DNA of 63,001 nt, the filler included, from Salisapilia sapeloensis CBS 127946 (taxonomy: Eukaryota; Protista; Oomycota), in the NCBI GenBank assembly GCA_023334545.1. It is 12 parts of 12 records of this genome, joined end to end, with 100 filler letters (N's around TTAATTAATTAA, not from the genome) between each part and the next. Parts side by side here need not be neighbours in the genome. Positions count along the whole stretch, not along the records: positions 31,461 to 34,786 come from JAADVB010000765.1; 11 more parts are not named here. One strand, written 5' to 3'. Positions 1-63,001 of this stretch are shown piece by piece. The notes under the pieces were generated by a model. The model had not been told where the DNA came from. It made no database searches and saw only the letters and a list, made by a program, of their open reading frames with translations. Position 1 is the stretch's first letter; each line of letters opens with the position of its first letter. The position numbers were made by a program, and so were the translations under genes.

Positions 1-171
1 AGTCAGAAAGTCGTGCGACGACATGTGTCACAGGATGAGCGACAGAGACATGCGGCAATGCTTGAAGGACAGGCATTGAAGGAGCACAAAAGACAGGGCG
101 GAGAACATTCTATGGGAACACAGACGATGACGTCAGTGTGCGCTACCCATGACGCAATTCAAGACATTTAA
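1..171 (+). CDS. Possible 3' end of an unknown gene (open from window start)
   Basis: Frame 1 is open from base 1 to TAA at 169-171 (SQKVVRRHVSQDERQRHAAML...IQDI*). No recognisable motif. Confidence 0.2.
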   Translation, partial: SQKVVRRHVSQDERQRHAAMLEGQALKEHKRQGGEHSMGTQTMTSVCATHDAIQDI

Positions 172-699
172 TTTCAGTATGCATTTGCAGCTAGACGACC
201 TCAGCCAACCAACAGGGTAGGACAAGATAGGACATAGTCTAGCTTCCTAACATTTTCAATTCAGTTGCAATTTTGCTTTCTACTACTCAAGTGCCTTCCT
301 TCTCTCCGCCGAGCTTCGGATACCTTTTGGGATCCGTTTGGATATCTCTATCTTTCCTTCCCTTGGACATAGAGAAGAACCGTGCCCCGTTAAAAGCTCG
401 CTATCAGAATTCATCGTTATCTCGCTCATTGATTGGGTAAAATTAAAAATGATGCAAATTTCAAATTAGTCCTCATCATTCTGTGTTGGAGTTCTTGCGT
501 GTCATTCGAAAAGGAGCTTTAATCGAACCTTGTAATGTAAAACAGCCTTCCCGCGAACCTAATACAAGAATAAAATCAGATTCATCTTCGACAAAATAAA
601 CGAAACAACGAACTTCTGGCTCCGTCTCATGGGTTCGTTCATTTTTTTAAAAACAAAACGAATCCTAAATTTAAAACGAACTGATTCGTCTGAAAGACC

Positions 700-1800
700 G
701 TAAACACCGAAATTTCCACGAATTGGGTTCTTAAAAAGTTCGTTTGACGTGTAGATTACACGCAGACTGTGGAAACCCATCATCAATGCAATCCTTAGCA
801 TAAGCGCATCGCATATTCTGTTTGAAAGGGTCCATGAATCGAACGTCCAAAGGCTGTGCAGCGCCTGTACAGCCTCCGGCACAAATACTGGAGCTGTGCC
901 AAGGTCGGTAATTTCCGATACCGCAGCGTCGCATTTGTGTACTTTCAGACTGTCCAATAATAAAATACACCGTTCCTTGATAATGTATTTCTAACATTCG
1001 TCTATCCATTCGAGCATAACTCGCGTATCAAACCACGCTTTTTCTTAAACTGAAATGATGCAATACTTTGATCCACATAGGCTGTCATCTCTTCCTCCAC
1101 ATTACCACTTTAAGTACCACTAAAAACAAAATGTGGTGGATATACCTGACCGTTTATACTCACCGTAATTGGAATGGTGTATCGATAACCTGAACCTGGT
1201 CCAGTAATTGTGGACACCATAGCCCTACCAACAAAATCCACCGTCGAACTGCTATCAATATTGTGGAATACTGATGTCTGGTACATATTAATCACTATGG
1301 TGTTGCACGGTAGCCGAGTAATGGAACAAATAAAATGAGCCATTAGTAGATCCAGTACCTCTTGTAGATAATCCAGCTTTTTTGCATCAGATCGGCAAGA
1401 CAAGTACGACCATAGTGCGTGATTCTTCGGATAGCCATTCGGTTCTTTCGCACAAAGTGAATACACCATGATATATGCGTCTCATAGGATTGCTCATTAA
1501 CGAACTCAGGCATTAAGTCCTTTAGCTTCTTAAAAATAATTTCACGTGTCACATTATAATTACCTCTTCTAAGCTCTTTTACGTATAACACGAGAGCATC
1601 CTCGATCTCTGCTGTTGGAGACCTGCGTCAACGGCCTTTCAATGTCGAAAGTTTTTACAAACTTGATCTCACTTTAGCACGCTGACTCTTTCCAAGCTTC
1701 TCTTTCGTCTAGATCCAGTCCTGTAACGTACTTCGTTTAATGTCGTGCATTCGACAAGATTCCCTTAAAGGTACCCCTCCCTTGCCTGAGCCTCATACTT
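700..1800 (-). pseudogene. Degenerate pogo-like (Tc1/mariner superfamily) DDE transposase
   Basis: Minus-strand frames joined across stops and frameshifts give: an N-terminal HTH (ESCRMHDIKRSTLQDW), a CENP-B/Tc5 HTH (EIEDALVLYVKELR...WCIHFVRKNRMAIRRITH), and DDE_1 motifs (NMYQTSVF..., GYRYTIPITVSINGQVYPPHFVFSG, KAWFDTRVMLEWID, ILLLDSLKVH, GCTGAAQPLDV.FMDPFK). Multiple stops; the first catalytic Asp position reads Tyr. TIRs not found; boundaries approximate. Confidence 0.8.
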
Positions 1801-1984
1801 TCTCACCAAACTAAGTCGGAATGTATTTTGTAGCGACGTGAAGTGCTGGCTTTAGGCATAGCAGATAGAAAAAGATGAATTGTAATAAATAGTATGTGGT
1901 CCGGTTTTGACAATAATAATTAGGAATAGTTGTATTCGATTTTAGCCAAATATGTCTAGAGTTGAAAGTTCGAAATGGTCCGGT

Positions 1985-2217
1985 TGTTACGGGACTCTTG
2001 TCTCCCGTGCTGTGCTTACACGTGCAGTAGGGGAAGCTTGATAAAACTAGAAGTGAGAATATATTGATACGTTAGACTGATCCTACTTTGCACATCTTCC
2101 TAAATCTACCACCAGATGATATCTAGAAAAGATGCAGATCATCTAAGCATGTACCAACAAAGAACCAAAGTAAAAGTAAAGTAGCGCTAGCCTAAAGTAA
2201 CGGTAGGGCCCGTTACA
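1985..2217 (-). repeat. 3' LTR (233 bp) of the Gypsy element
   Basis: On the minus strand it reads 5'-TGTAACGGGCC...GTCCCGTAACA-3' (TG...CA ends, 9/11 terminal inverted repeat). It immediately follows the polypurine tract and lies downstream of pol. Confidence 0.85.
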
Positions 2218-2227
2218 CCATCCCCCC
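2218..2227 (-). other. Polypurine tract (PPT) of the LTR retrotransposon
   Basis: GGGGGGATGG on the minus strand directly abuts the TGTAAC start of the LTR. Confidence 0.85.
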
Positions 2228-2502
2228 AAGATTGCGAACACCCAATTTCGCAAATCTGAATAGGTATATGGCGTTGGCCTACAACCCGTACGTCACCAGA
2301 TTGCCACTTCGATCCAGGTTTGGATTCCTTCCGGCCCTCTCCTGACTTCTCTCGCGCCCGACTCCCTCGGACGCCCAACCTCTTCGTGTAAAGCCGAAAC
2401 ACTCCATTCATCCAATTGTTCACAACATCGCAAGGCACTCCAAACACTCTCGTTCGCTCCACGATAGTCAATACTCGATCACAAGTGTCTTCTGACTCCG
2501 AA

Positions 2503-4236
2503 ATGATACCCGTCGAAGCGTCCGCAAACGCGGACGCCGGAGTCCACAATGAAGAGCTTGCCACAGATACGACCGTCGGAGTTGGGACGACTATGGCCAC
2601 CGAGAGCGTGCCCGAGGAAACCATGGAGCCTACGATAGCCGCTGTCACTACTGTCAATGTGACAACGACATCAGCAGCCGACCCGACGGCTGCGAATACC
2701 ACTCCCATGCATTCCGAGTCAATGCGCTCGATGGTCGAGGCACCAACATCAACAACAACGACGCCTACGACTCCCCGAGCGACCGATTATCGAGAGGATC
2801 GGTCGCGGATGACGTACTCTCAGGGCGCGCTGTATCCGTTGGACTTGTATGACATTGGTGACTTGGTGACCGATAAATCTCTCGAGGACTTGAAAGACCT
2901 ATTCCGACGATATCGGGAGAATCGCGGCAAGTCCATGAACGTCAAACAGGAGTCGCTCCGTCAATCTTGGAACGAATTCATCAAACGTCTCCGACATGAG
3001 CGTGACATCGAGAGTTTTATCCAACATCGGAAGCACTATAGGGAGAAATACTCCTTGAGTGCCCTTTGCGAGCGCGTGCATAACGAATGCATACGCGATA
3101 GGCGGCCGTGCTTCGCGGCCGCGATGGATGAGTGTCCTTATTTCCGAAACAATAACTTCTTCGACACGATTGAGGATTGGGATGAGAGCCTAAGAAGGAA
3201 CCAGATGTCCCCTCAATTAAGTGACCTGGTGGTTAGGCTGCGACGTGCCCTTAGTGACTCGGGGCACGGGCGTCCGGTTCACCGGACGCGACGATCAGAG
3301 CCTCGTAGTCCGCCACGACGTCCGGAACGTCCTCCATTAGCTGGTGGCGAGGCTCCCACGTATCGGAGCTGGCCGGGTAGCCGAACCAACGCACTCGATA
3401 GTAACGCGTATCACGAGCGTTGGAATCCTGCTTCTGTGGAGCGCCGGGATGACCGGCGCGAGTGGCGTGCCGCTTACTCTGGCGGCGCCGACGACCCTCG
3501 TCGCTCTTTGGAATACCCGGGGGATTATCGCAGTGATCAACGATACACTCCACCACCCAGCGTGTATGGCCCGAGGAGTCCACGAGAGCGGGAGGACCTT
3601 CCCGCTCGTAGCGATCCCTTCGTTTTCGATCGGGAACGTGACTACTCGCCTGTGCGCGATTCTCCGCAACGTTCGCGTCATCGCTACCATCCTTATGGTA
3701 GCTCGAGTGCTCGCCGCTCACGTTCTCGTACACCTCGGGACTCGCCTCCGAGGTTATTTGCTCCTTCGACGCGCGAGTATGCTGCTGCGGCACCGGTCTC
3801 GGAATCGATACCAACGTCGACTCCCGTGCCGGTGGGACCACCGGCGCCATCGACTCCGCCTCCAACTCGTCACTCTGTGTCGGCGGCTCCCCCTGTTGGT
3901 CAGTCTCGCGATGAAGAGAGGCGTCCACCTGATCAGTCGGACGCGCCTGCCACCCGTGCCGAGGGTGACGTGCCAGCAGTGACAGGTCCGGTGCCTCGAT
4001 GGTTTCGTGAGACGGACGAGCGTTCCGAGAGGGACGCAGACGAGATTGCGGCCTTGTCCTTTGAGCTAGAGTCCCTTCAGGCGGCACGGACCTCGGATTT
4101 GCAGGCGGTCCAGCAGCTGCGGAATCAGTTGCGCCAGACGAACCAGAATCTTCGGGACTTGCGTGCTCTCGTACAGGCACGGAATCCGAGAGCGAATGAC
4201 GATGAGGAGAAGAAGGCGCCTCCAAGAGGGAAGTAG
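2503..4236 (+). CDS. Antisense ORF inside the retrotransposon (577 aa from ATG 2503; open from 2416)
   Basis: Uninterrupted frame with a Thr-rich N-terminus, a globular-looking Cys/His-containing segment (LRQSWNEFIKRL...ERVHNECIRDRRPCFAAAMDECPYF), an Arg/Pro/Ser-rich region and a C-terminal coiled coil. It overlaps pol by 986 nt. Expression is unknown. Confidence 0.55.
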   Translation: MIPVEASANADAGVHNEELATDTTVGVGTTMATESVPEETMEPTIAAVTTVNVTTTSAADPTAANTTPMHSESMRSMVEAPTSTTTTPTTPRATDYREDRSRMTYSQGALYPLDLYDIGDLVTDKSLEDLKDLFRRYRENRGKSMNVKQESLRQSWNEFIKRLRHERDIESFIQHRKHYREKYSLSALCERVHNECIRDRRPCFAAAMDECPYFRNNNFFDTIEDWDESLRRNQMSPQLSDLVVRLRRALSDSGHGRPVHRTRRSEPRSPPRRPERPPLAGGEAPTYRSWPGSRTNALDSNAYHERWNPASVERRDDRREWRAAYSGGADDPRRSLEYPGDYRSDQRYTPPPSVYGPRSPREREDLPARSDPFVFDRERDYSPVRDSPQRSRHRYHPYGSSSARRSRSRTPRDSPPRLFAPSTREYAAAAPVSESIPTSTPVPVGPPAPSTPPPTRHSVSAAPPVGQSRDEERRPPDQSDAPATRAEGDVPAVTGPVPRWFRETDERSERDADEIAALSFELESLQAARTSDLQAVQQLRNQLRQTNQNLRDLRALVQARNPRANDDEEKKAPPRGK

Positions 4237-6188
4237 GCGCTAACGCTGGGTGATAGCGTTTGAGGCGCCCGACGTAGAACGTCGGGTGCAGACGTATACC
4301 CTTAGGTAACTCCAATGTATACGCGGCACCTTGTCTTGCCTTCACTTTGAATGGTCCAATGTACCTAGGAGTGACCTTAGACTCCGTCGGCCCCAGTAGC
4401 TCCTGTGGGAGCTCAGACGTGGACAGAAGTACTGTCTCGCCTGGCCGAAGCGTCTCATGATTTCGGCGACTCGATCGGTCCGAGTTCTCCTTTTGCCGGT
4501 CAGCTGCGTCGGCGACGGCGTCCCTGACATAGCGCAATATTGACTGCCGTTGCTCGAGTATTGTGTCGGCGGCTCTTTCCGCCTGATTCGCAGCTTCGTT
4601 CTCCGCCACGGGCTCTGTCCCATGGCTCGCAATGGTCTGATTTGGCTCATTGCTCTCTCGACGTCGGTCCTCGTTGACCGACGTGTCACTTGAATGTCGT
4701 CGATTTGACACCACACGGATTGGTGTGCTTAACACGACACCTCGAAACGACTTTTGGGGTGACACAGCACCATCACCAGTTGTGTGTGCTGTCGTCCGCG
4801 TAGAAGCGAGCGTATCTCCAACAGGCCTTTCCTGTGAGTCTCTCTCGCTGGCTTCGTGCGTCGCCACTCTTGGCGACGCTTTGTTCTCTCTTGTCGAATC
4901 AATAGAACTAGTCGGTTGGTCCGACATCTGCGTCGGTCTCGTTACCGACGCCTCATCAGCGTTCCCATACTGATTCGACGACGACATCAAAGTGTTCGAT
5001 GTCCCTCCCCTTCCAGACGAAGCACTGGTTGCGCTCGTCGACATGCCGAGCGCGGCAGGCGTCCGTGGATGACGGGCGTAATTGGCGTAGAACGGGGTAA
5101 CGCCCGTTGACGAGTGTACGGCGTTATTGAGAGCGAACTCAGCCATAGGTAGCAGGTCGCTCCATGACGTGTAGCTCGCGGCATAACTGCGTAATATGTC
5201 GCCTAACGTGCGATTTACTCGCTCGGTTTGCCCGTCAGTCTCAGGATGTGCTGACGTCGACATGTCCAGCTTGGTTCCTACGCGCCGGAATATCCGGCGC
5301 CAGAAGGACGCGGTGAAGCGCGGGTCTCTATCCGACACGATGCTTTCGGGCATGCCATGTAGTCGGAACACAGTATCGAGGAAGATGGCAGCGGACTCTT
5401 CCGCTGAGACAGTTTGCTTCACGGGAGCAAGGTGGACCATCTTACTCAGTCTATCGACAAACACGAGGATGCCCGTACGACCGGCCTTGTCCGGTGGCAG
5501 TCCAAAGATAAAGTCCATGCTGACGGATTTCCAAGCATCCGTCGGAACCGGAAGCGATTGTAACGGCGCCCGAATAGCGGGCACAGACTTCACGCGTTGG
5601 CACGTTTCACATGACCGCACCCATTTACGAACCCATTTGTACATGTGAGGCGAATAGTAGTCACGCGCCAATGCATTGGACGTCTTCTCGCGTCCAGCAT
5701 GCGCTCCGCTGGGCGCATCGTGGTACTCATGTATGATGCGTGCACACAGATCGGCGTCGTTCGGCACAACGACGCGTGGCGTATCCATGTCATCGATCGC
5801 ATAGTACAAGAGCTCACGCTGGAGTGAATAGCGATGCAGGCGAGCGCGTGTACGCGCCGACAGCTTCTTTTTGGCGCTAGCATCGAGTGTACTCAGGTAC
5901 TCGATGAGCTCGCGACAAAAGGCATCTTTTGCGTATGCTTCTCTGATGGCGTCTGTTAGTGACAGACGCGGAACCACTTCGGTGGCTCGAAGTTCCTCAG
6001 TCTCACACTTCGGACATGGAGTGTTCTCATATGCCTCGTCTTCATTCGGATCATAGTCTGGACGCCGACTCAACGCGTCGGCGATAACATTCATTTTCCC
6101 AGGCTTGTAGAAGACGACGAAGTTGAACTGCGAGAAGAACGAAAGCCACCGTGCCATACGGTCGCTGAGGTGTGGCGATTTCGTGGCC
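3251..6188 (-). CDS. Gypsy Pol C-terminal part: RNase H tail, integrase (HHCC, core, GPY/F), chromodomain
   Basis: RWLSFFSQFNFVVFYKPGKMNVIADALSRRPD; HDAPSGAH...CETCQ; SMDFIFGLP, IVSDRDPRFTASFW, HPETDGQTERVN; PRYIGPFKV...HPTFYVGRLKRY; chromodomain RYYRVRWFGYPASSDTWEP. No internal stops. Confidence 0.93.
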
Positions 6189-6288
6189 NNNNNNNNNNNN
6201 NNNNNNNNNNNNNNNNNNNNNNNNNNNNNNNNTTAATTAATTAANNNNNNNNNNNNNNNNNNNNNNNNNNNNNNNNNNNNNNNNNNNN
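6189..6288. other. Artificial contig spacer (first of eleven)
   Basis: 44 N + TTAATTAATTAA (stop codons in all six frames) + 44 N. Others at 10101-10200, 12498-12597, 31361-31460, 34787-34886, 37663-37762, 39271-39370, 47405-47504, 49374-49473, 58212-58311, 60254-60353. Confidence 0.98.
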
Positions 6289-7449
6289 ACGAAAGCTAGC
6301 TGAATCCGGACGCACCGGCGATGGTAACTTAATATGTTTTTTATGTAGACGCTTCTGCTCAATAGCATCCAGCATCTCAATATCCTGCACCACCTTGGCC
6401 AATCGCCTCTCCCTTGCTCTCAACTCTTTGATCATTTCTTCTCGCATCTCTACTTCATCTCGAACTGCTCTCTGGTGTCCCTTGGCATCCACAAGTGCCG
6501 CTTTAGCCTCCTATACGACTTCTCGTTGTCTGTCAAGAACATGTATAATGTCTAGTGAACGCTGAACAACGGGGTAGATCTCAGTTGCTTTCTTCGCATA
6601 GTAGCAAGCAGCTCGCACCCAAACGCAATTGGCTGTGAGTGCAGGCGATATTTGATATATTTTCGCGTTGTTTGGACGAAGTCGAGGATGATGAATCACT
6701 GGAGTTAAACTGAATAGCATGCCTTTCCAAGTGCCTTCGCTAAAGGAGTAGATATCGAACAGCGGAAGTACATACAATGCTTTCACATTGTACGGATGAA
6801 TCAGGCCTTCTTTGTCACCTAAAGCCACATTTTCATCGCTGTTCGATAACATCTTTACGGCATTCTCTCTTGTCGGCTGATAGAATGGACCATTCAGGTA
6901 GAAGTTTGAAGTGAAATTTAAGAGGATGCAAAATGCACTCAGCAATGGTGTGCAAGCAGCATCAAGACGGGCGGATCAAAGTCGATGAAAGTACAAGACA
7001 TCTGCCTTCTGGAGCATTGCAACTGCCCGCTTGTACTCGTTCTCAAGTCCATTCGTATCCTTCTTCCAAAATGTTTCGACTTTTATCTGTAGCTCCTGTT
7101 CTCTAGCTATTGCTTTCTCAAGTTCACCTTCCGCTACTTGCATATTCCTTCGTTCAGCACGCAAGTGCCGCTCTGATTCCTCCATCTTGTTCTGATACGC
7201 GTCCAATGCTTCCACTTCATCGTTCAATTCCCGCTGCACAGAACTGTGCTCTTTAATCGAGGTTTCAAGCAACTTGGATCCGATGACAACGTTCTGTGAC
7301 TTGGCTAGCATCTGAACAATAGTTTGTACGAACGCATTTCCGCCATCAACACCTTCTGGTAAGCTCGGTAGCATATTCGCGACCATGACAGCGTACGGTG
7401 TCTTAAACTTTGGCATCTGCAAATCCAACTTAACATACAAAATATGCAA
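6289..7449 (-). pseudogene. Dynein heavy-chain stalk (coiled coil-MTBD-coiled coil)-like reading frame with two premature stops
   Basis: ORF-track pieces 6976-7449, 6511-6945 and 6241-6492 share one frame, separated only by TGA (6976-6978) and TAG (6511-6513). The segment [40 protein letters not shown], flanked by coiled coils, resembles the dynein MT stalk by eye. Confidence 0.45.
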
Positions 7450-9549
7450 ATATCTATCTCACAGACTGGTCGTCCGTCGAGGCACACCAGGATCTTATGC
7501 TCCTACCCTCCTGTTTCTTGACGGCCTAACAACCGGATCTACTGGTGGTGCCAGAAGTGCCATCGTAGTGCACATTGGATCAACAACAAGTGAGACCGTG
7601 ATTTGCTGGGTAATACGCGAATGCGACCCAAGCCAACGCCCCCACAAAACAGTGCCATATTCACAATGTCCTAGCGCTGGGTCTCCAGGCTTGCTTAAGC
7701 CACACATGGGGTCCTCTCCACGTCATCCGGCAATACCTTATACGTACATCCCCTCGAAAAAAGATCAACGCGCTATCTATTGGAAGGGCCGCCGACTTGC
7801 CGAAATGCTTGCTATCGCCTCATGGACGACCACCACGGTGGCCGATAATCGTATGGCACGCCACATTGCCTCCACTGCAGTACCCAGATGCCGCAACACT
7901 GCCCACTACCGCCAAAGCCCAACTAATAACGGGCACTAGAAACTACATCCTGAGCATGTCTCGCACGACATTGGACGGTGGCTGTAAGCCACCGTCCACA
8001 ACGAGTCCACACAATAGGACATCAGCATAGTATAGGGATTACGTGAATGGCGAGGCTAGATGTGCTGGCAGGCGATTAGCGCGTGCTGGGACGGACTTTA
8101 TATATCGGAAGTAACCCGACGTCAATGTACCTCAGTTTAAAAAATGTTCAAATGGATTTGCTCATGCGCCGCTTTGAACTGACTGACAGTTGATATCCAA
8201 ACTTGCTTAGAGTTATCGAGATCGCCTGATTAATATCAAATGCAAAAATCATAACTTTAACCCACGATATAAGGCCGTGTTCGTTGAGCACATAATCGGG
8301 GATTTTTGGAGAAATAACTACTAATTAATTGAACAAACACGAGAAAGCATGAATCGGTATTATGCCTCGATGATCGCCCTTTCGCTAATCGACTAAAATT
8401 GAAGATGATGTTGAAGGGTATTCCGATTTAGGCATAATTTGTCCCGAAAAAGAATCGCTTAACTGTTGCAAATCTCATACGGATCACGCTACAGCGAGCA
8501 TGGTAACGACAACCTCAATTTTAACGTAGAGTACTAATTTGGTGAGAAAGTTATATTGAAGTGTTACGCTAGGTTTCTAGTGGCAAGTAGCAAGTGGCAA
8601 AGCAAAATCGACCATTCTCAGCGAACGCGAAATAGTCCGATTCGATTATCGTCAGTAGAGCTACAAATTCTGAATCCCAAATTATGCTGAATCGGTATTA
8701 TGCGCGAACTCGGCCTTGGAGATTACGACGAGGAAGATTTGTCGTGCGCAAGATATGAAATGACCGTGAGATCGGCACCCGATAATCTACTCATTGTAAT
8801 ACTGTAGATATTCGGTGGAGATATCTATTTGAACTGGGCTCCAGGGGACATCGTCCATTAAGATATGGCAGCTTAATAAACTTATATCCTTTGCAACAAC
8901 AGTACTTATTGGATTGCTACAGTGAGAAGCCCATCTGTCTACGAAGCACGCTTCAACTCTTTATAGTGACACAACTTCGTGCTACCGCCTTAATTTTATG
9001 TCTCAACAATATTCTTATGCAATTGACCAGGAACTAGTTCACATTCTAATCGTCAGTTGGGTGGCTGCATACAAGATTCTAGATGAAGCATAACTTATAT
9101 GCACATTTGGAAAGTATCCATCCATCTGCTGAATTGGGGGTGAAATTCTGCTACGATAGTCTCTGTTGGAAGTCGCTTGCTGCTTTGACGGATAATTGAG
9201 AAGTGATATTGATATTAGATCTAAAAAGAAAAACCTGCTACTGTTTTTTGTCGTCCTTCAGTGGATGACTACCATTCCCTGGTATCTTATGCCTGATATC
9301 TTACTTTTGCCGCCATCGTCGCAGTGACTCTTCGGAAGATACCTTGTTCACTACATCATTCTGGCGTTACTGTCGTTGTCATTATTAACGCATGTTCCGA
9401 CAGTCTCATTGTAGACCAAAAAAGCACAAGGTCATGAAAAGAATTTGGTTGATGGAAGTGAAGTAGTAACATACACAAAAGGCGAAGTAGTTTAGCCTTG
9501 TTGCAGCAGTTTTAATCATTTGACCACACGAGTCATTACTGATGATCTC

Positions 9550-10100
9550 TCAGCGAAAAATGATGATATACCTCGATTCAAAGGGAGCGAATAGACTTTG
9601 GAACAGCGCATATAACGTATCATCATTAATAACGTTCTCAACCAAGTCTACTGCGAATGAATCCAAATCTTTAGCGCAATTTAGTCACTCATCATACACC
9701 ACGCTCTCCCTCCTTTTGTATTATCCGGTAATTGATTTATCTTGTCGGAGTCTTAGCTCAGTCATCTTTAGCCAAGCCAGCTGCCGACCACGCTCTTGGT
9801 CGTTCAGAGAAAGTTCCGAAATGCTACCTCTCCACACTTTTTCAACCATCGTGTCTAACTCGTCTCCACCGTCCGGGCCACCTCGTACATGCTCGTGTTC
9901 ATCTGAAGGCTTTCTACGGGATACGGATACTTGGGCATTGTCGTTTGAAGATGTGAACTGGGCAAAAGCATTCAGTGAACCTTCTGTCGAAGGGCTACGT
10001 TGATCAGAGTCAAACTCGTAGACTTCGCCTACACAAGATTCTCTGCCGGACCAAGCATCAAACTCTTCTGTCAGCTGTGAGATCCTAGACGGCTCACAGG
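9550..10100 (-). pseudogene. Unknown gene fragment with in-frame stops
   Basis: 126 open codons from the contig edge to TAA 9721-9723. The same frame continues as protein-like sequence (YKRRESVVYDE*LNCAKDLDSFAVDLVENVINDD) through TGA 9685-9687. No family recognised. Confidence 0.35.
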
Positions 10101-10201
10101 NNNNNNNNNNNNNNNNNNNNNNNNNNNNNNNNNNNNNNNNNNNNTTAATTAATTAANNNNNNNNNNNNNNNNNNNNNNNNNNNNNNNNNNNNNNNNNNNN
10201 A

Positions 10202-10756
10202 GAAGAACCTCCTGCTGAAGATCCACCTGCAAGACTAACTCCAGCCGATGAAGAAGAAAAGGAGCGTAAGCGAAAGCGTCAGCGAGAGTACGAAAAGACC
10301 TACCGTAAGCGCAAGCAAGTGAGTCGAGTATACCATGTCCGCCTATCCTTTCACTTTTGTAACAATGCGTACTCGTAGATCAAAATGGCGGAACTTCGTG
10401 AACAATGGATCAACAACGAGATCAAGATCGAAAAGCTCCGAGCGAAAAGCATTCAATCGGCTGTAATTCCTACAAAAGCGATGTATACGACGACCATGAA
10501 CGAGTTCAATCGTCTACGGATGGAAGAGAGAGCACTGATGTTGGATTATATCGCTCTAAGGTCTTTGAAGGCTTGGATTCAAATTGCGCAGCTATTGGGC
10601 CAAAGAGAATGTGCTGAGCTGAAGAAGGCCGCTCTATCGGACTCTGGATTGGAAGATGGCGTTAGCCATTCAATTTCGTTGCTGTTTCTACCACAATTTG
10701 AGTTTTCCTGGTATCGGATTTGCCGAATGGAGATTATTCCAGGGAAAAAGTGTTAA
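10202..10756 (+). CDS. Partial basic-region/coiled-coil (bZIP-like) protein, 5' truncated
   Basis: Exon 10202-10318 (ERKRKRQREYEKTYRKRKQ), GTGAGT...TAG intron 10319-10378 (60 nt), then in-frame IKMAELREQWINNEIKIEKL. The 3' part may be decayed. Confidence 0.55.
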
Positions 10757-12230
10757 TAGACGAGTGTAGCGTATACGTAACATGTTGAGTTCATAATCAA
10801 TCCCTTCTGTTCCTTTTCTTTTGGTTGGATCGAACCAATGTGTAAGTAGCAGTGATAGTATTTTGTGGTACATGGCGTTATGTCTGCTGGTATATGGGCA
10901 GCTATGATTCATATCTACCACTTGGAAGGAGATTGTGGTCGCGTCTACTACAGAACGAGAACGCTTCTGCTGTAAGAGGAAAATTGAAGATTGATCGTCC
11001 TTTAGTACTTGCCTTAAAATTCTTTCTACTTCTACGGCAACGTCGGCCAGGCAAAGAACTCGCGATGAATCATAATCATGGTAATCTGGCAACCTTTCCT
11101 ATTAAATGCAAATATAAAAGAAAAAGAGAGCGTGATTCTACTTGAACGCAGCAACCATCGACAGAGATATACCTTACGACGATACAGAAAATGGTAGGGA
11201 AACCATGATAAAGCTCTCTAAGGAGGTAAACATTTTTCCAGTAGGACCATCCAGTGTTCTCGAAGCCAGTGAAGGTGTGGGTGACTAGACCGCAGATCAC
11301 AATGCTGAAATTGGAGATGCGAGAGGAATATCGGCATGTGCAATGTCCGTACGGCTTGTTCTGGTGACCAGAAGTCTTGGTCTATATGAAATGAGAATAT
11401 GCAGTCCCAATGATCTCAACAAGTAATGTACTAGCAGGCACGTTGTGTTATGTGGGAATCTCGGAAGGTTGAAAGCGATCACCGACTAAAATTAGTAGAT
11501 CGTCATCCTCTGTAGGCGAACATGTTTGTAAGATAGTGCCAAACCTATGATGCTATTCAATTATTCTTTTACACTTACTAGGGATCGCATACGCTTCCTG
11601 GGATAGATGTTGCTGGTGTTAACGCACCATAGAGGTTTCTATGTAGTCAAATTAATGCAACATAAGTCGACTAATGTTGACCTAGATCGCCACTATGTTG
11701 AACTAGGTCGCCATTTTGTTGCTCTGTGTCGACCTATGTTATTATGCTTTTCAGCCAAATTTCCATAATCGCGCTGGTTTCAGCTTGGTGGGTAAATCGA
11801 GCTCACAATCGATCCGGTGCTCTCATTCGTTCAAAATAGATAATTTAATAGAATTTTATCCAACAATAACTTTCTATTTGATCTACCTTTTCACTTAAAA
11901 AAGCATAGTAAATTACAGTCATTGCGGCTTACTAAGCTACAAAAGACAAGGATATGCAATCCAAACATTCGCCGAAACTCAATCTTTTTACCTATTTTCT
12001 ACCAATCATGCTATTTAAAAAAGAGTGTTTGTCGTTGGGTCATGCTTCAAAAGTACTCTTGAAAAATGTATTAGAACGATTTGCCGAGTCGATATGCGGA
12101 ATCGATCCATGACATTTTGAATATAACTCACAATATCACGTTTGGCAGCTTTTGATCAGCATTTTTCTTTACTATAAAATATTTCTGTTTAAAAAACGGT
12201 GAATTTAAACCGGCTAATTTTGATCATTTA

Positions 12231-12497
12231 TTGCGACATATCATTTTAGGGGATTCATCTTTGGGTGGGTATTGTATTGCCGAAAACCATCGCAAGAACG
12301 AGTCGAAAGACGAAAACTTCGGAATGAGCAGCAAAGGCACCTACCGCACCAATGAAGGCGATCTCGAGAGCGATGATGAAAACGATACAGAGCGTATAGA
12401 CAACCTCATCAAGACACTCCCCTACCCGTCGCGTTCAAATATCTGCAAGTTCCCGAACTGCGGTTACCTACATGCTCCGAGCAACTTTAAAAAACAC
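12231..12497 (+). CDS. Fragment ending in a possible zinc finger; unknown (possibly TE-derived)
   Basis: Acidic stretch followed by ICKFPNCGYLHAPSNFKKH at the contig end. Confidence 0.2.
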
Positions 12498-12683
12498 NNN
12501 NNNNNNNNNNNNNNNNNNNNNNNNNNNNNNNNNNNNNNNNNTTAATTAATTAANNNNNNNNNNNNNNNNNNNNNNNNNNNNNNNNNNNNNNNNNNNNAGC
12601 ACTGGCAAGCTGTTCCGCCCAATTGAACTTGAACGTAAAGTCGACTCCTATTGGAAGACATCGATGCATATTTCAAGGTGAAA

Positions 12684-14454
12684 TTATTGACAACTGGAAG
12701 ATAGACTAGCGAATACTGGAAATTGAATAGTAATGTACATACCAAAGTGCATCAGAGTGAAGCCCAAAGCGTACACCACGAACGCAGTCATCCGGCCTTG
12801 TATTTGGTGAAAGTTGCCCTCCAGCACATACGCGAGTTGATGTACTGGTGAAAAATTAAACCGATTCTTCAAAAGGTAATGGAGAAATACCAGTGATAGC
12901 ACTTCCAGTAAGATGAAGACCGAAAGATTGGTCACTACCATTGGCAAGCTCTCATTTGTAAGATTGCGAGAGTGCTCGTAGTAAACAGCATTGGGGAGCT
13001 GATGAAGAATGAGCAGGTAAGCGAGATATATAATTGGAAGTACGACTTCGCAGTACTCGGAAAGAAGACAATACTCTACATGAAACAAGAGCTTCAAAGC
13101 TTCGTCTACGACAATATCGTATTGTTTATGGTTTGCATTCTTTCCAGTCACTTTAGTGGAAAAATCACTCGTTAAAGACCGATCAACAGCTTCCTCCTTT
13201 GCAGGAGCGCCCGGCGGCTCATTTTGATAAGCGACAACTTGGTTGACCTTTGAGTTAACTTTCTTCATAGGTAAGTTCAGAGGCAATGGTCCAGTCTTAA
13301 GAGAACCCAATAAGGTAGGTCTCGCAGCTCTTGTCTCTGATTTCGACTTCATCTCATTCGGGAGTATCCTCTTCTTCACGCTAAATTTATTGCCCAGTTC
13401 GAATACGTTTACTAGCAAGTCATTTTCTGACGAGGAAGTTGTTTTCAATCTCTTCATCTCAGTGAGCAACGCTTTGCTATCATGTTGCATTTCCAGCAAA
13501 GAACAAATAATCTGTGCAGCATCGATGGCAATGATGGCAATAGATGTTGCGATGCTCTGTGCCGTCTGCATAGAAATAGAGACGAAGAGAGCGTTGAACA
13601 CCTACACAAGTACAATTAGTCTACTAAGATGATATCATTATATAAAAAGTTTGCTTGCTTACCTCCACACTGAAGATAGTAAGTTCTGGGATGGTTTCTT
13701 GCCTGTGGGAAAATGCCCATGCGTAAACATTCTTCATAAAAATCTTGAGCACTGGTAAAAGAGGTACTGCGAAAACTTGTTGTGACGCTTCCATCATCTG
13801 GAATGCGGCGTTAAATGCAACGTAAATCACGATGGTCAATACATGAAGTATCAAGACACAGATTTCCTGCCATAAGATCTTCCTTCTGTTCAGAGGACTT
13901 AAAATACTTTTCCAATCGGAGAACACCAGTAGAAGAAAAATATAAGTGCACGTAAACGGGAATGCAATGAACATGATTCCGAAAGGAAATGGGAATGTCC
14001 AGCGAGCAGCAGCTAGGATGTAAACCCCAGTTGCTGTGGAGCTGGCTCCCAAATTTAGTAGAATAATATGCCAGCGGGTAATATGCAAGGTTCGCAAGAA
14101 AGGTGCAAGCTGAAGGGTCCACCCCATCGAAACAAAGATCGCAAGTAGGAATAAACGAATCCATATTCCAGCACTCTCATCCCAAGCATGAAGTGGAGAA
14201 GCTAAAGGGATCATATCGATCCCGATAGGGACGATCAAAGCTGGAAGTGGTGTAAGAAAGCAAACGAAGAGGACACGCAGGAAAGATGCTTTCTCGCAAT
14301 ATCCCTTGAGTGACTGAAGTCTTTCAATTGAATATTCCCCTTTGTTGTAGATTTGGATCTTGAAATACAAGCCCACCAGCCAATTGACTTTCGACACGAC
14401 GACTGAATAGGCATGCTCTACTTTTCTTCTGATAAACATTGGTAGCTTCGACAC
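12684..14454 (-). CDS. Oomycete-type multipass transmembrane protein (hypothetical family)
   Basis: Exon 14454-13663, intron 13602-13662 (GTAAGC...TAG, 61 nt), joining as FSVE|VFNALFVSISMQ. Family-like YSIERLQSL...RVLFVCFLTPLP start and many hydrophobic helices. A further intron near 12740 (GTATGT) may alter the C-terminus. Confidence 0.75.
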
Positions 14455-16473
14455 TAAATGCTTTGCTTCACTCGATGTATGGTTTTGCCGTTGCTTACAG
14501 CCTTAAAATAACGTGTAGCTTGACCATATTGGGCAATCTATCTTTAGCGTGGATTGGTTATTAGCTATTACTTATTTCCGTATCTTAGCTATGGGAGTCT
14601 CCTCTTAGTACAAAATCGCTGTGCAAAAGCAGACAGCTACTGCTTTCTAGCATAAGTTACTGAGCATCACTTTTGGCTATATTTTTGTTCTAGCAACGTT
14701 AAAGGTGTATTTGGCTAGAGCTCAACCATCGATAACCTTTAGAGCCCAGATCGAGATCCCCAAAAGTCATTCTCATCCCCGCATGAAGCCTGATGACTCA
14801 CCAAAGTAGCATATATCTATCAACATTACATCATCTTGTCAAGGTGCATTTACCCAGTTCTCGACTAGGGACTAAACTCTCTACTGAGAATAGTTAGAAA
14901 GTCAGACAATGGAACACGACTCCCGTACTGTCTTCTTGTTAGAGAATGGTTGCCAAGACTGAGGTCAAAAGATAAATTCGGACTCACGTAGGTTGCCCCA
15001 ACAACTTAAAAGGCCATCGCCTTAACCACTCGACCAAGCTGTCAAACTTCAACATGGCACATCCCTGGCACATGTACGTCATACGTCCTTTCAGTCATTT
15101 TGACAAGCTTGTGACCCCTCTCGCAATGGCGTCGGATCCATCTTCGTCTGTCGGACAGTTCTACGGCTCATCATACTCATGGGAAACTGATCCAGATAAG
15201 GCAAGCAGCATCAATGCTTTTACTTCATTGTGCAAGTCGACACTCGAACTTCGTCCGACCTTCCAGTTTGTAATTGTCCAGCATCTCCAATATTGGTAGT
15301 CAGTATTTACCCATGATGATCACTGGAAGGACTTAGATGCAAGACAGAAACAAAATGACGCAGTTGCGCCATTTTTGTCTTATATTCAGCTTTAGTAAGA
15401 TGTATTTGATGGCGATGTCCAATGGAGGGCGCCTAGGCCAAGACAATAAACGTTCTAGCTGCATCCGAGAATCAGAAAGCTTGCTTACGACACAATAATA
15501 GGTAGGATGGCTATCCACCGGAAGGTGTCCGGCTAGCTCTCACTATCTTGTCCGGGAGCCAAATCGTGCCTCGTTTGATGGTATAGAATCGCTGAAACCG
15601 ACATCAAACTGACCATACACTATACAACCCATCCGTCGGCAAATGATTAAACTGATCAAATTCTACCACCGTCAACAAAACTAGCTCTTCAATTTCGCGC
15701 GGTTAACATTCAAAGTATCGTACCTACTATGAAATTGTTATCTACATGCCACATGGGCTCCATCCTCTTGATATCCGATCTACCTAGCCACTATTCGCCC
15801 ACCCATCACTCGATGTATTCAGCACTTGATTGATTGACTCCAAGTGTGTCCATTCGTGTCTATCGGATTTCTTATCTGAAGCCACAGGTAACCTCTACCC
15901 AAGGGTCAAATCCGAGTGAGTCATGATCGGATGGTGCTGAGCGGAGTGGGATCTAAAAGATCATAGGGATTGGGCGAAATACACATGCATAGGTGGCATC
16001 GGGAAGGTTGAGAGGCAGAGACAAAGACGAACATTGTCAGATCAATTTGAAGGAGAGTCAACAAAGCGTTGACTGGTCTGCTAGCTGTCCTCTACGTACA
16101 ACAAAATGCAATCGTTATGTAACAGACCATTCTCAGACACGGCCATAGCTCTTCAATTTCATTGATCTTGTTCGGGAAAGTCTGATCCTCCACGAATAAT
16201 GTGGCATCCATCTAAAGATACGCAGGATGTACTCAACCCTCACATGCACACTAGCTGCACATTTGAATCGTTGTGGCGCGAGTCAGCTTCCCGTCCTTGT
16301 CGTCTATCATTTCTCTTCATTCGATTGTAGCGAAGGCATCCATGGTCACGCCAGACGGAAGTGGATGATGTGTTCCATACGGACAGAAATGTGATATTAA
16401 GCTTCTTCCACTTCCTCACAATCCATTTCCCATCCTCTCCAGCAAGTGCTGCCTGCACCAGTCCTAGGCAACA

Positions 16474-18828
16474 ATGAAGCTTTTACAAACTGCTGCCATC
16501 GCTGTTGGAGCTATTGTATGCGTATCGACACCTAGAGTCCAAGCACAGTCCTGTGATCCGATCACGGCACTGCCATCGACGTTAGGTCTTGATAAATGCG
16601 TCGGGAATAACCTGCAGAAGCTACTGGACATTGTAAAAGAAGGACTTGATGAGTGCTCTCTCATCGAACTCATTAAATTACCAAACAATCCCGCCGTCGA
16701 TAAAATTACAACAATTGTAAATGACATGCTCGAGAAACCTGACCAAATCTCTGCCATCTTCTATGATCACATGAAAGCAACTGCAGGAGATGAAATGGAA
16801 GACTTTTGCCAAGACATCAATTCGCTTTTGTCACCGTGTCTCGGATCGTTCGTTGGACCGATGATTAAAGTGATTAATGAGGACTTGAATTGTTGCTCTG
16901 AGCTTAGCGATATTGTCGATATGCTCAATTTGGTTGTTCCGCCGGATGTCTCGAAGGAATCATTCATCCTAGATGAAGTTGTCAATGGCTTTAACAACTT
17001 TTTGTGCTCCACCATCGGAGATGACCGATGTGGTGCGTACATCTACGACCAACTACTTGACGTCTACACTCGTGAGAACTTTCGAGTACTGGAGTCGTTC
17101 CTGCTTCCGATGGTTACTGTCTCTGAAGGTGACGAATGTGATGCATCGAATGGAAAACAATATATCAATAGCGCAACACTCGAGGTTACTTCGACCATCG
17201 AGTACTCGTGCTGCATCGACCACGTACGTCCACTCTTCGAGTCCATTTACAATGCATTCTACAACGTCTTAGGAAACACTCCGGACGAGTTCCTGAACGG
17301 TGCATTCGAATTAAAGAAAGAGAACGGCAAATTCAGACACGTCTTGCCAGGTACAAAGGATTGCAATCACAAGGATACATGCTCGAATCCGAAGGCACTA
17401 ATCAAAGACATCACGCGAAAGCGTAAGCCTGGCACGAATGACTCAGGAAAGAACAGCATCAGTGGTCTTGAGTGTAAATGGGTCGACATATGCAATGACG
17501 AAGACGTCTGTACCAAGGTGTGTGAGACCGGATCCGCCACGTTGGATGACTGGGCGGCACAGACGTTGGCGTATGAACGCAAGCTCACAAACCGACAGCC
17601 CTTGTGCTATGCTATGATACCAGCAACGCACAACACAGTCATCTCTCTTGCCTATGGCTTTGGTCTTCGTGATCTTGCCATGAATGCCAACATGGACAGT
17701 AAGAAGAAACCGTACGCTTTCATGAAGACGAATAATAACGTCTTGAGTGTGTCTGACCAGCTTAACATTGGTGTCCGTTGGCTCGAGATTGACATACACC
17801 ACTTTTTGGGTGAACTACGCTCTGCCCACTGCGGTGGCTTTGGTTCTAACAGCATCCAGATCATCTTTGACGTGATCAAGGAGCAACTGAGCTACTATGG
17901 AAACTTCATCTGGTCGCCCAATCTACTCGGTTGTTTCCCTTCTTTATCTGGTATCGCTGCCGATAAGCAGCCAAAGTCGAAGGAAGTGATGGATGAGATC
18001 AAGAGCTGGCTGGACGATCATCCGGATGAATTGGTCTTTGTCTACTTGGATAATGGTGGTGAGATCAACGAGTTAGACAAGTGGAATGACGTCCATTCGC
18101 TCGTCCAAGAGACATTCGGAGACTTGTTGATGCCACATGAAGACGTTAAGACCCTCGAGTCGTCCGGATGGAACTCTGCTTCGATACAAGATCTAATTGA
18201 TGATGGCTATCGCGTCGTGCTTTTAGCTAACCGAGACACTGGCGTGGCGTACAATATGCGCTCCTTCTGCGGTGGACATCAAGTGCTGGATACCGAGTAC
18301 ATTGATGAGACGCTAGACGAAGAGCGAAGTATCAACGGCATTGAGTTCTACACGGGAGAGTACATGATCCGGTCGTACCAGTCTGTCTTGCGCTACATTG
18401 CATTAGGTGAAGGCGGAACGCTTGAACAGACTCTACCCACGACATTCAACCGCAACAACACGCCCAACTTTGTCCGTTGGAATATGAATCTCATCGCGAC
18501 AGATATGGTCGATGGCTCGATCATGAAAGGTATGATCTGGAGCTGGGACGAAGACCAGCCAAGCGTCGATGGAAGTAACGCGACGGTTGTCGTGAACTCG
18601 AATGGTCGATGGTCCACACCATCGAATGCCTCTCAAGTCCTGCACAAAGGATGCTGGAGCTCGTCCAATTTGGCATGGGAGATCATCGAGACGTCAAAGG
18701 CGTGTAGTTCTGGCTACGAAGATGTTGGTCCAGTCGATCCGTACCAGAATTATCTGCTACAAGAGCAGATGCAGACACAGAGTATCACAGGCCCAGTTCA
18801 GATCAATGTCGATGTAGCTTTCGAGTAA
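16474..18828 (+). CDS. Secreted PI-PLC X / PLC-like phosphodiesterase with a Cys-rich N-terminal domain (784 aa)
   Basis: Signal peptide MKLLQTAAIAVGAIVCVSTPRVQA; PLC-like motifs IPATHN, SVSDQLNIGVRWLEIDIH, SAHC, ELVFVYLD; C-terminal WSWDEDQP...GRW...C...DPYQN. Single exon. Confidence 0.75.
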   Translation: MKLLQTAAIAVGAIVCVSTPRVQAQSCDPITALPSTLGLDKCVGNNLQKLLDIVKEGLDECSLIELIKLPNNPAVDKITTIVNDMLEKPDQISAIFYDHMKATAGDEMEDFCQDINSLLSPCLGSFVGPMIKVINEDLNCCSELSDIVDMLNLVVPPDVSKESFILDEVVNGFNNFLCSTIGDDRCGAYIYDQLLDVYTRENFRVLESFLLPMVTVSEGDECDASNGKQYINSATLEVTSTIEYSCCIDHVRPLFESIYNAFYNVLGNTPDEFLNGAFELKKENGKFRHVLPGTKDCNHKDTCSNPKALIKDITRKRKPGTNDSGKNSISGLECKWVDICNDEDVCTKVCETGSATLDDWAAQTLAYERKLTNRQPLCYAMIPATHNTVISLAYGFGLRDLAMNANMDSKKKPYAFMKTNNNVLSVSDQLNIGVRWLEIDIHHFLGELRSAHCGGFGSNSIQIIFDVIKEQLSYYGNFIWSPNLLGCFPSLSGIAADKQPKSKEVMDEIKSWLDDHPDELVFVYLDNGGEINELDKWNDVHSLVQETFGDLLMPHEDVKTLESSGWNSASIQDLIDDGYRVVLLANRDTGVAYNMRSFCGGHQVLDTEYIDETLDEERSINGIEFYTGEYMIRSYQSVLRYIALGEGGTLEQTLPTTFNRNNTPNFVRWNMNLIATDMVDGSIMKGMIWSWDEDQPSVDGSNATVVVNSNGRWSTPSNASQVLHKGCWSSSNLAWEIIETSKACSSGYEDVGPVDPYQNYLLQEQMQTQSITGPVQINVDVAFE

Positions 18829-18899
18829 ATGTCAAACCTCCAATGAACGTATGCAAACAAGAAACTTTTCATGACACTTTACGATTGCCACTTTTCCGC

Positions 18900-20743
18900 C
18901 TAGAGTTTGCTGTTGAACCTCGTGTTCTTCGTCTTGGAGTCCTGAAGCTGCTGCAGTTGACGACGCAGGATCTTGCCAGAAACGCTTTTCGGAATGACAT
19001 CGATGAACTCAACCTCACGCACCTTCTTGAAGCCAGCCACCTTGCCAGCCACAAACTTCATGATCTCCTCCGGAGTCGCAGACTCTCCCGGCTTGAGCAC
19101 CACGAACGCCTTCGGGATCTCCTCTCCATCAGCGTCCACACCACGGACACAGCATGAGTCCGCGACCTTCGGGTGCACACCAAGTACATCTTCGATCTCA
19201 GCAGGAGCGATTTGGTGCGCCTTGTACTTGATCATTTCCTTCAGTCGGTCCACGACGAAGACGTACCCGTCTTCGTCAATGTATCCGATGTCTCCCGTAC
19301 GAATAAAGCCGTCTCCAGCGAAGGCACGTTTGTTGGCTTCCTCATCGCCAACATATCGGTCCATCGCTTGTGGAGATCGGAAGAGGAGCTCACCAGACTT
19401 GTTGACACCTAGGTCTTCATCCGTGTCGAGGTCCTTGATCTTTAGCTCTGCGTTCGGGAACAGGACGCCACTAGCTCCAGGCTTGGGGTCCTTTGGCGGG
19501 GAAAGAGTGACTGCGGCACAGAACTCGGTCATGCCGTAGCCTTGACGAACCGTAACATTAAGTCGCTTGGACACCATGTTGTCTAGTTCTTTGCCTAGTG
19601 GAGCAGCACCTGACATGAGGTACTTGACGGAGGACAAGTCATATTTATCGACGCGAGGATCCTTGGCCAAGAAGGCGATGACAGGAGGGACAAGCGCCAT
19701 TTCCCTCGGTCGGTACTTTTGAATTAACGCGAGGAAGCCTTCTGGATCAAAGCCAGGAACGACCACGGACTTTACTCGTTCAACGATTGCGCTGTGGAAC
19801 ATCATGATGGCGAAGATGTGGAAGAAGGGTAGGACAGCGACCGCTGTGTCGTTGTTGGCACTCAGCTTGAGCATGGAGATGGAGACGGATAAGAGGGCTC
19901 GACCAGCCAAAGCAACTCCCTACATTATATTTGCGTGAGCAGATGCGGATGGAGGCGTATTTGGATAGAGCGAACCTTTGGACGGCCAGAGGTGCCGCTA
20001 GAGAAGGGGAGGATCGCGATGCTGTTCGGATCGATAGCTGGAAGGCTCGGGTATGGAAGCTTCCTCGAGATGACCTCTCTACTCGTGCCATTATCGTCAG
20101 TACGGATACTCCTGGACTACAATAGCAGGTGAAGATCTAACGACTTACTCGATGGATGCAAGTCCACGGACACCTTCATCCGATTGACCAACCGTGTAGA
20201 TACGGCTAGCTTGGACATTGGTCATCTTAGCAGCGCCAACAGCAGCCTTGCTCAGCTTGTGGTGCGTAATAACAGCACTCGCCTGTAGTACACTTGGTCA
20301 TTCATTTGCTTTCAACGGAAACCAATAATTATTAGCGTACCTTGGCAATTTCAATCTGCACGGCGAGCTCTTCGTCACTAAACATTGGAGAGGACGGAGA
20401 GCAGATGGCACCCATGCGACTGAGTGCCAAGTAGATGATCGGGTACTCGATAATGTTAAACGAGTGAAGAATCACCACCTACAAGCATCACACATCAGTA
20501 CATCATCACATAAGGAGGTCATATATAGAAGCGTACATCTCCCTTGCGGATTCCGTCTGCGAGGAAACCAGCCACCATAGCCTTGGCATCTTCCAGAGCT
20601 TGACCGAACGTGATGGTGCGATCCGTGAGGCCATCGACGTACAGCGGAGCATCGGGGATTTCGTTCCCAGCGCTCTCAAAGTAGTCCCAAATCGTTTTAT
20701 CGCTGGGCGAGGGAACCCGACCGTAAGGAGACGAAAAAATCAT
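18900..20743 (-). CDS. 4-coumarate:CoA-ligase-like acyl-CoA synthetase (ANL superfamily), peroxisomal, copy A (533 aa)
   Basis: Exons 20743-20537, 20478-20341, 20282-20149, 20078-19976, 19919-18900 with GT-AG introns of 58/58/70/56 nt; total 1602 nt. Motifs LPFSSGTSGRPKGV, GYGMTE, RTGDIGYIDEDG, DRLKEMIKYK; C-terminal SKL (PTS1). Confidence 0.92.
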
Positions 20744-22477
20744 CTTGTAGGCGTGGAAGAAGCTGGGTATGGCCTTATAAGAAGGTCGCTAATCGGGAAA
20801 TGAGCTACTATCGTTGTTGACAAATCTTATCTCCCAGCTGCTATCAACAGCAACCCTATACATGGAATTAGCATTTTGGTACGATTGACTCCTTCCACTG
20901 TTGTCGTGGTACTTGAAGGTAGCTCCACCGTCGTACGCGAGAGTCGGAGGAGGATGCAGACGTGCTCTATACCAACTGTTAATTGAAATCAGTCCCGCAT
21001 GACGTTCTTGGCAGATAGACGGAGACTCCTTGGATATCGTTCTAGGCATGTGGACCTACAGGGACTTCAGAGTACATCTATCTTGCGTTTCTTATGTGTC
21101 TCGATTTGGCATTTAACATGAAAGTATTTTGAAAGGGCGCAAGGGACCGACTGATGATCACATGCGAACGTATCGTTGAGAGGAAAAAGAGACAAAGATA
21201 CAAGAGTGTACGATTTAAGTGATCGCTCAACTATCCACCTCTGACTTGCTACAGCATATTTATCATCATACTATGATGTTACGCCTCTGTCCATTCATTT
21301 GATTAGTAAAGAATCTTGTTTGCATATCAGTCGAAAGCACGACGCCGAGCTGTCCCTTCTGTCTTGCAATCACACGTTTGCGTATCTATAAATTCAAGCT
21401 CGTCAGATCTGGAGGAGTGAACAACTCGCAAACGTACTGATGATTCACGTCGTATGTGCTTGCCGTAAGCCTCCACAGACCTACCGCGATGGCTCAACAA
21501 GTATTCCTACGCAAAAATCTGATCGCCTTGAATAAGCACACCGACGCCTCTCTCACGAACCCTCTGTGAGTTTCATACGCATACTCTTGTTAAGCTAATG
21601 GCTCTTTATCCTCCAAGCCGAGCAACAAGCAAAAACGCACGTTTCCAAATATATCTACATGCGGCATGGGCGGAGCAAGAACGCGTAGGATCCTTTTACA
21701 GAGAAATGCATGAGATGAAAGGGTCTGGTGAATTACGTAGCACGTAGGTAGAATGTAAGAAGCGGATTCGAGTTGTCTACGTGAAATACGCGGTAAGACC
21801 ATGCAAGCGGATCTATTGTCTACTTCTTGGACATGTCTTTAAGCATATGAAAGTGGGCAGAAACGCAGTGCGTACCTCACACAGTGGTGCAAAAAGCACA
21901 GTAGCATTTGCTTATTTATGTCAAGCATCACATGTAAGCATATAAATACGTTGGGCAGCCGCTCTGGTTTTCCTGTGTCTGCCTACTTATGCATCCCCAC
22001 CGATAGACACCTTCGGGCAGAATGACAAACTGAGGTATGTGAACTGATTATAAATTCGCTGACTCCTTTTTCATCATTTACAATCTAATTGAACCTGGTG
22101 GGATGAAAGACAGGAGCGGTAATCAGGATAGTGCAAGAAAACAATAATTAACTTTACGACGTTTACATATTCCTTGACACGTACCTAAAGAGGTCAAAGC
22201 GAGGTGGAGAGATGGTGACTAGGCTGCGAAAGGTAGAAATGAAGTGTATCATGCACCTGCAACACATTCGGTTGTATCCTATCAATACATTCTGAGCCGA
22301 AAACAAAACAGATAACATAACATGCTCTTCTCGCAAGGTTGAAACGATTGGAGCTAGAACAACACAACAGATCGGGTAGTAGATTGAAATGATATTACTG
22401 ACAAGCAATGACACCACTGTGACGAGACTGTCGATGGTCTCCAAGTGTCACTGATACCAGTAAGAAGTACGTCGGGA

Positions 22478-23773
22478 TTACTTGGAAAGTAAAAAGCCGA
22501 TGCCAACACGACCACAGTCGTTGTTAGCATCAAATTCGGATGTCGTCCTGCTGCTTTCTTCGGAATCTCCATCTTCAATATTTTCAATCTCTCGATTGCG
22601 TCCCTCAGCAGTAATAATAGCGTCACTATGGACTGTATGCTGAGCAGTAGACGTACTCGATCGAGATTCAGAAGAGAGGCTTGATGTGGTATCTCCCTCT
22701 TCAGAGCCATTCTGCGTGTCACTCGATTCGTAATTTGGAAGTATGCTTCCTTCATGCACAAATCGTATCTCCTCCAATATCTGCGCTACATCCGGCAGGC
22801 GATTTTCCAAGATGCTACTAAACCCTGTCAAGAGATCCGTAAAGACATCGTGTCGAATAATTTCGCCGTCCGAGTTTAGAAAGAGTACCGTGCGAGTTGG
22901 GCAGATGAGTTTGGCTCCAACAATATCCTCCATCAGCTCTCTCTTTTGGACGATGCGAGGAAACACGGCTGCAATGGCCTCAACAGTTACCATTCCTTCA
23001 AATTCTCCGTGGCATCGGACAATTGCACCTTCTTCCAAGTTGGACACTAGTTCAAACCCTGTCGTTTCGACACGACTGACATTGAATAACTGCTTGTACC
23101 GGCGCCATTGATCATAGTATGCAGATCGACCAGTTAGCTCCGTGCTAACTTGCACGTCAGGAGCGAGACAGCTATCGAGAAAAGCTCTCGTCGAGACATC
23201 CCACTCTTGATAGCCGTGTCGGAAGTGTTCGAAGAATTTTTTTACACGCGACAGGATTTGCGGTCCACGTTGCTCGCGCGTATGAATCTGATGCGTGGAA
23301 TAGATACCCTTTAAGCTTTCGTACTCATAAATCTGCTTCTTCAGGTTGTGGACATCCAGCGCCAGGTTGTATATTTTCGAGTCGCATTCTTCGCGCTCTT
23401 GTTTTTCTGTTTTCTGACTTTTCGTCGGCCGTCCGCTTTTTTTCCGTGGTGGAAACTTGGGAAGGTCGGCGTTGCCTGGCGAGTACGAGTTGCCTGGTGA
23501 GTTGGAAGAGTTAGAAGACGAGCCAGAAGATGATTGCTTCGAGGAAGGCTTTTTCTTGGAGAGCAGGAGCTTGAGGTTCTCAAAGTTGCGAACCTCTTGT
23601 TGGAGGTTGTTGACATCCAAGGTCAAGTTGTATATTTTGGAGTCGTAAAAGTGTCGTTCATCTTTCTCGGCTTGCTGGCGTTTCGTGAGCCTGCGGCTTT
23701 TCTTGCGCGGCGCAAAGTCCGCCAAGTCAGACGAATGGACGCGAGAAGAATTGGATGGGCGCTCCATGGACAA
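22478..23773 (-). CDS. Oomycete bZIP-like transcription factor with two basic-zipper modules (431 aa)
   Basis: Two copies of F.PRKKS.R.TK.Q..EK.ER...DSKIYNL.LDV.NL, followed by the family-type C-terminal domain (FFEHFRHG...FLDSCLAPDV...DQW...GMVTVEAIAAVFP). Confidence 0.7.
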   Translation of the reverse strand: MSMERPSNSSRVHSSDLADFAPRKKSRRLTKRQQAEKDERHFYDSKIYNLTLDVNNLQQEVRNFENLKLLLSKKKPSSKQSSSGSSSNSSNSPGNSYSPGNADLPKFPPRKKSGRPTKSQKTEKQEREECDSKIYNLALDVHNLKKQIYEYESLKGIYSTHQIHTREQRGPQILSRVKKFFEHFRHGYQEWDVSTRAFLDSCLAPDVQVSTELTGRSAYYDQWRRYKQLFNVSRVETTGFELVSNLEEGAIVRCHGEFEGMVTVEAIAAVFPRIVQKRELMEDIVGAKLICPTRTVLFLNSDGEIIRHDVFTDLLTGFSSILENRLPDVAQILEEIRFVHEGSILPNYESSDTQNGSEEGDTTSSLSSESRSSTSTAQHTVHSDAIITAEGRNREIENIEDGDSEESSRTTSEFDANNDCGRVGIGFLLSK

Positions 23774-24213
23774 TGTGTGCGTGTGGACTTGTTTTTAAAT
23801 GACGTATTTCCTATGCCCGAGGTGCATCAAGGGCATATACTATTGCAGCACTATTGCATCGGTGTGAAAGACACGCATTTTCCACGGTTGCATAGAGAAG
23901 CGTATTTTGGTCTCTTTTTTGGACTGATTTTTCACGTCCAAGCAAATGTACAGTCGCTTCCTATAGCTCAAGTGCAAGCTATACTATAAAAATAGCATCT
24001 GATCGAAGATAAGTCAACGGATATTTTCTGTAAATACTCGAATCAAGTGTCAATGTATGAAAGGTAGTTTACATGCAAACTATCTCACACGCACGTAAGT
24101 GGAAGTCGAGCGAGCAACTACGTACCTCCTGATATCCTGCATAATTACCCTCAAATGACGGCGTTCCGGAAAATAATGCCAAACGCCCACGATTCCCAGA
24201 AGAAAGTTTCGCA

Positions 24214-26289
24214 ATGGGATCCGACAGCGAGCGATCGGGCTGGAATAAATTTCTGCATTCGGCTCGCTTCTCACCGCCGTGGAGCAAATCCGGTACGCAG
24301 AGTGCACCCGCAAGCACACCGACAACTTCCGAAAGTACTGAAAAGCACCACCGTTGGGGTCCATCATCCTTGAAAATGTCTAATAAGGAAGAGGACGTCA
24401 TGAAGTTTGCACAAGGACAGCTATCGTCCTCCCAGCAACGAGGCCTCGCAGGCTTAGTGGCATGCCTTCTACCGAATGTCTATGACGGCTCACCGGATCA
24501 GCACTGGACCAAAGGCTACCTCCAATTGGTGGTCGAAAAGTTCCTCGAACTACCTGCTTCTCAGTCTGAGGCGTACATGCCGATCGTATCCGCTCGCCAA
24601 GAAGCATTGCAGAACCAGAACGAAGACAAGGAACCGGTTGAAAGTGAAAACCCTGATCCGTCTCCATTCCTCGCGCTGCTGGTGCCAGAGTCGGAGTCCG
24701 AGCAGAATTCAGAAGATATTCATGCCTTTCGGTATAAGATAGTTAAAGATTTGCTTTGGTTTAGCGTCAAGGCCTTTGGCTATGACGCTCGTACACGTAC
24801 TCTGTTGCGCCACCTCACATCGACGATGGAAATTAACTGGGAGCACATGACCAATGAGGAAAAAAACATCGGGCGGACGCTGTACGCCGAGGCTGCGGCC
24901 ATGCCAACGGACCAGAAACCCACAAAGGCGCATAGTCTAAAGGATTGGAAGCGAAACATTGCTATTGGAGCTGCTGCCGTGACAGGAGGTGCTCTCCTAG
25001 CTGTCACTGGCGGACTGGCAGCTCCTGCTATTGCCGCTAGTCTCTCTGCCCTTGGGGGTGCTGGCGTTGCCATTGGCACTGTCATCGGCAGCAGCGCCGG
25101 TGTGACTGCGACGACGATCCTGTTCGGCACGGCTGGAGCTGGTGTCGTGGGCATGAAGACCGACGCCCGTACGCGTGGTGTCCATGCCTTTTCATTCGAC
25201 CTAGTCTCGACGGGAGACGGCATGACGGTCTATCTGTGTGTGACTGGATGGTTGGATGAAGACGATCCACCTGGTAAACTCGGCTTCCGACGTGCGTGGG
25301 GCGACAGTCGCGAGTACTTGAAAGCTTTTTATCGGAAGACGAATCCAGAGAAAGTGGACAACGTAGACCAGATGTTGGATCGATACAAGGGTCGAGAGAG
25401 TGAGCTCTTTGGTATTCTGAGAGATACGTACGAGATCCAAGAAGGCTCGATCGACAAAGATCCACTCGGCATGGGCGGGACATACTCGGAAGCAGCCCCG
25501 GATGAACACGAGACGACGCTAGAGTCCAAGGAGGATGCAAAGGAAATGGCGAAAAAGGTGGAAGGCAAGAACAAGGAGAGTAACGAGCAAGCGGAGGCAA
25601 TGCGTGCGTGGCGATGGAAAGACCGGTTCCCACAGGGAGACCAGTACTGTGTCAATTGGGAAGAAGACAAGTTGCGAAAGTTTGGCAAGAGCATGCGGTC
25701 GTTTGCAAAGGAGCAAATGATCTCGTTCGCCAACGGAGAGCTCGTCAAGTACACGGCGTTGGCAGCTCTCTTTGCAGCTGTGTCCATCCCTCGAACCATC
25801 ATGAAGGTTGCGGATATGATTGACAACATCTGGGCTATGGTCATGAGCGATGCAGACGAATCTGGAAAACTGTTGGCGTCCGCCTTGCGCCGACGAGAGC
25901 AAGGACTACGACCTGTGACCTTGATAGGGTATGGCATGGGAGCTCGAATGATCTTTGCTTGTTTGAAAGACTTGGCCGAGAATCCAGAAGAGTGCAGCGG
26001 TGTCGTTGAAAACGTCGTGATGCTCGGATCGCCCGTCCCGGTGGATGTGGAAGCGTGGGGGAAAGCGAGGCGGATGGTGTCCGGTCGACTGATCAACGGG
26101 TACTCTGAGAACGACTGGATGCTGGGGATCATGTATCGCTACCAAGGCTGGGCTCTGCACTCTGCCGGCATTTCTGCGATCGAAGTGGACGGAGTGGAGA
26201 ACGTCAACTTGTCGGAAGTTATCCATGGCCACTATGAGTACAAGAACAAGATTGGTGTCATCCTCGATAAATTAAATCTGGAGGCATAA
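24214..26289 (+). CDS. TMCO4: DUF726 / TMCO4-family membrane alpha/beta-hydrolase-fold protein
   Basis: AIGAAAVTGGALLAVTGGLAAPAIAA TM region, LCVTGWL, YCVNWE, RPVTLIGYGMGAR, VENVVMLGSP, GRLINGYSENDWML, HYEY. The true start may be a downstream ATG (e.g. 24376). Confidence 0.88.
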   Translation: MGSDSERSGWNKFLHSARFSPPWSKSGTQSAPASTPTTSESTEKHHRWGPSSLKMSNKEEDVMKFAQGQLSSSQQRGLAGLVACLLPNVYDGSPDQHWTKGYLQLVVEKFLELPASQSEAYMPIVSARQEALQNQNEDKEPVESENPDPSPFLALLVPESESEQNSEDIHAFRYKIVKDLLWFSVKAFGYDARTRTLLRHLTSTMEINWEHMTNEEKNIGRTLYAEAAAMPTDQKPTKAHSLKDWKRNIAIGAAAVTGGALLAVTGGLAAPAIAASLSALGGAGVAIGTVIGSSAGVTATTILFGTAGAGVVGMKTDARTRGVHAFSFDLVSTGDGMTVYLCVTGWLDEDDPPGKLGFRRAWGDSREYLKAFYRKTNPEKVDNVDQMLDRYKGRESELFGILRDTYEIQEGSIDKDPLGMGGTYSEAAPDEHETTLESKEDAKEMAKKVEGKNKESNEQAEAMRAWRWKDRFPQGDQYCVNWEEDKLRKFGKSMRSFAKEQMISFANGELVKYTALAALFAAVSIPRTIMKVADMIDNIWAMVMSDADESGKLLASALRRREQGLRPVTLIGYGMGARMIFACLKDLAENPEECSGVVENVVMLGSPVPVDVEAWGKARRMVSGRLINGYSENDWMLGIMYRYQGWALHSAGISAIEVDGVENVNLSEVIHGHYEYKNKIGVILDKLNLEA

Positions 26290-26658
26290 TTTAGACAGAT
26301 GCGCATGGAAATGATATCTGAATCCATACCCACTCTGTGCGTGGCTGCATAAGAAAGAATATAATGGGACTTTTGTAGTTCTTCAGTAGATCGGACGCAT
26401 ATGACTGAGAGCTTTGTATGCTGGTCGTGCATGACGTTCTATCGGCGCGTATGACTATTACTTTACGTCAAGCGTACCTTTTCTTTGTATGCTGCTTTAC
26501 GTTAGTTCTGAGAGAATGTGGTAGGATTGCTAGCGTAGCTCATTAGCCGTAAGCAAGACTTAATCTGTTGGAGTTTGACATATAGCGTTGTATTTCGCAT
26601 TTTAGGTGGAAGTTATTGGAAATGCTATTCTATCACGAAACGGTCATAGGAGTGGAGA

Positions 26659-27413
26659 ATGGAGAAGAGCTATAATCAACTTCTGGATGATCTCATATCC
26701 ATTTCATACAAGAATCCGAACGAGTGTCTGGAGGAAACGGCACTCAGGTATGTACTGGACGATGATCATGACAGCTTGAAGGTACTCTTAGAAGAATCAC
26801 CGCAATTCCGAGTAAATGGCAGGAACACAATTTCTGGACGGTCATTGCTGCATGAAGCGTGCCTTCATGGACGCAAGAATGTTGTCAAGCTCCTACTTAC
26901 CAATGAAGATGTGAACATTCATATACCTTCATGCATGGTTGGACTTGTACGATTTAAACATGTATGTTATCTAAATCATGGCTTCTATGCACTAATAGGG
27001 CCGTTGCTCCGCACTTCACTTTGCCGTAAGTGGGAATCATCGATCGATTGTGTTTCTCCTCCTAACACACGGAGCAAACGAGCTGTATCGAGATCGGTTT
27101 GGATGCTCTCCGTTGCATTACGTTCGTTCGATTAACGTAGCGAGAGTAATATTCCAATATGGTGGTCAAGTGCTAGATTACAGCCATGTAATAAGTATAT
27201 TCAATGACTTGCACATGCTTTATTGCTAACTTTTTAAGTACTACCACTTAGAAACGAAAGTCAGTCCTCGATAGTGTTATGGATCGGATAGCAACGGAAC
27301 ATGAAACTAAGGATAACAATTCGAAGGAATTGGTCACTTATTTAAAGAAAAGGGCTGATCACGAGTACAGACAGCAACTTCGAAAAGTAAACAAGCGACC
27401 AGCAATAAAGTGA
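26659..27413 (+). CDS. Ankyrin-repeat protein (209 aa, 3 exons)
   Basis: Exons 26659-26937, 26999-27187, 27252-27413 (introns 61 and 64 nt). Repeats GRSLLHEACLHGRKNVVKLLL, GRCSALHFAVSGNHRSIVFLLLTHGAN, GCSPLHY. Confidence 0.8.
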
Positions 27414-27431
27414 ATGAAAGAATGCTTCGAT

Positions 27432-29621
27432 TTACTTTGCGTCGGGTTCCTCGAGCACGATATCATTGCTCTCCCTCGACATGTTCTTGAGTCTTTTCAT
27501 CGCCAATCCTGTAAGATAGCGACGGCTTACAGGGTTGAGTAGTATCTCTGGAGGTGGTTCTGGCAAATCTGCTGGCTGCTTTTCATCTACTTTTCTTAAT
27601 AAATTCCCTTCCAGAAGCAGCTTTCGAAGGTAAGCATTGCTTTTCTTTTCAGAGGCTGTCTCCAATGATGGCAATTTACCAGAAGAAAGTTTTGTTTCCG
27701 CAGGTGGCATCAAGGCACTCAGATCTGTCGTTTGTACTTCTGAGTAGGAATCTTTCTTCGCATCATATTTGATATCGTCGGAAGCAGTGATATCCTTTAC
27801 ATCTCGAGACTTTGATGATTTCCTTCTCCTCTTTTCTAGCTTTTCTTTTCGCCGTTTTTCTTTCCTATTGCGGAGATCCTCCTTCCGACGAGCTTTCTCG
27901 AGCTCCAGCACAAGTTCCAGCCGTCCACGCTCCTCTTCATGTTCTTTGGATATACGCTTAAGTTCATTTTCGAGCCCGTGCTACATGGTAACTTTAGTGT
28001 TGATCGATACGGACTTTTGCAGCAATAATACAACGTACAAACTGGACTAGACTAATATCAACCAAGCCCTCGATAGCTGCTGAAAACTCATCAAATGTCT
28101 TCTCAGTCACAGAGGTGTTCGATTCTTCTTTCTCATTATCTGGTAACTTGGACTCAGCCCGGTGACCGTTTTCGCCATCTTTACATTCTGCCCAACCTAG
28201 ATTGTCATCTTCGGCTTTATACTCTGTCCAAGTCGAGTTATTTTCTTCACATGTTGTATCATAAGATTCGTACTGGGATACAGGCCACTGATACTCTTGA
28301 TTGATATCATAATATCCAACTGACGGTGCTTCCCAAACACTCTCGTTCGTCGATGAGCAAACGTAATAGTATGATTGACTTGCTTCATCCCAGTGCTGTA
28401 CCCAGTACACGTCATCATGTATAGCTTCTCTATCACCATCGAAATGGCTTCGCAAGCGAGTTTGCACACGAAGTATTTCCGATTCAAGTAGCAACCACTC
28501 CAGTATTAAAGGTACGATGGGTGCATCGTCAGCATCGATCTGGCAAAAGATGTATTTGCCTATTTCCTTCTCTTTCACCACGAGATCTTCACCATAATGC
28601 ACCTTTTCCTTTAAAAACAGATACCTGACACAATAGAGGTTACCATAAAAGCATATAAATTTGTGCGTACAAAGTACTTACAAGCAGTCCAGTTGGTCTC
28701 GACTGACGTTTTCAAACGCAAAGCACTTTTGTTTGACGGAAGTGACTCGGTCCTGCAGAGTATCAAGCTGCGCGAAAAGAGATACAAGGTTTTCTTCACT
28801 ATCTACTTCATCCAATCCTTCGGAAGACTCCAAATCAAGTAGATGGTGCTTAAGTGTCACGTTGGCATCAGCTATTCGTTGCGCTACAAGCAGATCTACT
28901 TTCAAACGCTGCATGCGCGCTATCAAACAACGAGAAGTAAACATGCACGAACGATTATTTCACGCACCTCTTTGATAAGATTATGCCGTAGCTCGTCATC
29001 AACTGGCGTTACATCGTTCATATCCAATCTAGTATCCAGCGAGCTGTCTACTGCCGGTGACTCCAAGCATACACTTTGATCGCACATTTGGACCATTGCT
29101 TCTGCCCATGGCACCCAGCTCTCCTCTTCTTCCTCTAACTCTCCTCGTGACTGAGCATCAAGAATCGAGCGAGCTATGACCTCTTGTAGTTCCCACTCTG
29201 AAATTTCAGAAGAGCCAGGTGATAACGATGCCTGTCGACTGGCTGTGAATTGAGATATTTTGTCACGAAATGCTTCGTAGTCATCGTATGTAAGCAGCAT
29301 CTGCAGTAAATGCTTGTTGCGAGAAGTGTCTCCGTTGTAGTTTGTACGTGCATCCAAAAGCGAGAGCAAATCGTCTGGACGGCATCCTAGTTCCTGGACG
29401 ACATTTTCCAGCATGCGCTCGACGATATCCCGATATGCAGTGAAGGCGTCAAATTGTTGGATCGAGTACCCATTACCTTTCGCCAGCATATCGCTTCGTT
29501 CAGGCGAAAAGTCATCTACGAACAGGCTACAGTGATCTTGTAAAAACGCTTCGATCTCGTTCTTCCAAGTATCGCTCCGCATGAACTCTGTCACGCCGTC
29601 GATCAGAAAGTCCTTGCTCAT
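27432..29621 (-). CDS. BART (ARL2/ARL3-binding)-like domain + WW domain + coiled-coil protein (671 aa, 4 exons)
   Basis: Exons 29621-28968, 28908-28682, 28624-28039, 27980-27432 (introns 59/57/58 nt) sum to 2016 nt in frame. N-terminal W..EIEAFLQDHCSLF...YRDIVERMLENVVQELG resembles BART; WW motif WVQHWDEASQSYYYVCSSTNESVWEAP. Confidence 0.72.
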
Positions 29622-29932
29622 GTCTCCGGACCAGACACCGACTCAAATCTCACTGATCGTTTCATCAAAAGAATTCGGATCAATTTTGCAAGATATGTAG
29701 GAGCTGTATGGACTGTCTGTACCTTTTTGTGTGACAAAGAGTGATACATTGATTTTTTAACTTTTTGGAACCCAGCTGTCTGGACCCGCCACAGCGGACT
29801 GTCTATGTTTTCCAGATGGAACTTTTACAAAATGTTAAGTCGACACATCTGCAGATCCGAGTTATCCGGTCCTATCTCTAGCATTCATCATTTCCGATTT
29901 TCCTCTATAATACGCTGCACCAAGTCAAGAAA

Positions 29933-31360
29933 ATGATCTTTAGTTCACCTCACGCCCCCGTCGATATACCAAAAAACGTTACGATTTGGGATTACTTTGA
30001 GAGCGCTGGAAACGAAATTCCCAATGCTCCGCAGTACATCGATGGCCTCACGGATCGCACCATCACGTACGGCCAAGCTCTGGAAGATGCCAAGGCTATG
30101 GTGGCTGGTTTCCTCGCAGACGGAATCCGCAAGGGAGATGTACGTTTCTATATATGACCGCCTTATGTGATGATGTACTGATGTGTGGTGCTTGTAGGTG
30201 GTGATTCTTCACTCGTTTAACATTATCGAGTACCCGATCATCTACTTGGCACTCAGTCGCATGGGTGCCATCTGCTCTCCGTCCTCTCCAATGTTTAGTG
30301 ACGAAGAGCTCGCCGTGCAAATCCGCATCTCTGGGGTACTTTGATTATCTTTACTTGGTTCAAGTCAAATGAATGACGGAACATGCTGTAGGCGAGTGCG
30401 ATTGTTTCCCACAAGAAGCTGAGCAAGGCTGCTGTTGGTGCCGCCAAGTTGACCAACATCCCAGCCAGCCGTATCTACACGGTTGGTCAAGCAGAGGAAG
30501 GTGTCCGTGGACTTGCATCCATCGAGTACGTCATTGCAACTTTACTCGTAGTACTATCACTTGGACGTTTATGCTAACAATGTTGGTACGAGCAGAGAGA
30601 TTGTCTCCAGAAAGCTTCCATTCCCCAACCTTCCGGCTATCGATCCTAAGGCTGTCGCTGTCCTTCCGTTCTCTAGTGGTACATCTGGTCGTCCAAAGGT
30701 ACGAACAGCAAACTCTTTCGCTATCCTTATCAGCATGCTTACAACAAACATGTATAGGGTGTCGAGCTTACCGGTAAAGCCCTCTTGTCCGTCTCTCTTG
30801 CATCTGCAGCACTCGATGATGGAAACGAATGCGCACTCAACATCCTTCCCTACTTCCACATCTTCGCCATCATGATCTTCCACACCGCCATTGTTCTTCG
30901 CATCAAATCCGTCGTCGTACCAAGCTTTGAACCGGAGAGCTTCTTGGGGCTGATCCAAAAGTACAGACCGCGAGACATTGCCGCCGTTCCTCCTATCGTT
31001 GCGTTCTTGGCTAAGGACCCTCGCGTCGATAAATATGACTTGTCATCGCTCAAGAACATTGGCTGCGGTGCTGCACCTCTCGGAAAAGAACTTCATGAAA
31101 TGACCGTTAAGCGCTTGAACGTTTCTGTTCGTCAAGGCTACGGCATGACTGAGTTCTGCGCGGCTTTGACGTCGTCACCTCATGGAAACCAGAAGCCAGG
31201 ATCTAGTGGTCAATTGGTCCCGAACGCGGAGCTGAAGATCAAGGATCTTGACACGGACGAAGACCTAGGTGTCAACAAGTCTGGTGAGCTCCTCTTCCGA
31301 TCTCCTCAGGCCATGAACCGATACTTGGGTGATGAGGAAGCCAACAAACGAGTCTTCGCC
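29933..31360 (+). CDS. 4CL-like acyl-CoA synthetase, copy B (3' end cut by spacer)
   Basis: Exons 29933-30139, 30198-30335, 30392-30525, 30596-30698, 30758-31360; the same four intron positions as copy A. Motifs LPFSSGTSGRPKGV and GYGMTE. Confidence 0.92.
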
Positions 31361-31538
31361 NNNNNNNNNNNNNNNNNNNNNNNNNNNNNNNNNNNNNNNN
31401 NNNNTTAATTAATTAANNNNNNNNNNNNNNNNNNNNNNNNNNNNNNNNNNNNNNNNNNNNACTTGATTTTCTTTTATTATGTCGAACAGCATACATCTTC
31501 ACTTCCAGTTTTGCTTCGAATCGATGGCCCCAACTCCA

Positions 31539-34200
31539 ATGAAGTTTACAACTACGCAAATCGCTCTATCTCTCTATTAATGTTGTCTAGTTGGCAAGCT
31601 TTACAACCTGCAGCAATTGATCCTTATGTCCGCATGCTTGTAAAAGAAGGGAATCGACGATGAAAAGTTGTCAAAGATGCCTTTTCCATACGACACGGAG
31701 AAAATGTAATTGAATCCATACACGTTTTAGAAGACCACATCACTCATGTCACATGCATGATAGTGACCTGAGCGGAAATAAGATCAAAACGCTCAACGCA
31801 ACCCGATTCAAGCACACTAAGATTCTGTACAGAAACTTGAAACCATAAGTGGTAACCGAGCGTCTTCTTACATACGAGTGTAGTGAGATGCGTGGAAATC
31901 CTATCAAAAAATCTCCGGAGTGTTTCCAAACCTAGAAGAGCTGTACACTTAATGCGATACAGTAAGATGAGTATTATACTTACCAAAGTTTCATCTGAGC
32001 AGGTACATGAACGGCACTTCCTTCAAGGTCCTAAATGCATCCACATTCCCCAAGCTTCACAAATTGTACTTCTTCCTGCCAACACTGCGGCCTAGGTGGT
32101 TAGTCTCAACCTTCTAACGCATACGAACTAGGCAAAGCTATCAAGGCTCGTTGGAGAATATGTTTGGCGAATGGGAACACCTCGAGAGCCTGTAAGCACT
32201 TGACAATGGTACCTTGGCGATATTCATATCATTCCCCTGGCTGATATAGGAATGTGCGATGGAACCAAATTTCCCTGCTCAAGGCGCATATGCCAAAGCT
32301 AACTCATGCGTAAGATGCTCGCGTCAGATTTTTGGTTCGTATGTCTGACACCTCAAGTGTAAAGTAGCAATTTCAAAGGCAATCAGCTCACCGGCTTTGA
32401 CTGCTCCAGGACGAAGCTAAAGACTTTGTAGTGCGCATTCCGTATAGCGTTTCATACATTCTTAGATCTCGCACGTGCGGCGTACAGGGGCATTTCGAGC
32501 AATAATTTAACAGAAGAGAGTTCGCAAGGAGACAAGTGTAAGCATCTTGAAGAAGTGTACGTATCTTTTGGGTTATTTAGAAAGCACGCGACTGATCTAT
32601 TTAAGAAGAGATTTGAGTTGGAACAGCATCAAGGTTCTTGATTACTCGCAATGCAATGCTCTCCACTCGGTTGAGAAGATGTACGTAGCAAAGTTTATAC
32701 ATACAACGTACGATGATCTTGTACTGAACGCATGACAGCATCGCAGATCACTCTAACATCGAGAAATGGGGTGGCAAGTGGCTCAATTTAAAGAGCGTGT
32801 ACGTGTCTCTTGGCCATCAATATAGTACTGTATGCTAATTTACTTCCGATCGTATACAGATCCATGGAGCATAACGTTTTGTCCAAGGTCAATCCAAACA
32901 TCCCGGTCATCGAGAAAATGTACGCCCTTGGCTTTTAGCCGTACAAAAGAATTTGGGGAGAAAAATACTTATGGAAACTTCGCACGCTACAGGCAACTAC
33001 AGCACAACAAACTAGTCAAGCAAAGATTCCGCCCAAAGCCAAAGCGGGATTTCGGTACTGAAACACCAAACGCTGATGGACTCCATCTATTGTTGCTGCC
33101 AAAGTTAAAACACATATAAGTCTCACATCCTCCTCCGCGCCTCAGATAGTTCACGTCTACTCTGTAGCGATTTATCCCACAACAGAGACACGGATGGCAG
33201 CGGAAAAGAGCTCAAGGGGGAAGCTCGACTGGAATTTAACGAGACCCTTTGTCTGGAGTATCTGTATGCAACAAGCTGTTCTCTTACAGCTTAAAACGTA
33301 TGTACTAGTCGACGTTGTGGGCACCTGAATAACGATGTAGAGGGTAGCGTGCTTGACGATGCTAACTTTTTGGCAATGACCAGCCTGAGAGGCAAAAGGA
33401 GCGCAATGTAAATTTCGACAGTACTTGAGGCTCATGAGCTGGCAGATCGCATCGTACTAACTTAATTGATGACACTAGAATCGATCCAGGTGGGAAGGAC
33501 ATTCGAAAAGGTGACTATAAGAATGCTTTGTACATTGGTGGTGAGATTGTAACCGAGAATCGCAAGCGTGCTTTCCTCGGTGCCCGCTGCTGACAACGCC
33601 AACTTTTTTGATCTCATGCACGAGAAACTGCCAATCGAACGCACTGATAACAGTCAACGAGAAGCGGTGTGGTAGCACACGGGTCATTTGCTTTGCTTCT
33701 GTCGCTTTCCTGTTATTTTATTCGTGCATTCCAAAGGATGCAGGCAGCGCACAAACTGAAAATAAAAGTCTGTCGATGAATACGCGTCAACCTGAAAAGT
33801 CGACGACATGCATGCGTTCTGGGCAAATAATAGAACGCAATTGCTGTCCGCTTTCATGCCATTGCTATGGTTGGTGACGTGCTATAAAGCGAATGACCGA
33901 AGCTTCAGATGTATGTGATACTGACGACTTTGCTGAAGGCTACCAGAGCCAGTCCATTTAGTCGATCATAGCACTCCATCAGCAATTTGGCTCAACCTTC
34001 ACTGCTTGCTAAGATCCACATTCACAAAGGTACTGGATGCTAAGAAAGAGAATGATATGGATGGAAAGATGAAGGTTCTAGGACCACTGGGAGTTGCCAT
34101 GCTCTCGTTGAAGCTACTCTCAATATTTCGACAATAGCTAAGAAACTTGCCCAGTGGATCTTGTTAGCGATCCGCTTTTACTAGCAAACCAATCGTTTTG
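31539..34200 (+). pseudogene. Multi-exon LRR receptor-like gene (one LRR per exon), with inactivating lesions
   Basis: LRR exons at 31764-31826, 31884-31942, 32003-32065, 32132-32191, 32250-32309, 32368-32427, 32488-32556, 32609-32680, 32739-32798, 32860-32919, 32993-33115, 33168-33263 (e.g. DLSGNKIKTL, NVRWNQISLL, NFKGNQLTGF, DLSWNSIKVL, DLSHN), separated by phase-2 introns of 52-73 nt. Also a frameshifted signal-peptide-like start at 31539, a CPHAC cap and a TM-like segment near 33683-33730. Lesions: 1-nt loss in exon 2; ATAAGT donor at 33116. Outer boundaries approximate. Confidence 0.8.
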
Positions 34201-37200
34201 GTAGTTTCCCCTTGATGCACAGTACAAAGCCACAACATGTATCTTTTCGAGGTGTCAGTCTTGACGTAGACTACTGCCAGCAGTACTGACTTAAATCTCG
34301 TGAAGCTAACAGTAAAAGCTTTCTATCTGTCATCTAGTGTTTTCTACCATCCTCGTGCTTCAATTCCACACATTGATGCGCTGATACTGTGAACCCTCTT
34401 TGCGTCTGGTTTCCCACCTATTCTTCAACGCAGCGTCCACAAAGTCAGGACAGTCAGCGATGCGTATTTGAAACCTTCTTCAATGGACGAGCATCTGTAG
34501 AGTTTGATGGGCACTAAAGCATGATTTGGATGACTGCTACCGAAGCTACTACAAGGCAGATTGAAAGTCTTATAACTTTTTATCAATTCACACCTCAATC
34601 GACTCTCATGTCATTGGTTTCGTTCGTTCCTATGTCTCATCCATGTACTAACGTTATCAAGACACATGGCAGATACTAGTTACATAGACCTGTTCAAGAT
34701 AGACTTGAGCTGTTCGGCCCTTTCGGAGTGGGTGGTATCGCCGTTTGTACCCATACGGGCAGCTGGTGAATGGAATGGCGTACCCTNNNNNNNNNNNNNN
34801 NNNNNNNNNNNNNNNNNNNNNNNNNNNNNNTTAATTAATTAANNNNNNNNNNNNNNNNNNNNNNNNNNNNNNNNNNNNNNNNNNNNAGTTAAATAATTTT
34901 TCTCTTTTCTTTTTCCTAGGCTACCATTCCTTTCTACGAGCGATATCACTTCAAACCTTCTCCAGGAAAGCATTTGATTTGGACCTGTATACCTCTAAAT
35001 CCGTACGTCATTGTGTCACTGGAAGCTCAGGGAAAAGCAATGATTGTGATGCGTTGGCTGAAGTGAATGAGGAGGATAGAGCTAAGAACGTGATACTCAA
35101 TTCAAGTCACTTGCCACTTTCAACGGGTGCTCAGGCTACCCGAAGTGCAACTACCTTCGCAAACTAGACACATTTTAATTGCAAAAGTATGCTTCAGAAA
35201 GCTAAGTCATGAAGTCGAGACATTATAAGCGGAAGTGATACCGTTAAAATCTTCGTGTTGTATTTGAAGATCATCAACCATGCTCATGACTCTACGTAAT
35301 TTATGGTCAAAACTGGCTTAGAACTGATGAAATTATGCCGATATCGAACACATTTACAAAATACGAGAATAAGCAAGCTAGGTGTATTTAAAGTTGAAAT
35401 GAAACGTGCCTGCTAGTATTAAAGCATGAGTTGCCCTTGGTTGAACTCGTAGCAAGCGCAGAATTGCTAACGCTGGTACCTTGCAATAATCGTTTGGTGA
35501 TGCAAGTGAGCAAGAAAAATCTGGATACGATGCCGATCATTATCCAGAAAAGCACCCAAAGAAGTTGAGAGCTTTCTTCAGAATTGGTAGTATCGGAGAT
35601 TACGAACGATGCAAGTGGAATGACGAATGCCTTAGCCATCGCATTTCATGCCAGTGATCTTGATTTGGGAGTAAGAAACTTTAGGAGCTATTCTTTGCTT
35701 GAAAAAAATGAAGAATGGATATTTTCGCGGCCCTTCTTTGCGGTCCATGAAGCTGGATTTTCTGTCAGGTGCTCCGATAAATGACCTGTCGGATAGACAT
35801 TTCGGAAATGTATCTTCGCTACCCGCCACATGATGCGAAAATCCTATGACAGTTGATGGAGAATTGTATTCAGTATGTAGTGATTCTATGAAGACCTCGT
35901 GCATGATCTTATGCTCAATAAATGGTATATCTTATTAGTGTAGATATGCTTAAAAATGCGAGTAACCAACCAACTTTATGTGCATGTCAATATCGAACGT
36001 GGTGGCAGATAATGGGGAGGCGATAGAAATGTATCTAACGTAAAAGCAGTTTCGGTTCGTAAGAGTAGATCAAATCTTGGGTCGTCTTTATATTGTTTCA
36101 TTGTGCAGCGTCAGTACTGAACTGAAAGCTATTGAGCGATCATATTCTTGATGCTATAGGTTAAATCTGCTACTGCTCATACAAAGATACAAAACTTAGC
36201 TTCCATGTACGACATTAAGTTGATATGCTACTCAGGTAGATGGAATTTGAGCATTTTGCTTAACTTGACATATTTGTCTTTATACGGTTTGTTTATAATA
36301 ATCATTACCAGTGTGATTGGGTGTAACTCGGGAAACGAAGCATGTTACATTTGTTGTCTTCATACAGGTGAGAGCCAGGGTAGGAAATTCTCTACCACAA
36401 GTTTTCAGAAGATTATTGCAGCTAATCTAATGTTTGTATTTCCATCACATGAAAGACGCCCGTACTTAAATGTAGGTAATACCGTACCTTTTCACAATGG
36501 TATGTGACTGCACCTTGCATATTCGCGGATAAAACGGAAAGACAACACTGAAGTCCACAATCTGGTTACGGTCTTTGTACTTAAAGAGACTTTGTGTGCT
36601 TATAGCTAGTGTTTGGAAACTTTATCTGCTATTGGAAACCAGTTTGATTGCATCATATGCAATGCGACTTTTTAAAGGATAATTCATTCGTTAGAGTACT
36701 TGCGTTTCCTTCATGATTGCAAGGCTTTCAATATACTATACGGAAGACATTCTGCTTGTCCTTCCACTTATCGAAGAAGTGGCTGGGAACGCCAGTAGCA
36801 TGGCATGTTAAATTCGGTCCGTACAGATGTTTGTGATCTAGCTTACCTTCACTCGTGGTACAGCTATCTCAATCGGATACGCTTTAACTTAAAATGTGCG
36901 AGACATCATCTATCATCTCAATTCAGCTTAGTAGGCATGCTCAGTCGCGGGCTATGTTGGTTAAAAGCTCCCTGTCATTTTGAGTAGATATATGATCGGT
37001 ATAGAAGTAGACAAAGTTCTTGACGGATTACTTAGCATAAAACAACCAATTGTAATTAAAGCAGTGTCATGTATGTGCATTTAGAGAAGTAGGTTTCCAA
37101 AGCGGTAATGAAGTGAAATATACAACTATTATGACGTATTGTACAACACATTGGTAAAGCGAAGACGAGCAGTCGCTTAATTATCCGTTACGGAGCATCC

Positions 37201-39370
37201 GTTTTTCCGTTTGTGTTCTCGTCCCTGCACGTGTGACTTTTCAAACCGAATTAAACCTACATGGTAGCTTCAATGATCAGAGATCAGTCTTTGCACTCAA
37301 ATGAAATCCACTTACCACCACTTATAACTAATTCCTCGTCTTTTCTGATCCTGATTTTGATTAAAAAGTTCGTTTGCAAGAGCGCATTTACATGTCGTCC
37401 CATTGAGCTTTCCTCTTCTTCTTTTATCGATCTCTCTACGGTCGTTTCGTTCGCAGGTCTCATTTTCAGCCGGAATTGCTTCTGGGATCAGTTGTAACGC
37501 ACATTCGTTGCTACAGCAAATGAAAGAAAAGGCGTGAGTCCACCTGCTGTACATTAAATCGATAAGGCACTCTTTCATTCTCCAACTTACCACAGACTCC
37601 ACACGACCATCTCGATCTCCATCCGCATAGTACAAACTTCACAGCACTTTTGCCATGAGTACNNNNNNNNNNNNNNNNNNNNNNNNNNNNNNNNNNNNNN
37701 NNNNNNTTAATTAATTAANNNNNNNNNNNNNNNNNNNNNNNNNNNNNNNNNNNNNNNNNNNNCGTGTCGTGTAGAGAGTGAGGATAGAAGGCACTAGATG
37801 GAGGTCTGCGTCTGCTTGGGCCGTCGGCGGGCGAAAGCTCGATTCGAATGCCACTTGGATACACTTCTCTATACAATGCCATCAGCATGGAGATGATCGG
37901 AATCATGCCTTTACTTGCTGCATATTGCATGTTGCTAAAGATCCATGTTGAGGTGGTTGAGGAGTATTGAATTGCTTGATGCCAAGGCTACCATCGTCAT
38001 ACACTTCTTTATATGAATAATTACTTGCTTGTTAAATCAGCTTTCCTCAAGATGATTGTAGCACGTCTGCATTCGGCTACCACAATGGAGAGAACGATTT
38101 GCTCCGATCGGGAACGACTATCCTTCGCTTATAAAGATTGCGACAAACTATCGATGGAAAGTATCTTTTCCAGTAGTTGACGTAGATCTCGTGCCTTTAA
38201 AAGTGAAAAGTAAGCATACAAGACGATGATAGAAAACAATCAAATGCTTAGATTCCAGCAGGATGTATAGAATGCATCGGCATATGCAAATTGCATTATT
38301 ATCTAGTGCATGCCTGTCGTTGGACTATGCCTGAAGAGCAAAACATAATCGGCTACATCTAATAATATATGTTTTCTAGTCGTTAGTATTGACAATGCCT
38401 TAGAGACAGCAACGACAGCTTTGATATTAGAAGCATTATAGACATTATGTCATGAGATGGTTGATACAGAGTGAAAGCCCACGCACGTAATGAATGTATC
38501 ATGCCTAGTACAATATATTTAAATGGATCAGGTGGAAGTGCTGTCCTCGAGTGTCTGCGATGGATAGTAATTAAACTCTGACGTGATGATTTTCAATGAG
38601 ATCACTATCTTGCACTTGTCTAAAACAAATGGCATTGAAGACAAAGCCGAGAGACTGCCAGTCGATGCAAATACATTTGCCATATTTTAAATAAATGCCG
38701 AATCCCAGCTAGTTTCCAAACTAGCATGGCTCTAGTCAATACACCATTGCAGCTAGTGGAGAGATTCGCCGAGATGGTGGACATAAAGAAAGCCTATATC
38801 AATTAATGGTTTCATTTTACAAGGATGAGAATAATTTCGGCTTTTGACCAGACTAGGTGCTCGTTTCAGTTATGCGCTCTCCTGGCACTAAAACAACCCA
38901 ATCAATACACTTAATTGCGTTGACTTTCAAATTGTTGAAGCGCATGAAAAGACTTTCGAACGCTATAAGGATAGCATGCGTGTAAATTTATCAGGTTAAA
39001 ACCGAAACGAGAGCAAGGTCACGATTAAAATGAAGTAGTCTACGCGCCTAGTAGTGATACTTCTCTATGTGTACGAGGTACTATAGATTTTCTTTTCTAA
39101 GACAAGCTTACAAAACTTGGAAATTCTTCAAGGTGGAAGATGTTTGACAGATTTGGTAACGTAGCGTCATCTTCAGCTCTAGCATTGCAATGCACTGTTC
39201 TCCTTTGCATCACAAGACGAATCCGTGTACAGAATTTCGTCAGGTTGGTATCTCGACGATACGTGCATTANNNNNNNNNNNNNNNNNNNNNNNNNNNNNN
39301 NNNNNNNNNNNNNNTTAATTAATTAANNNNNNNNNNNNNNNNNNNNNNNNNNNNNNNNNNNNNNNNNNNN

Positions 39371-40529
<1,159 letters not shown>

Positions 40530-40600
40530 TTGGGGAGAGGTATGATAGAAAAAGTGGTAGTATGTGTAGAATTGTATTGGGCATTATGAGATGTGGTAAC

Positions 40601-43267
40601 CTAGGACATGAGAACCAGCAGAGTGTCCACGACGAGCAATGTGATGGCGTCGAAGAGGAACTTGGGGGCGAAGATGGCCCACACCATCAGATGTCGTCTT
40701 TGCGCAGCCACAAAGACCGTAGACACTGCTGCATGCGCTGCGTAGTACCCGACGGTCGTCCATGCCCAGGACTGATAGTTCGCTCCTCCCAGTGGCATCA
40801 TGCCTAGCAATAGGACGTACGAACCGAATGTGTTTAGAGCAAGGAGAGCTCCAGCTGCGTAAAAGTTGAACTCATCAAAGCCGACAAACCCAGCGGCGTT
40901 CTGGAGACTCGTAAAGGTGGCTTCGTGGCCCGTGAGGGAGAAGGCTCTGGACATCACGAGGCACCACAGGAGCACCCACGAAGGAGACCATAGAGATTGA
41001 CACAGTCTCATCATGGACACAAAACTGTATCCTTGTATCATTAGACCTGCAATTACAGGGGAAGAGCGAGGTCCGAGCACCAGCATCAGCGGCACGGACA
41101 CTTGCAGCAAGAGCAGGTGCCGGAGCCTATCCGTCTTACAGGAACGCAGAAAAGAGATGCAGCTAGTTAGAGTGACAAGGTAGACAGTTCGTGGGATCCA
41201 AAGGCGGAGTAGAGTCATTGGAATGGGCGACCACAGCCAGTAGAGTCCACAGCAGACGCAGCTGTAGACTACTCCAGAGCTTAAGAGTAGTGTCTTGGTC
41301 GACCACGAATGAGACACTAGGAGGTAGATGGCAGCGAATGAGAGTACTACCAGCGGTCCGAGAGAGTAGAACGATGAGGACATGGAGTGGATAATGTTAG
41401 GAGACTCGAGCGACTGGAGCACTCTCGTCGTCAAGACGAACGCTATGCTGTACACCAAAGCTCTCCTCCTCTGCAATTGTAGTCGTTGTGCCTTCCATAT
41501 GAAGAACGCTCCAACAGTCATGACTAGGAAGTCGAGCGTTGACGCCTCCGCGACGATATAGCTATTCGATAGGAGTGATAGAAGGTGAAGCACGACCGTC
41601 ACGAAGGCCACAGCGTCAGACGCTTGTATGTGCAGTCGCTTCACGATTGAATAAGTAGAGTAGAAGGAAACATGCAGTAGCGTCACGAGACTCGCCAAGG
41701 CAAGACCTCGAGACAGAGGAGAGGAAGGAACGATCAGAAGCAGTCGGTCTAGATGAGGAACGCATAAGCCTCCAACAAACGCCACCGCCGTCGGGATCAA
41801 ACTCCTGGAAATGCCAGTCAACGCCGTATCCGTCGACACATACAGCAGTGGGAGGGACGAGAGGAGAAGCAGGATGCCCCATGTCATACTAACGAAATCA
41901 AACTGTGTCCAGATAGACCGTCCGAGCGCCAAGGCTTCTCGAACGTACTCTTGCTGTCGTTCCACCAGCTCAGTCTGCCGTTCCTGTCGTTCTAAAGACT
42001 CTTGTGTTTCTTCCACCTGCTGCCTCAACGTATCCAGGCGAGCGTATAGATCCTCCAAGTCTGCATACGCCTCTGTCGGCAGCTTGGATGCAGCAGAGTA
42101 CGTGAAGAGATACCTTCTCACCTGATCTACATTCAGCTGCAGCGCTTTCGTCAGTCGATCCAACGCACTCTCGCCCTCACCCTCGACATAGAAGAGCTGA
42201 GGGATGAGTGTGCCGAGATTACCAAAGGGGATCGGGAGACCAGTCAAGAGCGCCAGAGTAGGCACCAAGTCCACTTGAGGAACTTCCTTTGGCCATCGAA
42301 TCGAGTCACGAGACGAATGCAGAGGCTTCTTGCTGTACAGGAACAAGGCTGCTCCAGTCTCTTCATCTGTTGCTCCCCCGTGGTTTCCATCAGCCGACAT
42401 GCCGTGGTCTCCTAGCACCACGAGCAGCGTCTCATCATCATCCGGCAGTTCGTCCAAGAGCTTTACGAACGCAGCGTTCGTTTCATCCAGCTTCTTGGTC
42501 ATAAAGATACTCGAAGGTCCGTGGGTATGGCCGACGTGATCTACGCCTAGAAAGTGGGCGATTAGTAGATCCCAGTCCGACTCTTGGAGCTCTGGGAAGA
42601 GATGCTCCTTGACGCCATTGTCCACCGTGTCGAGGTCCTTGACGTTGAAACTATCGTACGCATAGGTCCGAGTAAAGTACGAGTCGTAGAGCGACAGCCA
42701 GGTGTCGTCTCCCATGAAGACCATCGGCCGATCCTGTCGCTTCATCTGGTGGATCCAATTGTCCTCTGCGATGGCATTGCTGCTGCCCATGTTATCCTTA
42801 ATGTCCAAAAACGTCGGGAGACCTCCGGTCGTTAGACCCTTTAGTCGCTGCATAGTCATCGTCGGAGGGTCTGCCACGAACTTGAGCAGCAGACTGTGCT
42901 CTGGTCTGTCCGTAAGCGTCTGATTAAAGACCGGCAGGTGATGGAGGAAGAAGGACGGCGTGGTGTCCACACTCGTCTTGGCAGTCGACTCGTCGGATGC
43001 GATAAAATCGTATCTTAATGCATCCACGACCACGAACACAACGCGTCTAAACCGAGGCTGCATCCAACACCCATGCCGTCGTCCGGGAGACTCTCTCGTC
43101 TCCGCAGTCCCACGTAGCTTGGATAGAACGTGTGGCACTTGATGACACTGACTCACATCTTTCACCTCGAATCTCGTGAGGAAGAACCCAGTCGTGAACA
43201 AGTACAACGCAGCGGCATGCAGACAAGCCATCCAGAAGAGAAGGAGCCATGGTCGAGGTCGAGACAT
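40601..43267 (-). CDS. PIGO: GPI ethanolamine phosphate transferase 3 (PIG-O/Gpi13), 888 aa
   Basis: LYLFTTGFFLTR, VVDALRYDF, ADPPTMTMQRLKGLTTGGLPTFLD, FMGDDTW, AHFLGVDHVGH, GDHGM, multipass C-terminus ending RRHLMVWAIFAPKFLF. Start placed at ATG 43267 (MSRPRPW). Confidence 0.93.
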   Translation of the reverse strand: MSRPRPWLLLFWMACLHAAALYLFTTGFFLTRFEVKDVSQCHQVPHVLSKLRGTAETRESPGRRHGCWMQPRFRRVVFVVVDALRYDFIASDESTAKTSVDTTPSFFLHHLPVFNQTLTDRPEHSLLLKFVADPPTMTMQRLKGLTTGGLPTFLDIKDNMGSSNAIAEDNWIHQMKRQDRPMVFMGDDTWLSLYDSYFTRTYAYDSFNVKDLDTVDNGVKEHLFPELQESDWDLLIAHFLGVDHVGHTHGPSSIFMTKKLDETNAAFVKLLDELPDDDETLLVVLGDHGMSADGNHGGATDEETGAALFLYSKKPLHSSRDSIRWPKEVPQVDLVPTLALLTGLPIPFGNLGTLIPQLFYVEGEGESALDRLTKALQLNVDQVRRYLFTYSAASKLPTEAYADLEDLYARLDTLRQQVEETQESLERQERQTELVERQQEYVREALALGRSIWTQFDFVSMTWGILLLLSSLPLLYVSTDTALTGISRSLIPTAVAFVGGLCVPHLDRLLLIVPSSPLSRGLALASLVTLLHVSFYSTYSIVKRLHIQASDAVAFVTVVLHLLSLLSNSYIVAEASTLDFLVMTVGAFFIWKAQRLQLQRRRALVYSIAFVLTTRVLQSLESPNIIHSMSSSFYSLGPLVVLSFAAIYLLVSHSWSTKTLLLSSGVVYSCVCCGLYWLWSPIPMTLLRLWIPRTVYLVTLTSCISFLRSCKTDRLRHLLLLQVSVPLMLVLGPRSSPVIAGLMIQGYSFVSMMRLCQSLWSPSWVLLWCLVMSRAFSLTGHEATFTSLQNAAGFVGFDEFNFYAAGALLALNTFGSYVLLLGMMPLGGANYQSWAWTTVGYYAAHAAVSTVFVAAQRRHLMVWAIFAPKFLFDAITLLVVDTLLVLMS

Positions 43268-43363
43268 GCTGCCCAAGTGTCCACTTGTGGTCGGTGGCAG
43301 TGTATAAGTTATGCGTGGCATTCCATAGAAGGTCTGCCGGCCAACAAAGTTCATTTTTGTATC

Positions 43364-44968
43364 ATGACCTCGGAGGCAGCGACCAAGGCCGAGCGCAAGG
43401 CCGAAAAGAAGCGCATGAAGAAGGAGCGCAAGGAGGCCAAGAAGCAGGAGGAAGAGCCCATTGTCACGAGTGACAAGAAGGACAAGAAGAAGAAGGACAA
43501 GAAACGCAAGGACCGAGAAGGCTCGAGTGAGACCAAGCAGAGCAAGAAGACCAAGACCAATGGACCGTACCAGCAACCGCCTGCGTCGGACAATAGCTTC
43601 ACCAAGTCCTTCTACGTGGAGAATGCTGCTACATCCAGCATGACGTCGGACGAAGTGAATGCCTTCCACCAGGACCACGCCATGACCATCAATGGCACCA
43701 ACTGCCTCTACCGTCCTATCCGCACCTTTAAGGAGGTGGACTTTGCTCCAGACTTTATGGGTGTCTTTAAGGGCTTCGACAAGCCCACGCCCATCCAGAG
43801 CCAGTGCTGGCCCATCCTCGCTTCCGGTCGGGACGTCGTCGGTATCGCCGAGACCGGGTCTGGCAAGACGCTCGCCTTTGCGCTCCCTGGCCTCGTCCAC
43901 ATCGCCGCGCAGCCCAAGATCAGCAAGTCGCACCCTGGACCTCGTATGCTGGTGGTGGCACCCACGAGAGAGCTGGCCATGCAGAGCGCCGAGGTCATCA
44001 AGGATGCCGGCAAAGTCGGGAACATGAGCGCGACGTGCATCTACGGCGGCGTGCCAAAGCAGGCGCAGCGTCAGCTCCTGCGCAAGGGTGTGCACGTGGT
44101 GGTGGCGACACCAGGTCGACTCAAAGACCTGATCGAAGAGAACTCGTGCTCACTCTCGTCCGTCTCGTACGTCGTGTTGGACGAGGCCGACCGGATGCTG
44201 GACGAAGGGTTCGAGAAGGACATTCGCATGATCCTCGGCAACACCCACCCGGAGCGTCAGATCGCCATGTTCAGCGCCACGTGGCCGCAGTCCATCCAGC
44301 AGCTCGCGCATGAGTTTTTGAATGACGCTGTCAAGGTGACGATCGGGTCAGACGACCTGGCTGCCAGTCAGAGCGTCACGCAGCTCGTGGAGGTCATTGA
44401 CGACCGCAAGCGCGACCACCGAGCCCATGCGCTGCTGCAGCAGTACCACAAGAACCAGACGAACCTCGTCCTGCTCTTTGTTCTGTACAAAAAGGAGGCA
44501 GACCGAGTGGAGAGGTCTCTTCGTCAACGCGGATGGAACTGCGTCGCCATCCACGGAGACCGGACGCAGGAGCAGCGGTCGGACGCGGTGGAGAAGTTTA
44601 AGAGCGGACAGATCCCGCTGCTTATCGCTACCGACGTGGCAGCGAGAGGACTCGACATCCCAGGCGTCGCGTACGTCTTGAACTACTCGTTCCCGCTGAC
44701 GATTGAAGACTACGTCCACCGAATTGGACGTACGGGTCGAGGCGGCAAGTCCGGTATCGCCCACACGTTCTTCACGGCCAACGACAAGCCGAGAGCCGGA
44801 GAGCTGGTGAACCTCCTGAGGGATTCCAAGCAGGAGGTTCCGGCCGAGCTGCTCAAGTTCGGCACGCACGTCAAGAAGAAGGAGCACAAGCTGTACGGTG
44901 CCTTCACGAAGAACATTGACCCGAGCAAGAAGGCCACCAAGATCACGTTCGATAGCGACAGCGACTAG
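43364..44968 (+). CDS. DBP3: DEAD-box RNA helicase Dbp3 (534 aa)
   Basis: Lys-rich N-terminus; AETGSGKT, PTRELA, DEAD, SAT, ARGLD, HRIGRTGR; Dbp3-type C-terminus THVKKKEHKLYGAF...KATKITFD. Confidence 0.92.
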   Translation: MTSEAATKAERKAEKKRMKKERKEAKKQEEEPIVTSDKKDKKKKDKKRKDREGSSETKQSKKTKTNGPYQQPPASDNSFTKSFYVENAATSSMTSDEVNAFHQDHAMTINGTNCLYRPIRTFKEVDFAPDFMGVFKGFDKPTPIQSQCWPILASGRDVVGIAETGSGKTLAFALPGLVHIAAQPKISKSHPGPRMLVVAPTRELAMQSAEVIKDAGKVGNMSATCIYGGVPKQAQRQLLRKGVHVVVATPGRLKDLIEENSCSLSSVSYVVLDEADRMLDEGFEKDIRMILGNTHPERQIAMFSATWPQSIQQLAHEFLNDAVKVTIGSDDLAASQSVTQLVEVIDDRKRDHRAHALLQQYHKNQTNLVLLFVLYKKEADRVERSLRQRGWNCVAIHGDRTQEQRSDAVEKFKSGQIPLLIATDVAARGLDIPGVAYVLNYSFPLTIEDYVHRIGRTGRGGKSGIAHTFFTANDKPRAGELVNLLRDSKQEVPAELLKFGTHVKKKEHKLYGAFTKNIDPSKKATKITFDSDSD

Positions 44969-44998
44969 ATAGAGGCATTTATATTTGGTTGTCTAAAA

Positions 44999-45719
44999 TC
45001 ACTTTTTCCTACTGACTTTGGCATGTTTGTCGTCGTCTGCTTGTGCTTCTTGGCTGCTGTCGCTGCTGTATCCTACGAGCAGACCTTCGCTAGCGCTTAT
45101 TGGCTGTTGGACGAGGTGGGAGGTCTCGGCTTTGGGTTTCTCCTTTGGAGCACTAGTCTCCGATCGATGGCGTTTCTTGCGCTTCACGACGATGCGAAGC
45201 TGCGATCCATCCGTCTTGTCATCCGCTGCGGCTGCGCTCAGGCCAGTGTCTGTGGCTGCGGCTGTCAATCGCTCTTCCTGGGCCTTTCGAGCCATGGATC
45301 GGAACTTTTGGATCTCTAATGTACGCTGCTGTCAGATAGAAGCATGAGTATGTCATAATGCTATGTACCTGCTGCATTCTCTTCGTTCCGCTTGGCATGT
45401 GCCTCTCGTTCCTCCTGTAGTCGCTCTGCCAGATACAGTCTGGTCGTACATGATGCAGTTAGATTGGATATGAGGAAACTGTCGTCATGAAGAGGCACCT
45501 GTCCGAGTTGTCGTAGAGCCCTCGGTTCTCAAAGACGGCGTCGCTTGCAGAGACCATGTCGTCCATCAGCTGACGACCTGCTTCCGTCGAAGTGTCTGCT
45601 TGAGACCCAGGCATCAACTTGTACTCTGTGCGCTCCGACTCCGCCGAATCGAACGGATTCACCGGAGTCGGCTTACTTGCAGCCTCCGATGTGCTCGGGT
45701 GCCATGACGGCGGATCCAT
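44999..45719 (-). CDS. Small coiled-coil protein, possibly FAM192A/NIP30-like (3 exons)
   Basis: ATG 45719; GT-AG introns join NRGLYDNSD|RLYLAERLQEE...NAA|EIQKFRSMARK; C-terminal IVVKRKK and LLVGYSSDS. Family assignment is tentative. Confidence 0.5.
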
Positions 45720-46858
45720 CGTCACTCTTGGAAGGTATGAAGTCCACCGTAGAGGTAGTATTGACGTTAGGTGTGGCTCGTAGATACAGATGCCAGGTAG
45801 AAAGCACTGGTAGAACCGTATTACCAGCGATAATCGAGGTCCGAGTCGTGCGCTACGAACCTGGTGCTTTCGTGTCGCACTTTGTGTCCAGCTACCTATA
45901 CATGTTACAATATCGTAAGAGGGTGTGCAGTCGAAATGCACGCGTGTACAGCTAACGGATAGCTCTGATCTGACCACCTGTTCGAGTCAGGATGGTCCAT
46001 CCTTCGGTGGAAAGATTGATGTCTTACGAGGTCAATCCGCTTTTAGAACGACTGCTGCTTGTGCTCCGTTTCGGGAGGGCACAAGTGCATGCAATTCGGC
46101 TAGGAATAGGAAAGAAATTTGTTTCCACATGCATGCCAATGCTTCATATCTGCACTATACAGATCAGGCTGCTCCTCCGGGAATAGCAGATCCTATGATT
46201 ATCTTTGAATACTTCGCTAGTCTGGCACGGACGTGCATACGGCGGTAGAGACAAAGCAAAAGTTCAAACCAGTTATCAGATCGCCATACTTGTACTTGTT
46301 GGATAGTGAAAGCTTCAAACAACTGCTTGACTTTCTACCTTTCTTGGACTTCCTTCTCGTCATGTTCCTCGCGACCCGGCGCCATGAATAGCTCGTTCGC
46401 AAGTCACCCGCAAATGAATGGCTCGAATCCACAAGTGGCTTCAGTTGCTCAGTGTACCGTATCAGCGACATAAGACACCACATACAGTTTCAGGTGTAAA
46501 CCGCTTCCTAGCTAGGTTCGTAACGTGTGTTCAACTTGAAGTGCACGTACGCACCGGGAAATCTTGTGCTTTCTGAGATTGCTTCGATCGAATATTAAAC
46601 ACGTCCATTGGTCTTCGTCGATCCTCCTACGACTTCGGCAGCCACTATCATCCAACTTGCATCAAGACCATCAAGATGAATCAGAGCGCAGATTAAAGCT
46701 TCCATGGCAGCTGAGGTCACGCGCGACCAAAATGACTCCCATCTGGTCCTGTAGTCAGATTAGCCTTTAGCAATGACTGTACTTTCCTTCGATCCTACCT
46801 CCACACTGCTTGAAGACCTCACTTTCACTTTTGCTCTCGCCGACGCACTGGAAACGAC

Positions 46859-47404
46859 ATGATCTTCGGAAAGACTCTCGCGCTTTCAGCACTCGCTCTC
46901 GGTGCGGTTACCGCAGCTCCCAATGCAACTTTGGACGATGGCATTCGGATGCTACAAGCTCCGCCATCCAACCTCATCCCACCGACCGATGGGCTGCGCA
47001 ACCTGGTGCCTCCTCGTTTCGTATCCAACTCTATCTCGAATCGTGCCATCCCGACCAACAAGTGGTGGGCGAACATGATCGGATACGACTCGATTGATAC
47101 CATCCAGCCAGTATGGAGCAACCCGTACGCCATCCAGGTCGTGAATACCAAAGCGCCCTATGGTTTTGGGATCATGTACGGCTACGCTAGGCGCTTTATG
47201 GACGGTAACACTGGCAACAGTGGAGCTGTCAAGTACTATGGGCATGGTCTCGTCCATGAAGTCACATTGACTGCTTCCGAGATCACATCCAACCCCGATG
47301 TGAACGTCGTCGACTGGACGGACCACGGAGCTACTGTTCAGATGACGTCTGGCAGTCGGACGTTGGAGACGTACCTCGTGACCGGCATGCCGTACGTTAC
47401 TACC
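46859..47404 (+). CDS. Secreted endo-1,3-beta-glucanase, GH81 family (5' part, cut by spacer)
   Basis: Signal peptide MIFGKTLALSALALGAVTA; IPTNKWWANMI...QPVWSNPY...APYG; YLVTGMPYVT. Confidence 0.85.
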
Positions 47405-47504
47405 NNNNNNNNNNNNNNNNNNNNNNNNNNNNNNNNNNNNNNNNNNNNTTAATTAATTAANNNNNNNNNNNNNNNNNNNNNNNNNNNNNNNNNNNNNNNN
47501 NNNN

Positions 47505-47645
47505 TATCTTCTGGTGCCGCCGGCGGTACCTGCGTTTCACCGATCCGGTTCCTTCCACCGCCATACACGAATGTCGCTCTCAGCAAGGATGCAGCCAAAA
47601 ATTATCACTGCAAAACCAATGCGATACTAAAAAACTACGAGGATC
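47505..47645 (+). repeat. 141-bp inverted repeat, left copy (contig start)
   Basis: Exact reverse complement of 49233-49373. Confidence 0.97.
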
Positions 47646-48722
47646 ACTTCAAATAGGGGAGCAAGTGCGAATTCATGTCTATCAAGTAGTCTCCTAAGCC
47701 TACGAATCAATCTGTCACCCTGTGCTTGTGTGATTGTATCTTTGCGATGCCCTTTAAAGGTTCAGAACGAATGTTTGATAAGGGTGGAGTGCTGAACAGT
47801 TAAGCATAACCTAGGAAGATCGCATGAAGACGTTGGCGACACGCTAGCAAGCGGCATTGTCACGCTTGACCAGATAGAGGGTAGACTTGTCACTTTGCTT
47901 CGTGTGGTTGATGGTTAAGCCATTGGGAGATGATCCTCCACGGCATGTATCCTTGCTTCAAAATCTACACAGATAATAAGCGGAAGAATTATCCATGCTG
48001 TTGATGCGCAAAATATTTGAACTCAGGACGAATGACCAGGACAGGAGGCTAGTCAGCACGAATTCATCATGCACCGCGTGTCCAAAATTCAGTGGATGCT
48101 CTGAAAAACGAGGAGTTAAAGTGTCGCTTGTGTGGTGTCCGCAGTTACCACGACCAGGTCGCAGCACAGTATGGCGATCACGGTGCCTCAACATCAATTT
48201 CTCCAGAGGCGAAGCGTAAGGTCCAAGTGGGTTCGTAGAGCATAGGGTGTGCTGTCGCCAGGATGCCGAGTTCTCGATCAGTAGTGGCTGGAGCAGTCAT
48301 TTCTTTGGACGTATCGAAAGAGAGGTGTAGAAGAAGCATTCAGTTTACCTGAAGAGTTCTGGATGAATAGTGGAACAGTCATTCCTTCAAAGTGATTGAG
48401 AAGTAGTCGTTTCAAGATTCGAGAATAGCTGTGCTCGTTTACGTAGATACTTGATCCCATCCATGCCATCTTCATGTCCCTAAACGAACACGTCAACATA
48501 CCAGTCTTCATTTCAATTCTTCATCTACTGTCCGCTATCTCCCATTAAAGCAACTTTCTAGAAATTCTACGGCGATGTGATCTGATCGGCCGAGTAGAAG
48601 CGAAATCGAGCAATTGCTCCCCAATATCATCAGGATTCAGAGAAATGTCCTCCCGCTCCTGAAGCGTTATTGGGCATATTATTTACTTCAAAGATCCAAT
48701 TGAGCGTATTCATGGTTCCAAG

Positions 48723-49373
48723 TCATACTGAATGCTTGAAGTGCGTACAAACGGAATAGATATGCACCACCTTATCACATAACCTTCCGATGCTACGGTA
48801 GTCTCGTGAGATATTTTGATCACTTAACAGTCTGGTAGATGCTACCAATGCGTTGCCATCAAGTGCATCGACCGTTAGTTTCTCTATCAAACGCATCGGC
48901 AGAGGAAGACCGCGACCAGCTGATCGACCCCGGCACAATCTTTTCATCAATTCGCCATCAAATCACCGCGTTTACAAAACAAATGCGAAAATTTTTAGCG
49001 CTTTCATTGGACAACAAGTACTCCACAGCGAACGTAACTCCCCATCGTGAATTCCGCTGGATCTGTCTCAAGTCAACCGCTATCCGTATGTAAGTAGGGT
49101 GTTGATGCGCCAGTGGCTTCTCAACCCGTCTGTACAGCACCGTCCAATCGCATATCACGCTGTCAAACAGGTTGCAACTTGTTGCCACCCGATCCAGTCA
49201 TTTTGCGTCTACCAGCGACATCCCTTTCACCGGATCCTCGTAGTTTTTTAGTATCGCATTGGTTTTGCAGTGATAATTTTTGGCTGCATCCTTGCTGAGA
49301 GCGACATTCGTGTATGGCGGTGGAAGGAACCGGATCGGTGAAACGCAGGTACCGCCGGCGGCACCAGAAGATA
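48723..49373 (-). pseudogene. Possible decayed START-like gene starting inside the inverted repeat
   Basis: RFLPPPYTNVALSKDAAKNYHCKTNAILKNYEDPVKGMSLVDAK*LDRV...DWTVLYRR loosely resembles the N-terminus of oomycete START/FYVE proteins; stops and a frameshift follow. Confidence 0.25.
49233..49373 (-). repeat. 141-bp inverted repeat, right copy (contig end)
   Basis: Exact reverse complement of 47505-47645; the copies diverge immediately after GAGGATC. Confidence 0.97.
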
Positions 49374-49777
49374 NNNNNNNNNNNNNNNNNNNNNNNNNNN
49401 NNNNNNNNNNNNNNNNNTTAATTAATTAANNNNNNNNNNNNNNNNNNNNNNNNNNNNNNNNNNNNNNNNNNNNCCACCTCGATCCACACTCGCGCTCCAG
49501 CTCTCCCGTTCGGCTAACTCGACACCCGTCGCCCACGAGGATCTGGACACCAGCTCACATTTGATTTTTATCAGATAGAGGTAGACTAGAAAGAAAAGAA
49601 AAAACAAAAGAACCAGCTGTCGGTATCATGGAATTCGATCGCGATCTCAATGCACACTCAGCGGATAACTTGTTAGCGACAGCCGCCTGCATGACTTGAC
49701 GTTTGTATCCACGACTTCACTTGACTATACCCTGCATCGGCGCGTTTAGAAAAACTCAGAACAGAACACGAAAGGCG

Positions 49778-50938
49778 ATGGAGACAGAGAAGGTGAAGGA
49801 CTCGCCCCCGACCGGGATGCTCTCCGGCGACGACATTTTTGACGGCCTGAGCCTCGACTACACGCTCTTGGACGCGAACGACCCGGCGTCGTCGTCGCTC
49901 ATGACCCTCCCAGGCACTGTCTCCCCCACCGACTCGGCGCTCACGTCCACGACGTCGACTGTGCCGGAGAACGAACTTCAAAATCCGGACCAATTGTCCG
50001 ACGTGCCTCCGATGGTGCCGCAGACACCACCAAGGTATCACTCGACACCGTACTCAAAGCACAAGCGCGTACGGTCGAATCCCGACGCGCTGCATAATTT
50101 TCTACCACCACAACCGCCCATTGCACCTGTCGAAGTGACTTCACCGACGACGGAGAATCCCGTCGGAGCTCCTATGCCGCTGCCATTTAGTAACGCACCG
50201 ACATTTCAGGATTCGCTGCAGGACATGGACGACTTCCTCCGTGATATTCCGTGGGGAGATAACCCGAGCGACGACACGGCCGCGCTACTTTCACACAACC
50301 GAGAGCAGATCAAGCTCATGAAGCGAAAGCGAGGGGCACCTATGCCGTCCCACTCGCGACACCATTCGAACCCGGTGGAGGTATTTCAGAACCTCGATCA
50401 ATTCCATGCAACAGGTAGTCCGAACGGCATGGCTCCGCCCGGAAGTCTGCCGATGAATTCCCCAAACGACTTTAATTTTGGTGCGCAGCCAGCGATGCCA
50501 AGATCAGGTCAAGCGATGCATTCGCGTCGGGCCTCGCTACCAGATCACCCGATGCACATGGGATCTCGAGGTCAGTCTCGCGGTCACAATAGGTCAACAG
50601 GGCTGTCCATGGATCTGTCGAATATGAATTTAAGCTTTTTGGCCGTACCAGAAGAAGAAGAGGAGATGCCGTCGAGCAACATGGGCAACAGCGAGAACAA
50701 AGTCCCGAACAAGCGCAGTACTGGGAAAAAGTACGAAAAGGAAGGGAACCGCAAGCTGTACAAGTGCGGTCGATGTGGCCAGCCCAAGGTCGGCCACATT
50801 TGCACGATGCCGGAGCTGCGTAACAATTGGTCGCAGGTGGACTTGGAGGTGACGAAAGGGCTCAAGGCGATGCGCGTCAACTGCCACGTGATGCCGGTCA
50901 AGAGCGTCTGGGTGCCACAGCACGAAGATCATGTTTGA
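49778..50938 (+). CDS. Low-complexity protein with a C-terminal CxxC...H.C zinc-knuckle-like motif (386 aa)
   Basis: Single long ORF; RKLYKCGRCGQPKVGHICT near the C-terminus; basic patches (MKRKR) suggest a nuclear location. Confidence 0.7.
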   Translation: METEKVKDSPPTGMLSGDDIFDGLSLDYTLLDANDPASSSLMTLPGTVSPTDSALTSTTSTVPENELQNPDQLSDVPPMVPQTPPRYHSTPYSKHKRVRSNPDALHNFLPPQPPIAPVEVTSPTTENPVGAPMPLPFSNAPTFQDSLQDMDDFLRDIPWGDNPSDDTAALLSHNREQIKLMKRKRGAPMPSHSRHHSNPVEVFQNLDQFHATGSPNGMAPPGSLPMNSPNDFNFGAQPAMPRSGQAMHSRRASLPDHPMHMGSRGQSRGHNRSTGLSMDLSNMNLSFLAVPEEEEEMPSSNMGNSENKVPNKRSTGKKYEKEGNRKLYKCGRCGQPKVGHICTMPELRNNWSQVDLEVTKGLKAMRVNCHVMPVKSVWVPQHEDHV

Positions 50939-51188
50939 GTTGGTCCGTTTGAACCATTTTTCTTTAAAAGGCAATGTATAGCACATTCGTTTCTCGTTTC
51001 CACCTCGTCTCCGCATGTACTTGTCGAAGCATTGGCGGACGCATAATCCCATCTGCCGATGACTCGCTTTTCCATTGCACAAGTATTCGGACGAAATAAA
51101 AGATAACAAAAGAGTCACGACGTGATGTAATATTTCTTTTCCCTCGGGCGCGGATTCGAACCGAGGGACTTGGCTGTCGACGAGCGCA

Positions 51189-52937
51189 ATGGCGGACGAC
51201 TCGGACTTTGGTACCCTCATGGCGGGGCTCATGCAAACGCTCCCGTCAGAGGCCTCTTCTCTCTTCTTATCGTCGCTCACCGGACTCTCCACTGCCGAGA
51301 CGCAAAAAGTGTGCTTCTATCTTTCCCAGCTCAAGGGCGAGAAGCAGTTCCGAGCGCTCAAGGCGCTATCGGAGAGCTCGCCCGAGGGGAAAAAGGTGTT
51401 TATCGGTAAGATTGGGGAAAAGATTGAGCAAAAGCAGGCCAAGCAAGAGGAACTGGACCGAAGGGACCAGCAGGACAAGGAGTCTCATCTCCAGAGCCAG
51501 CACCATCGCACAGGTGTGTGTCGTCGTCAAGTTTTTCCGATCGTATACTAACCTCTATCTAGCTGTGGACCGTGTCAAGCACCTCAATGGAGGAGGCAAG
51601 CACCACTCGTACAACGCCGCCCTCGGCGCCCATTTGTACCCTCTCTCTTGTACCGCCCGCCCTTGACCTGACCATCTGACGTTGTGGCTAGAACGGATGA
51701 GAACTCCAAGCCGACGCACGCCAGCACGGAAGAGAATGCCCCGCCGAACAGCCGCTCGTACTCCATCTCGGCCCTCCAGGCAGTCAAAGAAGAGCCGGAC
51801 ATAGCTGCCGTCAACAAACTCCTCAAGCAGACGTCGATCACAAGATCCGAGCAGCAGCTTCGGGAGCTAGAAGTCTCGTCCTTTGCCTCGAAAGAGCCGA
51901 CGGACAAGTTAGAGCCAACTGATCAGGTGAAACGCGACCGGAGCATCAATGCGCTCAAGGTAAGCAGCGAGAAACCAACGCAGCGAGTCAAGGTAGAGGA
52001 AGAGGAGGAGGCGCCGACTACCAAGCGGTGGACCAAGGCGCAGGACGAGGCGCTTCGGGATAGCGTGCAGCTTCATGGCGAGAAGAACTGGAAGGCCATC
52101 GCGGAACTCGTGCCGGGTCGCAACCACGCGCAGTGTCTCCAGCGATGGCGCAAGGTGCTCAAGCCAGGTCTAGTAAAAGGCCACTGGAGCTTTGAAGAGG
52201 ACCAGATCCTCGAGTTCCTCGTCAAGCAAGGGTGCCACAACTGGGGGCAGATCAGCGAGCGCATCCAAGGCCGGACGCCCAAGCAGTGTCGCGAGCGGTG
52301 GAAGAACCACTTGGACCCAAACATTAACAAGGGTCCGTACACGCCAGAGGAAGACAAGGTCATTTGGGAAGCCCAGAAAGAGCTCGGGAACAAATGGAGT
52401 CAGATCGCGCAGCTTCTCAAAGGTAGGACGGAGGACAGTGTCAAGATTAGGTGGAAGAGCTTGAAGCAGCACCCGCAGAAAGCGGCGCAGCAGTACCAGA
52501 GCCAAAGTCAGTTGTACCAAACGCAGATGGCGCAGATGCACATGCAAGATCACTTTAACATGTACCCGTACGACCCGATGATGGGGTACGCCGGGATGGA
52601 CAATCAGGTCAAGCAGGAGGGGTTCACAGACAGTCTCACGGGAGGCATGCCGTACAATGTAGACCAAAGTGGTATGTATGGAAACACGAACCGCTACGCC
52701 GCTGGCAGCATGCAACCGGATGCGTCGACGAGCTTTTTCGCCCAGCTACACGATACGAGCGCCGACGGTTTCGGATTTCCGGTACGTTTGTAACTTTATA
52801 GCAGACTTGGCGAAACGACTGAATGCCGTATGTAGAACGAAAGCGACAACCTGGATCTGTTGGAGCGGCTGGCGATGGAGGTGCAGCCATTGCCAACGCA
52901 TGAGCAGACTGGTCGCCGGGACTTGGACCCTTTGTGA
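51189..52937 (+). CDS. R1R2R3-Myb transcription factor (520 aa, 4 exons)
   Basis: Exons 51189-51513, 51563-51608, 51692-52781, 52836-52937 sum to 1563 nt. Three Myb repeats: WTKAQDEAL...QCLQRWRKVLKP, KGHWSFEED...QCRERWKNHLDP, KGPYTPEED...VKIRW. Joining of exons 1-2 is inferred from splice signals. Confidence 0.88.
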
Positions 52938-53181
52938 CTTATATTTTCTGCCTCCTTTTCTTTCCAAATGCACGTCAATTTGATACTTGTTCCTTCGTCT
53001 TGCGATTTGCCACCTTCCCATTTGTCTGAGATGTGATCACGCCCCCGCCTCTCCCTTTTCTTTCACCCATTCCATTCCGTATCAGTGTCTGTCGGTCTGT
53101 CAAGTCAGAAGCAGTCACGGTCCGATTCCATCCGTATCACGATCGAGCGACGGACGACAGAAGCGAAAACTCGACGCAAGA

Positions 53182-55415
53182 ATGAAAGCTGTCGGCCTCT
53201 GCGTGGTCTGGATGGTGCTCGCGAGCGCCGACCAGGACTCTGGGTGGACGAACACAATGTGCGACGACCATTGCGGCCGACTTGCGCTGTGCAAGTCGCA
53301 GCATGGCGCCTGCCGTCCAATCGACAGCCGTGAGAGCGGACAGGAGTGGACCATGGCTTTTGAGGAAGACACTTTGCTGAGTAGAATCGACATACCTGAC
53401 AGCGTCAAAGAATTGTAAGCTGTGCTATCGCTTCAGGAAGAATGAGAGACTGATGATGCATGACTAGGACGATTGAAGCCAACGACCATCGACTTACATT
53501 CACGCAGGACTTGAACCACTCCAACCTCAACTCCATGTACCCATATACCATGAATCGATGCCATGAGCTCTTTATTTATATCTGGTATAGACGCTTTTCG
53601 CACGTGAAGATGCTGGATGGACTTCCGCGACTCCCTCGGACGGTCCAAAGCGTCTATTTGGACTCTTGTGTCTTCTCGTCTGTTCCCGTAGAAGAGCTCC
53701 TTCATCTATCCAACCTCTCCTCGGTCGATTTCTCCAACTCGACTTCGGGCACGACGCTCGTATCTCTCCACCACTACGACCAGCTAGAAGAACTTCTTCC
53801 CAGAATACCGTCCTCCAATTCCATCGCATGTCCTGAACAGAGCCTTTCCAAGCCAGTTAGCTCGTCCTTATCCGTCTGCGTCTACGAGCAGCACCTAGCA
53901 AACACACTACGTCGTCTGCAGACATCCTCTTCTGACTCTGGCTCCGAATCGGACGATGGGGACTACCGAGCATACTATGTGCTCATCGGTATGTCGGCCC
54001 CGTTGGTCTACATTGCCTATAAAATCTTCCTTTATGTGTACTTCTGGCGATCGTATAGCTCTTCTGGCGAGACGGAACGTCATCATCAGTCCACGTCGAT
54101 GGTTTCCAGCAACCGCCATCAAAATACGGATCTCTTCGCATCGTCCGTGGACTACGCCAAGCAGCAGCCACCGTCTCCAGTGAAACCAAATCGCATGTCG
54201 ACCGTTGAAGATGAGGAGACGGTAACTAATGCATCCACGGGCTCTCTCTCCTTTGCAGGCGACAAGCGCATGTCGATGAACATTGACACTGATCTTCAGT
54301 CTTTCCGCATCGACTTTCGACGACTGAGCTTTGTTACCAATCTCGCTGGTCAGGAGAACTCTAGCATGCAGAGTACGGACAGTCAAAAGTCCATAGGGAA
54401 AGCTATCGACAGTGGTATCTCTGTGTCCAATAGAAGCACCCGCGCCACGAGCGCCGGGACGCAAAAGTCCATTCGATCGACGCAAGTGCTATCGCCACAC
54501 TCCAACGAGCTTTGGATCGCCGAAGTAGCTAACACGAACCATATTCAGAAAGTTGTCGCGAAGTTCTGTCCCGTACGTCCGCGCAGCTTTAGTAACCAAT
54601 CGATGCAGTCGGCACAGCAGGCGCGTTTCAGAGCAGAGACCAAGCGACTTGCGACCCTTTCCCACCCTCACGTCGCCCAGTTTGTTGGCATCACGTGGTC
54701 CGTTGAAACGAACCTCGTGGTACTAACTGAGTACGTAGCGTCGGGTGACCTTCGGTCGTGGTTGTCTTATAGCGCCAACTTTTTGGCTGGTAGGTGGAGC
54801 ATCGAGAAGGTGCAATTGCTGCTGGATATCGCTTCGGTCGTCCACTATCTACATTCCCACGAACCACCGCTTGTCCATGGCAATCTGAATTCCCGGAACG
54901 TCCTCCTGACATCGGAATTGCGTGCTAAATTTAACGACTTTGGCACCGGTGTGGACGCTAGTTGGTGGGAGAAAGACTTGGCGAACTACCGACAAGTGGG
55001 ATCCGGTAGGTGGCTGAGTCCGGAAGCATTGCTCGCTCCAAGTGAAGGCGGGTATCCGAACGGGGCGATGAAAGAGTCCTCGGACATTTACAGCTTGGGC
55101 ATACTAATGACTGAAATGGATACGCATGACATGCCATTCGGGGATTTAAGTACCTACGGGAACCAAGGAGTGAGCGTACCGGAGAGTGACTTGCTGGATC
55201 TAATTGCGCGAGGAGCACTTGCACCAACATTGTCTCCGAGCTGCGATACTAGAATTGCAGAGCTCATTCGGAGCTGTACGCAATACGAACGTGAGAGGAG
55301 GCCGAGAATAGATGAAGTAGTGATGGAGCTGCAGGAGATTTTAAAGGACTACGAGCGAGATCTCAAGGACGTGGAAAGCCGCGCAGAGCAGGAGCAACAG
55401 ACGGCTTTTGTATAA
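53182..55415 (+). CDS. TKL receptor-like (pseudo)kinase: signal peptide, LRR-like ectodomain, TM helix, kinase domain
   Basis: MKAVGLCVVWMVLASA; introns 53415-53467 and 53537-53590; TM YYVLIGMSAPLVYIAYKIFLYVYFW; kinase motifs HPHVAQFVG, TEYVASGDL, VHGNLNSRNVLL, DFG, GSGRWLSPE, SDIYSLG. Confidence 0.88.
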
Positions 55416-55741
55416 GCGGCGAATTTATTTGTCCTCCTATTATTACTTGAATGGAATCCTTTTCAGGTCATTTTGACCGACGCAAGTTTATATGATTCCT
55501 GCCAGACTTTGCATTTTATTAAAAGCGTCAATGTTAGTCGATGAGAAGTGTCATATAAGCTACAAGATACTAGCTGTGTTAATAAACTTTGCGCTCATCT
55601 ATCCACGGAGACAATAGCAAAATAAAATGAAACAATAAGAATACTAATTTGTTGATCAGATAAAGGCACGCTTCTCCTTTACCAATTGCGCCCAGAGCGT
55701 AAAGAAGGACCATCACGAAAAGCCCTTAAGTATCAAAGGTA

Positions 55742-56405
55742 AACCGTCCACTGCGTTTAGTCTCACCCAAACTAAACTCTCTGTGCCGTACCGTAGTGAA
55801 TTAGCTACAAGTAGTCTAACTGAGACTAATGGATGTTCGAGCTACTTCGTATTTTGTCTGTGCGTAATACACAGTATATAGTCTGAGAATTTGAATAGGA
55901 AAAATGTAGTGCAGCAAATCGATATATTTCATCTGAAGAACGGATTGAGACTAATTTTACATCTAATTTGTTGCTCTTAAGCTGATGTCGGACAGCATAG
56001 GATAGTTGTAGAGAAACATGGTCTTGAAATTGGATGGAAACCTCGCAAGTAAAAGTTGCCACAAAGTTCTTGGTAAGTTGTCACAACACTATTAAGAAAA
56101 GAACATCAAGATAAAATAAAATGAACATGCAACGAATTGAGCTTGGTTAGCTGTTAGTTGTTAGTTGTTCAATAGCTCTCTTCTTATTCGGGAAGCAAAA
56201 TCTTGATGTAGCAAAGCTGAATATATTGCCTTCAGAATATGTATCATATATTAGCTAAAGATAACTCGATTTAAAAGACAATTCTTTACACACTAATTAG
56301 TCTGGGTTCTTCAGGGCGAAATCTCGATACATATATGTTAGTCTCACACAGTATTTAGTCAGTGTGAGACTAATTATTTGCACTGACGAAACGCAGTGAA
56401 CGGTG
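55742..56405. mobile_element. Non-autonomous TA-targeting DNA transposon (MITE-like, 664 bp)
   Basis: Ends AACCGTCCACTGCGTTT and AAACGCAGTGAACGGTG (15/17 inverted match), with TA on both flanks (55740-55741, 56406-56407). Internal TAGTCTCA/TGAGACTA repeats; no coding capacity. Confidence 0.65.
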
Positions 56406-59063
56406 TAGCTGGAATGCACGATGAAAGCTAGTTGCTTGTTCATCTTTATCAAAATATAGCTTGAATGCCTTCCGAGTATTGAAAACTGGCAACATTTGTC
56501 AACCGTGGTAGATCAAAAAGAAGAGCATGCCCATCATAGTAGTAAATTGTATATGTCCTTGATGCTATTAAAGATGGGCACCAGTTCACTTTGCATTTTA
56601 CTGCAAGGCGAGTATGAAAGTATATGGTACGCTAGAAGATTCTTTTTACTATGTGGCTGCAGGTCTAGTTCGTAACTGCTTATCTATACTATAGTTCTAG
56701 CTAAGTAAACGAGAATAGCCAGGAATAATGGGCCATGTCTCAACATAGTTCGTCAATAGACGGGAGAGGACCAAGCACTAAGAACGCTAGAAGTGTATGT
56801 GCACATCAGTTTATCATGTGTCTGTATATGAACAGCCGCAAGTAATAGTTTTCACATTCCTTGCTACCTAACGAATATGCAAGATGTGCATCAGCTTCGT
56901 TCACCTTATCCTACAAGCTTTATTATATGCGGTCTAGAGTATATCTTACGTGCGGCCAACTCTTTTCAACTTGAGCACTTGCTTTTTCGATAAACGTATA
57001 AAAGGTATATGAAGGGTATATTTGGACTGGGACCATGAAGCGATTCACAGAGATGGATTCATGGCATTGAAACGAAGCGTGCCAATGGATAAAGCAAAGT
57101 TTCTGAGATCCTAACAATAGCTAGGGGGTTCGACTGGAGATTAGTGAAATCATTGATTACTATCAAACAAGCTAGATACATACCATTGCAAGAGACACAA
57201 GATCGCCCCGGTCATGAACTGAAGCCTATCATCTTGCCTCATAATCCAGTCATTTGTATTCCCGAACCGAGTAGTTCCGGATCTAGTTCCGTGTATATTT
57301 GGGCTTCTTTTCAGGGGAGCTATGAACTCGTAGTGTGTCTGAAGGGACAATGTTACGACACCTTAAAAAATGCGATCTGGTAGCGTAGTATACTTGTCAT
57401 AAATGTTCCTTCAGATCATATCGTACGCTAATATTTTCCACTGTGCGAACACGCTAGGTTTCCTTCGATAGATGCACCAGTGCACTTAAATACTTTAAGC
57501 GACCAGTGGGTGCTAGTCATGTGTCCTCGAGCAGACAATTGTTTTTGTTTTGAAATGAGGCGCATTGATTTCGAATTACTTACGATATTTAAAGTCCATG
57601 CTAGGACATGCTATTCGCATGCCAGCCTACCAGCCCACTAGCCCGGATGTTCGATAATTTTGTCTCCTACGTTTCCGTGTCTCCAGTCAATGGCAACCTT
57701 TGATCGGCGACTAGAAACCACCGAGTAATATATGCGGAGATGATGTCGGGCGGCAGTTTTCATTGGCAGTTGACCAGTGGTAGTGACGATGTATCACGCA
57801 TATAGGGCTTCTTTGAGTAGTCAATTATACTATTTGCATTTATTAAAAACCGTGCGCATGTAAAGTTTTGCATTACCGCATCCAGTACGAGTATTGGTAA
57901 ATCATTTACGGCTAAGAGTCCCTAACGATTTAAGATCGCCGCTTTGATAGACCGTTTCATCGGTTCTCATCTTTTAAAATCAAAGTTAGGCAAAGTAGAT
58001 CGAAATACTTAGCAGCAGGATGCATCAGTAAAATTTTCATGCTAGTTCGACCTCAAGTAGCAACACGAATAGCTCGAAATCACAGACAAAGGTGGACAGT
58101 CGATATGGGGCACTTGACGCTGCTTGTTGGCGCTTTTGACCGTGTACCTGCCTTTGAGGGACCACTTCGCGAAATACAATCGATGGAGGCGATGCACAAG
58201 CGATTGCAAGANNNNNNNNNNNNNNNNNNNNNNNNNNNNNNNNNNNNNNNNNNNNTTAATTAATTAANNNNNNNNNNNNNNNNNNNNNNNNNNNNNNNNN
58301 NNNNNNNNNNNATCAGATTACCGGTAACGCAGCCTTTCCATATCCGACTGAAAGCAGTTCCAAGTTGGGTGTAGCGTCGAGCGACTAGCCACTGCTCGTT
58401 AACGCAAGGCTCACAATTTCTATTTGGTAGCTGCGATCATGAACTCGATAGCTTACAAAAAACGCATTAACTTCTGCCATTGATACTGCCCGAGACTTTA
58501 GTGCTATTTTTCTACTTTTCATCTGCGCCTGCCTTATCACTTTCCCACCATTGTGATAGTCACCTTATGCAATGGGGAATTAATGGATAGGAATATATAT
58601 ATTAAGCAGTCGGATTAAACTACGAGCTACATTATCAGGAGCTCGCCTACAGTTGTACTCGTTCTCATTCCCTCGGAAGTCACAAAGACACTAAGAATCG
58701 ATAAACAAATCTACACAGACTGGTGCGGAGTGCTTTTGTGTGTCTACAATAGCTGTTTCATCTACTGCAATATGTACTCAGAGTTCGCTGCATTTAGCAG
58801 TCACATTTGCTTCTGTCTTGCAACAGTAGCTACAAATTAAGACTGGCATCGAACCATCACAAACCTCCTAATGTTCAACTACATGGCTCTCGTTTCTGTC
58901 CGAGGTACGTTACCATACCCAGCTCAAAGCATGACAAATGGGACAGAGGAAATGTACCCGAAGCACACAGCCAGTTTTCCCGCCGCATCATCTCCACTTT
59001 AAGCATTGGTACTGCGTCTTCTTGTCATTTCTAAACTAGCACGCAGACAATAACTTGAAGATC

Positions 59064-60253
59064 ATGGCGACACAGTGGAATGCAGACGCATATGAAAGCT
59101 TCGACCTCTCGGATGCGAAGAAGGCTGATTGCAAGCATATCGCCATGATACTCGTACACAAAGCACTCAGGCACTATCAAAAGTTCGATCGTTCGGTACC
59201 TCGGGAAATGGATAGTAAGCGCTGGAAACCTATCAAGACATCGAATAATGTGACCATGTACCGCAAGCGACACCCATCTCGGCGCGTGGTGAAAGATTCC
59301 TACACCGATAGTGCGGGATGGCAAATGACTCGAATCATCGTAGGCAATGGGACGATCTCGAGCAGTATGGATGAACTCTTGTTCGGTCTCGTCAGTGGCG
59401 ATGAAGCAGCACTTCTACAAAGCGCAAGTTACGCCGGGCAGCCGGCGACGAATGCTCAGATTCTCTCAACAATCGAGAAGCCGACTCTGGAGCATCCATA
59501 TCGCTGCACTACTCTCCAATGGCATGCTGCGAGTCCAAGTCCAGCACTCCGGGGGTTGTCAAAGACCGCGATGGTGTTTACATCCGCGCGAATGGCATTC
59601 TCCAAGTCAATAAAGACGAGCGCATTGGATTCAATCTCGCGCATTCAGTTGACCTTCCGTCGACCCCACCGCTAGAGGGACGAGGCATTATTCGAAACCG
59701 CGGTTCGTATTGTGTCCTTTTCAAGGCTACCTCGGATCAATCTGTTAAGGTATTTGCCAAATCTTATTATGAAGTATTCGGAAACAACCTCCTCGACACG
59801 ATCGCTGTGGTCACACTGGCCAGTACACTCATGGACACTTGGTCCTCCGCTCATTGTGCCAAAATGAAGAAGCTCTCGTGGCTCCTTCAGAGAAAGAATG
59901 TGAACAAGAATGACGTGATGAGCTTTATTGGCAACGGAGAAGCTCAAAGCAAGTCGAACTGTCGGTCTTGCAACAAGAAGTTTGGACCCTTACGCAAAGT
60001 TTACCCGTGCACCTTGTGTGACTCGTCCGTCTCTAGCAATTGCGTGGTTTCTCTGGAGCTACTCGAGGCCGGTTCCGACTTGAAGCTGATGGCCAAGAAG
60101 GTTCGACTCTGTCTCACTTGCGACCAGTTCACGATCCAAGTCAGCTCGTACAAGGTAGCTCGACAGGAAATTCGAGCGGGGCGATACGAGAAGGAAGGCA
60201 GTGGATGCACCGTGGTCGTACCATCCAGGATTTCGCAGCTGACGGATGAGTCG
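59064..60253 (+). pseudogene. START-like + FYVE-like oomycete protein gene with a 1-nt frameshift (3' cut by spacer)
   Basis: Frame A (VDSKRWKPIK-type start through HPYRCTTLQW) must switch near 59525-59555 to frame B (KDRDGVY...RIGFNLAHSV...CRSCNKKFG...CTLC...CLTC). Could also be an assembly indel. Confidence 0.7.
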
Positions 60254-60491
60254 NNNNNNNNNNNNNNNNNNNNNNNNNNNNNNNNNNNNNNNNNNNNTTA
60301 ATTAATTAANNNNNNNNNNNNNNNNNNNNNNNNNNNNNNNNNNNNNNNNNNNNCGGATCCTGCTTGAAGTAGTATTACGTTTTGATAATCATAGCGACAG
60401 ATGGAAAGGATGTCCAGGCCACTCGAGGTTCGAAGTTCTTGCGAGCAGATCATATTTGCTTTTGATCGCCACCACTTCCATCGAAAGCACA

Positions 60492-61858
60492 ATGTGGTCG
60501 GACAAGAGTGGTGAGTCTGTCGGGCTTATACCTGGCCGCCGCACGTTTGGACCGCTCTTCCTGATGACCATCACGCCTGTCGTTGCCATCTTGATCACGC
60601 ATGTTTTCGTACGACATGAAGGCTCAGTGCGTTCCTTCTTGGATGCAAACGAAGCGCTCGAAGACATATTCCCAGACCCATTCCATCCGGTAGCGTGGAA
60701 AGCTATCGGCGCGTTCATGGTAACGCAGCTTCTTCTTATGCGTTTGGTACCTGGCAAGCCTGTGTATGGACCGATTACTCAAAGCGGCCACATCCCCGAG
60801 TACAAGAGCAATGGCTTTAAAAGCTTCCTTATCACGATGGGACTCTTTCTACTAGGTGCCTACTACTTCGAGTTGTACAACGGTGGTATCGCGTACGACT
60901 ACTTACCTGAAATCATCTCTGGTCTCAACGTCTTCAGCTTCGTGTTGTGTATACTCATCTACATCAAAGGAGCCTTCCTTTGGCCTACATCAGACGACTA
61001 TGGCACGACTGGTAATCCGATTTTCGATTTCTATTGGGGTGTGGAACTCTACCCCCGTCTCTTCGGTTGGGACATCAAGCAATTCACAAACTGTCGTGTT
61101 GGGTGCATGTATTGGGGCCTCGGTGTTCTCAGCTACGCTTGCAAGCAGTATGAGCTGTACGGTAGTATGAGCGACTCTATGCTTGTATCTGCTTCTCTAC
61201 AGCTCATTTTCATTGCCAAGTTCTTCTGGTGGGAGGATGGATACATGCGCAGTATCGATATCATGCACGACCACGCTGGGTATTATCTATGCTGGGGCTG
61301 CCTTGTCTGGGTGCCCAGTGTCTACACTTCTCCAGTCATGTACCTCGTTACGAATCCCATCCACCTCGGAACACCTCTCGCTGTCACCATATTCGTCGCA
61401 AGTACCACTTTGAGTACGTTTCTATTGCTCATTTATATCGATCTACATTGTTCTAACGTTATTCCACTCTAGTATTCATCAACTATGCAGCGGACCATCA
61501 ACGTATGTACTTCCGTGAATGTGAAGGCAAGTGCACCATTTGGGGTAAGCCAGCGGAATACATTGTCGCCACCTACGAGACGGACAAGGGCGAAAAAAAG
61601 GAGAGTTTGTTGCTCGCATGTGGCTGGTGGGGTATCGCACGTCACTTCCACTACGTCCCAGAGATCCTAGCTTCTCTTTGTTGGACACTACCCGCGGGAT
61701 TCGACAGTCCGGCACCGTACTTTTACGTAGCTTATCTGACCGTGCTACTTCTTGACCGAGCCTACCGTGATGATGCTCGTTGCTCGGACAAGTACAAGAA
61801 GGACTGGGCAAAATACTGTGAGCGTGTTCCATCACTTGTGATTCCTGGTGTCCTGTAA
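60492..61858 (+). CDS. DHCR7: 7-dehydrocholesterol reductase (sterol delta-7 reductase, ERG4/ERG24 family), 435 aa
   Basis: Exons 60492-61413 and 61473-61858 (59-nt intron, 1308 nt total). DFYWGVELYPR, WDIKQFTNCR, DIMHDHAGYYLCWG, LLACGWWGIARHFHYVPEI, RDDARCSDKY. Confidence 0.93.
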
Positions 61859-62826
61859 ACTCTCCGTCATGGTACAAGACAAGAAGAAATGAATATACGA
61901 ATGATTCATCTTCTAGCATCATATTGAATATCTTTCAGCTCGAAGTACATCTTGTAATTAATAAGTAGGATACATTTTCTCTCCAATATGGTACATGCTG
62001 ACAAGAAAGAAACACTAGCTCATGCTTAGAATGAATGAACACAGGGGGGCACAAATTGTGTATAAATTGAATTGGTCGGTGGGATCTGACCAAGGAAGTA
62101 TTTGATATTCACAATTCTTTAGCTAATTGAGTCAGCTCCTAGAGAGAACTTTTTCAATAGCTTAAATAAGAGTGCTGAACTCACTCAGGTTATTTGTAAG
62201 CAGTTGAAATTGAAAGAAAACTAATCCGCCATACTTTGAGATGGAATGAAGTTTGCAATCCAAATAGTTACCATTTTCGCTCTTTCGAGCGTCGTGCCGC
62301 AGATTCAGTAACTTAAGCCAACACCCTAGCTAATAAAGTAGATTATAAAATGTCCTTTTGGACTGATAAGGCTCAAGTGGATGCAATAATCTATATGTGA
62401 TCTTTTTGCTCAATTAAACTTAGCTGGCAGACTAGGAATGTGCTCATGTCATCTTCCATTCGATTTTAAATAAAGGCCGGGTTCTTTGTACAACCAAATA
62501 ATAATTGTGCTAGGATCGTTGTTCGTGATTGACATCTATCTTTATGAACACTTCGAAGGTCTTTATAATGTATCCAAGAATTTATTCAGACAAGAAACTG
62601 GTTACCATTGATACTATAGGAAGTGGTTTGAACGGATTTAAAATCGTTGTCTCTCTGTTTGGTCTTGACTGTTTGCGCCTTCGAATGTGTAGGCTCCATT
62701 GCATAAATTTGAGACAAGGGTACTCGACTAGACGACTATCAACATTGTTTGGAGTGCTTTCAACTTGGGCTTCGACCTAACAAATATTGCAATTATAAAT
62801 CTTGATGGTTGGTAACCGCAAGTGTC

Positions 62827-63001
62827 TTATGCCTTTCTTAAATCATACAGCACGAAAACCGCTTTCTGTGTTGCCGGATCAGGTAGTCCGAGGGCTTTCA
62901 CCTTGTTCACCGAGCGCTGGAGACGGTTGATGGCACTCATAACGGCGATCTTTGATAGGTCTTCGACTGCGCCGCTTCGTATCGAAGATGTACCCATTTC
63001 C
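62827..63001 (-). CDS. 3' end of an unknown gene running off the window
   Basis: 58 open codons from the window edge to TAA (…VEDLSKIAVMSAINRLQRSVNKVKALGLPDPATQKAVFVLYDLRKA*). Confidence 0.35.
   Translation of the reverse strand, partial: EMGTSSIRSGAVEDLSKIAVMSAINRLQRSVNKVKALGLPDPATQKAVFVLYDLRKA

Follow-up and report, generated by a model that had tools for sequence, protein, structure and literature searches.

Can a piece of DNA without a single open reading frame (ORF) longer than 95 aa on either strand carry a well-formed gene, and which type of protein would such a gene encode? The question is raised by positions 31461–34786 of a window of 63,001 nt (the whole stretch of DNA under study, made of 12 joined parts of the Salisapilia sapeloensis CBS 127946 assembly, GCA_023334545.1), and the analysis was confined to this piece (JAADVB010000765.1; 3326 nt, 44% GC, no N). 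An earlier note had described a region without informative ORFs, in agreement with the ORF limit given above, and had read it as a hidden leucine-rich repeat (LRR) gene, rich in introns, in which every repeat occupies a symmetric phase-2 exon of its own, a reading that the exon map and the LRR profile matches described below support. In our assessment the piece probably holds one nearly complete, intron-dense eukaryotic gene on the + strand with a soluble LRR-only product, derived from an old exon duplication and spliced constitutively.

Exon map and repeat identity

Recomputing the boundaries gave 12 LRR exons identical in length to those mapped before (Table 1), and the phase-2 introns of 52–73 nt were present where they had been placed, measuring, in order, 57, 60, 66, 58, 58, 60, 52, 58, 61, 73 and 52 nt. 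Each LRR exon starts one base before the xLxxN strand, and the introns split the first Leu codon of LxLxxN, which is the Leu-position codon to which the earlier note had assigned them. The chain was extended to a + strand model that opens with the ATG at 31677, closes with the TGA at 33593 and comprises 15 exons, 14 introns and about 362 codons within 1.92 kb. Exons 0, 13 and 14 of this model were added on the basis of splice-site logic only, and its two ends are accordingly proposed as the likely ones. The peptide of exon 0 is MPFPYDTEK plus a split Ile, from which a 58-nt phase-2 intron leads into LRR exon 1; upstream of the ATG there is a TAA in frame and no usable phase-2 acceptor. Additional 5' exons may exist, given that the piece is only 3.3 kb long. 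Between the TAA and the ATG, and in frame with the latter, positions 31645–31676 encode GIDDEKLSK, a stretch that faintly resembles an LRR unit and may represent a decayed extra repeat.

Table 1. Exons of the gene model, with positions counted along the window.
Feature	Position	Strand	Length (nt)	Remarks
Exon 0, proposed first coding exon	31677..31705	+	29	ATG, 8 codons and 2 nt of a split codon; donor gtaatt
LRR exon 1	31764..31826	+	63	DLSGNKIKTLNATRFKHTKI
LRR exon 2	31884..31942	+	59	Broken frame
LRR exon 3	32003..32065	+	63	
LRR exon 4	32132..32191	+	60	
LRR exon 5	32250..32309	+	60	
LRR exon 6	32368..32427	+	60	Tandem acceptor also at 32365
LRR exon 7	32488..32556	+	69	
LRR exon 8	32609..32680	+	72	75 nt with tandem acceptor 32606
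LRR exon 9	32739..32798	+	60	
LRR exon 10	32860..32919	+	60	
LRR exon 11, irregular	32993..33115	+	123	LxLxxNxL start, then an insertion of roughly 20 aa
LRR exon 12	33168..33263	+	96	DLSHN...; tandem donor 33258, 6 nt upstream
Exon 13, proposed	33309..33407	+	99	Non-LRR tail; phase 2 on both sides; no homology support
Exon 14, proposed last exon	33479..33593	+	115	TGA at 33591–33593; no homology support

All 14 introns of the model are in phase 2, are 45–73 nt long and have a GC content of 42%. Their acceptors are YAG throughout (14/14), and donors of the GTA type are found at 10 of the 11 introns among the 12 LRR exons and at 12 of the 14 introns of the whole model. The eleventh donor, which follows the 123-nt exon 11, is a non-canonical ATaagt at 33116. 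For exons 11 and 12 there is a canonical in-frame alternative, in which 32993–33091 (donor gttgct) is joined to 33150–33257; the version of the earlier note retains the repeat register, and its donor deviates from the GTAAGT type at the first base only. At the first Leu of LxLxxN, each of the 14 split codons specifies an aliphatic residue (I, L, V, M or A), the 11 introns between LRR exons giving, in order, L, L, L, L, A, L, V, I, V, M and I, and the junction codons have the form XT+N, with one GC+N. Some splice sites occur as frame-keeping tandems, namely the NAGNAG acceptors 32606/32609 of exon 8 and 32365/32368 of exon 6 and the paired donors 33258/33264, 6 nt apart, after exon 12; the choice between the members of such a tandem would alter the protein by one or two residues only.

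To characterize the repeats, the peptides of 11 exons were aligned exon by exon, and the resulting 22-position profile was searched against all PDB sequences. With this profile 66 PDB sequences were matched at E<=10, and among the 60 listed nearly all are named LRR proteins, including repebodies, variable lymphocyte receptors (VLRs), internalins, RSU1, LGR4, GPIb-alpha and ANP32. The best match was LRRTM (E 3.3e-6), and in the best matches nine consecutive repeats align to the exon profile. The LRR core is also visible in the units themselves: among the 12 units, position 3 is hydrophobic in 10, position 6 is Asn in 9 and position 8 is hydrophobic in 11. Taken together, these PDB matches and this residue pattern establish the array as LRR, as the earlier note had expected of its exon peptides. 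The repeats follow the pattern LxLxxNxLxxL...F..L and are, as had been claimed, short and mutually divergent, most being 20–21 aa long with a mean column identity of 23% in the alignment of the 11 exon peptides. When single units were held out and compared with the profile of the others, they scored between -2.5 and 10.4 bits, against 3–5.7 bits for the best background match. A Pfam search with eight single exon peptides gave no LRR match, since peptides of this size are too short to be informative, and a scan of the piece with an HMM of the unit found no extra LRR units in introns, flanks or the antisense strand.

Type of protein and extent of the gene

The product would comprise about 12 short divergent repeats, each in its own exon with a phase-2 intron splitting the first Leu codon of LxLxxN, one irregular looped repeat and a non-repeat tail of roughly 70 aa. 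None of the exons contains an 11-residue window above a Kyte-Doolittle mean of 0.93 and, in the absence of a hydrophobic stretch in any exon, no signal peptide and no transmembrane segment or other membrane anchor is present in the model according to these windows. Pfam searches found no protein kinase domain on the 3.3-kb piece (flanking ORFs; TGA at 33593), no Roc-COR domain in any ORF of the piece and nothing above sub-threshold noise in ten flanking or antisense ORFs; Rfam gave no match on the whole piece. The term "receptor-like" used in the earlier note is therefore not supported: the piece offers neither a signal peptide nor a transmembrane stretch, a kinase or a Roc-COR domain, there being no hydrophobic stretch and no domain downstream of the stop. 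A soluble scaffold protein composed of LRRs only is the simplest reading; it would fold into a curved solenoid, would bind another protein and would probably be cytosolic.

With respect to the tail, separate PDB searches with exon 13 and exon 14 gave no match, which leaves the suggestion of a degenerate LRR cap in exon 14 unsupported. The 1.2 kb downstream of the model (33594–34786) contain no ORF above 89 aa, no Pfam or Rfam match, no LRR unit and no above-chance exon chain. A possible polyadenylation signal is the AATAAA hexamer at 33761–33766, which follows the proposed TGA at a distance of 168 nt.

That the locus is instead part of a larger multi-domain gene, or a decayed copy of one (an LRR kinase, an LRR-ROCO gene or a gene for a secreted LRR protein), is unlikely, yet it is an alternative with some points in its favour. 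The signal peptide or the enzymatic domain would then lie off the 3.3-kb piece or would have decayed, and the ATG and TGA of the model would not be the true ends. Such a fragment would be consistent with the faintly LRR-like in-frame stretch before the ATG (GIDDEKLSKM...), with the support of exons 13 and 14 by splice logic only, with the two lesions that the copy already carries and with the published record for oomycetes, in which nearly all LRR receptors are LRR kinases (PMC2939053). However, the TAA upstream is in frame and not accompanied by a phase-2 acceptor, and the 1.2 kb downstream provide no ORF, Pfam match or above-chance exon chain from which a further domain could be assembled. 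Moreover, the published oomycete LRR kinases have only about two LRRs, whereas the present array has about 12 (PMC2939053). A nearly complete gene for a soluble LRR-only protein is the reading that we retain.

Age of the exon array and comparison with other LRR exon systems

The LRR exons are all flanked by phase-2 introns on both sides and, apart from the broken 59-nt exon 2, their lengths are multiples of 3. Since the exons are symmetric and in phase 2, the loss, gain or exchange of an exon would preserve the frame, a point on which the earlier note was right (the broken exon aside), and because the junction codons are of the form XT+N (one GC+N), any exon join would retain an aliphatic residue. 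The combinatorial or shuffling system that the note had derived from this layout did not find support, as the units show no nucleotide similarity to each other and no paralogue or relative was found. Pairwise local alignment gave 12.84 for the exons compared with 12.24+-0.30 in shuffles, and 11.54 for the introns compared with 11.35+-0.21 in shuffles; TRF and a repeat finder revealed nothing relevant in the way of tandem or dispersed repeats among the units, and the nucleotide comparison of exons and introns gave no sign of a recent duplication or exchange at the locus. Given that the similarity of exons and introns does not go beyond that of the shuffled controls, the array is judged to be old. 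It would most likely have arisen when an exon with one repeat was duplicated in tandem long ago, the copies then diverging over a long time, and its splicing would be ordinary and constitutive.

Some short motifs recur at the exon ends. The signature ..GT/GTACGT (the slash marks the exon end) is found at exons 7 (32549–32562) and 9 (32791–32804), GAGAARAT/GTACG is found at exons 8 (32673–32686) and 10 (32912–32925), with a similar form at exon 0 (31698–31711), and the first few bases of introns 7 and 9 are also alike according to the repeat finder. These alternating signatures may be the trace of an old two-unit super-repeat.

Searches for relatives used short queries and would, by a rough estimate, detect only sequences with roughly >=65% identity; because of the short queries, their empty outcome is weak evidence. 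A word search with the 95-aa ORF containing exon 11 found no relative, HMMER with exon 11 against 1.84 billion representatives matched only a low-complexity scallop protein, which was judged spurious and rejected as a relative, the ESM Atlas gave no usable match for exons 14 and 11, and related-locus scans of metagenome and prokaryote genome contigs revealed no relative.

Arrays with one LRR per exon have been described in several lineages, and the intron position and phase of the present gene are the same as in rice LRR kinases, in which the introns of the LRR region are in phase 2, split the first Leu codon of xxLxLxx and separate single repeats exactly (PMC3050792). The plant units are 72 nt (24 aa) long, whereas those found here are mostly 60–63 nt (20–21 aa), and the plant proteins have a signal peptide, a transmembrane segment and a kinase, none of which is present on this piece (PMC3050792). 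Brown-algal LRR-ROCO genes (Ectocarpus, Saccharina) likewise carry one LRR per phase-2 symmetric exon, a feature common to the present gene, and their layout has been proposed to be competent for shuffling; in contrast to the unequal units observed here, which lack nucleotide similarity, their exons are uniformly 72 bp long and closely related, and they are associated with non-coding LRR copies in introns and a downstream Roc-COR GTPase, neither of which was found (PMC3341825, PMC11378527). In Tetrahymena, LRR exons form tandem arrays with introns almost only in phase 2, and the junction codon is shared between adjacent exons as in the present gene; the ciliate exons are exactly 90 bp long and occur by the thousand, with young copies retaining nucleotide identity (PMC6564038), whereas here a single locus with divergent 60–72-nt exons is observed. 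For the vertebrate glycoprotein-hormone (gonadotropin) receptors, an LRR region of similar-sized exons with introns that are all in phase 2 is described (as cited in PMC11378527), and the all-phase-2 layout described there matches that of the present gene; the LRRs of these receptors form ectodomains of seven-transmembrane receptors, whereas the present gene has no membrane part. In oomycetes, the LRR receptors published are LRR kinases whose repeats number only about two (PMC2939053), compared with about 12 in the present array. The one-LRR-per-exon, phase-2 layout has thus been published before in plants, brown algae, ciliates and vertebrates; the present gene stands out by its 60–63-nt unit and, provided that the source has been attributed correctly, by its intron density. 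The locus adds a case of this recurrent layout, with unusually short units of 20–21 aa, and in an oomycete, should the source truly be one, 14 introns within 1.9 kb would be out of the ordinary. Introns this short and of moderate GC would speak against a land plant, a ciliate or a brown alga as the source.

In view of these precedents, a system of combinatorial recognition, in which a receptor would be diversified by skipping, duplicating or swapping its symmetric LRR exons through alternative splicing or exon shuffling, as proposed for the brown-algal ROCO genes, has to be weighed as well; we consider it improbable. All exons are flanked by phase-2 introns and have lengths that are multiples of 3 (bar the broken one), the XT+N junction codons keep a hydrophobic residue at any join, frame-keeping tandem acceptors and donors are present, and brown algae and Tetrahymena provide precedents. 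The same exon symmetry, however, is found in constitutively spliced LRR genes, for example the rice LRR kinases, and at this locus neither exons nor introns are near-identical to one another, a tandem-repeat signal is lacking, the exons range from 60 to 123 nt in length, the searches revealed no paralogue and there is no receptor feature. We give equally little credence to the idea that the locus is part of a mini-exon LRR gene family restricted to its lineage, in an oomycete that otherwise has few introns, and that the symmetric 60–63-nt exons of this family undergo reshuffling or alternative splicing by which a binding surface is varied; if true, plants, brown algae and ciliates would be joined by this family as a fourth independent instance, and the family's 60–63-nt exons would be the shortest one-LRR exons described. 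On present evidence the locus is an ordinary LRR scaffold gene or pseudogene rather than a new recognition system.

Chance expectation and state of the copy

The length of the exon chain was compared with chance expectation using strict rules, that is, GT-AG introns of 45–75 nt in phase 2 and open exons of 57–126 nt with a length that is a multiple of 3. On the + strand 11 exons could be chained in this way, while 300 dinucleotide-preserving shuffles mostly gave chains of 2–4 exons and never more than 9. The codon-position composition is coding-like, with GC3 (0.56) above GC1 (0.49) and GC2 (0.36) in the inner codons, compared with a GC content of 0.42 in the introns and 0.39 in the 5' flank. 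A gene model on the minus strand (33818–32752, 8 segments) was rejected; because of its GTG-type non-consensus donors and peptides without a motif, this chain is probably an antisense artefact of the coding sequence on the + strand. That no gene exists at all and that open segments and GT/AG dinucleotides fell into this pattern by chance is hardly credible, since the weak leave-one-out similarity among the units and the 8-segment chain that the minus strand yields under permissive phase-2 rules, without a motif and with GTG-type donors, are set against a + chain exceeding every one of the 300 shuffles, GTA donors (12/14), YAG acceptors (14/14) and aliphatic junction residues (14/14), codon-position periodicity and LRR-specific PDB matches. 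The locus illustrates that a region without usable ORFs can conceal a well-formed gene, which ORF-based gene callers or those trained on intron-poor genomes would miss.

To the earlier note this copy had looked inactivated, which may be so: a frame break and an AT donor are present, and both could be sequencing errors. In exon 2 the frame breaks at or beside a run of six A (31906–31911), the frame anchored at the 5' side runs into a TAG at 31932–31934, and each half of the exon is still LRR-like in its own frame. Because the lesions are limited to this homopolymer-side frame break and the AT donor, the copy may be a pseudogene of recent origin, or else the gene is intact and the sequence of its short, poor contig contains errors. 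The remainder of the model is intact, with 13 of the 14 donors, all 14 acceptors and no further stop.
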